DNA from: Oopsacas minuta
Lineage: Eukaryota > Animalia > Porifera
Reading direction: 5' to 3'
Length of the DNA: 64,000 nucleotides
Assembly (NCBI GenBank): GCA_024704765.1
Contig: JAKMXF010000277.1
Location: forward strand, 186,001 to 250,000
Shown here in pieces: positions 1 through 64,000 of this stretch. Position numbers and translations under genes: made by a program. The notes beneath the pieces are model-generated. The model made no database searches and was not told the origin of the DNA. It worked only from the letters and a program-made list of their open reading frames with translations. Within the stretch, counting starts at the first letter, position 1. Every line of letters begins with the position of its first letter.

Positions 1-48
1 GCAGAGATTGCAAGAGAACTAACTTAACAGAGATAATTATTGCAGACT

Positions 49-2527
49 CTACGAATTCTCAAGGCTAACTGTAGAATGTGTATTTTTGCCAATGACTGTA
101 CATTTTGCTGCAAATATACTAAATCTCACTCGATTTTCAAGGAATATAACGGAATGGCGGACAGGAATGGTTTTTGGGGAAGTAATTTGCCCAAAAAGGC
201 TGAATAGCTCGCTTTTTGGTCGGAAAAAATACAGTAAATTCGGATAAACTTTTAGTATTGAGAATAAGACGTATTAACCGAATTCTATTGTATCTGAAAA
301 TTTTCAAAATGTACAAACAATTACCTGAATCTTGTTCTGTAGGAGATAACAAATTGTATTTAGAGAAATGAGCCTGTTCTAGTGTCTTGTTCGGTGAATC
401 TCCTCTAGTGATAGAAATAGGGTCAAATGGTGGTGGAGGAGGAAATTTTAAGAAAGGCATAGGTGAGTTTGAAGCAATAGTTTCAGAAAGTGATTGGAAA
501 TCTTTGTGTTCAGCAGATGGTGAGAGATTCGAATCTGGTGTTAAGTATAGCTCAGGAGAAGAAGGTATGTCAACAGGATTCACTATTGCCAATTCATTCT
601 TCACATACGCAGGAGTACTATAAGACCTCGTCACATCAAGCTTATTAACATTACATATAGGTAACATCATGTTATCTTGTGGTGCATGACATGGTGTATC
701 ATCATATGAATTCCTACTAGAATCACTGTTAGAATCAACACTAACAAAACTAAGGCCAGTTAAACTGATTAGACTATCTGTGGTTAGTAAGTTATTCGTG
801 CTTGGCCCGTCTATTAGTATTCTACCAACGTTACTTGATTTTGTGGTAGGCTGAACTGAGAAGTCATCTAAACTATAGAAAATGGGGTAAAGTATATTAT
901 GGTTTGAACAGCTAACCAAAGATTCATAGGTCATGGGTCATGGGTCATCAAAGTGACCCATGGTCCACTCTGGTGGCTGTAGCAAAGGTCAAAGTTCAAA
1001 AAAATTCTACATATTATTATACAATAACTATAATTCAACAAAATTTGGTTCTATTTGTTCACTACAACAAATTTCGACCAACGAGACAGATATTTATTGA
1101 TGGATAAAGGACTACAAATTCGAATCAAGAGACAGTGGAAGTAGAATTCTAGTGAAAAATAACGTAGGTCTGCGAAAATTCATAATGATCATGTATACGC
1201 TAGAGACTCAGAAAATTTCATTGTAACTTACTCAATATCCGGAGAATCAGGTGATCTCAACTCTTCAGTCGACAGTTTAGCCCTTGTCCTAGAAAACCTT
1301 GATCTTCTCTGAGGTTCAGATCCCGGTGTATGCTCCCTTATAAGTAGAAAGCTAAACTCATAACCACATCCTCTCAGAGCAGCCAACGCTAAATCATCCT
1401 GACCAATTGCAATTCTCCGTGAAGCCATTCCAATACTTGGTGAAAATGCCTGCAGCACGAACTTATCAATTGATTCATCGACTCGCATCGCTCGTAAAAC
1501 CAATTGCATAACTTCTCTACAGCTAGTTTTACTGTCAATAGCTAGTGTTTTGTATTCACATCCTGGTACGATAGAATTCGAATACACTTTAATAACAGTG
1601 CCTTGTCGAGTTTGTAGTTTAAAATGTGAGATTAGCCCAGCTGATTTTTGTATTATAACCAAGGGTGATACGTCATGACGTAGTTCTTTTGATTCAGTAT
1701 TGATGTCTATGCTAGCTATGTAGAATAGGTTTGGATCTCGTTTTGCATTTGATGGATTCAATTGTATTACTCGGCTAATAACCTAAAAGAGACAGAAAGG
1801 GTAAATACATGCAGTTGACACAATCAGAAATAATACAAAAATTTAACACAGCATACTCCCGTTTTTTAGGAAGGGTTTCTTTACCCTCTATAGATTGAAA
1901 TAATTGATTTTACACAGCTTATTTTACAGTGAAAACCGGGAATTACAGCCAACAAAAAGACAGAAACTTTTTGACGTTCGCATTCCGCAATTTAATGTCT
2001 AACTCATGGTAGAAAAATAATAATTTTCAAAATATTATTTGCTTGATTTACTGTATTTCTGCGGTATTATACACCGTCGATGTAATGAATTATAACGAGA
2101 AAATAATATATTAAAATAACACAAAGAATACACTTACTTGTTGAAGAAGTTGTCCACAAGTTGTAGTAGCTGAGACCTCAAACAATTTCATCTCAGGCTT
2201 CCCACGTATATCATTCAAACTAGGGGTACCATCAGGACTTGACTGATACAAACTAGTATCAATTTTAATATTAACTCTATTGTTCATGTTCAACGGTGGG
2301 AGTGATGACGTCATGAGCTGTGGAGCTAAGCTTGATACACTCGCGGGGCGGCTAATTTCTAACGAAACTGTTTTGTTGTTTTCTTCTTTATTTTTGTTGA
2401 TTTTGTTGTTTGCGAAAATGCCAGCTTGTGAGGTCCCAAAAGTCGTAATTGCAGTAGCGCCTGATATACTTCTTCGGCGAGTCAATTTTTTGTTGCGTAG
2501 ACTGAAATTCGGTCTTCCAGAAAACAT
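49..2527 (-). CDS. Tandem Ras-association (RA) domain protein with Ser/Pro-rich disordered C-terminus; 4 predicted exons (2527-2138, 1782-1232, 911-325, 68-49), ~515 aa
   Basis: Joins ORFs 2111-2527, 1228-1761 and 137-934 via canonical GT-AG sites with matching phases (0, 2, 1); total 1548 nt is divisible by 3. The second domain (IKVYSNSIVPGCEYKTLAIDSKTSCREVMQLVL) resembles afadin/RADIL-type RA domains; the first (KLFEVSATTTCGQLLQQVISRV) is also RA-like. Exons 3-4 are less certain. Confidence 0.6.
928..998 (+). promoter_or_regulatory. Cluster of nuclear-receptor half-sites (DR1 arrays) in intron 2 of the RA gene
   Basis: AGGTCA-T-GGGTCA-T-GGGTCA (928-947), TGACCC (954-959) and AGGTCA-A-AGTTCA (986-998). 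Confidence 0.3.
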
Positions 2528-2773
2528 CTTTCTTAGCTATGATAAACTATAATATCAAATTTTTGTTTGTGTTTGCTTGTTTGTTTGTTTGTTTGTCTTT
2601 TTTCAGTCAAAATGTATATCGCATATATATATTGTTGTTGCGGCCGAGCGCTTAATATTTTCGTGGCATTTTGTGGCTAAATATGTTTTTATCCAAAATA
2701 AACTACATATTCTCAAATATGATATTATAGGTACGAATTAGCATTCAAATTTCAACTGGAATGCCCAATATCT

Positions 2774-2795
2774 TATATATATATATATATATATA
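2774..2795. repeat. (TA)n microsatellite
   Basis: Perfect TA run of about 11 units. Confidence 0.9.
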
Positions 2796-5130
2796 TTTCT
2801 GTGTGTATATATATATACATGATGGTAATAGTAATTGTGTCTACATATGTGCTAAACAATGTAAATAATGAATTGAATTAAACAGCTTGATAATCAAATC
2901 TAATTGAGAATTGCGTATTAAATACAAGTACCAGATTCTCCAATAATTAGTCAATCATTAGCAATGCATAAATGAGGATAATTTGAATATTGAATTTCAA
3001 TACTATCCTCAATTGAATATTATTAATCAAGACTAACGCTAACTAAGGTAAAATCCTATACAATTTGAATGGTATATATTATTCAATGCAAAAATATAGC
3101 TGAGATTATTCATTAATTCAACCATAATGTTTTGCTTAAAGATATGATAAAATATTTTTGCATAAAATTGTAATACAACCATCGATTTTCGCCAAATAAT
3201 TATTGTTGTAAATTTTCAAATAATTATATTAAATTCATGAATTTGTTTGCGGAACATTGTAGGAGTAGAAATCCCAATCATGCAATTACCGAAAACTGGC
3301 AATTGACAATGGGATAATTGTATAATTGTTATCCAGGAATGTCTGAAAAATGCCGGTTTATGCAGGTTCAGTGTACTCACGAATATTAGAAACAAATTTC
3401 TAAATACGTAGATGTTTCTCCAATTTACTCCATAAAAGATTCCTGATGCTAATCAATGGAACAATCATAAACAGTTTCAATAACAAATTTCCCAAAGTTT
3501 TACGAATTTAAATATAAGATTTCCAATAATTTTACTCCATAAAAAGCATAATAAATTGGAGTATAAAAGTGTATTTGAATAGTGACAATACAATAAAGAG
3601 GAAACTCAGTAAAGCAAAAATGTTCATGTTAGGTATTAGCGTTTTACAACCAAATTTAGAATTCAATAAACAGCTGGTAGTAATTCTTTGGAATATAAAC
3701 AAGTTTAAAATATGGATTCTAGTATCAGTTGATTATCTTTGGATAGAAATGACGAAAAATGTTAGAATCCTTTAGCCTGCGAAAATCGAAGAATTGAAAT
3801 TCTAAAAAAATGAATTCAATGGATGCCGGTTATAAGAACATACCGGATATAAGCACCATCTTCTGGAAAACTGTTCTCATATATTCCTGTATATTTCACG
3901 CTGGTTATAAGAACAGTATTGCTACTCCCAAGGGGTTCTTATAACCAACATTCCCCCCTATTTCAAATGATGAATAAATGAATAATCAAAAATATTTAAA
4001 TAAACATAGCAGAATGAGTGGAAAAAATCTCGCATATCGACCAGTGTATTATTGCCAAGAGGTAAAATTCCTTGAAAATATTCCAAGTATAATTCAGCTA
4101 TAAATATTTACATTTGCATCGCAAAGTAAAGCATAAATGCTGATTGACAGAACAAATATGTGTAATAGAATTGATTCAATTGTAAATGATAATAAGCAAC
4201 TTTAAAATACATATATTAACTCACCTTATTCATGACAAATAAATCTCAATAAAATTATTTAGAGTTAAGAACTTAAATATCATTATACCATATAGACAGT
4301 GGTATAAATAGGGGAAATGTTGAAATAGTTTGCAAATATAGTAATTGTATTAAAGTCTAGGGAAATAAATATAAATTGATTAGCCCAACATTAATTAGAT
4401 AATTTAAAAGTGTATTGTAATGTAATATAGGGTGAAATGAGGATTTTAGTATTGGCTTGTATTTGGATTAAATTCCTCAATTCAGAAGAATTTCTATAAT
4501 TACACGAGGAATTTGCAATTAGCAGATATTGGAGGTGTCGAAAATTGACAATTCGGTGGAAAATGAGGCAAGAATAACTGTTTTTTTTAAATAAGGTTTG
4601 AGATTAAATAATTCAAAAATGGTGAAAATTTCTTGGCAATAAATTTTCAGCTTTGAGAATGTGGTCGGGTGACATTATTCCATTATTGTATGACGTCTCC
4701 AGAAAGTATATTGTTTATTCCATAGATATAGCATATGGATTGAGTCATTATTGGTAAGTTGTGCTAGACAAATCATCATCTGCATCAAAGTATGCATTAT
4801 TAAGATTGTGTATTGAAACTGCAACGAAATTAGGATCACCGAAAAGGTTTATCGTACACAATGGAATAAAAAAACCAGTCATTCAGTTTAATAGAGCCAC
4901 AGGTTAAACAGATCGCGGTCTATGCGTAATAATCGTGATGAATCGAATCACTGAAAGTTTGGCACTACGTTTTACCCAATTCCGCAAAATTTGAAAGAGT
5001 TTACACATTTTTAGATATTAAAATTACGGAATTTTGCCGATCTGAAAGAGTTTACTTGGAAGGAAATTAAAAAACAAATAATGATGATCAAATTTTCAAA
5101 AAAATCAAAGATTCGGTAAAGAATGGGAAA

Positions 5131-5345
5131 CAGTGTTCTCGTCAGGATTGTGTAATAGGGGGGTGCGCCGTACACACTCTGTGCACAATACGCGTAAAAA
5201 TACACCCTTAAGGAAAAAGAAGATGATGGCCCGTTTTTTGGGTGAATATATAAAATTGTTTATCCACGATAGAGGGGTACACTTTGTCTATTTAGGCACG
5301 ATAGGGGTGGCTGCGCCCCCCCAAAAAGACCTAGCGAGAACACTG
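5131..5345. mobile_element. hAT-family MITE
   Basis: TIRs CAGTGTTCTCGTCAGG / CCTAGCGAGAACACTG; 8-bp TSD ATGGGAAA / AAGGGAAA (7/8). Confidence 0.8.
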
Positions 5346-5976
5346 AAGGGAAATGCCAATGTTAATGAGGCTTCAACGCAATTTATGAAAAACGGACATA
5401 AGTTTAGACAATGCTAGAAATCAACACTTTAATACTAATATTTTAGAATAGAAACTTTCAAAAGAGAACTTAAATATAACTCAATCAGACTAATGGATAG
5501 ATAACCAATAAATGCAGTGAATTGAGATTATTCAAATATAATTAAACTAGATTTGAAGATATTCTGTAATACAGCGCTAATGTATCAGCAATAGATTACA
5601 AGCTATTTCGGAGAACAATGCTAAGTTCAAGGTAGGAATAATGTTCAAGTGATATAAATATAGTATGTACAGCTTGAGTTTCTGTTATAAATAGTCAAAT
5701 ACACAGATGGCGATGGCGATGGCGAAACCCAGTGTAGATTGCTAAGAAATAGATACGAACAAAATCAATAAGATTTCAATGGGAATATTTTGAGCCAGTT
5801 GCAAAATCGATATCACTTCAGAGAGTATTACTAAATAATGATCAAAGAAATAAAATAAGATAACATTAGATAATTATGCAACTTGCTTTTAACCATCAAA
5901 CGAGGAAAATTGTATACTTCTCAGTTTTATGTGATAATAATTACACAAATATGCTAGACGAATAAAAAGTCAAATA

Positions 5977-6277
5977 CAGTAGAAACTCTATTTGTGGGGG
6001 GAGGGAGGTACAGCGAATCTCCAGATAACACCCCATTCCCATTTATAATTTCAAATATAAATGTCCTTTAACAAGAGATTTTTAGGTCAATACGGGTAGC
6101 CACTCCCTCCATCGACTGTTTTTTATAATTTTGTTGGTTGAATCCAAAAATTATAAGAAACTTTATTTTGGGAAACACAAATATTTCAATTCATCATAGC
6201 TATAAATACTTGTTTTTTCCAAATTGAATATTACAGAAATTTTTTCGTAGAATTCCCCACTTAAAGAGATTGCACTG
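5977..6277. mobile_element. pogo/Tigger-like MITE
   Basis: Imperfect TIRs CAGTAGAAACTCTATTTGTGGGG / CCCCACTTAAAGAGATTGCACTG, flanked by TA on both sides. Confidence 0.65.
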
Positions 6278-7955
6278 TATATTGTGCTATTACGTAGCTT
6301 GTTTGTACACTCTGAGTAAATGGCGAAGTAATGACAATATTCGTGTTGTACTCAAATCATATGCGGGCAGTGGAGCTGAAACATGTTTCTAACTAACTAA
6401 TAGTGGCTTACAACGAACAAGTTATCCTACGCTTAAAACTCTACAGAAGTTGCACAGGCAATTTAATATAAATAAATATTTCAATACTTTTGGTGCATAC
6501 TTCTTTAATTTTGAAAATGTTAAGACATAACATGACAATATTATATTATAACCAAATCAGGAAATTTAAAAGTAAGCCTTTTGGCTGGCCTCTATATAGA
6601 CTGCACTTAGCATAATTTTACGTAGAATGAGATTAATTAATATTAAATATAGCTAAGTGGTATAACATCGTACAAGTAGATTGAGCAATCAATTTGTGTA
6701 GATATGAGGTCTGAATATGGTATAAGATGACTTTATGAAAGTTAGAAGTGATGTAAGAATTTTATCCTAACTAATGAAATAAAACCTGAAATTAGTTTGA
6801 GGAAATATTTGCAATGAGAGTTATGGAATTTAAATCAACCCATTAAGTTTTTTTATTATTAATAGTCTAGCACGTCAAATTTATAAAATACTCGCAAAAA
6901 AACAAAAATAGGTTTAATCATATCACCAAAACTGGCCACGGATATTTAGGTAATATTTTGCTCAAGTCTCCAATATCCAGTTAGACCAAACTTGGTCAAA
7001 TATGAGCAAAAGTGGCCAAACATGACATGACGAAAAGTCAACTTGAGTGTGGTTATGATACAGAATTTCATACAAGTGTGGCCATAGTCTATGAGAGTTT
7101 GAGAAACAGTGCACACTAAAATGTTGATTTAATTGAAAATATACTTGGGTAATTCTTTCGAAAATATTCAATCACCAAACAAAAAATATAAATATCGAGT
7201 GTGATAATAATTAAATGGGCAATTTTCCAAACACATTCACACTATACGTATAATTACATTTTATCTACTGACAACCAATCTGTATATGATTACACCTGCA
7301 GCATTAGACTGCTATTATGTTCAGTAAACATGACCTTTTCGCTTTAACTAATCCAGAAAGTCATTCATAAATTATATCATAACGAATCAACACCTCAATA
7401 TTATTATAATTAAAATGTAGGCTGTACCATGATCGAATAATTAATTATCAAAAATAAATTTAGAATCTTACGTATAAGAATTACAATTAAATAATTGGAT
7501 CATAATTGTGGACATAAAATTGAATAACTGGCGACGCGATATCACTCAGAATAATTAGAACAATAAGAATTCGGATTGGATCATAATGTGCGTAATTCGC
7601 TTAATAGGGGCGTTGGTTAATCGGGTCAAATGGCTTGTTTAAGCAGAGTTCGTCTAATATCAAGTCATATTTTCCGCGATTTTCCTTGCTAATATACGAA
7701 CTTGCTATTACTCTCAAGATTTGACAATAATTCTAACGATTATCGAGTTATAATTGGATATTCATAAGAGGAAACATTCCCAATACAAAATTGAATTGCG
7801 AATAGGTGAACACCAATGAGTTCTATAAATATATATCAAGTTGTTTGTTTGTTTGTTTGTTGTTTTTAGTTTATATTAAGCATCTTTAGTAGCAAATTTC
7901 GACACTTTTTCACAGAGTAGAAAATAGTTTAGCACCATAAAAATATCCGTAATTA

Positions 7956-8205
7956 CACTCCCTGGCCAAAAGTATTGGAACACCATACCATTAATGACGC
8001 ATGTGGCATATGGTACATTGCGAGAATATACGTACTGAATAATTTTGAAAATATATCAGAAAAGGCAATTGTAATGATAAAAGTAATGATCGAAATATGA
8101 TCACAGATGTTTGAAATAAGTTTCAGCTTATACAACTAGAGTAAATTCATATTTGTGCCATGTGTCAATTGTGGCAGTGTTCCAATACTTTTGGCCAGGG
8201 GAGTG
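7956..8205. mobile_element. Tc1-derived MITE (250 bp), copy 1
   Basis: TIRs CACTCCCTGGCCAAAAGTATTGGAACAC / GTGTTCCAATACTTTTGGCCAGGGGAGTG with TA TSD; near-identical copy at 43342-43592. Confidence 0.9.
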
Positions 8206-8317
8206 TACATTTCTAGTATTTAAAAGCAAGCTTCACAAAAATAACATGCATTAAAATGATAAATAATGCAGAATAAAATGAAAATAAATACAAAGAAATT
8301 TTGTCATATAACAATCA

Positions 8318-9220
8318 TCAAACTATATACAAAATATCTTCAATAGATTTCCGCAAATATTCATCATTACGATAAGGTACAGTAGCATTATCAGCAGGAT
8401 AACCAACTGGCATAAAGAACAATACACGCTCATTATCTGGACGATTACACAAACTACGTATAGCATTCTCCGCACCCATCGGTGTACTAACTAATGATAC
8501 AAGGTTCGCATTGTGTATTGCAGTTAATAGTATCCCTGTAGCGATACATACACTTTCCATAGGATAATAATGTGCAATTCTTTTGCCGTTCTTTAAACCG
8601 TACTGTTGTTTTAACACGATTATAATATAAGGGGCTTCTTCAATGTACGGTTTGACAATTTCATTTTCAACATGTAAAGTGCCCATTAACGGGCCCAGAT
8701 CTTTGATCCAGTCACTGTTCATTCTATGATCGTAGTTCACTCTTTCTTCATTTTCAATTACTTCACGTAATTGTGTTTTTATTATTTTATCTTTTACTAT
8801 TACGAATGTCCATGGTTGGCAGTGTGCACCGCTAGGAGCTGTTCCCGCGGTTAAAACACAATTTTGTATTACTTCAATGGGAACTGGGTCTGTGCTGAAA
8901 AACCGTAATGTCCGTCTTTGGTTCATGAATTGGTAAAATGCTTGGGAGCGGCAAATCATCTCATTTTTCGCGATCCGTTCGTGACGAAATTCAACATATA
9001 CATGCTCTCCCGTGGATTTAGCTGGTAAAGTATCAATGACTTGCTCAGAAACGAATGGGCAAATTGAACTGGATTTTCTTTGTTTATTCTGCAACGATAA
9101 TACATAATACATTACAAGCAATAATGGAAAACAACCACATAGAAAACCAATCACAAAACTAGTATTTTCCAATGCAAGAACTTGTAGAAATGCATTGAAG
9201 ACATTGTATAAGAGACCCAT
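8318..9220 (-). CDS. IYD: Iodotyrosine deiodinase (FMN nitroreductase fold) with N-terminal membrane anchor, intronless
   Basis: RRTLRFF, TAGTAPSGAHCQPWTF, EERVNY (substrate Glu/Tyr), VKPY (substrate Lys), HYY, STP, PVGYP..ATVP motifs match animal IYD; hydrophobic N-terminal segment. Confidence 0.93.
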   Translation of the reverse strand: MGLLYNVFNAFLQVLALENTSFVIGFLCGCFPLLLVMYYVLSLQNKQRKSSSICPFVSEQVIDTLPAKSTGEHVYVEFRHERIAKNEMICRSQAFYQFMNQRRTLRFFSTDPVPIEVIQNCVLTAGTAPSGAHCQPWTFVIVKDKIIKTQLREVIENEERVNYDHRMNSDWIKDLGPLMGTLHVENEIVKPYIEEAPYIIIVLKQQYGLKNGKRIAHYYPMESVCIATGILLTAIHNANLVSLVSTPMGAENAIRSLCNRPDNERVLFFMPVGYPADNATVPYRNDEYLRKSIEDILYIV

Positions 9221-9600
9221 AATGTATCTAATTACTCTAATGGGGCGTCAAAGGATGAAATAAGCTAATAATTAACATTCAAATTCTAATCAGTTATAGT
9301 GTTGAAGACAGGTGTAGTATTACATACGAATAAATTCCTTCATAACGAGGAGAATATTACTCATATCATATATCTATCAAGGAAGCATACACGTATATAA
9401 TTACGTGTGTTTATACGTATATACAGTGAGACCTCCAGAGGTGGCTTGTGGGGCCCTCCAATTCATGTCAAATCTCTGGAAGGTTGGCAAGTATAAGTGT
9501 GTAACCCCGAAATTCTCTGAGGCTCTGCAAAAAAAGGGTAATCCAGTCATATGAAAAATTAAATAAACCTCCTGAGCCGATTCCAATTCAACTACTAGTA

Positions 9601-9765
9601 CAGTAATCTCGTTGATACGAACACGGTTAAGGAGTACAAATTTGTACACTGTATCAGTCCCTTTCGATGCCTTTTCAATGTGAATTAGCTCGGATAATAC
9701 GTACTCCGGATAAGGAGTACGAATTTTGGCAGTCCCCTGGTGTACTTATTAACTAGAGTCTACTA
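9601..9765. mobile_element. pogo-like MITE, degenerate
   Basis: TA-CAGTAATCTCGTTGATACGAACAC ... GTGTACTTATTAACTAGAGTCTACTA-TA. Confidence 0.6.
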
Positions 9766-10329
9766 TAATTTCAATGGGCTTCGCTCCTACATTGCATTTG
9801 GGGGCTTTGAGCGTCGAATTTGAACCCTCCAGGTTGGAATGCCACGATGCAACTGCTACGAGGTCAGTTCAAAGGCCCTTCCACCACTGCCTTACAGTAA
9901 CCAGGAGGGGCCAGAATGGCTGAACAAAATTTATGATGGTCGTCAGCTTTCTCGAAAACATTAAATAATATTCCTTAATAATTTTATCCCAATAGTCAAA
10001 ACATCTCTGTATCATTCCATAATCAAGTTAATACGTAACAATAAAAATATAATATTCAATAAAATAGGGATGGGCGAGTAACAAATGATGTTGCGTTATG
10101 ATCTCAAAAGGTGGTGCAGATGTTACCAATTGAATTAAGTACTTTGAGCATTAAGTGGATATTTGTAATAATTAGCGGTGAAATAGATAATAGCACGAAA
10201 ATACTGAGACACTTATAATATATTAACTATTTGTTGTCAAGCATTTTGGGCGTCGACCCAGAAGTGTAATAATGGTAGACAGGTTAAATTTATATGTATC
10301 TATTGAAATGACATTCAACTATGTCCCGC

Positions 10330-10990
10330 CCAAAATTGGCCTAGCCTAAGCCTGGCTGTCATATAGCAAATGTTGTGCATAACCATTTTACATGAATAAT
10401 CCCGGATATATGTTGAAAAGGCAGAATGTACAGCGTTTCTGCTTATAAGGTAAAAATTATGATTATACTTATAATATCTGATACTATAATAAAAAGTTTG
10501 CGAGAAAATCATTGTAAGAGCCTTGAGAAACTAAATAAATGCTTATTCACTATTTTAGCTAGGAAGCATTTGTATATATAATTAGGCGACAGTGGTAAGA
10601 TTATAGAAAGCGATGACTCTTATAAATCATAAGCCACTTTTGGATTAATATAGTAATGTAGATATTTCGGGAGATGGTAGAGAACAGTTAACTATGATAA
10701 GTTAAACCACGTTAGAGCCAAAAGTTTGATAGAAACACGAGACAAAATTCTCCTAATATTTGAAGATGATCATAAGGTACATATATCCACAAAAATAGAT
10801 GCAAATTTATCGCCCAAATCTGACTGGAATTGAGGTAGGTTTTAAACTAAAAGTTTTGGAAAATCATATTAGCAAAGAGGGATTGAATTCTGCAACCGTA
10901 ATTAGCGAAAATGTTAATCTCGGCGTTTTTCTTAGCCTTAACAAGATATTTTAAATAGCAATATTAACTTGTAAGTAGAAATAAAATTTC
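10330..10990 (-). pseudogene. Decayed class A (rhodopsin-like) GPCR
   Basis: Manual translation with stops/frameshifts: NIAI*NILLRLRKTPRLTFSLITVAE (TM1-ICL1-TM2), RFGR*IC (ECL1/TM3 Cys), LYHLPKY (ICL2), SIILPL (TM4). Confidence 0.4.
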
Positions 10991-11125
10991 ATTGTTTTAC
11001 TTATTTTCCCCACAAACACTTTATTGTACATACAATGCATAACTATAGAGAAAATTGACGTGGTGCATTCATGCAAAAAAATGTTGAATAGGATTACAAA
11101 GAAACTAATAAATGAAGCAATTCTA

Positions 11126-12604
11126 ATGAAATTCAACATAAAAATGGATAATATACTACTCACTGAAATCAAAGAAAATTCAAGCACAAATTTTCATGGC
11201 AAGATAACGGGGAAAGAATCGAAAAAACGGCTTTCACTGCAAATCAAAATCCACACAAACATAATATTAATCCCAATATTAATCATAAGTGTTTGGGTCA
11301 CAGCTTTCGCCATGACGTCAATATTTGTCGCGATTATAATCAGGCCGAAACCCCAACTTTATAGGCAAACAATATCGTCAGATATTTATGTGAAGACCAA
11401 AGAAAACATGGAAATATCAACATATATAAGTATTTGCCCTTGGAAAACCATGGATGATGGATTATGTGATTTTCCAATTGATTGGCACCCATATGGTAAA
11501 AAATGGGGAAAAATAGAACAAACTGTATTAGTGCTAATAGATATATGCGGGTTAATAGTTTGCGTATTTAGCATTGCTTCATGGCTTTTATCTGGACAAA
11601 TCACATATTTTCATCAATTTGGTGTATTTATAATGGTTTGCTTACTAACAGTTCAACTTTTCACGTATTCAATATTTGATATTCAAGGGCCAAGGCATAT
11701 TTTAGGGGACGGAGAACATTCGGGAAGAAGCGAAGCTTCTAAGTTACACCAAGACAGAATTAAATTTTTGGTAATTACCCAGTACATTTTGCTCCTGATT
11801 TTGATCGGATGGATACTATTCAGTTTGATAAATATCCTATTAACAGTGATTTTCAAGAAAAAATTTTCCCCCAACAGAAATCGTAAGGTAAAAAAGATAA
11901 TCGCATTTTTTGAAACATCCAGTTCAATATTCATCAGTATTTTCGTGATAACAAAGTCAACACTTGCTACAAATGATTATGAATACTATCCATTTTTAGG
12001 GTATATAATTTCCACTCCAGGCATGATAAACAATTGGACGTTTGTGATAATTCTTCCATATTTCATCGCAATATTCATGATATGTTTGATAATTATACTA
12101 GTACTGTGGATATACAATGTCAAAGAAATAGTGTCAACTCAGCCGATTCGGAAATTACAACCACTTGAACGCAGGCTCATTGTATTGTCATTAATTCTTA
12201 CACCGTGCGTGATAATTAACCATTCCCTAAGCGTATGGTTCAGTTATATAATTGAAGATTGGACAGTGAATATATATGATAATTTGCTGTGTGGACAAAT
12301 GTTTTCACAAATAGAAACTGGAAATTTAACGATAGGCGAACTTGTCTATGGTGAAGATTGGAAAAACGGTGAAATATGTCACTTGATTCAAAGTAGCGAA
12401 GCTTTATACCCAAGTTTCTTATTCATATTCGCGGTTATTAGCAAGAGACTGGTATTATTAATCAGTTTCTTAACTACACTACCGAATGGAGTGTTTAATA
12501 TGATTAGAATAAAGATATACAATTGCAAGGAAAAGTTTTCTCATAAAGAAATATTTAAGAAAATCTGTATACCGTTTAGCAATATTAATGTTCGCTATTT
12601 TTGA
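11126..12604 (+). CDS. Class F (Smoothened/Frizzled)-like receptor lacking CRD, with an extra N-terminal TM helix (8 hydrophobic segments), intronless; paralog 1
   Basis: Within ORF 11024-12604; first plausible ATG at 11126 (or 11144). TM0 (IILIPILIISVWVTAFAMTSIFVAIII), Cys-linker CPW..C, seven further TM segments, long ECL3 with two Cys ending YPSFL. Aligns along its length with paralog 2. Confidence 0.75.
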   Translation: MKFNIKMDNILLTEIKENSSTNFHGKITGKESKKRLSLQIKIHTNIILIPILIISVWVTAFAMTSIFVAIIIRPKPQLYRQTISSDIYVKTKENMEISTYISICPWKTMDDGLCDFPIDWHPYGKKWGKIEQTVLVLIDICGLIVCVFSIASWLLSGQITYFHQFGVFIMVCLLTVQLFTYSIFDIQGPRHILGDGEHSGRSEASKLHQDRIKFLVITQYILLLILIGWILFSLINILLTVIFKKKFSPNRNRKVKKIIAFFETSSSIFISIFVITKSTLATNDYEYYPFLGYIISTPGMINNWTFVIILPYFIAIFMICLIIILVLWIYNVKEIVSTQPIRKLQPLERRLIVLSLILTPCVIINHSLSVWFSYIIEDWTVNIYDNLLCGQMFSQIETGNLTIGELVYGEDWKNGEICHLIQSSEALYPSFLFIFAVISKRLVLLISFLTTLPNGVFNMIRIKIYNCKEKFSHKEIFKKICIPFSNINVRYF

Positions 12605-12842
12605 AATTCAATTTCAATTAATTGATAGTATGAATTACATTAGTTGTGTTCTTATCAAGGTTGAAACCGATCGAACAAAGTTAAGAAGTTCAGTAAATCC
12701 CCCCAGCTGGTCACGAACCCGAAGTGCTCCAATAACCGGAGTCTACTTGCAAGGATATAAATATATATTTATCACAAATTCTACCATACAAAAGGAATAT
12801 TATCAATGTAATACAGAAAAAATTGAGCAAAAATAAAAGTTT

Positions 12843-14372
12843 TTATGCATTAAAAGATTTATTCCGAATGGAGAGATTATTCCGAATGGAGAGATTATTC
12901 CGAACGGTAACGTTATTCCGAATGGTAACGTGTTTCTCAGCATGAACTCTCTTTGAACATTTCAATTTTTTCATAACCAAGTTTATCAAGCCACCAGGTA
13001 AAGTTAATAGAAAAGTTGGTAGCCATAAAGATCGTATAAGAAAATGGTTGATAATCTCTAAAAATCCTGGATAAACGTCTGATTGATCAAAATTAGTTTC
13101 CTGACAAACTCTATGCAATGTACTATTCCAATAATTAGGCATTATCATTTCACCCATTGTGAATCCATCAGTTGAATTTCCTTTCGAAACTATTGCGCTA
13201 TGCAACGAGACACACATTAAATGCTCGTCAAGACGGTCAGTGATCACATCGCTTACAGATGACGACCAAATTAAATTAATAAACATGTATATTAAGTATA
13301 GGACCATTAGAAGTGAGAGGAAAATAAACCGTTTTTCGAGGGAACTGATTTCAAGGCGAGAATCTTTGAATTTCGTAATTGAGATTTTTTTCAGATGTAG
13401 GTGAGTGAGAATTCCGATTGCAAAACTGTAAATAACTCCAATAAGAATTATGCAGGGCGCGAATTGAAGGAAATATGCGAAATCTGGAGCAGCGAGCATA
13501 GTAAACCGATATGGATTGAGGTAAATATAGCGTTTACCGGATATGAGAGGGATAATAATCGCGAAAATTGGTAAGAGTGAAAAGCAAATTTCCGTTATCA
13601 AAATTGCGATTTTAACCTTCCGACTAATCGTAAAACAAATCTCAAGAGAAATATTTAAGATTGAAAAGAAGAACCAAAACAACGTCAATATATTCAAGAA
13701 ATCATAAACAGCGCCGAATAAATTAATACGTGTTGAAAACCGCGAATTCACTTCTGAAACATCAATCCTCTCATTGTTACAGAAATACAGATCTGATCCA
13801 GGAATTCCAGTGACAGCCAGATTCAAAACCAACAATGTAGCGATACAAGTTACGAAGAAGATCCCAATATGAGTGAATTTCAAAGAACCAACAAAAGGCC
13901 AGGAAACGAGATTAATAATACTTAGGCCGATACCACAAATACACATTATGGCAAACAAAATTCTTTCAATTAAGATACAATTGGGACCGCACGAATGGAA
14001 AGTTCCACAGGCATAAACACACCTTTTCTCCGATTCAGAATAAATAAATTCGCCAGAACAGTTGATGGAAATATTCATTTTATTTTCAATCGTGAAATTT
14101 TCGAAAGAACCATTGTAGAATGTTATGTTTGGGTTGACATGTGTTTCCCGAGATTTAACGTTGATATAATACCGAGATCCAAGCAGGATAACTAAAATTA
14201 ACCAAGTAGAAGCAATGGAAATTATGGCTAGGGAAATGCAAAAAACTTTAGAATATTTTCGATCAATTTTCGTTTCGCTTGAACACATATTCGAGTTCCT
14301 TCTTGGAAGAATAATCGACTCGGGATTACGCGCATAGCGAATTAAAATTGATGAACTTCGTTGGCGCTCCAT
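12843..14372 (-). CDS. Class F (Smoothened/Frizzled)-like receptor lacking CRD, with an extra N-terminal TM helix, intronless; paralog 2
   Basis: Basic N-tail, TM0, N-glycosylation sequons (NIT, NGS, NFT, NIS), linker cysteines, 7TM. DEHLMC..RVC..YPGFLEIINHF resembles Smoothened ECL3/TM7 (DYVLC..C..PSLLVEKINLF). Confidence 0.78.
   Translation of the reverse strand: MERQRSSSILIRYARNPESIILPRRNSNMCSSETKIDRKYSKVFCISLAIISIASTWLILVILLGSRYYINVKSRETHVNPNITFYNGSFENFTIENKMNISINCSGEFIYSESEKRCVYACGTFHSCGPNCILIERILFAIMCICGIGLSIINLVSWPFVGSLKFTHIGIFFVTCIATLLVLNLAVTGIPGSDLYFCNNERIDVSEVNSRFSTRINLFGAVYDFLNILTLFWFFFSILNISLEICFTISRKVKIAILITEICFSLLPIFAIIIPLISGKRYIYLNPYRFTMLAAPDFAYFLQFAPCIILIGVIYSFAIGILTHLHLKKISITKFKDSRLEISSLEKRFIFLSLLMVLYLIYMFINLIWSSSVSDVITDRLDEHLMCVSLHSAIVSKGNSTDGFTMGEMIMPNYWNSTLHRVCQETNFDQSDVYPGFLEIINHFLIRSLWLPTFLLTLPGGLINLVMKKLKCSKRVHAEKHVTIRNNVTVRNNLSIRNNLSIRNKSFNA
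12860..12932 (-). repeat. 18-bp coding tandem repeat (4 units) in the C-tail of receptor paralog 2
   Basis: ATTCCGAA-containing 18-nt units encoding TIRNNV-TVRNNL-SIRNNL-SIRNKS. Confidence 0.85.
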
Positions 14373-15350
14373 TCAGACAATAAACAATAAAAATATAATA
14401 AACATGTGTATATCATTCTATTTAAATAGGGCTTGTAAGATAGAAAATCTTACAAAAAGTTATTAGCATAAATGAATAGTGTAACAAGATACTGTTGATA
14501 ATATATGTAAAAGTCCATTGGAGCATAGACTAGTAAGAAGAATAATAGTGTGACATCTGGGGTGTAAGGAAAGTAAACGAATCATACGGAAGAATGCGTG
14601 GAGTTTGTGCAATATCACATATTTATCATATAACATAGCAGAGTTACAAATAAGCAGAAATATTTTTATTGTGATCGTAAGCACACCAATAAGAAAATAT
14701 TTAGCCAAAATTGAACTTCAAATCATAGCATGAACATATAAGTTTGTCACTTTTAGTTGTGTCAAAAATATTTGAGTTTGAGCAAAACACTAAGGTGCAT
14801 TAGATTAAGCAAAACTTTGAAATACATAATTTACAAATAACTTTGTGTATTAGCTTTTCTATCTTCGAGGAAAGGTCATTTTTCGGATTAATGAAAGTAA
14901 CCTTTTCGAATGAGGGTATGGGGTTTTGTATTACAAAAACCTTTACTGTTCTATAGCTCAGCTATATATAAGGGATCTCCATAACTCTTAGTGAAGGTCA
15001 AATCTGTCATAAAAATATTGGGCACAAGCACTGGAAACTAGATTTTTCAACCCGTGGTCAAATGACCAAACTTGGCTACAGATATATTTACGTCAGTTTT
15101 GGTAAAAAAAGGTTTAACCAAATGTGGCTAAACATAGCCAAATCTGACCAAACCTGAACCATAAGTCGACCTAGACGTGGTCATGACGCATAATTTTAAA
15201 AAGAGTATGGCAATATCCCATGAACCACACCGATAAACAATACTATGTGTAAATACGTAGTAATTAAGAAATAACGTTAGAATACACGTGTGTATAGTAA
15301 ATGATAGGGTTGCGTGAAATATATATTATAGTGTTAAAGTGGAAGAATAA

Positions 15351-18300
15351 TCACTTTTCAATAGTAGGCAATGTTTCCCTGATAAAATTACTGACTTGAG
15401 TTCGCATAAGCATGTTCTCCCTTACATGACGTATTTCCCCTTGTTTCTCAGGGAAATTCTCACCCAGCTGGTCCATGACTGTGAAAAGCAATTGCGTGCG
15501 TTGAGTATGCATTTCTAATTCAGAATCTAAATTGGCAGGGTTTTTGCATAAAGTTGGGTATTTCCCTTGAGTTGCATAATCCAGCTGTTTAGTACGGTTT
15601 TGTAGTGCAACTATGATAGAGAGATTCTTCTGTTTTTCACGAGTTAAGTCTTCGATTTGTTGATCTAACTGTGAAGATGCATCATGTAGTTCTAGGCAGG
15701 TTGTCTGTGTGGATTCCAATTTATCACCTAAGAATTGTACAGTCAACTTCGGTTATATAGAAATACCCGCTTATATTGAAGTCTAAAATTGTGCAAATAT
15801 GGTCCTAAACCGTCAAAGTAACATAAATTAGACTGGTTATCATACTTTCTAACATTTCACGTCATTTTCGAGTGGAATTAGGGAGAAAACATGAAATCTG
15901 AGGATTGGCAAAAAATGCCTGAAAATTTGTGAAAAAGGTTAGGCATCAGAATTTGGGTTCGATCGAACTCCGTATTGTTGCAAAAATTTGAAATAAAAAG
16001 TATTTCGGATATGTTTTCAGAAAATCTACTTACCTAAAATATTCTGAGAATCTTGAATATGTTTCAATTGCTGCTCAGTTTGTATAGTCTTCTGTTCTGT
16101 CTGTACTATCTTTCTCTTCATATCATCCAACTTTAGTTGTAGCTGTCCAGTAGTTTCTCCTTTTCCTGATTTCAATTGAGCATCTCCTTTCTTCTCAATT
16201 GCTTCTCTTCGGTATACAGCCTTCTCCATATCCTAATAGGTAGAGTGCAGTTAATTAACCCAGAAAGTAGGATAAGGCCTGGGCATCCAGACTCCTAATG
16301 GTTTGGCTTTTGATCTGAGTGTTGGACAGGCTCAAGGGCGTCGTAAAATTTGTTCGGCCCTTTGAGCCAGTCGGACGCCATAATTCAGGGACTGGAAACG
16401 GGAAAATCGTCTAGTGACGTGGCCTGACACTAAACAATTGTTTTGAGTCATGGAGAGCTGGAAATTGGGATTTAAAACATTACATCACGGATAACATCAC
16501 AAGCCGAATGGGCCAAAATCTATATAAACAACTCACTTGAATAAGTTTCTCCTGCTGTCTCTTCAGCTGATCATATCTCACATGCATTCTATGAATCTCA
16601 GCCTTCATTCCTTGTATTTCTTCTTCCCCGTAATCTTTCTGAAGCATGTCCTTCGTCTCACGAGCTAAACTTATTTTCTTTTCCCACAACATTACTTGCT
16701 CTTCAGCCTCGATTATGCTTCGAACAATTCGTACTTTCTCTTCTTTAACTTCGTTCAGTTGGCTTTGTAACCGAATAGATTCTAATTCTGCATCTTTTAG
16801 ACTGTGAATAAAATCGTTTTCGATTAGAAGATTTCCTTGTTCAAGATTCTCCTGCTCGGATCTTTTGTGAGTTAACAACTCATGGAGTTTTGACATGTCT
16901 TTACGGAGCCCTGACATCGATTTAGCTACTTCCCGATTCTCAACTTTCTCTTGTTCAAACTAGAAATTACGAAATAATAAATCACTAAAGCACTTCGCTT
17001 GCTAAGTCGCTGCGGGATGCCGGTACGCTAGAATTAAAAAATAGCGTAATTTTATGAATTTTAATGGCAACACTGGAGCGGCTATGTAGCATTTGGTAAT
17101 TGATCTCGACACCTCGTGCTTCGAGTAGTTATTAAGAAACTCTCAAAATTTGCTACATTTTCAATTTTTTGTACAGTCATTATGACATAAGAATTCCATG
17201 ATGAATATACTTTGGACTTGGCTGAGGATGAGCAGTGTGCAATGATGTGTTTTCGATTATCCAAAAGGTGATAATCACATGAAATATGTGAATCTTCGTC
17301 CAAGACTCGAACTTGTCTGAGCCAGGACCAAAATACCCCTGGTTATTGAAACTCACATTCGAGTCAAGTCGTAACTTTTTCTGATCCAATATTATCATCT
17401 GTTTAATGAGCTTATCAATGTTTATTTTCTGTTCCTGAGTTGAAGTTACAATCCGAACCATTTCAGATTGTTCTCGAAGCCAGAAATTCTGTAATTTCTG
17501 AGATTCCTCAACAGAGGCCTGTACTTGTTTTGTTAGTTGATTTATAGTGAGTTCTAAGGGCCCTAGTTCTTGTTCAGCACCTTCTCGACCTGTTGAAGAC
17601 ATAAATACATTAATAATGCGTAATTAGTATAATCAGCAATGCTAGGGCCAACCAAATTAAATATTAAGGAGCCTACATTTATATGCAGCCGATTTCGCTG
17701 AACCGAATGTTTGTTTCTTTTCTAGATACAGTGAAACCTCTACACACGGGCCGGTGGAAACGTGGAACTTCTGGTAACGGAGTGAATATAAATAGAGCGA
17801 TTTCCTAGTCCGACATAAATGAACCTCCACAACGAGGGGGATATGTTGTACAGTCAATACCGGTTATAAGAACATGTTCTTATAACCGGCGTGGAATGTT
17901 CTTATATCCGGTAAATTCCATGGAGTAAGATACAAAAGATTCGGTATATCGAGTTATGGTTCTGATACTCGGTATTCTTATACCCGCCATCTACTATAGT
18001 AGTTTGAGGATGTCAAACTGTCGTTTGGAATTTCACAAAAGTGAGAATTTTACCTGAAATAATTTTATCAATCATTTTATTGAGTTGATCAATCTTAGTC
18101 TGTTTCCTATCAATGAGAGTATTCTGTTTGTGTATTTCCTGTTCACAGCGAGATATCAGTACATTTTGTCCCTGCAGTTTCTTCTCGTAACTTTCAAGTA
18201 TCTTAGTTAGTTCTTTGAGTTGAGAAGAATGTTTCGATAGCTCTAAGTCCTTTGTAGCTATATTATTCTCTAATTTGATAGCAGAGCTCTGTAACTCACG

Positions 18301-20928
18301 AACCTAGAGGATGTATATAGAAACTAATTGCTGCCCGCTTGGTAGTATTGGATCGCCAAACTTTCTATTATTTTTTCTAACAACTTGAACGATCCAGGGT
18401 CGGGAGCTATGCATTAATGAGTGGTGGTTTATACCCCCTGCCCTACGGGTTCGACCCTACGTTAAAGGAAATAGAACAGCCAAATTCCAACCTTTTTCAC
18501 TCGCAGACCCTTATGCCAAATATATTACATTCTGTGGATCCTACATAACTACGTACTTGTTTCCTTGACATATCGATATCCTTCCCAGTGCGTTGTGATG
18601 CCTTATCAATTGTCAACTGAGTCATGACAGTTTCCATAACGGAATCTTCTAACTTTATCTTCTCTAGAGCTTCCCTCTCTGATTGAGTTCTCAGAGCTTT
18701 CAACTGGTTTTCCTTGAGTATTTTATCAGTGTTAGCTCTTTGCAGTTGTTGTTCTGTCTCGTGAAGTGTTCTAGTGTATGTACCATAGTCTATACGTAAG
18801 GCTTCACGTTGTTGTGCGTTCACTTCTAATTGTTTTTTGAGTGTGGCTAGTTCATGGTCAGTTAGTCGAACCAAGCCTGTAGGTTGAGATAGAAAAATTA
18901 AGAGAAAATAATATTCATAGGAAAAATGTCAATTTTCCACATAAAAATGCTATTTGAGTTTTGTAGAAAATCTGACTAATATCAACAACACTAACCTGTT
19001 AGCATTTCATTCTTTTCCTGTGTCTGCTTAATAGAACGCTTATAGCTACTCATCTCAGTGTGCATTGTATTCAATTTATCCTGGTTTTCCTGTCTAACCT
19101 GCTGTATTCCGGCTAATGCTTCGTCTCTACGTTGCATTCCAACTAGCGATGAATTCCATTGTTGAAGTATTTGCTTCTTTTCTAAGCGTAATACTTCTAG
19201 TTCAGTGCTAGCTTGTGTTAACAAGTCCCTGACCTGTCGAGTTTGATCAGTTTGAGCGAGTTCTTGAGCTTGCTGGAGATCAATCGTTTCTCGGAGTTTT
19301 TGCACCTGAATAGACGCATTGGTATAAGCAAAGGAGTCATAAGTCTGAGTGGGCAAAGATTACGTCATGCCCATCCGCCCTATACTTTATGTTATGGCGG
19401 GGTAAATCTGGGTGGGCACTCAAGTTCAAGGGTGGCATGTGCCGCCCAAATAGACTTTGAACTAAGCACTTACCTTATCAGTTAACCAGTCCACATAAAA
19501 ATCTTGCTGCACTTTTTGTTCCTCAGCTTTTGCTACATCCCCTAATGCTTTATCAGTAGCTCGCTTTGTAACGGCTAAATCTATCTTAGTGGCCTGGAGA
19601 GCATTCTCCATCATACGGACTTCTGAAGCATATTCCTCGGCTTCTTTCCTATAAGATCACTAATAATAATAGAGCAGGATTTCTCAACCTATGAGAGTTT
19701 GAGAACCCTGATGTAGAGAGTCAAATTCAATTAAATAAAGAGTATTTCCTAATAAAAGCTCATTAACATTTGTTCAAAAAGAGCAATCTTTGACTTCAAA
19801 TCGCTCGGATCAAAGAAAGCCTGTACCGTCCTTCATCACATTTCAACTTACCTCATCTGTACTTCTTCTTTCTGCCTTTGTGTAAGGAACACTATCATCT
19901 TTGTATGCTGTTCTCTGGCATCTTTCAACAGTCTATCTTCCTGGTTCCTCTTTTCACTGAGATCTGCTACTTCATCCTGAACTGACTCCAGAGTAGACTA
20001 TAGTCATATTCAAATCAAAATTTAGAAATAATAAAGTACATAGAAAGTATAGACAATGATTCACTAATGGTATAGAGGGGTGACGAGGGATTCCCCTAAG
20101 AGCTTAGACAGATAAGACTTTTGCAATAAAGGTGTAAATTAACAGGAAATTTCAAACTTGATAATATTCACTTATTCTCCATCAAAAATGTAGCTATATA
20201 ATGTGTTTTCTATTTGAGAAAAATTCCAAAATTTTAAGATGTGATATAAAATGTCCAATTTTTGAAGCGTTCAATCACAAGAAAGTCAAATCATAAGGGA
20301 TTTTTGTCTGGAGAAACTTACCTGTTGTTTCGCCAGTTGCTGCTGTATAGTATACAATTCTACTCCAACATCCTCTCTATCCTTCTGAGCAGCTTTCAGT
20401 TCCTCTTTCTCTGCATACAATTGCAATCTCAATTCTTCTTTCTTCTTAGTAAGTTGTGTCTTCAGGGCTTCCTGTACACGGCGCATCAGAGGATGTTCCG
20501 GTGCCAACACGAGCATATCTTCTTCCTCTCCTTCATCATCATCTTGTTCATATTCTACATCCTATCAAAACAAGATTTATCGTAAAATACTTGATCCTCA
20601 TTCCAAACGGTATTAGAAATTGCAGCATAAAAATACGAGCTATTTCAGGCTTACTTTCAAAGTTATAGCCTGGATTAGACGTGGATTTTATAGAAATTTA
20701 AGAATTAAATCTATGAAATTTCAATCATTAAAAGAACCCATAATTTAAATCTAAACATTTGAGTAAATATCTCAGAAATGTCCAAGAAACAATCTCTCAA
20801 TTTCTCAAAAATGATAAACTATAGGCTATGGGTAAACTTACTTGCTCCTCTCTGTATTGGACCACAGGATTGTACGCATCATCACCCGTGGGATCTGGTC
20901 CTGTCGTTGCTATCCCCAATTGAGACAT
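15351..20928 (-). CDS. CCDC40: Coiled-coil domain-containing protein 40 (axonemal 96-nm ruler), about 11 exons
   Basis: Exon 1 20928-20842 splices in phase to exon 2 20561-20322, containing MLVLAPEHPLMRRVQEALK (CCDC40 signature LDPDHPLM). Downstream coiled-coil exons include EQVMLWEKKISLARE, EIHRMHVRY and C-terminal GKYPTLCK. Internal exon boundaries are approximate. Confidence 0.9.
16276..16420. other. GC-rich, hairpin-forming element in a CCDC40 intron (ncRNA or TE relic)
   Basis: Stem GACAGGCTCAAGGGC / GCCCTTTGAGCCAGTC; CTG-GAAA-CGG tetraloop hairpin inside a CAGG...CCTG stem. Confidence 0.3.
17851..17996. mobile_element. pogo-like MITE in a CCDC40 intron
   Basis: TA-CAGTCAATACCGGTTATAAGAA ... 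TTCTTATACCCGCCATCTACTA-TA; related relic near 3820-3955. Confidence 0.6.
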
Positions 20929-21156
20929 TGTATACTAATTCAGTATAGGGCTGTCAATATCAATATTTTCTTTGGAAGCTTTATCTTGTTAGTTCGGTAT
21001 ACCTCTGTTTACTTGGTTCTGAGTACAGTAATTTTAGGGTCGAAAATATCGCAACTAGCTTTGCAAAAAAAGATTTATACTGATTATAGATGGAAATAAA
21101 TAATTCATGATTTTGTATAATGCACTGAAATTAATCCAATATCCCTTAGTTTAAAG

Positions 21157-21675
21157 ATGGCAAGTGAATCTGCTTATAAAGATAGTCATTTCTTATACTT
21201 TGGCTTCGCCTCAAATATGAATACAACACGAATCCACATACATAACCCTACTGCGGTATATATAGAAAATGGATACCTAGATGATCATGAACTTGCTTTC
21301 TATGTACCTTACGGGGAAGTGGGAGGTTGGGGAGGCGGTTCAGCTACACTGAACGATGTCAAGGGAAAACGTGCTTGGGGGACTATATGGAAAATTGGCA
21401 TTGAGAATCTGGCATCAATTGACAAGCAAGAAAGTGTACCAAACATCTACAATCGAACTGTGAAAGAAATCACAACAGAAAAAGGTGAAAAGGTGAATTG
21501 TGCCATATTCACATTAAACGAGACAGCTAAAGTGAAGGAAGGCGAGAAACCATCTCCAAAATATATCCAGGTGATAAGAGAGGGAGCGAAGGAGCACAAT
21601 ATACCCAAGGATTACCAAGAATGGCTGGCAACAATCGAGGACAATGGGTATAATGGCAATGTCGCCATGCCATAA
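21157..21675 (+). CDS. GGCT: Gamma-glutamylcyclotransferase, intronless
   Basis: FLYFGFASNM, GGGSATL, WGTIWKI, IDKQESV (catalytic Glu), PSPKYIQVIREGAKEH motifs. Confidence 0.9.
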   Translation: MASESAYKDSHFLYFGFASNMNTTRIHIHNPTAVYIENGYLDDHELAFYVPYGEVGGWGGGSATLNDVKGKRAWGTIWKIGIENLASIDKQESVPNIYNRTVKEITTEKGEKVNCAIFTLNETAKVKEGEKPSPKYIQVIREGAKEHNIPKDYQEWLATIEDNGYNGNVAMP

Positions 21676-22084
21676 TCGCAAAATGCTTCATGCTCAAGAA
21701 AAATGATAAAAACTCTTACTAGATAACTATTTGCTAAAATAACAGTTTATTATTACGTTATTTAATCACTTAGGTTTCTTGCAATGTTCAAATTGGGATT
21801 AATAAACACAAAAAAAGTGGGCAATTACATACCATTGTCATAGTATAGTCGGCACAGCAAAAAAAGAACTCAATAATTTTCAAAGCGAATCGAGTATAAG
21901 TCCACAAAGTTTATGATATATGAAATATAAGTTGTTATAAATATTCTTTTAGGAAAAGTAGCATAATCACAACAAACCAACAATTCACAGACAAGGGCAC
22001 CAATAGATCAAATAATCCTGTCATCAATAAACAATAGTTTTAACATATTTCTATCCAAGAGTTAGTTAAGTAAAAAGTAACAAA

Positions 22085-23580
22085 TTAAGAATCGAAGTTC
22101 TTAGGGATCTGTGAACCATCAACCATCTCAAACTCATCATCACCAAGTGCATACGGACGTCCGAATTCATCTGCACCCTGCATCGCATCACAGACATCTC
22201 TCTGGTGTGTAGAAGCTGGGGGCGAATTTGGGGCCAAGGGTGCTACATTCGTTCGGTACCTTAAGTGACTATCTTGAGAAGATGGAGCATAGTATCTTTG
22301 ATCTGTTGGCTGGTGGCCGTAATAGGTTTGTGAGGGGACATAAGGATATGGCGCAGGCGCTGGCATCATCTGAGGACGTGGTACATAGTATTGCTGTTGG
22401 AAAAGCGGAGGAGCTTGAATATTAGTACCAAATGCTAGAGATTGTTCTAGAATCGATGTTGGTAATTCTTCACGTGACATCGGTTTAATGTCTGTAGTGC
22501 CGAGTTTGGGATGTGGAATGAACTTAGCTTTATCTACTACACGCTCTTTAACCATAGCGAAATGAGGTGCTATAACTTGGTAGAATCCATCCAAAGCTTG
22601 TGGGAGTCGATTGTGCACTAAAATCGGCCAAACTATGATAAATATCACCACGATATAGGCAACTACAATTCCAGGCACATAATTGCCGATGAAAAACATG
22701 ATTGCACCAATGGTTGACATGATGCATAGAAACTTAACAGGTTCATTGGAATGTAAGTTAATCATAATAGCCTTTATATCTTCTACATTTATCGCAATTA
22801 TTGCAAGACGGTGGGCCAGCCGGAGAGCATAAGCATCTTCTTCCTTGAGCTTTTCAGCTGTCTTACCTAAAGTAAGTTTCATAAATATTGTTTTACAGAT
22901 AATTAATTGCCTCCTACTTTAGTATCGTGGTAGCAAACAATAGAAAGGGTCACTTCTGGACCAGGCCATTTTGACCCAATGAAAGCGAAAGTAAGGTGTT
23001 GGACCAATTAACGGCTGTGTTTCAGGCCAAGTGACCGGATTGACCACTGACCCGATTAAGCGGGGACTACAGGGGAAAATCATGGGGTTGTGCCTGGATG
23101 CCATAAATTTATCTGACCATCTCGGCCTACAGAAAACTATAAAATAGTGAGGAAGTCTAAACCATGTTTCGCCAGTGTGCTTCCCCTCTAGATCAAAATG
23201 GAATGTTTAAAGTGCTCTTCTAATTCAAAGCCCAACATACAACAAATAATGCAATTCTAACACTTACCTTTCTTTCCCATTGTTCTATTTCTAGCAGTCA
23301 AGTAAGTTGGTAATACAACAAGCATACCAACTTTCCAAGTAACCAAGCCCAAAACACCAAATAATATCAACATACTGACCAAACTATCTTCTGTAGTTGA
23401 GATGTAATAAAAAAACCCATGAATAATCGCATAGAACATAATTGTCAGAGGAAAATACTCAAAAAGTAGTAATTTGCGAAAGAATTGCACTTCTGGATAG
23501 TATTGATTCAGGATTTTTAATATATCAGCTTCTTTCTGTTCGATTCTAGGAGTTTGCTCGTGTTCATGTATGGTTGCCAT
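22085..23580 (-). CDS. RETREG: Reticulophagy regulator (FAM134/RETREG family); 2 exons (23580-23268, 22866-22085)
   Basis: Phase-1 GT-AG splice joins two ORFs; reticulon-like paired hydrophobic hairpins; C-terminal LIR-type motif DDEFEMV (cf. DDFELL in FAM134B). Confidence 0.72.
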
Positions 23581-23980
23581 TTTTTCACTGAAAATATGAT
23601 TAGAACTATCAATAATAGAAACTATATTTTTTCTTTAAGTTCAACTGTTTGAAAGGTTAAATCATGGCCAATACATTAAAATGACAAAATTTACACATAA
23701 CCAACCTGTTTCAACATTATGAGAGCCATACTGGACGCTGCACGGATTTTTGAAATGGTCCGGTTTAACCATAGCAACCAGTTGAAATCTTACTTACCAT
23801 AGAAACTGCACCAAAGTGGCCCGGTGGTGCTGGCCCTGAAAATATACTAGTTGCATACATATTGATATTTAATAAACTTAATCCAGTGATATGTAATTCT
23901 AATAATTCTGGTAGATAGTAATTTATATTATCGAAACACGTCTAATACACTAAATTAGTGCTATCTAGCAGACAAACCTA

Positions 23981-26900
23981 TTACGAATCAAATCCTCCTG
24001 AAAAACGAGACGAAACTCTTTGAGTTGCTGGCTGCCTAACTGTAATATTGGATTTATCAAAGCCTGTATAAGGATAAGAACGTTGAGTGCTATTACTAGA
24101 TCGATCAAAGGATGTGCTAGTCCTAGCGTAAATAGGAGTGAATGATTGAGTATGTATAAGGGGAGGTTCGCTAGCAGTGGTTGATGATTCAGTTGATGTG
24201 GCAGGACGTCTGGCGTGCAGGGTCGTTGTGGCTACTCCATCATGTTTCTGACAACATAAACCGATATGATTGGCATACTCTTTGATATCAAAAATGAAAT
24301 CACAGAATACACATTTCGTACAAGCGTGTACTTTTAAGTAGTGTGTTGCAATATCATAGAAAGTTGTTTGAAACGAACACATAGTGCATGTAACTTTATT
24401 TTCTGGTCTAATGAAACTCAAAGTCATGCCCGTAGAATCAAGAAAGCACTTGGACACATGCACAATGGATTTCTTACCGGCCATATATCGGCAAATAGGA
24501 CATACATCACGATAATGTTTGGTCAACATATGATTAGCGAACGAATCAAGACGGTTAGATCCGTTACAAATTGGACAGCGATATCTATGTTGGTTACTGA
24601 ACATGCAACGTAAAATGTGATTTGGGAAAGATTTCCATGAGCATTGTTGGAGGCAGATAATGCAAGTTTCAGTGCTATGTTGATTTAGTATGTGATGACC
24701 GAGTGAGTAGGAATTCTGTAGTGGATAATGGCAAGCACATAAGTGACAAACAATAGGTGATTTATTCAAGCATCGTGAAAGATGATTTGGAAATGTGTTT
24801 GGATCTACAACACGTTGTTTGCACTGAAAACAAATTATTGAGAAATGTACTTGAGCATAGTGTTCGCGTACATTTGGAATAATTCCTTGGAAGTCACATT
24901 GCTTGTCTGGACATTTGAAGGGACGTTGAGTAATCGGTTCGATCAAATTAAGTGCAGAAATATCTGCAGAGTGTGCGGTCATTGTACCCTGAGAAATTTG
25001 CTGAGCGAATGAAATTTCGGGGGTAACGATTTCATCACCATTATCTTTTGGGTCCAAATCTAATTGAGATCGAAATATGCATTTTCCACGTATATGGACG
25101 TCATAACGTTTGGCATAAAGCACACTTTTGCACAGAGGACAAATAACAGTACGGTCAGGAAAAGCTACAGTGGTTGGATCTTTGTCTGATTCAGAGGGTA
25201 AAGGAGCAGGAAGGTCCTTTGAAATATAAAGTTCTGTGGGAAGATATAGCGAAATCTCAGGTTGGATACCATCTTTATCTTTAAACATATGTTCAAGGAT
25301 TGCATATGATTCCTTCGGACTACTTTTGAATGGTTTCTTCAAGGATGTCATCAATGGCTTATCCAAATCAGGATTATAGTTGAAAGAAATTATTGGTAAA
25401 TTAGAACTTCTAGATTTTTCCATGTAGGTATTAGTAGATACTGGTGGAAGATATTCGTCAGATTCTGGGGATACACTATCTCGGTCAAAAAACTCATCAC
25501 GGATATGAAACGGACGACAGATCGGGGAAGAAGATCTAGACCTCTGACTATGTTCAGATTGTGCTGTAGGGACAGATAATCTATTTCTGATGCTTGAACG
25601 TGATACTATCCTCATTGTATCACCATTATCCTCTTGTGCACTTGTCTGAGGCGAAATAGACATCGAAATCGGGCTGTCAACTCGAACAATCTTTTTCTCA
25701 GCATTATCGTTCCTGTCAATCAGTCGAGATGGAAGGTTGATTGAAATTTTAGATGGAGATTTAGAGCGAAGGCGGTAAGTATCGAACCGATCCCTCCCAG
25801 GACCCGATTCCCAAACAGGACTCCTGGATCTATCGCGAAATCGCGTTCCCCTTGTAGGGTCATAACTTGGGCTCACACGATTCACAAGACGAGGTGAAAG
25901 AATCCTTCTTATTGGACTGCGTGACGAATCTCTTGGAGGTGGGCTCCTCCTGGAAGAATATCTATGTGGACTCCTAACGGATGGCCTGTGAGTGTATCTA
26001 AACGGACTTCTCGACAGGCTTCTCATAAAGTTCCTTCCTCTTGTTGGATTAAAACTAACATCCCTCGGAGGGCTGAGTCTTGTATTTATTCCTGGGGAGC
26101 TACCCAACAAAGGACGATCTCTAAAAGGACTACGCCTGGGTGGAGGACTTCTCTGCGGGCTCCGCCTCGGTGGACTTCTTCTGTATGGACTCCGCCTTTG
26201 CGGGCTTCTTCTATACGGACTCCTTCTAGACCAAGGAGAAAGCCTTCGATTAAGAGGACTCCTTCTAGGAGAATTTCTTCTAGATGGGCTCCATCTTCCT
26301 AGACTTCTTCTAGGGCTTCTCCTAGGACTGTGTCTTGGACTCCATCTTGATGTGCTGCGCCTTGGACTTCTCCTTGGGCTTCGTATTGATGGGCTGTGAC
26401 GTGGACTTCTTCTGGGACTTCGCCTGGATGGACTGTAACGTGGGCTCGTCCTAGGGCTGCGCTTTGATAGGTTTCGTCTAGGACTATGCCTACCAGGGCT
26501 GTATCTGGGGCTACGTTTCGGGCTTCTTCTAGGGCTGCGCCTTGATGGACTTTGACGTGGACTTCGTGTAGGACTAGTTCGAGGACTTCTACGTGCAGGG
26601 CTCTTTCTATTTGGACTTCGTCTTAAAGGAATTTTTCTAGGCGGACTCCTTCGCGAAGGACTCTTACGAGATGGGCTCCTTTTCAAAGGAATACGTTTTG
26701 TATCACGCTTTTTAGAAGGTTCAAGTTCTGGACTCAAACCAGGTTGTTGTTTTTCATTCTTCTTACCAAAATGTATTGGACTCCATTGAAAATCTTGTTT
26801 GCTTTGTGAAACTACTGTTTTGATCTTTTTGGGAGTAATAGTTTTACGTGGGATCGGTTTTTCAAAATTCGAGCGAGGACTATCAGGAAAAAGAGTAGGG

Positions 26901-27784
26901 CTAACTCTTATATTGATTATATCTTCTTCAGGATATTGGACCACAACTGGAGCTTCAATTTCCAAAATAGGAGGGACACTGCCTTCTTTTCGGGATTCAC
27001 TCGGGCCCTGATTATCATTAATGGCATCGGAATTAGTCCTTTTTTCGGGTTGTAGATCTGAACATTCAACTTTTGGAGTTTCAACCACAGAACTAAATGG
27101 TAATTGGGAAGTTTTAATCACTGAACCAAATGGCAATTTAGCAGTTTCAACCTCAGAACTAAATGGCATTTCGAGTTCAACTATTTCAGGGATCTCAGTA
27201 ATTTCTGATATTTCTGGAATTAATTCCATATAACCAGGATCAACCGATAAGGAAACCGGTTCCATAAGTTTGGGAACAGATTCTTGTGGGGGAACCTCAG
27301 CCTCATCTTCTATGAGATTTTGTTTTTTCGTCGCAGATCGTTTATTATTACGAATACCTTTCTTAACAGCTTTAACCTTGGTTTTCCCTTTCTTTCGTCG
27401 AGTTGACTTTGTAATTGGGGTAACTATTGGATTAGGAAATTTATTTAAGGATAGCCGATGAATTTTCAGAGTAAACGTAGCGAAAGAATCAAAATTTTCA
27501 GGTGTAATCTTCTTAGCAGTAACAATTTGAGATAGTTGAGTTGAGAGTTCTGCTGGATCATTGATGTCTAACTTAAAATCTTGAAAATCCGAATTATTGT
27601 CGTTTTGTTCAATATAAAGTTGTCCTTCTCCAACGTCGAAATAATTGCGATCACTATTAGATGATGTAGGTGAATTCTTGTCTTGCATTTCGGAAACATT
27701 TTTGCCTTCCAAATCTGCATAGATATCAATTAAGTCCTCTTTCGGACAATTATCCATTGTGAAATGGAAACTTTCGCTAAACAT
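23981..27784 (-). CDS. Large single-exon protein with acidic N-region, SPRR/SPKR Arg-Ser-Pro repeat domain and nine C-terminal zinc fingers alternating C2H2/C2HC
   Basis: Uninterrupted 3.8-kb ORF (first ATG 27784); dozens of SPRR-like motifs at ~26100-26760; CxxC...HxxxxH and CxxC...HxxxC units at ~24250-25145. Confidence 0.85.
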   Translation of the reverse strand: MFSESFHFTMDNCPKEDLIDIYADLEGKNVSEMQDKNSPTSSNSDRNYFDVGEGQLYIEQNDNNSDFQDFKLDINDPAELSTQLSQIVTAKKITPENFDSFATFTLKIHRLSLNKFPNPIVTPITKSTRRKKGKTKVKAVKKGIRNNKRSATKKQNLIEDEAEVPPQESVPKLMEPVSLSVDPGYMELIPEISEITEIPEIVELEMPFSSEVETAKLPFGSVIKTSQLPFSSVVETPKVECSDLQPEKRTNSDAINDNQGPSESRKEGSVPPILEIEAPVVVQYPEEDIINIRVSPTLFPDSPRSNFEKPIPRKTITPKKIKTVVSQSKQDFQWSPIHFGKKNEKQQPGLSPELEPSKKRDTKRIPLKRSPSRKSPSRRSPPRKIPLRRSPNRKSPARRSPRTSPTRSPRQSPSRRSPRRSPKRSPRYSPGRHSPRRNLSKRSPRTSPRYSPSRRSPRRSPRHSPSIRSPRRSPRRSTSRWSPRHSPRRSPRRSLGRWSPSRRNSPRRSPLNRRLSPWSRRSPYRRSPQRRSPYRRSPPRRSPQRSPPPRRSPFRDRPLLGSSPGINTRLSPPRDVSFNPTRGRNFMRSLSRSPFRYTHRPSVRSPHRYSSRRSPPPRDSSRSPIRRILSPRLVNRVSPSYDPTRGTRFRDRSRSPVWESGPGRDRFDTYRLRSKSPSKISINLPSRLIDRNDNAEKKIVRVDSPISMSISPQTSAQEDNGDTMRIVSRSSIRNRLSVPTAQSEHSQRSRSSSPICRPFHIRDEFFDRDSVSPESDEYLPPVSTNTYMEKSRSSNLPIISFNYNPDLDKPLMTSLKKPFKSSPKESYAILEHMFKDKDGIQPEISLYLPTELYISKDLPAPLPSESDKDPTTVAFPDRTVICPLCKSVLYAKRYDVHIRGKCIFRSQLDLDPKDNGDEIVTPEISFAQQISQGTMTAHSADISALNLIEPITQRPFKCPDKQCDFQGIIPNVREHYAQVHFSIICFQCKQRVVDPNTFPNHLSRCLNKSPIVCHLCACHYPLQNSYSLGHHILNQHSTETCIICLQQCSWKSFPNHILRCMFSNQHRYRCPICNGSNRLDSFANHMLTKHYRDVCPICRYMAGKKSIVHVSKCFLDSTGMTLSFIRPENKVTCTMCSFQTTFYDIATHYLKVHACTKCVFCDFIFDIKEYANHIGLCCQKHDGVATTTLHARRPATSTESSTTASEPPLIHTQSFTPIYARTSTSFDRSSNSTQRSYPYTGFDKSNITVRQPATQRVSSRFSGGFDS

Positions 27785-28329
27785 TAAATCCAATCATGAA
27801 TTACCTTTAAAAATATCATGGACAAAACTCACATAATACACATACCTTAATAAATAGTGATATACAGAGTACAAAGGTAAATAAGCTTACCTAATTAGTA
27901 GAGTTGTGCTAATCAAATGAAATTATGTATAATACCAGCTAAATATGGATACCCAATGGTCAATGTACCATGAGGAAATTAGAAGAGAACAAGCAGTAGT
28001 AGTGCGAGGATCTGGAAGATTCAGGGTCGACACGGAGCGAGGATTTTCAAATCCAGGGCAAATGGAACCGCCACTAGAATACATTGTGCTAATCGGATAC
28101 TTCGCCACCAAATATTTCATCCATAACATCATCGTTTGAATCACTTTATTCCTCGGATTTGTTCTGAGCTGCACATTTGGGGTATTTTAGTGATATCAGA
28201 TCTTTGGATGAGGTCTGAGTCTGGGCGTTTTGGTTTTGATTTTTGGTGCGAATATGTATTCCAAGCGACATAATCTCCAGCTGACAAAGTGTCCACAAAC
28301 AATTCACAGTAAGTTAAAGGATAGCATCA

Positions 28330-29170
28330 TGGCCAGCAATTGCAAACAAAATTTGAAGGAATATAGGTATTTGCGTCAAATTAATTGACATAGAGCCACT
28401 CAGGAAATACCATATGATACTATCAAATATTTCCATCCATCCATTATTCAATTAAGGCATAACTACGCATTCCGTGTCCATAGAAGGAATTATAACATAT
28501 GATGTGTTAAAATATTCATATAAGTTCACTACATAATCATGTTTTGTACTGATAAACTAGCGTAATTAATTGAGATATTTTCTACAAGAAAATGCAGCCG
28601 ATTCCAAGGAATGAACTACAATCAACACTTCATTGGGATTTTAAGAATTTATGATACTCATAATCTGACTGGTCAGTTTTGGCCACGACGAGGATGGGTT
28701 CGCTAAAATTATAATATTTCTAGTGAAATAAAAACCATATAATTGCCTCTGATCTTTCGCGTTGCATGTTTTGTGTTTTCACTGGAAATCATTGTTATAT
28801 AATCATATACAGTTATACACTGGTATTGCATTTCGAGTATGTAAATCGGCACTGCATCAATCTAATCTTATGAGCAAACCCTATAAATTTGTATTATGCC
28901 AGAAGCATATTTACCAACCAGAGTCCAACCCTTTCTCAAATTTCCCTGGATTTTCAAGTTATCCATAAATAACAATTTCAAGCTATTATTTGGGGAAAAG
29001 GCACATAAATTCGTAAATACTTCCCCTGATTTCTTGCAATATCCGGGATCCAGGGAGGGTTGTATGAGGAAGACAGTGGAGTTGGGTACCATTATGAAAA
29101 AAAGATTGCATATGCGCCTGGATATAATAAAACATATCCAAATGTATTCACAAGTACAGTCAACTCTGGG
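28330..29170 (-). pseudogene. Possible decayed third copy of the 8-TM class-F-like receptor
   Basis: WICFIISRRICNLFFIMV (TM0-like), YCKKSGEVFTNLCAFSP (C-x-C-x-F-P linker), GWTLVGKYASGIIQIYRVC (cf. WPFVGSLKFTHIGIFFVTC), then in-frame stops. Confidence 0.3.
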
Positions 29171-29569
29171 CTAATAATTGCATCAAATTAGCTAAGAGCA
29201 GTTATCAAATTAGCCAAACAATAAATCCATTCCTGCTTTAATTAATTAATTGAGTAAACCTATTAACTAACATGTTGACAAATTAACAGGAATCCACTGC
29301 AATGAAAATATCAAGAAATATCACCAAAATATAATACCCTAAGGTCAATAGTTAGTGAAAACTAAAGTACGTATTTGGTGAATAAATTTAAAATATGTTG
29401 ATTATCTCAGAAAATTCGGCCATCGTAAGTAAAGTGGATTGTTATCAAAAGTTAGAGCTGTACCCAATCAAATCTGTGTCGAAAGCGTGTCCAGACTTGT
29501 ATCAATCTTGAGTTGATTCTGTCGATGCTTGTTGGTTGAGAGAGTAATCGTGTCACGATTGTATTAAAG

Positions 29570-30300
29570 TGGATGATAATTACATCATCATGAGAAGCAA
29601 TTAAAATATTTTGATACAAAATTGAAATATTTTGACTCACCTTTTGCCACTGGTGTATAGAACAAGAGAATGAACTCAATAGAGATTGTGTGTATAGTAT
29701 AATTCTAATATAAAATCAATGTAAGAAGTATAATGCATAAAGGTATGAAGGATTTTTGGTAGTACAATAATACTGTATAGTGGATACTTGGCGATATTGA
29801 ATAATTATGGGAAAATGATATTCATCAAATGTAAAACGAAGGGAAATTGATGATGACATATAAAACGGAAAATATAATTAATCTGGTATGAGGATTTAAT
29901 ATAAGATTTCTAGAGATTGGATAGAAAGACGAAAGGTCGAAACAACATTATAGTGATTATCCGTCAAAATGAAAGTTCCCAAGTTGGCAATTGTATAAAC
30001 GAATCCGTAATCGAACATGCAAAACTACTATCAACTAAATGTAATAGGTAGGAAATAATCACTTGATAACCCTTGTATAAATGATGAATTAGAAATAATT
30101 GAATACGCCATTGTAATAAGTGATGTGAAAACGCTTGAAGCTTATAAAATAATGAATTGGACATTTTAAAGGTTATAAACATGTAGATGGTAAGAGATAG
30201 TGCATTTGGCTTCGTGAGATTAATACGGAATAAAGTTGAAAGTTAACGAAAAGCACAATAGTGAATAGCTATATTTCCAAATAGCTCAGACAATATTATA
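29570..30300 (-). pseudogene. Decayed class A GPCR
   Basis: One frame with several stops: IIYTRVIK*LFPTYY (TM3/ICL2), YNCQ (ECL2), TRLIIFSVLYVIINFPSF (TM6), SIEFILLFY..KGESKYF (TM7/H8). Confidence 0.45.
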
Positions 30301-30662
30301 AGGCTACTATATAGTGTTGGACAACGAAGTAGAAAGGTGAAAATTAGAAATGCAAATTTTTAATTAATCCTTGTAGATTAGAGATAAGATTGAGAGAATT
30401 AATGTTTCATTCTAGAAATGAGGAAAAAGGTTTTAGATTACTCAAAAAGCCACAACCTATATTGAACGATAAGAACAATTAATTAGTATAGATAAGGAGA
30501 CAATTATAATACTTCATCTTAAGATAAATAAAACAATTGGAAATCTAACAAAGCAAAATGCTAATAGAACAGTCAAGCTATATTTGGTTGAATAAATATA
30601 TCAAGTAATCTTAAAAGTTGGGGACACTATCGCATTTTAACGGTTTAGCGAATAGACTTATG

Positions 30663-30755
30663 CAGTGGTTCCCAACCTTTTACTCGTGGACCCCCTTGCT
30701 GTCGTACACAGGTACCACCAAGGGGCCCATGAATCCCCAGGCTGGGAACCGGGTG
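30663..30755. mobile_element. hAT (Charlie-like) MITE
   Basis: CAGTGGTTCCCAACC ... GGCTGGGAACCG; same family as 33313, 35264, 42274 and ~61640. Confidence 0.6.
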
Positions 30756-31126
30756 GATTACTGGAGTAAATTATGGGTCATAAATATGGATAATAATTCG
30801 TCGCACTATCTATGTTTTCTAGCGGAAAGATATGAAGGTATACACCAATGTAATCTGCAAGGATTAAGCTATAACAAAAGATGGATATATTCATTCAAGA
30901 AATCCCGTACACCCAAAACAAGACACACATCGTAGAAGTATCTAATCAATTGGGCTGAATTGTTCAGAATCGGGCTTAATCTAAGTCTACAGCAAAAAAT
31001 ATATAATAAGCGAATAATATTGCCAATGATTGTAAAAAGAAGTTTCTAAGCATATGTAGGATACACAAGTATTCGAGTAATGTCTAATTCCTGAAAATGA
31101 AATAATCTAAAAAGTTCGGTAAAACA

Positions 31127-32632
31127 TCAGCTAAACATACGTTTCCCTAATTCCTCGATTTCGTCGAGAACTTTCACCAGATCTGCTTTAGTAATAGCAG
31201 GGTTTGACACAACCATTCGCCAGTAATTGATATTCCTCGGGTGATGAGATCTCTGATATCCAATCATAACGTCACCTTTTTTAACCATCTCAGATTTTAT
31301 ATAAGCAGCTACTGTATCCAATTTCGCGTAGAAATCCTCGTTACGTTCTAAACTACGTAGTCCAGGTGGGATATAGAAAAAACAAATTTGTATAAATTGG
31401 ACACGGAAAACCATTTCAAACCCTTCTCTCTCTTCAACCATTTTACCTAACAACCTCGCATGTTTCACACAAAGCTGAGAATCTTCGCGTACACCATCAG
31501 TGCCTTTGCCTTTCCACCAAATCCAAAGTTTCAACACATCAATATGACGGCCACACTGTATGGATTTATCACCAGTATCAAGACTGGGGTCGTAATTCTG
31601 TTTATCCTGTTGAAACAGATAACGAGCATTCATCGAATTCGCTTCCAGCATAATCCCTTTATGTTTGGGGTTAACTAGAAACGCAGCGCATTGTAATGGA
31701 ACCGTCCAAAGCTTATGAGCATCCCATGAGAACGAATCAATGCTTTCAATCCCTTTGACGTCGTCAGCTAATTCCGGTAGCATAACAGCTGGACCAGCTA
31801 AACATCCATCAACATGATGCCAAATTCCAAATTCCATACACACATCAGCGATTGCACCAATAGGATCTATAGCACCTAAAACAGTAGTGCCCATTGTTGA
31901 AACGACACAAATTGGGTTAGACGAATCCTCCTTCAATTTTAGGATTTTCAGTCTCAAATCCTTTGGAGACATACGACCATCTTCATCACAATTTACCTTT
32001 ACAACATTATCAGTGCCTATACCCATAAGAATCGCGAACTTTCCTATAGAATAGTGTGAATGTTCCGATGTTAATATGACCATATTAGGTAATCCGCGAA
32101 TACCTTTCGTTTTGACAGAAGGAAAAGCTTTATGTCTTGCGCATAATAGGCCATAGAGGTTACACATTGAACCACCGGGGGCTAAAATTGAATCCGTGTC
32201 ATCCCAGCCAAGGAAACTAGCCAACTTAAGACAAACTTCCTTCTCCATTATAGAATACACTGGAGCTATTTCGTATGTAAACATGCTTCCATTAGCAACT
32301 GTAGTGAGAAATTCGCCTGCAAGGGAGTATGGATGGGTGCCCCCGAAAAGTTGGTTGAAAAAGAATGGATGTGTACAACGTACTGAGGTCGATAGGACTT
32401 TTTCACATAATTCTAACAATTTTGATTCGTCCGTCGATTTATCATAAAGAGTGAAGTCAATTTCTGATTTGATTTCTGATGGCAATTTGAAATCGATGAC
32501 CTTAGATTTTCCGGTTGAAGTTTCGACGTAATATTTCTTAACTAAATCGAAAACTTTGTCAAGGAATTTTATATCAGCTGATTTGTCTGTTCGGTTGAGA
32601 TGGCTGTCTACGCATGAAGTCATCGAGGCCAT
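31127..32632 (-). CDS. Group II PLP-dependent acidic amino acid decarboxylase (GAD/CSAD/GADL1 family; CSAD-type specificity residue), intronless
   Basis: HPFFFNQLFGG, MFTYEIAPV, APGGSMCN, TSEHSHYSI, MGTTVLGAIDP, SWDAHK (PLP Lys), TGDKSIQCGRHIDVLKLW. Likely start MASMTS at 32632. Confidence 0.92.
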   Translation of the reverse strand: MASMTSCVDSHLNRTDKSADIKFLDKVFDLVKKYYVETSTGKSKVIDFKLPSEIKSEIDFTLYDKSTDESKLLELCEKVLSTSVRCTHPFFFNQLFGGTHPYSLAGEFLTTVANGSMFTYEIAPVYSIMEKEVCLKLASFLGWDDTDSILAPGGSMCNLYGLLCARHKAFPSVKTKGIRGLPNMVILTSEHSHYSIGKFAILMGIGTDNVVKVNCDEDGRMSPKDLRLKILKLKEDSSNPICVVSTMGTTVLGAIDPIGAIADVCMEFGIWHHVDGCLAGPAVMLPELADDVKGIESIDSFSWDAHKLWTVPLQCAAFLVNPKHKGIMLEANSMNARYLFQQDKQNYDPSLDTGDKSIQCGRHIDVLKLWIWWKGKGTDGVREDSQLCVKHARLLGKMVEEREGFEMVFRVQFIQICFFYIPPGLRSLERNEDFYAKLDTVAAYIKSEMVKKGDVMIGYQRSHHPRNINYWRMVVSNPAITKADLVKVLDEIEELGKRMFS

Positions 32633-33312
32633 ATTTTTTCGGTGAATATAATTACTAACTAGAAATGTAAATACTGGTAAAGTTGAAGGTGTATTGTAGA
32701 TTTTGGTATACAAACAAGAAAAAAGACATACAGATTGATATTTCATGTTTTTACTACGGTAAGTGTATTCGCTAGTGTTTTATTACCAAATTCTAGGATA
32801 TGATTTCATTTTTCGAAGAATTGCAGTGGAATTTCACTCATTAGAAATGCGTTCAATAGCAATTCCTTCTATTAGCAATTTTCATGGAAAGTGCATTTTA
32901 GTACGACTATTGCCATCACTCACCACAATTGAATTGATGAGCGAAATTGCTAATTCATTAACCGAATACCTCCGGGAAATGTGCGATTCTATGATGTCAA
33001 AAAGATGCTAAAATCTTGTTTTTGGTGCGGGAATTGGTTAAAACGAAGTGGTAAAATTTTTAGTGTTCCTTTTGGTTACGAACGTAACACTTCAGCCGTC
33101 ATCGGTAAATTATATAATTAGAAGTAACTCATTGCAGAAATATATGAAAGAATATGTATTCATATTAAGCAATAATGTGGCGGACTAATACGAAGAGCAA
33201 GATATTGTCATTACAAATTTTAAGAAATTAGTATATTTGCCATATACACTTGGAAAAACGAAAAATATGCCTTTGAAGTTAAGCCCCTCGTTTCCTTGCC
33301 TAAGGCCTAGAA

Positions 33313-33364
33313 CAGTGGCTCCTAACCTTTCTCAGCCGTGGACCCCCCAGGTTGGGAACCGCTG
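33313..33364. mobile_element. 52-bp minimal hAT MITE
   Basis: TIRs CAGTGGCTCCTAACC / GGTTGGGAACCGCTG; TSD GCCTAGAA / GTCTAGAA. Confidence 0.8.
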
Positions 33365-34449
33365 GTCTAGAACAACAACTATCGATTGCTCTTTGTCCGC
33401 CAATAGACTGTGCGGTCACTTACATTAACTAAATACGGAAATTCCCTCGTTACACTTCATGTGGTATTATAATTAGTGAATTGTGACAGATATCGTATAC
33501 AATTTATGTAACATCATCGCGCAAAAACACAAAAGACAAGTGAACCTTAAAATCAATCCCATGACAAATGGCTTGATTGACAAGGTTTTTAACAAATTGC
33601 ATTTTGTTGTCTCATCGAAGCGTGAAAACTCGAAAATAGAGTAAAAGCATAGCTCATAATTAGGTGACATTTTAGTGAATATTTGGCGTATAAATAGTGT
33701 TACTGCACGCTAATCATAAATAAAATGTATGGAAGGAGTCATTTGAAAGGTTTCAAAGGACAAAAACGTGAGTTACTATTCTGTCTATTCATATTTTGAT
33801 AATTTGAATTTGAGGTTATTAATTATCCAACAAAATTGGATTATATGTAGCTAATACACTATTAAAGGCTGTTGAAATTCGTACTTCTTATCCTTAGTAA
33901 GTTTTAACTGGAATTAAATCAATTTGGTAAACTTTCGAATAAATTATTCGCTTTATCCAGAGTTTTGTGTTATATACACAAGGCGTTACTGTAATGTAAT
34001 AATTCGACAATTTCCGTAAGAACGGGAATAGCCAAAGAGATCCTATGCGATTGGGATTCGATTTTCTGTTACCATGGCAACCTTGAATTATTCTAAAATA
34101 TATTCAGTAAGGTGACAAGTTCAGCCTCCAATTCAATATTCCATTAGTTAACGATAATTTAATAGAATCCTAGTAAACGTGAATTTTATCGGATTAGTGG
34201 ATGAATATTTATACTTATGGATATTTGCTTACAATCTTAAAACAGCAGAAATATAGTTTCATACAAAATTTTGTATTAGATTCTATGGGAGTGTATATAT
34301 CATTGATAAATAGCTTGTAAGAATGTAACAGTAGTGCCATCCCGCTTTAATTATACTTCTTATTTCTGGTTTTAACCATTAAGACCATTGTTAGTTGTAA
34401 ACTTGTTCAGTTTCACATGCGGTCATTATTTCGCCATTCACTCAGTATA

Positions 34450-34602
34450 CAGTGGAACTTCGTTAATACTATCAAATAATTTACACAAAATCAGGTCCCT
34501 ACAATGGTTATTCAATTGGTATTACTCTGGTTATTAGGAACTCTGGATAAAGCGGACAGATTTTGACCGTCTGTTAGCGTTCGTATTAACGAAGTTCTGC
34601 TG
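34450..34602. mobile_element. pogo-like MITE
   Basis: TA-CAGTGGAACTTCGTTAATAC ... GTATTAACGAAGTTCTGCTG-TA. Confidence 0.75.
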
Positions 34603-35263
34603 TAATCCAGCTACGCTATGTATCAAATGTGATGTAGGCAAGTTGAGCGACTCTCGTGTCGACTGTACTAGCCTTACGAATATACTATAATAATCAAGAA
34701 AATGGTTCAATAATTGTAAGTAAATTAGCCGAAACCAATAATAATCAGCTGGTAATATAATACATATATTTGCTAAGTAATATTGGATTTATTAATGGTT
34801 TTTCTACTTCACTGAATCCTTTAAGTTTAATATAAAATTGCTATTGGTAAGGTAATACTATACAAATGATAGTTGATGGTTAGATACGTTACATCCTGTA
34901 CTCAGGCAGTCTCGGCCCCAGGGGGGGAGGCAAACGGGACATTTACCACGGATTTGAATTCTTGGCCGTTGGCTTGCTCCGGGCTATGCAAAATCCTGGG
35001 ACCGCCCCTGTAAACTCAGGGAAAACACGTTGGAACAAATATGCTCCAATTACAGTTATCCAACTCCTGTTATATCGAACACGGATATACTGAAATGCCC
35101 GCTTATATCAAGTCTAAATCGTACAAATATTGTCCCAAACCGTCAAAATAACACATACAAATATCATCGGTTATATTAATCTCCCATTATATCGAAGAAG
35201 TAATCGCGGTCCCTTGATTATTTCGAATTTATGGCCCGTTTATTCGTGACCTAAAAGTATAGA

Positions 35264-35417
35264 CAGGTGGTTCCCAAATTTCCACTCATGGATCCCCTCC
35301 AATTTCAACACATCCTGTGCCCTCCCTCCAGTAGACAATACTGTAAATTATATCCCGTGGATCCCTGCTGTCGTCCGTTGGCTAAACTGTCTATGGATTC
35401 CAGGTTGGGAACAGCTG
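35264..35417. mobile_element. hAT MITE (Charlie-like family)
   Basis: CAGGTGGTTCCCAA ... GGTTGGGAACAGCTG; TSD not clean. Confidence 0.55.
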
Positions 35418-35753
35418 GCAGTGCAAAATACAAATTGTTATCCGGTTAACTCAATTATAAATGGGTAGAACTTTGCATAACAATTCAGCTATATAATTGC
35501 TAACAATAAAAATAGCCCACTCAATAAAGATTCATATATTGCAGTAGGACGTATTAAGTAAGTGACTTATTCATTACATAATTATAATATAAACTTGGTA
35601 TTCATCAAAGGGTAATTTCTAAGGACATGAAATCTATAAACACATGTAATGTAATCATTTACGTAATTTGTAATGTTTTTATGTTGGCTATTCGATGTGG
35701 GGAAGTTTGACTGTGTATATTCAGTTTACACTAATTAGTATTCAAAACTAGTA

Positions 35754-35854
35754 CAGTGAAAGACGCTTATAACGAACACGGATAAAGCGAAACCAAGGAT
35801 ATAACGAGCAAAGTGTGACCGTCCGAATGAGTTTGTTATAAGCGTGCTCCATTG
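35754..35854. mobile_element. pogo-like MITE (101 bp)
   Basis: TA-CAGTGAAAGACGCTTATAACGAAC ... GTTTGTTATAAGCGTGCTCCATTG-TA. Confidence 0.75.
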
Positions 35855-37116
35855 TACTTCGCTAACCTGAACAAATTTCACTTATCAAAACAAATCATTT
35901 TCTATTTGCATTGGAGTGAAACAAAATTAGAGTTCCATCTTCCTATTCGATTCTCTCCAATCATTTATGGTCTTGCACAGCGGTTCGCAACCTGGTTCTG
36001 TGGAGCCCTTGGTGTTCCACGGACGACAGCAGGGGGCCCATAGGACCACAAAATGTGTATTACATATCATAGGATGAGGGGTACACAGAATGTGTTAAAA
36101 TTGATATAGGGGTGAAAAAAGGTGTTAGTGCAATCCCTGAAGGAACAAAAAAATAGAACAAAACTCAAGTGATATATTTCCTTTGTACTTTGATGTATTC
36201 ATGATGACACATACGTACATTTATAAATACACGCACTTTATGCATGGATAAGTGGGTTTTGAAGTTTTATGGTTTGTGTAGCTTACTAGAATATGAAAAC
36301 TTACACCAATAAATTGCAAAAATATTTTGATTAAATAGGAAATCATGCGAGTGTTTAAACTATAAAGTGAATAATAGAAGATAAATTTTGAAATAACTAT
36401 TGTTTCTATGCAAAAAGATTATTCAAAGCTTTGAAAAGGTACAAAATTGTGAGTAAATACTGAAGAGATCTTTAAGTATACAAATAGACTGCATTAATCG
36501 CAATATTAGATATTCTTTAACTTGAATAATCGCTCTACGCAATATTTCAAATATACACTAAACCGGCAAATAAAAGCACAACAATCAAATCTAATTATAT
36601 TAACAAAATAAAATACTATAAATCTTTCATTTTGTTAAGTAACAAATATTTTAGAATTATTTGATGAATAAAATGGTCAAAAAGTGTCCACCAACGGAAC
36701 AATTAAAGCTGGTAGAGCTGCTCTAATAGAGTAATTAAAATTATCAGAAAAATACTCTCTGTGCCTTTGTAACGGTTCCGTATCAATTAGAAGCAATTAA
36801 GAATACAGATTTATAAACATGTTTATGTTTAATTCAATTAAATTGCTAATTATGTGTATTTATCAACCACATAAGAACACTTTTAGTGGCAAATCGCAAA
36901 ATTAGAAGAGATATTCGCTACTTGAAAATGGGAAAATGGTAATATAAAAGCAGGTACATTTTAAATAAATATTAGCAGTTTGAAAGGATCATGAAATATA
37001 GACCGTTATAATGAATGATGGTAATTTTTGATTATTTAAATAATTTTGAATAATTAATTTCCATAAATATATTTATAAATTATCTACTTTTTCTAGGTAT
37101 TGAAATCAACAAAACG

Positions 37117-42975
<5,859 letters not shown>

Positions 42976-43293
42976 TCACAAGGCCAATTATCCTCCCATT
43001 TTATTAATTCCACAGTGAATTGCCGGCATAAAATTGAATGACACAAGCAATGTATAGATGCACTAACCAATTGACATAATGCAATCAATACGTATAGAGA
43101 CATTGGCTTTTAATAATTATTGATAAGTATATTGTGTATGTTTTTGTTTGTTGTTCTTGTTATTTTTGTAATATTACAATAATTTTAACACTTTATACTA
43201 TATTGGAAGCTCGTTATGCAGTGGAATTGTTTGTATGTCAATTATGCTTAAAATGAATAAACTCACTTCTTTTCCATATAATTCATTATTTTA

Positions 43294-43699
43294 CAGTCAA
43301 CTCCTGTTATATCGAAGCTCAGGGGACCACGATGATAACTATACTCCCTGGCCAAAAGTATTGGAACACCATACCATTAATGACGCATGTGGCATATGGT
43401 ACATTACGAGAATATACGTACTGAATAATCTGAAAATATATCAGAAAAGGCGATTGTAATGATAAAAGTAATGATCGAAATATGATCACAGATGTTTGAA
43501 ATAAGTTTCAGCTTATACAACTAGAGTAAATTCATATTTGTGCCATGTGTCAATTGTGGCAGAGTGTTCCAATACTTTTGGCCAGGGGAGTGTACTTCAA
43601 TAAAACCGATAAAATATGTTGCTTTAAAGGCTTGGGGCCATTTTAGTACAATTGTAGACTTCTATATAAGCGGGTGTTTCGATGTAACGGGAGTGACTG
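43294..43699. mobile_element. pogo-like MITE (CAGTCAACTCC family) interrupted by Tc1 MITE copy 2 (43342-43592)
   Basis: Outer TIRs CAGTCAACTCCTGTTATATCGAA / TTCGATGTAACGGGAGTGACTG with TA; inner element near-identical to 7956-8205 with TA TSD. Confidence 0.85.
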
Positions 43700-44271
43700 T
43701 ATTACAAATGCGTGGACAGTGCTAAAACAAATTTTCCGTGAGGTAACGTCTCAACAGCCTTTTCAAAAATCATTCATATCGATGTGACATAGATAGAGGT
43801 CCTTTGGCCACAAGATAACGATACGATTTCCGATAATCAAAATACAATAGGGAATTACACAAGCCATTTAAGGGATTGAAAATTTGTACTCACTGAAAAT
43901 CTATACAAAATCTGGTCCATTTCCCAATTGGAACAAAGTATAAAGTTTATCAGTAGACAAAATGAATAGGAAATAGTGAATTAACTGTATACACGAATTT
44001 TAACATATTCTCTCTAATTATAACACCATTAATTATCCAATTAATAGACATAAGGCTTCGAATGAAAACAAGAATATATATTCTATGAGGAAATTTGCTC
44101 ATCTAGTACAGATTATGTAATGCGTGTTGATTATCTTGTTTGATGGATTCAATTGCGGAAATATTGGGTGATTGTAGATTGCCCGAAAATCCATAATAGT
44201 AGATGTAAGTAAATGCCCTACTGGATTGTATACGTTTCTTGCAAAAAATTTTCGTCATATCTTGAACAGTA

Positions 44272-44852
44272 CAGTCCAGGCTTGGACCGGGTCACTATTT
44301 TCAATAAATTTCCGGGTCTGAACCGGGTCACTGATTTTGACTTGACCCGGTTTATATCTTTATGGATAATTAAATTATAACGGTTTGTAAATCATAAAGA
44401 TTCAGTCAATATTAGTTACACGTTTCATTTTCATGAATCATTAGTATTTTTACTAAACTTGTTTAGTATCATTACTACTGTATACTTATATACATATATA
44501 CTCTTATGTACGTATATAGATATGTAATATAGAAAATTAATGTTTTGAAAACCGGGTCAAATAACGAAACCGGGTCACCGGGTCAGAAATTTCAACCTGG
44601 TCAGCCGGGTCACCGGGTCAGGATATCATGACCCGGTCCAAGCCTGGTACAATCAATCCCGTTATATCAAAGCTCAAGGGACCGTGATAATTAATTCGAT
44701 ATACAGTGGAACCTCATTAATACGAACTCGGAATAAGCGAATACATTTTGGCCATCTATTGGTGTTCGTTTTAGGAGATTCCACTGTATGTGTAGTTCGA
44801 TATAACCTGTCCGAATTCGATATATCCATGTTTGATATAACGTGATTGGCCG
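44272..44852. mobile_element. Triple-nested MITE cluster: hAT (44277-44646) and an 83-bp pogo-like MITE (44704-44786) inside a CAGTCAA-family pogo-like MITE
   Basis: hAT TIR CAGGCTTGGACCGGGTCA / TGACCCGGTCCAAGCCTG with TSD GTACAGTC / GTACAATC and CCGGGTCA subterminal repeats; inner TA-CAGTGGAACCTC...GAGATTCCACTG-TA; outer right end GATATAACGTGATTGGCCG. Confidence 0.8.
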
Positions 44853-45499
44853 TGTTGTATCCAAACAGGTGTAGTGCTAGGCAAATTCCTGACGCGTCCA
44901 GACATACAACCATGCAGATATTCCATCCTAACCTTACTGGACAATAAAAGTCAAAACCACTATACTATTGTAAATTTAATGTTTACTCTATCAACATTGC
45001 AGTTCAATTGCACGAATATCTTCAATATATAAAGTAGGTGGAAGGAAGTTTATCATACTAATGACCTTTGAAAATGCTCTTGCATAGCATATGGTACCAC
45101 ATAGACTAGTTTAGATATTATTACAATTCTACAATGTTCATGCTTATAAATGGAGTCTTGATTTAATCAAACAATTAGAAGTAATGTTAAATCATTCTAG
45201 GAAAATGAATTAATAATCATGCAGACTGGGTAATTAAATATTGGCAAATAGTTTAGGAATTGTATAGAAGACATCTCTGTAGGGGAAACATGACTCCAAG
45301 AGGATAATATAATGAATTGTATATATTTGGTTTATGTTGAAAGAGATAGAAAGCCGCAACACATTTTCAATGATATTTTCTGTGAATACTATCTGGGATA
45401 TATTTGATGATAATTATGCTTAGTGTTTCCAACGTAAATTTCGAAAAAAAACCCAAGCTGATATATAAAAATTGGGATTTTTGTTTATCGACTTGGGTG

Positions 45500-45960
45500 T
45501 TACTTTGTAGGGAAATTCACGAACAATTAAATCTTGAATATACAAGAAAGTTGAGCCAGCTAATGACCGAAATGTGTACATGGATTGTTAGAATATTCTT
45601 AGAACAAACCCCCAAGTCTTACGATTTTTCCTTACACGCGAGAGAAACACAACTCAAGCGTTGGAGACACTGGAACAGACGAAACAAAATTTCAATGATA
45701 TCTACTATCTCGGATATATTTGGTCAAAATTAATCATATAATGATATGAGTTCAATGATAAGTTAGTTTGAAAAAGGCAAAATACAAATTGCAACAGGGG
45801 AAATGATAAACTTAAGGCCGAGGTCAGATTATGGTGAATTAAAAATGGTAATTTACAAAACCACATCAAAGTATATGATGTCTGGAAATATAAATGAACT
45901 AAAAAGATCAGATGTCTCTTAAGCAAGGGAAATGTCCAACGACTGAATATCAATGGATAA
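45500..45960 (+). pseudogene. Decayed coding relic, possibly CRAL-TRIO (MOSPD2-like)
   Basis: Protein-like frame with several stops: NILRTNPQVLRFFLTRERNTTQALETLEQ, IYYLGY, KLKAEVRLW. Confidence 0.25.
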
Positions 45961-46382
45961 AATCATTAATTGACTGTTAGTAAAAATGCAACAAAATAAT
46001 TTTGATTCTTTGTGGTTGTATTATATTTAGGTCATATTGAATGCTAACTCAACCAGAAAATTTGTAAACTTGTCTAGAATATGTAATCAACAGTTTTAAT
46101 AGAACTTGTCTAAGAGCTAACACCAAAAATCCTATTTGAATAGGGATTGTATTCAAATTTATGAGGACCAATTTTGGGTTTGAAAGAAGTAATAGGTTCT
46201 AACTGAGTGTATGTCTAATGACTCTTGGCCGAGTTTTACAGGTTATTCATTGAAAAATTATTGATAGTATGTGAATTTATGTCAGGATGTTGGGCCACCG
46301 ACGCGAAAGGGACGTGGACCTAACTAATCGGTCGTTACATGAAACCGAAGAGATTCTTTCGAAACTTAGGAATACATACGTA

Positions 46383-46618
46383 CAGTAGACTCCGCGTAAT
46401 AGAGTCACATACTGGGGCGTAACTAGAGATCTCAGAGCGAGGAGGCAAGGATGAATATTTGCCTCAATAAAATGGCGATTACAAAGGTAGATAAAGCAAC
46501 TCCCGAAAAAGCGAGGAGGCAGTTGCCTCCTCTGCTTCAATGCTAGTTACGCCCTAGACATCGAGGACGAGGCCATTTTGACCCGACTAACAGTGGCTCT
46601 ATTAAGCAGAGTCTACTG
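46383..46618. mobile_element. pogo-like MITE containing a hAT-like insertion
   Basis: TA-CAGTAGACTCCGCGTAATAGAG ... CTCTATTAAGCAGAGTCTACTG-TA; internal inverted repeats CTGGGGCGTAACTAG / CTAGTTACGCCCTAG. Confidence 0.7.
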
Positions 46619-48292
46619 TATTTGATTGAGAATAATGAAAATTTGATAAAAATTACAAAATATCTATTGAATGGTGCACCAGAATATTACATAGGATTTA
46701 CCGAGATTGCCATGGGTCAAAAGGCCATTTCTGGATACCTGAGTAGGTTACGACGTCGATGATTGAGGGGAAGCATATAAATATTAGTCTGCCTAGTAAA
46801 TCGGGACAATCCCGGGTTTTGACAATTTTCGGTAGACATGACGCCACAAATACAGGACAGTAGTCAAGTCTCTAATTCCACGTGAACAAATCATCTGTAT
46901 AATCTCAAAATATAATCATATATTATACCAAGACCTTAAAATAATTGGTTTGAACTCTGAAGAATAACAAAACATTCCATTGTAGAGTATTAATGCAGTC
47001 AGAGCAATCAAGTAAAACAAGTTAACAACTAAACGCAAAGTAATACAGGTAAGTTGACAACCACAATTAATAGAATTTCCTTTGATCTTTATAAGAGCAT
47101 CCGCACGTGTATGCGTACAATAAGCTCTAACAAATATACTACTTGATAGCTCAGATCTCGAAAGTTATTAAAAACCGCATTCTGCAACATTAAAGTGTAT
47201 CTCAATAAAGTTGAATACAATAATTGAATCCATTAAGATTTCTCATCGCTAAATTCGCAATAAAATCAAATTAAATTAATCAATTAAATACGAACCATAA
47301 AAGGAATAATTAAGTTATCAAAAAATGTACTTACTCTAAGAGCATTTCACTCCAGCTTATAGCAATGTATTTTTGTATTGAATAACAAGTATACACTAAA
47401 ATACTTATGAGACATTACAGAAATTACTTAGAATTGATTTGAAGGAAGTATAACTTAATTGCGGAAACGCATTACAATATGTATAGTGAGAAAAATATTT
47501 ACAAATATGCCTAGTTGATCCAAAGGAAATAGGTAGAAGGATGTTTATGCCTCATTTCCCGGAAACTATTCTGTCCGTTTTCTCAGTGAGAACACAAATT
47601 GAAAGTTGTATCCTCATACTATTAACATGTATTCCATCCTTGATTTAATTGATAACAAGAATTGTAGTCTATACGGAGGGTGAAACAAATTAGCACTCTA
47701 AAGTATGCAGAAATTATGCTCTGTATTCTGTTAGTTAAATGATCATAAAGTTCAGTAGTTTGATGAAACTGGTGGATGAGATTACCCCCCAAATGGGATC
47801 GTATTTGAACCATGGACATATTGTGGAAGTAGTCTGTACACAGGTTTCTCCCACTGAATCTGAAGTGAATACAATTTGTAAAATGACCTAGTGTAATCTC
47901 CACAAACTGGGTGCAGGGACGCCGAAAAATTCTACCCCGTTCCCCCGTCTCGCCAAATTCCCAATTTGTGGAGGTTCATTTCAATGGGATAGGAATTCGT
48001 CCTATTTTTTCACTCAATTTCCACTGGCTCCGTTTGTGGAAGATACACTGCATAATGAATTACTATTTATGCCAGTCCTTTGAGTGCCTATTATAACAAG
48101 TCCTACATTCAGGAAATCCAAAGTATTACGAAGTAATCATAATTAAATATCAGTAGAATCTGCTGGATCACTTTGGGATCAGGCCATTTTGACTTTATGA
48201 TGTTTCCCTAGCCGAGCAAATCATTATTTAGTTCGGTTTCTGGCCCCCAGTAACTCGGTTAACTGGTGTCTCTATTATGTGAAATTTCTGAA

Positions 48293-48453
48293 CAGTCAAC
48301 TCTCGTTATATCGAACAAGGATATATCGAATCCTAGCTTTATCTGAGTCTGGAAATGTACAATCAACCGTCAAAGTAACATACACTGTTTCATCGGTTAT
48401 ATCGAAGTAATTATCGCGGTCCCTTGATCTTCGGTATAACGAGGAGTTGCCTG
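48293..48453. mobile_element. pogo-like MITE (CAGTCAACTC family)
   Basis: CAGTCAACTCTCGTTATATCGAA ... TTCGGTATAACGAGGAGTTGCCTG-TA; relatives near 15739, 35055, 43294, 44272 and 58770. Confidence 0.75.
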
Positions 48454-48629
48454 TATATCATATTATCAATTATAGAATGTATAAATCTATAAGAGTTTCT
48501 AAAATAATTGAAAATATGAAGGCATTTTGTCCATATGCAAAGTTATTTTCGTCCACAAATGAATATATTAACTAACGTCAGGAAGAATACAATGATATTC
48601 TATAAATAATGTAACAAGGCAAAGGCCGA

Positions 48630-51600
48630 TTCAATGCTTCCATCTGTAAAATGATATAACAATATTCTGCAAAATAATCAAATTAGCATATGGTATACAA
48701 ATACATAATAATTGGTGTCTCAATAATTCAAATAGTTTGTAACATACAACAATAGATTGAGACAGGATGATAACTTGATGGTAAGTGTTAACACAGAAAA
48801 GTTCAAAATAAAGTAAGGTAGCATATGAGCAGGGTTCATGGGATAGAATAACGTAGAAAATGTATGATAGAAGCTGTGACGTCATGATCATAGGAACCTG
48901 TCCTCGTTAAAGCCCATACATTTGTGTTCTAGTGGATCTCAAAATAACCAACAAATTGTTTTCTAATGTGTGAATTACATTCAAATCGCTGTTATAATCC
49001 AGATTCGCTACTGTTACATGGGTCTTAGAAAAGCCCAAGATATTTCAAAACTGCACACTGCCACTAAGTTAAAAATTAGACAATTCTTGGGATAGAAAAT
49101 ATGACGAAATTACGAAGTTTTATTGTCGAAACTTTGAATGAAATATAAAGAGGTTCATCATAGAAAACTTTGTATTATATTTACAGTTTATTGTGAACCC
49201 TGTGACGAATTGTTTGAGATTAATCACGGATTGATGGATCGATACTGTGGTTGTGAACCAAGCATCGGGTAGACCTAAGAGCAGGATAAAATTTACGACA
49301 GATATGCCTCTTTTAACCATTACAAGTATATTCGCATTCGTTTATTAATCTACAATACGAATCAATACATTTCTTGAATAATTAACCTCCCTGATACAGG
49401 ATTTGATACCCAAAGACAATCTCCTCCTCCAGCCTGATTATTAGACAATTGATAAGTAGATAATGATTTTTCAAACTATACTCACAGACATACATATGAA
49501 ATAAATACACAATCATATCCTTATACAATTAAGACAGAATGTTTAGAAAGGATATACTAGAGAATATCAAAAATAATCGAATCAAAAGTATAAAAATATA
49601 TTTAATTATTAGACAAACACATTAAAATCAAATTCATGAATAAATTACTGGAATTATTTTCTCTGTTATAAGCCAAACTGGCTACATTACAATACCGATA
49701 AAAAATAACTCAAAAAGGTGTGTGTGAATTTTAACATAAGGATGTGGACTGATAATAATCAATTATGGATAAGAACCAATTATGAGAGTGGGATTAGTGT
49801 TGTCGCATAAACTTAGTGGGTAAACAAATCTATCCGTGGATGAGTCAATTTAATTAGTACTGCTTAGGCAACATATATGGACCGTGGGTTGAAATTTATT
49901 TCAATTAACAAGTCGAGGCTAATGATTAGAGTACGACATAGAACAAAACGCGGTTGAATGTGTTAATTCAATTCAAAGCTAGCGACTCGATCTGAATAAG
50001 CATAAATAGAAAGTAGGCCAGGTTCAATGATATTATCGGCGACATCTGTTTGGGTAAAAGTAATAATCAAACAATTTGACAGTAGGAATATTGTAACAAA
50101 ATTTAATTATTTTTTACATCGTGTTATAAAAATCATGATGAGATGTTCTAATCTAGGAAATATAATTGAAACTCAATCAAGAATTGCTGGTGATGCCACT
50201 GGGAAAACTCTAATAGAAGTGCTAATATTTTAATGCTGAAAATCTGAATAGAATTTTAATTTTGTAGACGCGAGCTAAATTCGTTTGTTTACAACTAGGA
50301 AATAAGGTAATTGGAAAGATGAGAATTACAGTTTTTTGAAAATGGAATACAGTCAAACCCGGGTTTCTAACTATTTATTTGCAGGAAAATGTAGTAAGAA
50401 TAAACTTATAGAAATGCACGTAAATCTCACATTTGTTACAATCTGAATTCAAGAAATATTGTCAGAAAAGAAAAACCATATGCGATAACTAAGAATAACG
50501 GTTTCGACCAATTATGAATGGAGCTACGTATGTATAATGGAATTACGAATTTATTAGACCATTGTAACATATGATTAATCATAATCAGAATTTGGCGATA
50601 TGATCCAAAAATAGCCTAAAATTTGCATTTCGGGGAAACTATGTTGCAGAATATGATTCTGTACTTTCAAATATTAGCAAAATCACATTTTATTAATAAA
50701 TAATATAAATTTTGCGAAAGAATCTGAAAAATAGTTGCGACATTTTGGCAATTGTAATAAGATAGAAATAGCCCTCTCCAGTACTACCGATATGCTGAAG
50801 GGGTCAGTTTCTTTCACACAGCAAAACAGTGTATATTTTAGCCATCATTATATTATAAAATTAAGAGATTCCTCTGTATTCTAATTAAATTCATAACTAA
50901 TGAATTTAGAGACAGTGACAATGCATATGGTGGAACATTATCTTCAATAACAGCTATATCGTGGTGACGACGACCAATGATACAAACTTGAACAAATTAT
51001 ATTCCAATAAAAATCAAAACAAAAAGCCTCAAAACACAAAAATAATTATATTCTCATAAAATCGCCTATCTCTGTCACTGAATAGAATCTCCTTACTTTA
51101 ATTAAAATTAAATATTCTACCATCATTGCTAGATCTTTGATAATTCCAAACACATTAGTAGTAATGTCGAAATAGGTTTGATGCAAAAAACACCGTCCAA
51201 ATTACATTTACAGTCTCTTGAACTTCGTTTGAAGATAATTAGATAAACCAATATTAGAAAATAATTAAAGAGGTCAGTAGTTTTAATGAGGAAAATTAAA
51301 ATTTGGAGTTCTCATTGAGTTTGTGTTAAGTTCAGTTAGTTAGAAATATTTCACGTTTGATGGAATATTTTTCTCTTTGATGAAATATGTAGATAACATA
51401 TTTCCATCAAAAGGTTAAAATATTCTATCAAAAATGTCATGTACAGCTCCTATAGGGAGATACCCACATGGCATGGACGAGTGCGTTTGTACGTCCATTC
51501 GTCCCTCGATAATCCGGACAGGGACTAAATGTTATACAATCTCAGTATGTTCGATTCTATTTACTTCCTTAATAAACACGATAAATACATAGTTATGTGA

Positions 51601-53260
51601 CAATTTCAAAAATTGCATACCGTAAATCCTTTCCTTGACAACGGACAAACAAACAAATAAGATAGATTCTTTGAGATTTTTTCTCTTGCATTAGAGGCGC
51701 AAAAAACGTGATATATTACACATGTTGACGGCATAATCATCGTTAGTACAACTCTCTCAATTGGAACAGTACTGTTCGGATTACTGATTGCATCAATTAA
51801 AATACACAAGACTTTACATGCAATAATCAAATCACAAATTGAATTAAATAATTATTGAGTAGATTCAATCAAAATAATAATTAATTCTATTAGAATAAAA
51901 TCGATAATTTAATTACTAAAATCATTTGTATTACTTTTCAGTTATTATAATTAGTAGAATGTTAAGAGATAGTTTAGCAATGTTAAGAGATAGTTTAGCA
52001 ATGTTAAGAGATAGTTTAGCAATGTTAAGAGATAGTTTAGCAATGTTAAGAGATAGTTTAGCAATGTTGAAAGCGTTTCAAATTGGGATTAATTATATTC
52101 AGATTATGTTAAATGCTGTAAATTACTTTTTGGAGATTATAGGCAATATATATAACTGCCAGATGGACAATTCTCAATTAAATGCTAACCTGACTAGAGA
52201 ATTATACTAGATTTTCAGCTATTATTGGCTATCTAGAGTCGTTTGGATTTTGTTTCTATGTTTTGACATCATTTCTGTAAGTGTAATCTAGCCTACGAGC
52301 TACGCTATACACTTTTTGAATTTCTTCCATTCATAAAAATGCCAGAATGGCAACTGTGATTACAAAGTGGGTAAGTGAATATAATTAGGAATAGGAATGT
52401 GGATAAAAGAACTGAGAAGTGTGGAGAGATATTTAAATATTGCTTTGTATTGCTCACTTTGAAAATACGAACTCATTTTTGTACATTTATCAGTAACTTT
52501 AATGCTGTTTCAATTATACATTTCAGAGTTTGATGTTTGATAGAAGAACCATACTTGATATAGAAAATGCAACAATATACTATGGATTTAAGGAATCAGG
52601 AATAACAGTTGGGCAAAAGAGATTTTAAAACCTTACCCGGCATGCTCGGGTCTGTCAGAGGGACTGTCCTGGGTAATAATACTCAAAGTAGCTTATCAAA
52701 TATTATGATTTATTGTCGTTTCACTTCGCCTGGGGTAAGTCTTGTTGTTGTATCAGGAAATCAATTTCCATCATTCAAATAATCAAAAGTTTACAAATCT
52801 AGAAATTCTGTATTTCAATACTGTTAAGATAAGCAGTTATGTTGGCGAAAGTTGAGCAAGTTCAGTTGGAACAAACTATAAATTGAGGTTAGGTTCTGGC
52901 TTCACAAATACAGGGAACTTCTACATTAAGCTACGTACGTAGGCTACTGTATTATATGAAATTATCGCATTAATATTGGAACTCAATTATAATCCATTAG
53001 GGAACATCGCGGAATATAACAATCAATTCAAGCGTCTACGCTAATGTCAATATGAATCAAGAATTTAAAGATCAAAGAAAAAACGCAGTTTTATTGGAAA
53101 TAAAAGAGTTAATCACTGTTAGTTACAGAATCTGAATGGACTGACTATTCCAATGCCAAAAAGTAACTAGAATTAATAGAATTAACTCGATGTTATAATA
53201 CAAGCGCTCGGGGTTGTTTGCAAGCCGCACAGAGGAAAATTCGAAGCGTGCTTGCCATGG
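48630..53260 (-). pseudogene. Tandem array of at least four decayed class A GPCR genes
   Basis: Recurrent class A motifs among stops/frameshifts: MMNLFIF, FNLVAVCSFEISWAFLRPM and SSCLNLLLY (48.6-49.3 kb); RCKK*LNFVTIFLLSN and TLIISLDLLIEINFNP (49.6-50.2 kb); SISVVLERAISILLQLP and LFLLHFP (50.4-51.2 kb); CKVL...IERVVLTMIMP (~51.75 kb); TM1/2 and TM5/6 fragments (52.0-53.2 kb). Confidence 0.5.
51958..52068. repeat. Perfect 21-bp minisatellite (AATGTTAAGAGATAGTTTAGC x5.3)
   Basis: Five identical head-to-tail units plus 6 nt, no spacers. Confidence 0.95.
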
Positions 53261-53610
53261 TAATTCGCTGAAAAATTAGATACTTCACTTCGGAGCAAAT
53301 TTAATTGTAATATTCACCACCAATATTGATGAAGAAATCATGTCTGACAACAAAAGGAATTGATCAATAAAATGACCTTAAAAACGGAATGATTTATATG
53401 TTGAAACAGAATATTTCTATGATACTAATCCTGCGAAATATATGTGTCATTTCATTGTGTAGGATTGTACTGACACACATTACATATTGTAGGTTGAGAC
53501 TTGAGATCTTTAGTTTCTTTCAAAGATAACAAAATTGATGTTTCCAAATCTCAATAGTTGTGTCTGCCTATTTGTCCGATTTTAAAACTTGAATTAAGTC
53601 CTGTTTGAAT

Positions 53611-54022
53611 CAAGCTTGGCAAAAGTTACTACATAGTTAGGTCAGGTCAGGTCACCGTGAAATATATTTCATACAGGTCAGGTCTCAAGATTAATCAGGT
53701 CATTTTCAGTCATGTGACAATCAATTGAGTGCAATCAATCAACTGGGTATACTGCCAGTTTTTACTCAGTATTGAATTTGACGAGAGCCAATTACATTAA
53801 AATATATCAAACTCGAAACTAATTGATCGTATTTTGGAAGTAATTCAATTCAATTTATGAGTTAATTAAGTAACAGGATTAGAAAGGTAAATTATCAGAA
53901 AAGAATACAGTAAACTCTTGAACCCTGAAAATGACCTGAAAATAACCTAAAATGACCTAAAAGGATCTGAAGTGAGCTGATTCAGGTCAGGTAAGGTCAT
54001 GACCAGAACTTTCAAAAGCCTG
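53611..54022. mobile_element. hAT MITE with AGGTCA/TGACCT subterminal repeats
   Basis: Imperfect TIRs CAAGCTTGGCAAAAGTT / AACTTTCAAAAGCCTG; 8-bp TSD GTTTGAAT / GTGTGAAT. Confidence 0.7.
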
Positions 54023-54942
54023 GTGTGAATACGAAATGTAATTATTTTATTAAAATGAATCGAAAACTTTTCCCATTCTAATTCATTTGATAATAAATAC
54101 TTCTTAGTTTGCCAAAACAAGCTAAAATCGTGCAGAAATCTAGCCTAAAATTAATGACATCCTCTTTGATGTATCAACAACATCAATGAATATAATGGAT
54201 AATAAGACTGTATGGGAATAATGTGACCACCACATACATACAGTAACAATTATATACAAACTCCATTTGCTGTATCCAAGCACTAAATCACATAGAATTT
54301 AATGATAACCAATCAAATTAAAATCTCGTTAAACTATAAAGTTCGATCCTTCTATAATATATACATTTTGGTAATGTTGAGAAGTATAAATGCCATTGTA
54401 CAGGTAGATCGAGTAAATTGGTAGTTCAAAAGGTTAATAATAACAATATGCTAAGTCTATGCGATGTAATCTCAATTTGAATTTTGAACTTTGACACTCG
54501 GTTGCTTCTGGGTACCTGAATTTGTCAGAAATGGAATCTAGATTTCATTCAAAGCGAACAAATTTTGACTATCCGTTGGTGTTCGCATTAACGAGATTCC
54601 ACAGTATATTACCCATACACCAACTTCAAAGGCTCGTAAATACCTCAATGGTGTTACTAACACAATTCGGAGGCAAAATAGAATATAAATGAACAAACAA
54701 ATAATTAATGGTTATGATTAAGTCTTCAATCAATAATGGAGACATACTTACATAACTGAAAAGTTGTGAATAAGATGAGGTATAATCCAATTGATTTTCT
54801 CACAGAAATTGAGAGATTAGATAGGAAAGTTTCTCAGATTACAGAATAAATATTCAAGAAATGAATTCCCATAATTTATGTGGATTTAAGCATATAAGTA
54901 GGCTATTAAGTTCATGTATATTCAAAATTAAATATTAATGAA

Positions 54943-55917
54943 ATGGCAAATGCATTTCCAGATGATGAAATAGAAGTAGCAAGCAAATTTTACGAAAACC
55001 CAAAGGAATATGATTTTAAAGATTGCAAATATTCACTGTTGATTGTAGGACCATGTGGAGCTGGGAAAAGTGCGTTTTGTAACTTTCTACTCAAAGAGAA
55101 GAGATTTGCAGAAGCTGCCGGTTTGTTAGCTGGAACTGAGGAAGCAGCACATTGTACTTTCCATTGTAAAGATGGAGATATGTTAGTTGTAGATTGTCCA
55201 GGATTCTGTGATCCCAAACGATCACATAAAGAGATCATGACAGAAATTGGCAAGGCAGCTATTCTTTGTAGAGATGGAATGGATGCGATTGGTATTGTAA
55301 TTGACCCAACTACTCGATTCAGTGAAACTCAAAAGATAAGCTACGAACAAATAGAATTGTTTGGTGGTGAATTTTGGAAACATTCATTCATTATTTTCAA
55401 TCACGAAAAGAAAATTCAAAAGAAACTCAAATATAATAACGCAAGCGATTATATAAATAAAACAATGAACGACCCAAAATGTCCAGCAGAATTTGCAAAA
55501 CTTTTGAACAAAGTTGGCAAACGGTTCATTTGCGTTGAAAGTTCGAAAAAATGGAATGATGAAGAGTATTGGGGGAGTATACGCGATGGGTTGTTAGCAA
55601 TGGTTTTACAGATAAAACTAAACAATGAAGGTTCCTATGTAAATTGCTTTATGGAGCATGGTAAACTAACATATAATGGGCTAGTTGGAATGTGGGACGA
55701 AATGAGAGGGGAAATTGATGCTATGAATAAGAAAATAAAAGAACAGGATAATCATATTTGGGATTTAGAGACAGAGAGAAAGAAGGAGAGTACAAGTTAT
55801 CAAGATGAAATTGATCAAATAACTGAACAATTCAGTATGAGGGTTCAACTGTATGAGGATCAGATAGCGGAATTAAATAAAAAAGTTAATAAAAAGGGTG
55901 GATGCATTGTAATGTAG
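54943..55917 (+). CDS. AIG1/GIMAP-family GTPase with coiled-coil tail and C-terminal CaaX (KKGGCIVM), copy 1, intronless
   Basis: G1 GPCGAGKS, G3 DCPGF, IVIDPTTRFSE, FWKHSFIIF (AIG1 signature), coiled coil, CIVM-stop. Confidence 0.88.
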   Translation: MANAFPDDEIEVASKFYENPKEYDFKDCKYSLLIVGPCGAGKSAFCNFLLKEKRFAEAAGLLAGTEEAAHCTFHCKDGDMLVVDCPGFCDPKRSHKEIMTEIGKAAILCRDGMDAIGIVIDPTTRFSETQKISYEQIELFGGEFWKHSFIIFNHEKKIQKKLKYNNASDYINKTMNDPKCPAEFAKLLNKVGKRFICVESSKKWNDEEYWGSIRDGLLAMVLQIKLNNEGSYVNCFMEHGKLTYNGLVGMWDEMRGEIDAMNKKIKEQDNHIWDLETERKKESTSYQDEIDQITEQFSMRVQLYEDQIAELNKKVNKKGGCIVM

Positions 55918-55959
55918 AACTAAGAATACTGTTAAAATCATGTATTATTGTTTGAAAGA

Positions 55960-56884
55960 GTGTTTGTATGATAGAATAGTAGTCTGTGGTCATATGGATA
56001 GAATATATTAAATTGTGTATACAGAATCTGAAATGCTGGGATACTTTATATCAAAGTGATATAAAGTATATGCAGTTTCTAGAAAGTATATCCAAATGTT
56101 CTCAATGGGGTTTAGATCTGGTGATTGAGCTGGTCAGGGCAAAGTCTCGACAGCATTTTCGACGTACCAAGCTGTGTCAAATTTAGAGGTATGTGAAAGA
56201 GCATTCTCTTGCTGGAACACTTGATTAGGGTAGATGTACTTGTTCTCTAGCCAGAATAGTAAGAGACAGCTACTATACCCAATACATTTCAATCCACACC
56301 TCACGCTACGAGCTGAGACAGGTTAAGGAATGGATTCAGCAAGTTTTGAAGCGATCTCGAAGGATGAATCACGTCTATTGGTGCCACCTATCCTTTTTAG
56401 GGATCGAAGTATTTGGGGAGTTAACTTGGAGGGCGGACCTGACCTAGAAAGTATCTGTGCAGAGCCAGTCAGTATACATTTTGCAATTATCTTACCCACA
56501 GAGCTTCTAGAAATATTTCCAACTATTGAAACAATCTCCCTGCATGATTTCCCAGCTATGAACAGTCTAATAATTTACCCCTGACACTTTGCGAAAAACC
56601 TTATTAGAACCAATTTCAAATTCAAAGTACTATTCGATAGAGAATTGATGTGAATATGATTACTTAGAAGTAGAATTATCAAATAAATGTATGCTAAGTT
56701 TTATCAGTGGAAACTGAAAAATCTATCACGGCTAAATCTGAAATCAATTCAAGGTTGAAACTGCTCGAACCGAATACTGATATTCGGTTGGTAACGAATA
56801 TTGAAGTATTTGTCAAATAATATTCGGTTGCAACCTTGGAAACAATACATAGCAGAGGAAAACATAAAGTTTGGCCACCCAGTG
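55960..56884 (-). mobile_element. Dead, internally deleted Tc1 (DD34E) transposon
   Basis: Terminal TA-CACTGGGTGGCCAAA at 56886-56870; translation GKSCREIVSIVGNISRSSVGKII (HTH), RSGPPSKLT, VSARSVR, FQQENALSHTSK and LP*PAQSPDLNPIENIW, with 34 residues between the last two acidic positions. The other terminus was not clearly found. Confidence 0.88.
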
Positions 56885-56934
56885 TATAAGTAGGTTTGTA
56901 AATCAATTTATGTTCAAAAATAATATCAATTGAA

Positions 56935-57909
56935 ATGGCAAATGTATTTCCAGATGATGAAAGAGAAGTAGCGAGCGACTTCTACGAAAACCCAAATCAA
57001 TATAATTTTAAAGATTGCAAATATTCACTGTTGATTGTAGGACCATGTGGAGCTGGAAAAAGTGCGTTTTGTAACTTTCTACTCAAAGAGAAAAGATTTG
57101 CGGAAGCTACCGGTTTGTTAACTGGAACTGAGGAAGCAGCACATTGCATCATCCATTGTAAAGATGGAGATATGTTAATTGTAGATTGTCCAGGATTCTG
57201 TGATCCCAAACGATCACATAAAGAGATTATGGAAGAAATTGGCAAGGCAGCTATTCTCTGTAGAGATGGAATGGATGCGATTGGTATTGTAATTGACCCA
57301 ACTACTCGATTCAGTGAAACTCAAAAGATAAGCTACGAACAAATAGAGTTGTTTGGTGGTGAATTTTGGAAACATTCATTTATTATTTTCACTCACGAAA
57401 AGAAAATTCAAAAGAAACTCCAATATAATAACGCAAGCGATTATATACTTCAAACATTGAACGACCCAAAATGTCCAGCAGAATTTGCAAAACTTTTGAA
57501 CAAAGTTGGCAAACGGTTCATTTGCGTTGAAAGTTCGAAAAGATGGAATGATGAAGATTATTGGGGGAATATACGCGATGGGGTGTTAGCAATGGTTTTA
57601 CAGATAAAACTAAACAATGAAGGTTCCTATGTAAATTGCTTTATGGAGCATGGTAAACTAACATATGATGGGCTAGTTGGAATGTGTGACGAAATGAGAA
57701 GACAAATTGATGCTATGAATAAGAGAATAAAAGAACAGGATAATCATATTTGGGATTTAGAGACAGAGAGAATGAAGGAGATTATAAGTTATCAAGCTTC
57801 AATTGATCAAATAACTAAACAATTCGTTATCAAGATTCAACAATATAAGGATTCTATAGCGAAATTAAACGAAAAAGTTCATACAAAGGGTAGATGCATT
57901 GTAATGTAG
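56935..57909 (+). CDS. AIG1/GIMAP-family GTPase with CaaX (KGRCIVM), copy 2, intronless
   Basis: Same length as copy 1 (324 aa), same motifs; differences concentrated in the C-terminal coiled coil. Confidence 0.88.
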   Translation: MANVFPDDEREVASDFYENPNQYNFKDCKYSLLIVGPCGAGKSAFCNFLLKEKRFAEATGLLTGTEEAAHCIIHCKDGDMLIVDCPGFCDPKRSHKEIMEEIGKAAILCRDGMDAIGIVIDPTTRFSETQKISYEQIELFGGEFWKHSFIIFTHEKKIQKKLQYNNASDYILQTLNDPKCPAEFAKLLNKVGKRFICVESSKRWNDEDYWGNIRDGVLAMVLQIKLNNEGSYVNCFMEHGKLTYDGLVGMCDEMRRQIDAMNKRIKEQDNHIWDLETERMKEIISYQASIDQITKQFVIKIQQYKDSIAKLNEKVHTKGRCIVM

Positions 57910-57939
57910 AACTAAGAATACCGTTAAAATCATGTATTA

Positions 57940-58156
57940 TTGTTTGAAAGAGTGTTTGTATGATAGAATAGTAGTCTATGGTCATATGGATACAGAATCT
58001 GAAATGCTGGGATACTTATATCAAAGTGATATAAGGTATATGCAGTTTCTAGAAAGTATATCCAAATGTTCTCAATTGGATTTCGATCTGGTGATTGAGC
58101 TGGTCAGGGCAAAGTCTCGACAGCATTGCGACGTACCAACCCGTGTCAAATTTAGA
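57940..58156 (-). mobile_element. Truncated second copy of the Tc1 relic (transposase 3' end only)
   Basis: Near-identical to the sequence after GIMAP copy 1, including LP*PAQSPDRNPIENIW with the same stop; homology ends at ~58156. Confidence 0.8.
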
Positions 58157-59077
58157 CTAAGAAATATAGCTGTTTAATACTTTAGCTAACCTGAAGCACT
58201 AAGAGTCGATAGTATAAGAAATAATGTAATAGCATAAATATAATACATACCATGTAAGCAGCATGAAATATTCTTATCATATTGGGTAATGGAAAATACA
58301 CCTTTGTATGTAATAGAAAGTTGTCGAGCAAAACTAGTTATAAACATCGAAGAAAGATATTTGCAGCTTAGGGATTGAGCGAATAATAGAGATCTAAGTA
58401 TGCTATAGGAATAAGAGATAGGGAAAATAATATAAATTCAGGTATATTCTTGAAAAGGCATTGAAGAGGATTGAGAATGTTTGAGGAGACTTGCTACAAA
58501 TTGATAGGAATGATCAGGTTTCAATTACAGAGTAGAACCTGCATAAACCGACAGTATTTCTGATATGAAATAGCTTCCGACAAATAGAAATTCACCTGCA
58601 TAGAAAAATTGCTAATACGACAAAATTTACATGTCCCAACGAGTGCAGGTCCCACTATACTTAGAGAAGGTCACGAATTTGGAGAGCGTCCCGCGATTTC
58701 GGACATAATGCCCCAGCTGAAACTGACCATAAAGCATACTTCTAAAGTTCCGCCCTGCTATTCCACATATATATCGAAGTAATTATGGCAGTCCCTTGAG
58801 CTTCGATATAACGGGAGTTAATAGTAATTAACACAGTAATAATACCGCGTATTAACCATACGAATTAATGTATATAGAGCACAGTTTTCGTCTATATCAG
58901 TGGTGAGGATATTGCAGTATATAATATGAGGGTCTGTGTATTTTGTTTTTTGGTTTCTTGTTTATGGGAATTTTGTTTCGATTAATTGATCATGCCCCCT
59001 AATTGTAGTTGTGTTTTTCAAGCTATTTAATGTGGGTTTGAGCTTTTATATCGCATTCAATAGTTGTTGATCAGTGT

Positions 59078-59150
59078 GTTTCATTAGCGTTGTTGTTAAG
59101 ATCATTGTCTAACAACCCTGGTGCCCTCGGTTCGATTTCGCACCTGCCTC
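59078..59150 (+). pseudogene. tRNA-Val(AAC)-derived relic / SINE head
   Basis: GTTTCATTAGCGTTGTTGTTA (A-box-like), CTAACA anticodon loop, CGGTTCGATT (B-box); 3' acceptor stem does not pair. Confidence 0.4.
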
Positions 59151-59432
59151 AACTGTAGATTACCTGAAATTGAACATTACATGATTCTTGAAAGTTTCCG
59201 TCATTTCAATATACGTAACCCTAATATTGGCAAAACTGTGCTCTAACAGAGCTTAGAGCTGAGCTCTTTATATATAATCTCTAACCATACTGGCATCAAC
59301 TGTAAATTCAAATTACAATAAAAATATCATAGAAGAATGAAACTTAACAAAAAACAGATTGAATATTCCCTAATATCTGTAATCTAATATTAAATGCTGA
59401 ACGAAACATTAACTAACGAAATATAACGAAAA

Positions 59433-61369
59433 CTATTTCGTACTATTCGAGCTTTCAATAGTTTGTTTATCATCTCCCTGCGAAATTTCACTGTTTTTCT
59501 CCTCTTTTTCACTGCCAATTTCATTCGTTTTTCCTTTCTTCTTTTTCTTGTTTTTCTTACCAGAAGTGCTTTGACTCAAATACCCAACTAATTCTTCATT
59601 TTTAATAGAAAACTCTGATTCATACAAACTACAATCAAAGGGTATACCAGTTATTTTGTAATTTCCACTGGGTCGTAGAATAACAGTATACTTGAATTGT
59701 GCAACAAATTCACCCTCTTTATCAAACATGACGTCATAAGGTTCCATTACTTGATGGTTAACACATTCCGTTACACCCATTCTCGCGCTTTTTAAATCCT
59801 CAATCGCTCGCATAGTGAAAGGCATATTACCGAATTTGGTAGTTACTTCATTTGTAAAAACCCTCGCGGTCTGTAATTTCAATTTATACGCGCTTTCTGT
59901 TCGCCGAAAAATCGTAGGCTTCATGTCAGATTGTTTTAATTTACCCTCTCCAGTCGTGAAAAGAACATCAACATTGTAAACTTCATTTTCAACGAATGAA
60001 CATTTCTTGTACTCCTTCCTCAAGGCTTCTCCCGGGTTTTGGATAATCCGTTTTTCACCTAACATTCTATTTTGCTCCATGTCATGTGAAATAATGCCTT
60101 CAATTGGAAGTGTATTAAATTCACTAGCGCTTAATGTTATTTTCTCTGTTATGTTGAAATTCTGTCCGCCAGGTTTTATGAGTCGTTGTAGAATTTCTGA
60201 GGCGTAGAATGCCGCGAGTATTACATCAGCTTTTCTACCTGACACCTAGATAATATATATATACACTCGTTAATGAAGTACACATTGGTAAATATGACAA
60301 TTATGATTGTAATTATAATTACATCATAAAGAAATCAAAATTGTAATCGATTACATTTCCTGTATTATAATCGTAGTCATAATCAAACATTTTGAATGAC
60401 GTAATCACCATCTGCATCATACAGGAATCGTAATTGTAATCGATTGTAATGAATATGAAAATTCGTAATTCAACAGGATAAGGTGGAGATGCATGATGTA
60501 TTTCAATTGACATACGTACTTTGTTTTCAGGAGATATTCCTACCACAATGGTATGAGCTATTGTAGCAATATACCCATCTATATGTACACCCAAGTCTAT
60601 CTTCACTACGTCACCGTCTTTCAAGTTTATTCCCTACAGAATTACAGTATAAATATAATATTATAGATTCATAATATACAGCAAAATTTGGAGCAATTTT
60701 TCAAGAAATCATAGCACGTACATAGAAATAATGCAAAAGATATGTCGACAGATCGATTGTGTAGTTCGAGGTCTTTACCCTGTAAGTTGTTGGAATTTAA
60801 TCTATAAGATTCTTTTGAATTATATGGCAAAAATCAGCTTAGTAGAAGTTACCCAAATCTACTATTGATTAATATGCAAAAAATTTCAAATAGTTTAATA
60901 TATAAAACAAGAATTGCCGCGGGAATGGGAATTTCGATCATATGGCACTCTAATAGGAAATACAACGAGATATTGTGGGGAAATCCAGTTGTTTCATTGG
61001 GAAAAAACTATGGGATATTCCCACATGATTCCAGTAGGAAGGGAAATTGAAATTCCTGCATCAAATACAAATATTCACCTTATCAGAATCAGGAGAAGGA
61101 TTGTAATTACACGCACAATGATTGACAGATAAACTTGTAGGAAATGCAATTCCTTTCTTCAAACTCTTTTCCTTCCGAAAGATCTTATCAGTCTCTTCCA
61201 AAATAAGTTTATCTCCTTCAATCGACAATTCTAATACAGGTTTACCTGCTTTACAATTCCCAATAACGAATAGCATAACACGATTCGCTATGTCACCAGC
61301 CATACAGTATTTAGTGAACACAGGATCTGTCATTACCTCAGGGGTAGTCTCTAGCTTAGCAGCCGCCAT
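59433..61369 (-). CDS. PA2G4: Proliferation-associated 2G4 (EBP1), MetAP-fold protein; 3 exons (61369-61079, 60633-60520, 60245-59433)
   Basis: [68 protein letters not shown] and a Lys-rich tail; GT-AG phases match. Confidence 0.95.
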
Positions 61370-62348
61370 TTATTGTGTGAAGATTGTAGGGTATATCAAA
61401 ATGTAAATTTATACTAAAAAATTGGATATTAAGTTGAATAGGATTGTAATTGACTTTAACTATAGAATACAGCAGAACTTCGTTAATAAATACACGAACG
61501 TATCTTCGAAATTTGTATGTACTTTAGCCAGAGCAATATCAATTAAAAAACCATTGTAGAGACCTGATTTTGTGTGAATATGCGTTCGTTCTATTACAAG
61601 ATCGTACGTTACACATCGCAATTCGCAATACCCTAGGGCAGAGGTTTCCCAACCTGGGGTCCATACATCCTTTGGCGGTCCACGGAGGACAACAGGGGTC
61701 CATCGGAACTCATATTTTGTATTGAGTTTTGTTCATTCTTTTCAACAACGAGGAATGAAGACAATAATATCCGATCGATTTTACAGCCAAAATCCTATTT
61801 CTTTATATAAATTATACGTTTTTTCGACGACAAAATAATCCTATTTTACTGTAGCTCTACTTACCAACTCTTTGAAACTATTTGAAATCCCAGGAGTTTC
61901 AAATCTTCCCTGGATTTCTAATTATATTTGTAAAGAATATGATTTTTCACTATTTTTGTCAGAAAGTTGCGAGAAATATCCAATATTTTCCCTGGATTTA
62001 ATAATCCTACCCTGAATATCATGCAAATCACAGGAAAGTTGGCAAGTATGTGTACCAAGCTGAGTGCAGGACCTGCTATACCGGTTCTCACGGATCTACC
62101 CCAATGAAAAACCGCGAAAATCAAATCACAATACAAATGGTATCATACTTAGTTTATACCTAAAAAGAATACCAACACATGAATGCATGTATTTATAAGT
62201 AACAAAATACATATGAATATAAGCTAATATTAAATGAGAGTTCAATAATGATCGATATGAGAGTATATAGAGTAAAGAAATAAAATCTTTATACACCAAC
62301 CAATTATATGAATACCATAGCAACCGTATTGCTATGATGGAATTTAAG

Positions 62349-62996
62349 CTATGTAGTAGTGTTTCCAATACCTCTTTTGTATAGTGGACCAAATTTTTTC
62401 ATGTAAGAATGGACGAATTCCGTCGCTTTTATCCGAACAGAATCGTTGAAAAGAAGTTCATTCTCAAAACCTTTCCTATTACTCTCCTTCTCAATAATCG
62501 CGTAAGTTAATTTCCGTGCTAAATATTTAAAATCCTCCGTTGCTGAAATACGACCATATCTACAATCAGGCTTTCTGTATTCGCCTAGAATGCCGATCAC
62601 ATGCTTTGAAACTCTCTGTTTAAAATTTTCACGGAGAATTTCATTTTCAGTAAAACAACGATCTTTATCATCGAAAGATTCATACGGTGATATTGCGTCA
62701 TCAGAATTCGGCGTGATGGGATCTGTCCCAGGTACCAATGGCCTATGAGGACGTATAGTGGGCGTAGTGGGTGAATAATGTTCAACAGCTGTGTTCGCCA
62801 CGGGTCTAGCCGGTGATTGATAGAATGCATTAGTCTCTACAGGACGTTCCCATTGAGTTTCACGTGTAACTGTATTGTAGTAGTACGACTTACCTGTCGG
62901 GTCAGTTGTCTCACGCCAGTTAAGTGGTAATTCAAGAGGTGGAGGAGGTGGAGGCGGATCTGATTCTGGGATTGTAGTGTTTACAGTTGGTGGAAT

Positions 62997-63045
<49 letters not shown>

Positions 63046-64000
63046 GCAACCTGTTGATATTGTTGCTTTTGTTTTTGTTGAGATAATAACAATGAAAGCG
63101 ATGGATTGGCAAGGAATGACAATGGATTTTCTATAGGTGATGGTTGAGTGTTGAGAAGTGTGGCTGTGAGTGCGTTTAACTCTGTCAAAGGATTATGTAC
63201 AATATTCTGCTTACTCAAAGACATTGAATTTATCAAAGTGTTCAGAATCGTGTTATCAGTTGCTGGCGATAATAATGGTGAACTATTGAATGCGGATTTA
63301 CTATTAGGCAACATTGACTGCATCAGGACAGCTAATAGTATCTGTTGCGTAACGTTATCTGGGTATATATTTCTTTGTATAGTTTGGAAAGCTTGTATCA
63401 GTTCATTTGATCTGTTAATATTAACAGAGTTTGTTATGTGCTGGTTATCAAATACTTGTGGGATTGTGGCGGAAAAATTTGGTGTTTCAGAAGTTGTTGA
63501 AATTGTTAATGGTTGCTCTCTGAGAGATTTCGCGAATGCTGATGCTAGATTTGGGTCGCTTAAAACCGCGCTAAGCTCCTGGGGGAGCGGAGGAGGAGGT
63601 GGAGGTGTATGTTCAGTGGGTAAGGTTGTTGGGAGGGGTGGAGCTACACCAGGTGGCGGTGGTTCTTTCTCCTTATTATTCGCGGAAAATATCTCAGCTT
63701 GAGTGGCTAAAAGCGCGAGTTTATCAGAGCTAGCCGTCAGCATAGTAGGAGGCAGTTGTAAAGAAGCATTAACGCTTACTGTCTGTACAGGTATAGGGTA
63801 TCGGATAGGAGCAACTCCTGGCGTAGGATATGACTCACTATATTTGTAATAAACATTTTCCTGATTATTATAGAACTCTTCTGAAGGGTGAAGCAATGGC
63901 TGATGATTCACGAAGTAATCAGGATTCTCTTTGGGGAAATTTGGGTATGAAATGCCATGTTTTCGAGGTTTTTTGGGACGTTTGTAATCATGTCTTTCGT
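62349..64000 (-). CDS. SETD2: 3' end of a SETD2/Set2-like H3K36 methyltransferase (WW and SRI domains); frame is open to the window edge
   Basis: WW domain LPLNWRETTDPTGKSYYYNTVTRETQWERP followed by SRI domain (EYRKPDCRYGRISATEDFKYLARKLTY...YMKKFGPLYK). The SET domain is not in the window. Confidence 0.8.
62997..63044 (-). repeat. (CAA)16 coding microsatellite (polyQ)
   Basis: Pure TTG run on the + strand, just N-terminal of the Pro-rich linker and WW domain. Confidence 0.95.

Follow-up and report, generated by a model that had tools for sequence, protein, structure and literature searches.

Class F receptors are defined by a signal peptide, a Frizzled-type cysteine-rich domain (Fz CRD), a seven-transmembrane (7TM) region, and Wnt or Hedgehog signaling. 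Relatives without the CRD are already known in Dictyostelium, the Fsc ('sans CRD') proteins, and among amoebozoan Fsl receptors the CRD was lost repeatedly; they are mostly devoid of the KTxxxW motif, show lineage expansions and often fall under Pfam thresholds (PMC10445921). According to published reports, Wnt, Wls, Dvl and FzdA are missing from glass sponges (PMC5684314, PMC10280926). Their FzdB is reported as a recognizable Fzd5-type ortholog with a degenerate KTxxxW, for which G-protein signaling without Wnt and Dvl was proposed (PMC5684314, PMC10280926; Schenkelaars et al. 2017; Santini et al. 2023), and 8 G-alpha genes are reported in Oopsacas minuta (PMC10280926). We analyzed a window of 64,000 nucleotides from O. 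minuta (contig JAKMXF010000277.1, positions 186,001 to 250,000) that contains two adjacent receptor genes, p1 and p2. We consider it likely that both genes are intact and code for conserved members of a class F (Frizzled/Fsl-type) family that is very divergent and expanded in glass sponges, anchored by an extra N-terminal helix (TM0) and devoid of the CRD.

The open reading frames of p1 (type B) and p2 (type A) are convergent and lie tail-to-tail (Table 1). From their sequences, the two are true paralogs (BLASTP, 25% identity over 369 amino acids, E value of 4e-22). Both frames are uninterrupted and align with orthologs over their full length, and the assembled contigs show no joints, indicating that neither gene has an intron. 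The preliminary description of an intronless tail-to-tail pair was thus borne out, except that it set the start of p1 at 11126. As the p1 orthologs begin at p1 residue seven, the start is probably at 11144, which gives a protein of 486 amino acids. An upstream exon coding for a CRD was looked for, as its presence would have changed the picture. Such an exon is unlikely, because in-frame stops occur 3 to 51 nt upstream of the aligned ATG in 13 of 14 family genes, with a TGA directly 5′ of the p2 ATG, and because the RNA-like contigs are colinear. Those contigs cover positions 10824-12596 over p1 and 12875-14871 over p2. Run X4 is unlabeled but behaves like RNA, with gene-wise depth and adapter-like ends, and its depth is lowest (3.7) in the spacer between the genes; this single run gives a hint that both genes are expressed.

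Table 1. Features of the receptor locus (positions within the window)
Feature	Position	Strand	Details
Nitroreductase-family gene, synteny anchor beside the receptor pair	8321..9220	-	tblastn, 65-68% identity to nitroreductase genes flanking the orthologous receptors in L001 and L003
p1 CDS with stop (type B)	11126..12604	+	492 aa; ORF open from 11024/11126
p1 TM0, extra N-terminal hydrophobic helix	11243..11347	+	residues 40-74; hydropathy peak 2.45; aligns with TM0 of all B-type orthologs
p1 seven-TM core	11507..12490	+	residues 128-455; R350 = R6.32 at 12173-12175; hydropathy, alignment to p2 and family
Spacer between both stop codons (convergent 3′ ends)	12605..12842	.	238 bp
p2 CDS with stop (type A)	12843..14372	-	509 aa; ORF list
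p2 seven-TM core	12996..13979	-	residues 132-459; AF2 model, fold searches, HMM alignment to FZD3/FZD6
p2 extended TM6 and long ECL3	13068..13250	-	residues 375-435; C387-C423 pair, 2 sequons
p2 extracellular linker	13980..14174	-	residues 67-131; 5 N-glycosylation sequons, three-stranded beta element, C105, C118, C122
p2 TM0, predicted signal anchor	14175..14252	-	residues 41-66; hydropathy 2.62
p2 cytosolic N-tail (predicted)	14253..14372	-	residues 1-40; basic; alignment A1, charge count, motif scan

Direct searches with the two proteins were empty. A Pfam scan returned no family at an E value of 10, Frizzled PF01534 included; phmmer against PDB sequences gave chance matches only, and a narrow profile of 12 family sequences (A1) found nothing in the PDB. 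The link of p1 and p2 to class F therefore goes through intermediate sequences. Against 1.84 billion representatives, the A1 profile gave 61 matches, including protein P0058 of Oscarella pearsei (E value of 3.5e-8), which passes the Pfam Frizzled model (33.8 bits versus a cutoff of 22.3), and P0059 of the amoebozoan Stygamoeba (2.3e-7). Of the six outlying matches that were traced to their source, none is a named Frizzled of a metazoan. Profile-profile alignment (hhalign) of A1 with the Frizzled-like outgroup gave a probability of 98.5% and an E value of 2.4e-15 over 280 columns, and one family member reaches Pfam Frizzled by itself (1e-3). A profile of 42 sequences from which the outgroup was left out (A3) matched human FZD3 (2.2e-5), FZD6 (2e-3) and FZD4 (6e-3), as well as FZD1, and the alignment is in register at the linker C-x-P-x-C, the ECL1 cysteine and R6.32. 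Homology to the Frizzled/Smoothened membrane region was found at the profile level only.

The AF2 model of p2 (pLDDT of 76.6, pTM of 0.75) gave a concordant picture. The top four Foldseek matches in the PDB were FZD4/FZD7, the top five in the VIA fold search were all class F (Z of 18.7-19.4, with 306-329 residues aligned from residue 103), and the top ESM Atlas cluster was Frizzled-9b. Language-model features also ranked Frizzled first. The AlphaFold and Foldseek check that had been proposed at the outset thus returned class F receptors as best matches in three fold libraries, from the linker hairpin onward, and the assignment to class-F-type 7TM receptors is common to the profile, profile-profile and structural searches. 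In VIA, class A matches align over approximately 266 residues and prostanoid receptors reach a Z of 18.0, approximately 1 under class F; the margin between the two classes is small in Z but large in aligned length, and it is mainly this length, with the linker, that separates them. A generic GPCR bundle of some other class (adhesion/secretin, cAMP-receptor-like or novel), with a class F signal due to convergence or to a compositional artifact, would fit the lack of a direct Pfam match, the only slightly lower scores of class A and B structures, an adhesion GPCR at an E value of 0.02 in the A3 search, and the Methuselah and 7tm_2 clusters among the language-model neighbors. Nevertheless, every significant profile match is a Frizzled, and the alignment keeps its register between the linker cysteines and TM6; the hhalign partners are Pfam-Frizzled-positive sponge proteins, and the family shows the linker hairpin specific to class F along with the linker-ECL1 and ECL3 Cys pairs. 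This makes an origin outside class F very unlikely.

Within class F, the receptors had been called Smoothened-like. No SMO chain was found among the A3 profile matches at E values up to 10, and with the wider A2 profile SMO reached 1.1 or worse. As the family profile matches FZD3, FZD6, FZD4 and FZD1 but not SMO, no specific affinity to Smoothened is apparent, and the name Frizzled/Fsl-like is more fitting. If the proteins were Smoothened orthologs or functional analogues, i.e., sterol-gated transducers of a Hedgehog/Patched-like axis, one could cite in support the shared class F fold, the long TM6 extension and ECL3 that recall the Smoothened protrusion, and the similar structural scores (8cxo, Z of 19.4; 4o9r and 4jkv, Z of 18.7). 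mSMO is even nominally the top VIA match (19.4), but it is tied with FZD4 (19.3). The Smoothened-like beginning of TM7 (P-G-F-L-E-I-I-N-H-F), which resembles the Smoothened stretch PSLLVEKINLF given in the preliminary description, occurs in subfamily A only, and the resemblance is missing from p1 and most subfamilies. Since the likenesses are shared class F features, the profile link is lacking, the CRD is absent and W7.55 is not kept, we regard a Smoothened identity as highly improbable.

Kyte-Doolittle hydropathy identified one N-terminal hydrophobic segment (residues 40-74 in p1 and 41-68 in p2) and seven more in each protein; TM7 of p2 is under the threshold used, yet it is helical in the AF2 model, in which the TM0 region forms a helix from residue 31 to 76 (pLDDT of 87-93). 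The N-tails are basic (8-10 K+R versus 4 D+E), and K+R amount to 22% of the predicted inside loops versus 8% outside. Both analyses agree with the order first proposed, i.e., a basic N-tail, an extra TM0, a Cys-bearing linker and then seven TMs. TM0 is found in nearly all family members, as far as approximately 200 residues from the N terminus. On a heuristic reading, it lies 35-40 residues in, spans approximately 25 residues and is flanked by basic residues. Seven sequons fall on predicted outside segments and five others in TM3 or the C-tail. TM0 thus looks like an uncleaved signal anchor. It might instead be a long, N-extended signal peptide that is cleaved, leaving an ordinary 7TM class-F-like protein with a short free N terminus like that of Dictyostelium Fsc. 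Small residues (G-S) do follow the p2 hydrophobic core, some family members have only 13-20 residues before the hydrophobic segment, and CRD-less class F relatives with short N termini exist (PMC10445921). Cleavage is nonetheless unlikely, given a core of approximately 24-26 residues preceded by 30-45 residues (up to approximately 200 in P0016, P0020 and P0028) and flanked by basic residues on its N-terminal side. Moreover, the conserved N-tail motif of subfamily A (R-x-R-S-S-S .. R-Y-A-R-N/D-P-x-S-I-I-L-P-R; alignment A1) is kept among orthologs that are just approximately 50% identical overall. A family-wide N-tail phospho-motif was also considered and rejected, as only subfamily A and the P0016/17/18/28 group have the R-x-S-S-type motif.

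Between the predicted anchor and TM1, p2 has 65 residues with 4 cysteines and 5 N-x-S/T sequons. Given this short interval, the stops just upstream of the ATG, and the lack of a Pfam Fz match (PF01392) in p1 or p2, the receptors are CRD-less, as the preliminary description had stated. Three of the four class F extracellular Cys pairs are present (linker-linker, linker-ECL1 and ECL3-ECL3), and in the family alignment their members co-occur and are lost together. C105/C118 are both present in 43 family members and both missing in 1; for C387/C423 the numbers are 36 and 8, and for C122/C198 they are 36 and 7. The fourth pair, TM3-ECL2, a disulfide that is otherwise nearly universal, is found in 0 of 44 members and in 6 of 6 outgroup proteins, and p1 also lacks the linker-ECL1 pair. 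ECL3, with approximately 35 residues between its cysteines, carries a motif common to p1 and p2 in their pairwise alignment (G-N-x-T..G-E..W..C..Y-P-x-F-L), of which G407, W415, C423, Y434 and P435 vary little or not at all among 12 orthologs and paralogs. The two ECL3 cysteines, the shared motif and the glycosylatable p2 linker had been noticed before, and the alignment and sequon scan agree with them.

Conserved residues of the p2 core are W233, N240, E261, R348, R447 and T457-x-P459. R348 (bases 13329-13331), like R350 of p1, corresponds to R6.32; it is conserved in 41 of 44 members and aligns with the Arg of F-M-I-R-I-G in FZD3/FZD6 (R416 in FZD6, from chain numbering). In class F receptors, the basic residue R/K6.32, where TM6 ends on the cytosolic side, is the molecular switch, and W7.55 at the end of TM7 is its partner. 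After TM7, a Trp equated with W7.55 through by-eye alignment is kept in a few subfamilies and in five of six outgroup proteins shown; p2 and p1 have V/I there. Downstream of TM7, neither p1 and p2 nor their orthologs have KTxxxW, the Dishevelled-binding motif of helix 8. Relative to metazoan Frizzled (best profile matches FZD3 and FZD6; structures FZD4 6bd4, FZD1 8j9n and FZD7 9epo), p1 and p2 thus have the same 7TM bundle with linker hairpin, in the same predicted orientation, the linker-internal, linker-ECL1 and ECL3 Cys pairs as a family, the long TM6 and the basic 6.32. They differ in the absence of the Fz CRD, of the TM3-ECL2 disulfide, of KTxxxW and of W7.55, in the probable absence of a signal peptide, in the extra N-terminal TM with its predicted cytosolic tail, in the enlarged ECL3 and in a nearly invariant TM7 Arg, and they are too divergent for Pfam PF01534.

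The family comprises at least seven subfamilies in four ENA assemblies and this genome, with tandem duplicates. A lineage-expanded receptor family, as had been surmised, was not found in the literature search, and on the literature searched it is apparently undescribed. Orthologs of p2 number seven (48-56% identity); those of p1 include P0008/P0009 (49%) and one in L001 (36%). The succession nitroreductase - type B - type A recurs in other assemblies, and three other genomes preserve the A/B order, two with X copies in between; the nitroreductase gene is also present in L006, where type B is missing beside it. A quick midpoint-rooted tree, which does not order the events, places types A, B and X in a single supported clade; they lie next to one another, and both observations fit local duplication. 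Because glass sponges reportedly have no Wnt/Dvl partners and type B is absent beside the L006 nitroreductase gene, the genes might be regarded as decaying or non-signaling remnants of a lost Wnt pathway, with no receptor function. However, frames are intact in five genomes, TM segments, cysteines and charged core residues are kept at approximately 50% identity, the family has diversified into its subfamilies and tandem copies, and RNA-like coverage extends over both genes. The remnant explanation is extremely improbable, and pseudogene status was rejected on the intact frames, conserved residues and diversification.

The nearest named relatives of these conserved receptors are homoscleromorph proteins: O. 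pearsei P0058, O. lobularis XP_065835417-20 (uncharacterized) and P0096, named 'frizzled and smoothened-like protein H', and Corticium candelabrum XP_062506945. A protein search with the outgroup alignment A4 returned two proteins. Like the present family, the homoscleromorph proteins have the linker, ECL1 and ECL3 cysteines, an N in TM3, an E in TM4 and R6.32, and in P0058 and the O. lobularis protein a basic N-tail precedes a TM0-like helix. Unlike p1 and p2, they keep an ectodomain with 13-15 cysteines, the TM3-ECL2 Cys pair, a short ECL3 and a Trp after TM7. The P0058 ectodomain matches Pfam Fz (4e-5) and the Fz domains of MuSK and ROR2 (1.5e-4 to 4e-3); it was assigned as an Fz-type CRD from these matches, the AF2 model of P0058 being poor (pLDDT of 53.7, under 50 in the ectodomain). 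The earlier proposal that a type II anchor replaced the CRD does not hold, as TM0 and an Fz-type CRD occur together in the Oscarella relatives. Their succession of basic N-tail, TM0, Fz-type CRD and 7TM argues that the anchor is older than the loss of the CRD.

The amoebozoan Fsl/Fsc receptors are similarly divergent and lineage-expanded, with CRD loss and mostly without KTxxxW, and P0059 is matched by the family profile. By description, on which this comparison is based, Fsc proteins of that other lineage have short N termini rather than a cytosolic tail and an extra TM. Glass-sponge FzdB is likewise a class F receptor with a degenerate KTxxxW and proposed G-protein signaling, whereas the receptors analyzed here have no CRD but eight TMs, are encoded by many genes, and are unmentioned in Schenkelaars et al. 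(2017) and Santini et al. (2023).

We propose that a basic cytosolic tail would lead into a single membrane crossing by the uncleaved signal-anchor TM0, followed by a short, glycosylated class-F linker stapled by disulfides and then by a 7TM bundle in which TM6 is extended far and ECL3 is enlarged and closed by a disulfide. As there is no Fz cysteine-rich domain, Wnt-type or CRD-sterol binding would not be possible; a ligand may be sensed by the linker/ECL3 lid or by the 7TM cavity with its conserved polar N240, E261 and R447. Heterotrimeric G proteins would receive the signal by way of the L-E-K-R at the base of TM6, which is conserved and whose R is R6.32. Coupling to G proteins rather than Dishevelled is suggested by the absence of KTxxxW and the reported lack of Dvl in glass sponges, and the conserved TM6 base together with the G-alpha genes reported in O. 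minuta points the same way. To speak of an 'undescribed signalling system', as the preliminary description did, is a conjecture.

A tentative scenario, which we find possible but doubtful as a whole, is that of an ancient, hitherto unrecognized sponge class F branch in which TM0 took the place of the signal peptide. Homoscleromorphs would have kept the CRD. Glass sponges, having lost Wnt, Wntless and Dishevelled, would have discarded the CRD together with the TM3-ECL2 disulfide and the Dvl motif. They would then have diversified the receptors into a multigene family of G-protein-coupled sensors, with variable linker/ECL3 lids reading new, non-Wnt ligands. If true, a receptor class would have been repurposed when its canonical pathway vanished.

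An animal lineage reported to be without Wnt and Dishevelled nevertheless has many intact class-F-derived receptors of a different architecture. This opens the question of what the class F 7TM core can do without CRD and Dishevelled, and that of the relationship between the Frizzled family and amoeba Fsl-type receptors at the base of animals, for which the CRD-bearing, TM0-anchored Oscarella proteins represent a natural intermediate. The family could include some of the sensory or developmental receptors of glass sponges.

Two uninterrupted ORFs lie tail to tail in the window, 238 bp apart in the ORF list, and code for the type B receptor (paralog 1, p1) and the type A receptor (paralog 2, p2). 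As their products are 25% identical over 369 residues (BLASTP; E, 4e-22), they are, at the sequence level, real paralogs; a third copy of the receptor gene was not found within the window. Hydropathy analysis revealed an N-terminal hydrophobic segment, TM0 (residues 40 to 74 of p1 and 41 to 68 of p2), and seven more segments in each protein. In p2, the linker, i.e., the extracellular segment between TM0 and TM1, contains four Cys residues and five N-x-S/T sequons, and extracellular loop 3 (ECL3) contains two of each. The Lys+Arg content is 22% in the predicted inside loops versus 8% in the outside segments. The preliminary description of the pair was accurate as to ORF orientation, paralogy, TM0 followed by seven segments, and the Cys residues and sequons of the linker and ECL3. 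The p1 ORF also exists as proposed, but its translation probably starts at 11144 rather than 11126, because the p1 orthologs begin at its seventh residue. Upstream of p1, contigs from two of four same-sample sequencing runs have 24 bp inserted at 10240 compared with the window sequence, probably an allelic indel.

Coordinates of the receptor genes, their relatives, and neighboring genes
Feature	Location	Strand	Remarks
p1 (type B) ORF	window 11126-12604	+	492 aa; frame open from 11024
p2 (type A) ORF	window 12843-14372	-	509 aa
Nitroreductase-family gene	window 8321-9220	-	65-68% identical to receptor-flanking genes in contigs L001 and L003
131-aa coiled-coil-like ORF	window 15351-15746 (region 15316-15746)	-	under the highest depth of run X4, ~3,500-10,000
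Tandem type X duplicate between types A and B	L002 8758-13338; L003 9858-13766		copies 92-96% identical, ~440 aa
P0032	L005 6001-7917		in a subfamily with P0041, P0042, P0044 and P0046
P0016 and neighbor gene	L004 6001-8004 and 10149-12200		

A word-index search yielded relatives of p2 (seven proteins, at 48 to 56% identity) and of p1 (two, at 49%); they all derive from ENA assemblies, and none has a Pfam domain. With a 12-sequence profile, 61 matches at an E value of ≤1e-3, 46 of them at ≤1e-10, were obtained among 1.84 billion representatives. Contig look-ups placed family members in four assemblies (ERZ20067936, ERZ25071281, ERZ25069837, and ERZ25072740). The family was compared with an outgroup of six Frizzled-like proteins.

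The sequence relationship with class F receptors emerged through profiles. Direct searches failed: scanning p1 and p2 against Pfam gave no family even at an E value of 10, and neither a PDB sequence search with the two proteins nor the 12-sequence profile returned a PDB match. The same profile nevertheless reached Oscarella pearsei P0058 (E, 3.5e-8), a protein that passes the Pfam Frizzled threshold (33.8 bits versus a cutoff of 22.3), and P0059 of the amoebozoan Stygamoeba (E, 2.3e-7). Aligning the 12 sequences with the six outgroup proteins using hhalign gave a probability of 98.5% (E, 2.4e-15); the 280 aligned columns extend from the linker cysteines through the first ECL3 cysteine. A 42-sequence family profile built without the outgroup matched human FZD3 (E, 2.2e-5), FZD6 (2e-3), FZD4 (6e-3), and FZD1 (0.018); two members of unrelated families, an adhesion GPCR and a chitinase, had E values of 0.02 and 1.5, respectively. 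Smoothened chains were absent from the matches of this profile, and the Smoothened-like TM7 noted previously holds for subfamily A but is confined to it in the alignments. The family and Frizzled alignments are in register: the C-x-P-x-C before TM1 corresponds to C-S-P-P-C of FZD3, the ECL1 cysteines pair with each other, and the Arg of the family L-E-K-R motif is aligned with that of Frizzled F-M-I-R-I-G, which in FZD6 is R416 (position 6.32 by chain numbering).

Structure prediction with AlphaFold2 on the 12-sequence alignment (pLDDT, 76.6; pTM, 0.75) gave a model with the TM0 helix, a short helix, a three-stranded element (residues 102 to 120 in p2 numbering, used from here on), and seven helices, including a long TM6 (344 to 391), with ECL3 partly helical. 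Class F structures ranked first in three fold libraries. FZD4, FZD7, and FZD4/DEP were the top Foldseek matches in the PDB; the ESM Atlas shape search placed a Frizzled-9b cluster first; and the top five matches of the VIA search, which is independent of Foldseek, were all class F (mSMO, Z 19.4; FZD4, 19.3; FZD1, 18.9; human SMO twice, 18.7). Language-model features also ranked a Frizzled cluster first. Class A prostanoid receptors came next in VIA (Z ≤ 18.0), with some 266 residues aligned from near residues 121 to 130, compared with 306 to 329 residues from residue 103 for the class F chains. The margin in Z is small, and it is the additional alignment of the linker and of TM6/ECL3 in the model that singles out class F. 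Taken with the profile matches, we consider it likely that these proteins are divergent class F (Frizzled-type) receptors.

Conservation was counted over 44 family members and the six outgroup proteins. C105 and C118 are present in 43 of the 44 members; C122 in the linker and C198 in ECL1 are found as a pair in 36 members and are both missing in seven, including p1 and its clade; and C387 and C423 in ECL3 are both present in 36 and both missing in eight. That the cysteines are lost in pairs argues for three predicted disulfides matching the class F pattern. In contrast, the cysteines at the top of TM3 and in ECL2, found in all six outgroup proteins, occur in none of the 44 members. The conserved core comprises W233 and N240 (TM3), E261 (TM4), E346 and R348 (TM6 base), P435, and the family-specific R447 in TM7. 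The KTxxxW motif is absent, and the outgroup Trp following TM7 is substituted in p1 and p2. The ECL3 inter-cysteine span, about 10 residues in the outgroup, reaches 30 to 35 in p1 and p2 and carries sequons.

A TM0 segment is present in nearly every family member, 13 to approximately 200 residues from the N terminus. P0016, P0020, and P0028 have long, hydrophilic, Ser-rich tails, which rules these tails out as signal peptides, and in subfamily A the tail motif R-Y-A-R-N/D-P-x-S-I-I-L-P-R is kept among orthologs only about 50% identical overall. The gene models had been described as lacking the Fz cysteine-rich domain (CRD). A hidden upstream CRD exon is unlikely, because, of 14 genes from five genomes, 13 have an in-frame stop 3 to 51 nt upstream of the aligned start; the p2 ATG is immediately preceded by a TGA. 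The proposal that the anchor replaced the CRD did not hold. In P0058 and an O. lobularis protein (XP_065835417-20), a basic N-tail and a TM0-like helix are followed by an ectodomain with 13 to 15 Cys residues and then the 7TM region. The P0058 ectodomain matches Pfam Fz at an E value of 4e-5, below the curated cutoff, and its four best PDB matches are Fz domains of MuSK and ROR2 (1.5e-4 to 4e-3). As helix and CRD-type ectodomain coexist in these nearest named relatives, the predicted TM0 anchor most likely predates CRD loss. No description of this putatively TM0-anchored class F architecture in homoscleromorphs was found in the literature searched. The O. lobularis records are our P0068, P0083, and P0084, which combine an Fz-type ectodomain with a Frizzled-type 7TM as P0058 does.

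The N-terminal regions differ among subfamilies. In P0032 and its four relatives, a glass-sponge subgroup, TM0 and the linker are separated by a Cys-poor segment of 156 to 173 aa that bears six to eight N-glycosylation sequons; no Pfam family matches this segment, so it may be a new ectodomain. In the subfamily of P0016, P0017, P0018, and P0028, a predicted cytosolic tail of 65 to 190 residues precedes TM0 and contains one to three copies (three in P0016) of R-M/L-E-K/R-R-x-S-S-hydrophobic-S, which resembles a basophilic-kinase site. p2 opens with the same motif, M-E-R-Q-R-S-S-S-I-L.

A quick maximum-likelihood tree with SH-aLRT support only separated the 44 family rows from the six outgroup rows (support, 89) and resolved at least seven subfamilies, which are paralogs since several co-occur in one assembly. 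Types A, B, and X, the last a third receptor type, form a single clade (support, 98), which fits local duplication; the midpoint root serves for drawing only, so the tree does not give the order of events. The order nitroreductase-B-A is common to the window and L001, without type X copies between A and B. The tandem X duplicate occurs in two related assemblies: L003 has the nitroreductase gene, B, two X copies, and then A, and L002 has A, X, X, and B, the fetched stretch stopping directly after B with the nitroreductase position out of range. In L006, type B is missing and a Pfam-Nitroreductase gene flanks type A. By gene order and similarity, the nitroreductase gene is a stable synteny anchor beside the receptor genes.

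None of the four sequencing runs from the one sample is recorded as RNA. Depth across the region is flat in three, whereas in X4 it follows the genes: from about 6 upstream it rises to 18.6 over 10824-12596, drops to 3.7 in the spacer, and reaches about 200 over 12875-14871 and thousands in the gene that follows. Adapter-like loose ends are likewise a feature of X4, and its contigs have no joints inside either receptor ORF. X4 behaves like an RNA library, although this is no more than suggestive, contig depth being a poor measure. The 131-aa ORF, where X4 depth is highest, could be a small gene with very high expression. Between p2 and the next gene, 14842-14970 has a depth of about 2,000 to 5,500 in all four runs, compared with 50 to 200 around it, many loose ends, and a replaced segment of 44 bp (14906-14951); this stretch has the look of a small mobile element or of a dispersed repeat in many copies.

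According to published work, Wnt, Wntless, Dishevelled, and FzdA are missing from glass sponges, which keep FzdB with a degenerate KTxxxW motif and a proposed G-protein route (PMC5684314, PMC10280926); the present family is not mentioned in these reports or in the other literature searched. Dictyostelium Fsc/Fsl proteins are class F relatives that, like the p1/p2 family, have neither a CRD nor KTxxxW (PMC10445921), so this kind of receptor is already known. New here are the predicted eight-helix architecture, the lost TM3-ECL2 disulfide, and the family's expansion in an animal lineage reported to have no Wnt. The data demonstrate class F homology, architecture, conservation, and synteny. The p1 and p2 products are most likely surface receptors, which would sense non-Wnt ligands via a linker/ECL3 lid or the 7TM cavity. 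They might couple to heterotrimeric G proteins through the conserved TM6 base, a mechanism to which we give roughly even chances, and the predicted cytosolic N-tail before TM0 may add a regulatory handle.

Follow-up and report, generated by a model that had tools for sequence, protein, structure and literature searches.

A GIMAP-type GTPase gene copied to the tip of a Tc1 remnant in the sponge Oopsacas minuta, possibly with the help of a transposase

The window analyzed here is a 64,000-nucleotide stretch of the genome of the glass sponge Oopsacas minuta (assembly GCA_024704765.1, contig JAKMXF010000277.1, positions 186,001 to 250,000 of the forward strand). Toward one end of it lie two GIMAP-type GTPase genes in tandem, with most of a Tc1 transposon remnant between them. 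The locus divides at sharp boundaries into three segments, A (54893–56187), B (56188–56884), and A′ (56885–58156), whose features are listed in Table 1. Segment A comprises a TA, a 50-bp leader beginning TATAAG, a 324-aa AIG1/GIMAP ORF, a 148-bp 3′ flank, and a 122-bp Tc1 stub. A′ is a copied piece of roughly 1.3 kb (about 1.27 kb) that carries an intact GIMAP-type GTPase gene and is placed exactly at the outer tip of the Tc1 remnant. Native upstream sequence, here called x, continues to the left of 54893, unique sequence, here called y, follows A′, and the proximal parts of both flanks occur only once in the genome. The contig holds no second copy of B displaced further downstream by the insertion, and the assembly contains this one version of the locus only, with no haplotig, empty site, or single-copy haplotype found in it.

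Table 1. Coordinates of the features of the duplicated locus, numbered from the first letter of the window.
Feature	Position	Strand	Details
Start of unit A, copy 1	54893..54942	+	TA (54893-54894) opening a TATAAG (TATA-like) motif, and 50-bp leader
GIMAP/AIG1 GTPase gene, copy 1	54943..55917	+	Intact single-exon ORF, 324 aa, C-terminal CIVM; Pfam AIG1
3′ flank, copy 1	55918..56065	+	Genome-unique, not Tc1
Tc1 stub, copy 1 (duplicated part of remnant)	56066..56187	-	DLNPIE-region transposase coding; TGA replaces W codon
B, non-duplicated remainder of same Tc1 remnant	56188..56884	-	Colinear with stub; 5′ inverted repeat ends at 56884
hAT-like MITE, 89 bp, within Tc1 5′ region	56750..56838	.	High-copy family
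Novel junction 1	56885..56934	+	TA (56885-56886) abuts Tc1 terminus, then TATAAG and 50-bp leader, copy 2
GIMAP/AIG1 GTPase gene, copy 2	56935..57909	+	Intact 324-aa ORF, 86% identity to copy 1
3′ flank, copy 2	57910..58035	+	3/126 aligned sites differ from copy 1; 21-bp and 1-bp deletions
Tc1 stub, copy 2	58036..58156	-	Truncation point and TGA as in copy 1; ends at novel junction 2
Novel junction 2	58157..58159	+	One unmatched C, then TA, then unique sequence y

An earlier note on this DNA, made from the letters alone, had described a tandem duplication whose homology opens with TATAAGTAGG. We find the same start, at 54893 and 56885, with an offset of 1992 that equals the offset between the two start codons (54943 to 56935). 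Before the TA, similarity between the copies is undetectable, so the upstream limit that the note had drawn there stands. The first 10 nt of the unit are the same in both copies, in the remaining leader they are separated by 2 indels and by differences at 10 of 49 aligned sites, and the final homologous base in copy 1 is 56187. The unit proposed in the note, a TA followed by the GIMAP gene and Tc1, is right in that the same Tc1 piece lies 3′ of both genes, but the second unit is partial. Since copy 2 is followed by no more of the Tc1 than a 121-bp stub (58036–58156), the structure is A-B-A′ and not two full units. The piece was also misread as the transposase 3′ end; the remnant is in fact cut at about 56065|56066, near residue 270 of a transposase of about 327 aa.

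Both genes encode recognizable members of the family. Pfam AIG1 (PF04548) matches residues 32–233 of both copies with scores of 85 and 83 bits (E 6e-24 and 2e-23; cut-off 27), and both translations contain GPCGAGKS at G1 (GxxxxGKS) and DCPG at G3 (DxxG). At the guanine-specificity motif G4 ((N/T)KxD type), copy 1 has FNHEKK and copy 2 has FTHEKK, not the canonical NKxD; we take these to resemble the ‘FTxxE/D’ form of G4 of GIMAPs. The coding sequences have accumulated no indels in 975 bases, compared with 5 in 296 non-coding bases (Poisson P 7e-8), and both ORFs are maintained by selection. The next GIMAP paralogue in the genome is only about 34–36% identical, and no further close paralogue was found in the assembly. 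Copy 2 retains only 50 bp of native upstream sequence, opening with the TATA-like motif, and its ORF is still intact; beyond −50, as the note had proposed, Tc1 and MITE sequence stands in place of the native sequence. An immune role for these sponge GIMAP-type proteins is putative, by analogy only.

The Tc1 tip lies directly on the TA of copy 2, just as first described, with the plus strand reading ...GGCCACCCAGTG|TA at 56884|56885. Read in reverse complement as CACTGGGTGGCCAAAC..., the tip agrees with the 3′ terminus, likewise flanked by TA, of L031, the sole other copy of this Tc1 family, whose tip reads GACTGGGTGGCTAAAG, and similar TA-flanked termini are found in other Tc1 families of the same genome (L057, L062, L069, and L085). 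A CAxTG-type terminus with a TA flank, as in Tc1/mariner elements, occupies 56884–56886, and it is the only end in the window. On these comparisons position 56884 is a genuine Tc1 terminus. The family consists of two decayed copies, which are about 77% identical. B encodes the N-terminal DNA-binding domain region of the transposase and has an internal deletion near 56259–56265. When DDE_3-bearing ORFs of the same genome, which represent intact transposases, were compared with the remnant by tblastn, they matched over aa 18–117 (E 2e-9) and aa 229–268 (E 3e-5), as for a DD(E/D) transposase with an N-terminal paired-like HTH, and the motif (W>*)PAQSPDLNPIEN is present; Pfam searches of the broken pieces alone gave weak HTH matches only (E 0.03–0.09). 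The MITE at 56750..56838 belongs to a family with termini CAAGGTTG..., more than 40 genomic copies, and clean 8-bp target duplications at L005 and L023.

What remains of the Tc1 is only a fragment. It has neither a 3′ inverted repeat nor the TA target-site duplication that a complete element would show, and its homology to L031 and to intact transposases ends at about 56066, around residue 270, where a palindrome in the 3′ flank of copy 1 (56044–56066) adjoins the truncation point. The boundary at 56187|56188, considered as a cryptic transposon end, bears by eye no likeness to the inverted repeat.

The W-to-stop change that the note had seen in both Tc1 pieces is confirmed: both read P*PAQSPD(L/R)NPIEN with the same TGA, where L031 has TGG. 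Each copy has the truncation point as well as the TGA, so both changes are older than the duplication. The common truncation point and TGA, together with concordant divergence (6/121, or 0.05, in the stub against a GIMAP dS of 0.084; Fisher p 0.48), exclude two independent Tc1 insertions, the alternative that the note had set against its own reading. The GIMAP gene and the Tc1 piece were copied in one co-duplication. Against the fuller copy L031, the Tc1 of copy 1 is colinear across 56187|56188, so the new junctions are 56884|56885 and 58156|58157; copy 1 has the ancestral surroundings, and A′ is the insertion, at the boundary between the terminal inverted repeat (TIR) and the TA. The overall divergence between the copies is about 7%, and it is uneven along the unit (chi-square p 1.4e-4), so the history includes later gene conversion or uneven constraint.

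Taken as a cause of the GIMAP duplication, a transposase-made break is what this arrangement points to, short of proof. Novel junction 1 carries the TA needed for Tc1 strand transfer, and it joins a transposon terminus to target sequence, as alternative transposition does. We favor, with a probability of roughly 0.5, a transposase-dependent event at the solo Tc1 end, whether through bimolecular strand transfer between sister chromatids or through break repair, in which the second junction was made by end joining. That a transposase took part and that the sister chromatid was used are both points that we infer from a single locus.

The history under this reading would run as follows. A Tc1 would have inserted downstream of an ancestral single GIMAP-like gene, on the minus strand, and then decayed, gaining the W-to-stop change and losing its 3′ part including the 3′ inverted repeat. 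The order before duplication would have been x-A-B, with the Tc1 5′ tip directly before the flank TAAGAAAT.... Later, at a time corresponding to about 0.07–0.08 substitutions per neutral site, the remaining 5′ inverted repeat would have undergone a break or strand transfer exactly at its outer tip, and the tip would have been joined to a TA lying 1,992 bp leftward on the sister chromatid and 50 bp before the GIMAP start codon. Behind the tip would then stand the second copy of about 1.27 kb, made up of the TA, the leader, the gene with its 3′ flank, and 121 bp of Tc1, and end joining would have sealed the far end of this copy to the old flank, leaving an extra C before a TA. The likeliest agent would be a Tc1-family transposase acting in trans on the solo end. 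By one route, bimolecular transposition, the sister copies of the solo end would pair, one end going to the TA and the other being resected and rejoined; by the other, the cleaved Tc1 end would undergo templated repair.

The right-hand junction bears on this reading in both directions. We infer that the Tc1 5′ end was originally flanked by y, and the TA at 58158–58159 may be the target-site TA that this end had from the start; if it is, both new junctions fall at one point, the transposase cleavage site. Against the favored reading, this junction has no transposon footprint and has a C instead, where Tc1 cleavage might be expected to leave a TG or CA remnant, and by our estimate a TA would lie this close to the junction by chance with a frequency of about 0.2 in AT-rich DNA.

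The locus can also be read without a transposase. A replication template switch, or break repair with 2 nt of microhomology (TA), could have produced the duplication, with the breakpoint reaching the Tc1 tip by chance or through fork stalling at the inverted repeat. Small tandem duplications are frequent without transposons, the Tc1 family is apparently long dead and one-ended, the junction TA could be microhomology between the Tc1 flank and 54893–54894, and the right junction, with its 1-nt filler, is of the ordinary end-joining type. A random breakpoint, however, would fit both the tip and the TA at an estimated 3 or so of about 2,000 positions, and apparently no base of the inverted repeat was lost at the insertion. 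We consider a transposase-independent origin rather unlikely, while giving it serious weight.

An ordinary Tc1 insertion at a TA 50 bp upstream of the GIMAP gene would need no special chemistry at all, since every Tc1 insertion makes a TIR|TA junction. The present structure would then have arisen through subsequent tandem duplication or triplication that broke within Tc1, the excision of one complete Tc1, for which x|TA at 54892|54893 could be the site, and a further deletion. This amounts to at least 4 or 5 events after the insertion, against one duplication event in the favored reading, and on our reasoning it does not readily explain a stub followed by unique sequence after the second gene; we judge it improbable.

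Canonical two-ended sister-chromatid transposition was the mechanism proposed in the earlier note. The locus agrees with it in having a true TIR terminus joined to a TA, and any transposase involved must have acted in trans, but the two-ended reaction is not supported, because it needs both a 5′ and a 3′ end and the remnant's 3′ TIR was lost before the duplication. Given a 3′ end, the insertion of 5′ and 3′ ends of different chromatids into a TA would yield x-A-Tc1|TA-A-(partial Tc1)-y in one event, with interrupted gap filling leaving the stub. A weak TA-flanked candidate for a hidden 3′ end does exist at 55982, TA|GTCTGTGGTCATATGG (TA at 55980, candidate 55982–55997), but it scores at chance level against both the 5′ inverted repeat and the L031 3′ end, and it lies in a stretch (55919–56075) that is unique in the genome, with L031 and transposase homology ending near 56066. 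The canonical model also leaves unexplained a right junction (58156|58157) inside Tc1. Alternative transposition uses two compatible termini; with one recognizable terminus at this locus, the second would have to be the sister copy of that end or some other partner. The two-ended scheme is thus very improbable, and the solo-end (bimolecular) or break-repair variant fits better.

It is hardly credible that the published assembly, which used super-scaffolding and gap filling (PMC10280926), joined two haplotypes of a heterozygous locus in tandem, given the roughly 7% divergence with a pattern of selection on the ORFs, the absence of Ns from the region, an x that is not duplicated, and a join exactly at a transposon tip and TA, which is not an assembler's product.

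For the favored transposase-dependent event at the solo end, the genome offers possible sources of the enzyme. It contains at least 150 DDE_3 matches, many with ORFs of about 326–339 aa, and no autonomous member of the remnant's own Tc1 family was found in it. The closest intact transposase shares only 33% identity over the DNA-binding region, so cross-mobilization is speculative. One apparently intact Tc1 (L085, G000:C155) has a 370-aa ORF, 33-nt inverted repeats that are 97% complementary, and a terminus, TA|CACTGCCTGGCCAAAA, similar to the Tc1 terminus in the window; no long ORF was found near the TIR-pattern matches L062, L069, and others. A TIR-like match upstream of a GIMAP paralogue on another contig (C343, L068) is not TA-flanked and is probably due to chance. 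The more specific proposal, that a transposase from a different Tc1 family used the solo inverted repeat of an already dead family in a bimolecular reaction between sister chromatids and that this reaction gave rise to a maintained GIMAP gene, is one that we regard as possible and put forward tentatively.

Tandem gene duplication is usually credited to unequal recombination or replication errors, and for tandem duplicates made by cut-and-paste transposons the direct evidence is mostly that on maize hAT elements and fly P elements. If our reading is correct, the junction of a Tc1 tip with a TA would extend transposon-made tandem duplication to the most widespread DNA transposon superfamily and to the sponges, among which the Oopsacas minuta genome is rich in Tc1-like elements, and it would be natural evidence for gene duplication by Tc1/mariner alternative transposition in an early-branching animal. 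The new GIMAP gene would stand on a 50-bp TATA-containing core promoter, head-to-head with the transposon 5′ end. The locus is a natural promoter experiment, in which a gene has no more than 50 bp of its native upstream sequence and is still intact.

Templated ‘filler’ insertions and interrupted gap repair occur at the excision breaks of the P element, Tc1, and Ac/Ds. The likeness lies in nearby sequence being copied into a break at a transposon end and in a second junction end-joined with few untemplated bases; fillers, however, are usually tens of bases long, whereas the copy here is 1.27 kb, bears a gene, and leaves the inverted repeat intact. With the GIMAP/AIG1 (IAN) GTPases the sponge proteins share the AIG1 domain, the P-loop, the DxxG motif, and a C-terminal helical region, and they differ in their CaaX-like CIVM end. 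Lineage-specific tandem duplication is common to both, the family having expanded in tandem clusters in vertebrates, molluscs, corals, and plants (PMC7053062, PMC8857920).

For the use of a solo end the nearest comparison is with Sleeping Beauty and piggyBac substrates that lack one inverted repeat. Sleeping Beauty can mobilize solo-IR substrates from separate molecules, while in no system has true single-ended transposition been firmly demonstrated (Wang et al., 2014, PMC3952818). There a Tc1-family transposase uses ends from two molecules, as it would in the reading favored here, and aberrant products rearrange flanking DNA, but the assays were done on plasmids in cultured cells and with a transposase both active and matched, whereas here the event is read from a chromosome. 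For the product, the comparison is with alternative transposition by Ac/Ds and other hAT elements in maize, which yields tandem duplications bounded by transposons, including cases with fractured elements and one end-joined junction (Zhang, Zuo and Peterson, 2013, PMC3744419; Zhang et al., 2014, PMC4270019). In both systems the two units contain transposon copies or fragments; fractured elements occur among the natural maize cases, and in the re-replication variant the second junction is end-joined at an arbitrary point, as proposed here. The sponge locus differs in belonging to Tc1/mariner (TA target) in an animal and not to hAT in a plant, in having only one recognizable terminus, in being a single fixed locus where the maize events arose de novo, and in the loss of the reciprocal product, against which a matching target-site duplication would be compared.

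The duplication consists of two units, A and A', each carrying a GIMAP gene and separated by segment B, the rest of a Tc1 remnant. The first homologous sequence in both units is TATAAGTAGG, at an offset of 1992 that equals the offset of the two ATG codons, just as the earlier note had reported; the homology beyond the TA that the note had named as contrary evidence was not detectable, by alignment or similarity search, to the left of that TA. Several dispersed repeat families surround the locus (58862-59285, 53745-54000 and 58533-58650) and leave the duplication boundaries untouched. One of them, with dozens of ~400 bp copies at 72-87% identity, is possibly a SINE-like element.

Features of the GIMAP duplication and the methods by which they were delimited
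Feature	Position	Description	Method
A	54893-56187	first unit, GIMAP copy 1	repeat finding + global alignment
GIMAP copy 1 ORF	54943-55917	324 aa, intact, single exon	
Transposase residues 229-268	56095-56211	minus strand	tblastn, E 3e-5
B	56188-56884	between A and A'	repeat finding + global alignment
Transposase residues 18-117	56263-56565	minus strand	tblastn, E 2e-9
hAT-like MITE	56750-56838	89 bp, short version, within Tc1 5' region	genome similarity search
A'	56885-58156	second unit, GIMAP copy 2; then unrelated unique sequence (y)	repeat finding + global alignment
GIMAP copy 2 ORF	56935-57909	324 aa, intact, single exon	

On the plus strand, the sequence at 56884/56885 reads ...GGCCACCCAGTG/TA, where the TA is the opening dinucleotide of the repeated unit, and the reverse complement of the Tc1 tip is CACTGGGTGGCCAAAC. 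The 3' end of a related copy (L031, G000:C304) is GACTGGGTGGCTAAAG, adjoining TA; other Tc1 families in the genome (L057, L062, L069) have the ends TA/CACTG..GTGGCCAAA, and an apparently intact element (L085) terminates in TA/CACTGCCTGGCCAAAA. Given the tip's resemblance to these TA-flanked ends, 56884 is a genuine Tc1 terminus, which bears out the earlier claim that such a terminus directly abuts the TA of copy 2.

The Tc1-like element 3' of GIMAP copy 1 is decayed and lies on the minus strand, where it was mapped with intact DDE_3-bearing transposase ORFs of the same genome. An internal deletion near 56259-56265 accounts for the absent residues between the two transposase blocks, and all transposase sequence beyond ~residue 270 is missing. 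Across the assembly (61.46 Mb, 365 contigs), the only other copy of its family is L031, ~77% identical; homology between them ends at ~56065/56066, and L031 runs ~470 bp further to its 3' inverted repeat. Because, in addition, 55919-56075 is unique in the genome and a candidate 3' repeat at 55982 is weak, scoring at chance level, the remnant is one-ended. A palindrome (10+10 nt, CTTTATATCA aag TGATATAAAG) at 56044-56066 (~58014-58036 in copy 2) coincides exactly with the truncation point against the GIMAP 3' flank and may record the repair of the truncated end. The genome holds no autonomous copy of this family, and even the most similar intact transposase shares only 33% identity in the DNA-binding region. 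The closest intact relative, L085 (G000:C155:399498-402704, element ~484-2243), is flanked by TA and carries a 370-aa ORF and inverted repeats of 33 nt that are 97% complementary; it is a candidate active transposon. Beside L031, a run of N between long simple trinucleotide repeats (~4850-6200) may be an assembly gap. The MITE inside the remnant belongs to a high-copy family (>40 genomic hits; termini CAAGGTTG... / ...CAACCTTG; loci L005-L030). Target duplications of 8 bp are clean at L005 and L023; the 8-mers flanking the window copy show no clean match.

Aligned to L031, Tc1 sequence in copy 1 is unbroken across 56187/56188, so that adjacency is ancestral, and copy 1 retains the native upstream sequence (x). 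The junctions made by the event are thus 56884/56885 (tip to TA) and 58156/58157 (within Tc1, then C, TA and unique y), and copy 2 is a ~1.27-kb insertion that separates the Tc1 tip from its presumed flank. The earlier note's unit of TA, GIMAP and Tc1 stands in that a Tc1 piece, or stub, follows both genes, but the second unit is not complete, stopping inside Tc1 at 58156. Both stubs share the truncation point, both carry the TGA noted earlier where L031 has TGG, and their divergence (6/121, 0.05) does not differ significantly from GIMAP dS (0.084, 14.5/182.5 synonymous sites; Fisher p 0.48). These concordances settle the note's own refuting condition, independent insertions of discordant divergence, in favor of a single event: the Tc1 pieces were co-duplicated, from an element already broken and one-ended.

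Divergence is uneven along the units: 10/49 in the 50-bp leader (20%), 9/66.5, 2/61 and 3.5/55 synonymous changes in the first, middle and last thirds of the CDS, and, with corrected boundaries, 3/126 (2%) in the 3' flank and 6/121 in the stub; the neutral-like classes differ (chi-square p 1.4e-4, a value that predates the correction and used 2/124 and 7/122). Any history must therefore allow for gene conversion that later affected the 3' part, or for constraint that varies along the unit (a constrained 3' UTR and a fast leader), as this pattern suggests; the boundaries are unchanged by it.

Both ORFs match Pfam AIG1 (85 and 83 bits; cut-off 27) and are each other's sole close relatives genome-wide, with 86% amino acid identity against ~34-36% for the next paralogue. 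The CDSs differ by 65 substitutions and 0 indels, where 16 indels are expected at the non-coding rate (5 events in 296 aligned bases; Poisson P 7e-8); selection has therefore kept both open. Overall dN/dS is 0.8; it is 0.46 in the GTPase domain and reaches ~1.6 in the C-terminal helical third (55603-55917, 57595-57909; 26.5 non-synonymous vs 3.5 synonymous changes), differences that are individually non-significant. A run of basic residues and a CaaX-like CIVM terminus are retained in both proteins. Native sequence upstream of copy 2 is limited to 50 bp, which open with TATAAG, a candidate core-promoter motif.

We favor, at a probability of about 0.5, a transposase-dependent event at the solo end. 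Transposase might have paired two sister copies of that end, inserting one of them at the sister chromatid's TA 5' of GIMAP, while the second cleaved end would have lost ~700 bp by resection before it was joined to the flank; or the cleaved tip may have been repaired by sister-chromatid copying, then end-joined. Both variants are compatible with all junctions. A transposase role is favored by the exact tip, by the TA and by the original TA flank, to which the event may have returned; an old family with no autonomous copy, a nearest intact transposase only 33% identical in the DNA-binding region and a single locus count against it. A transposase-independent duplication, its breakpoint at the tip by coincidence, keeps some weight as the less likely reading. 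A multi-step history, in which the tip and TA are an ordinary Tc1 insertion site, is improbable. The canonical sister-chromatid transposition proposed earlier is more doubtful still: it requires a 5' and a 3' end where only one exists, and by that route the second gene would be followed by a complete Tc1 or by none at all, whereas the second unit stops inside Tc1. An assembly artefact is the least credible explanation.

The main text of the assembly paper (PMC10280926) contains none of the words 'transposable', 'Tc1', 'mariner' or 'GIMAP'. As to a transposase acting at a solo end, Sleeping Beauty can use solo inverted-repeat substrates on separate molecules; the same paper stresses that transposition from a truly single end is still unproven (PMC3952818). 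In maize, alternative transposition yields tandem duplications bounded by transposable elements; natural cases involve fractured elements, and the second junction of some products is an end-joined break (PMC3744419, PMC4270019).
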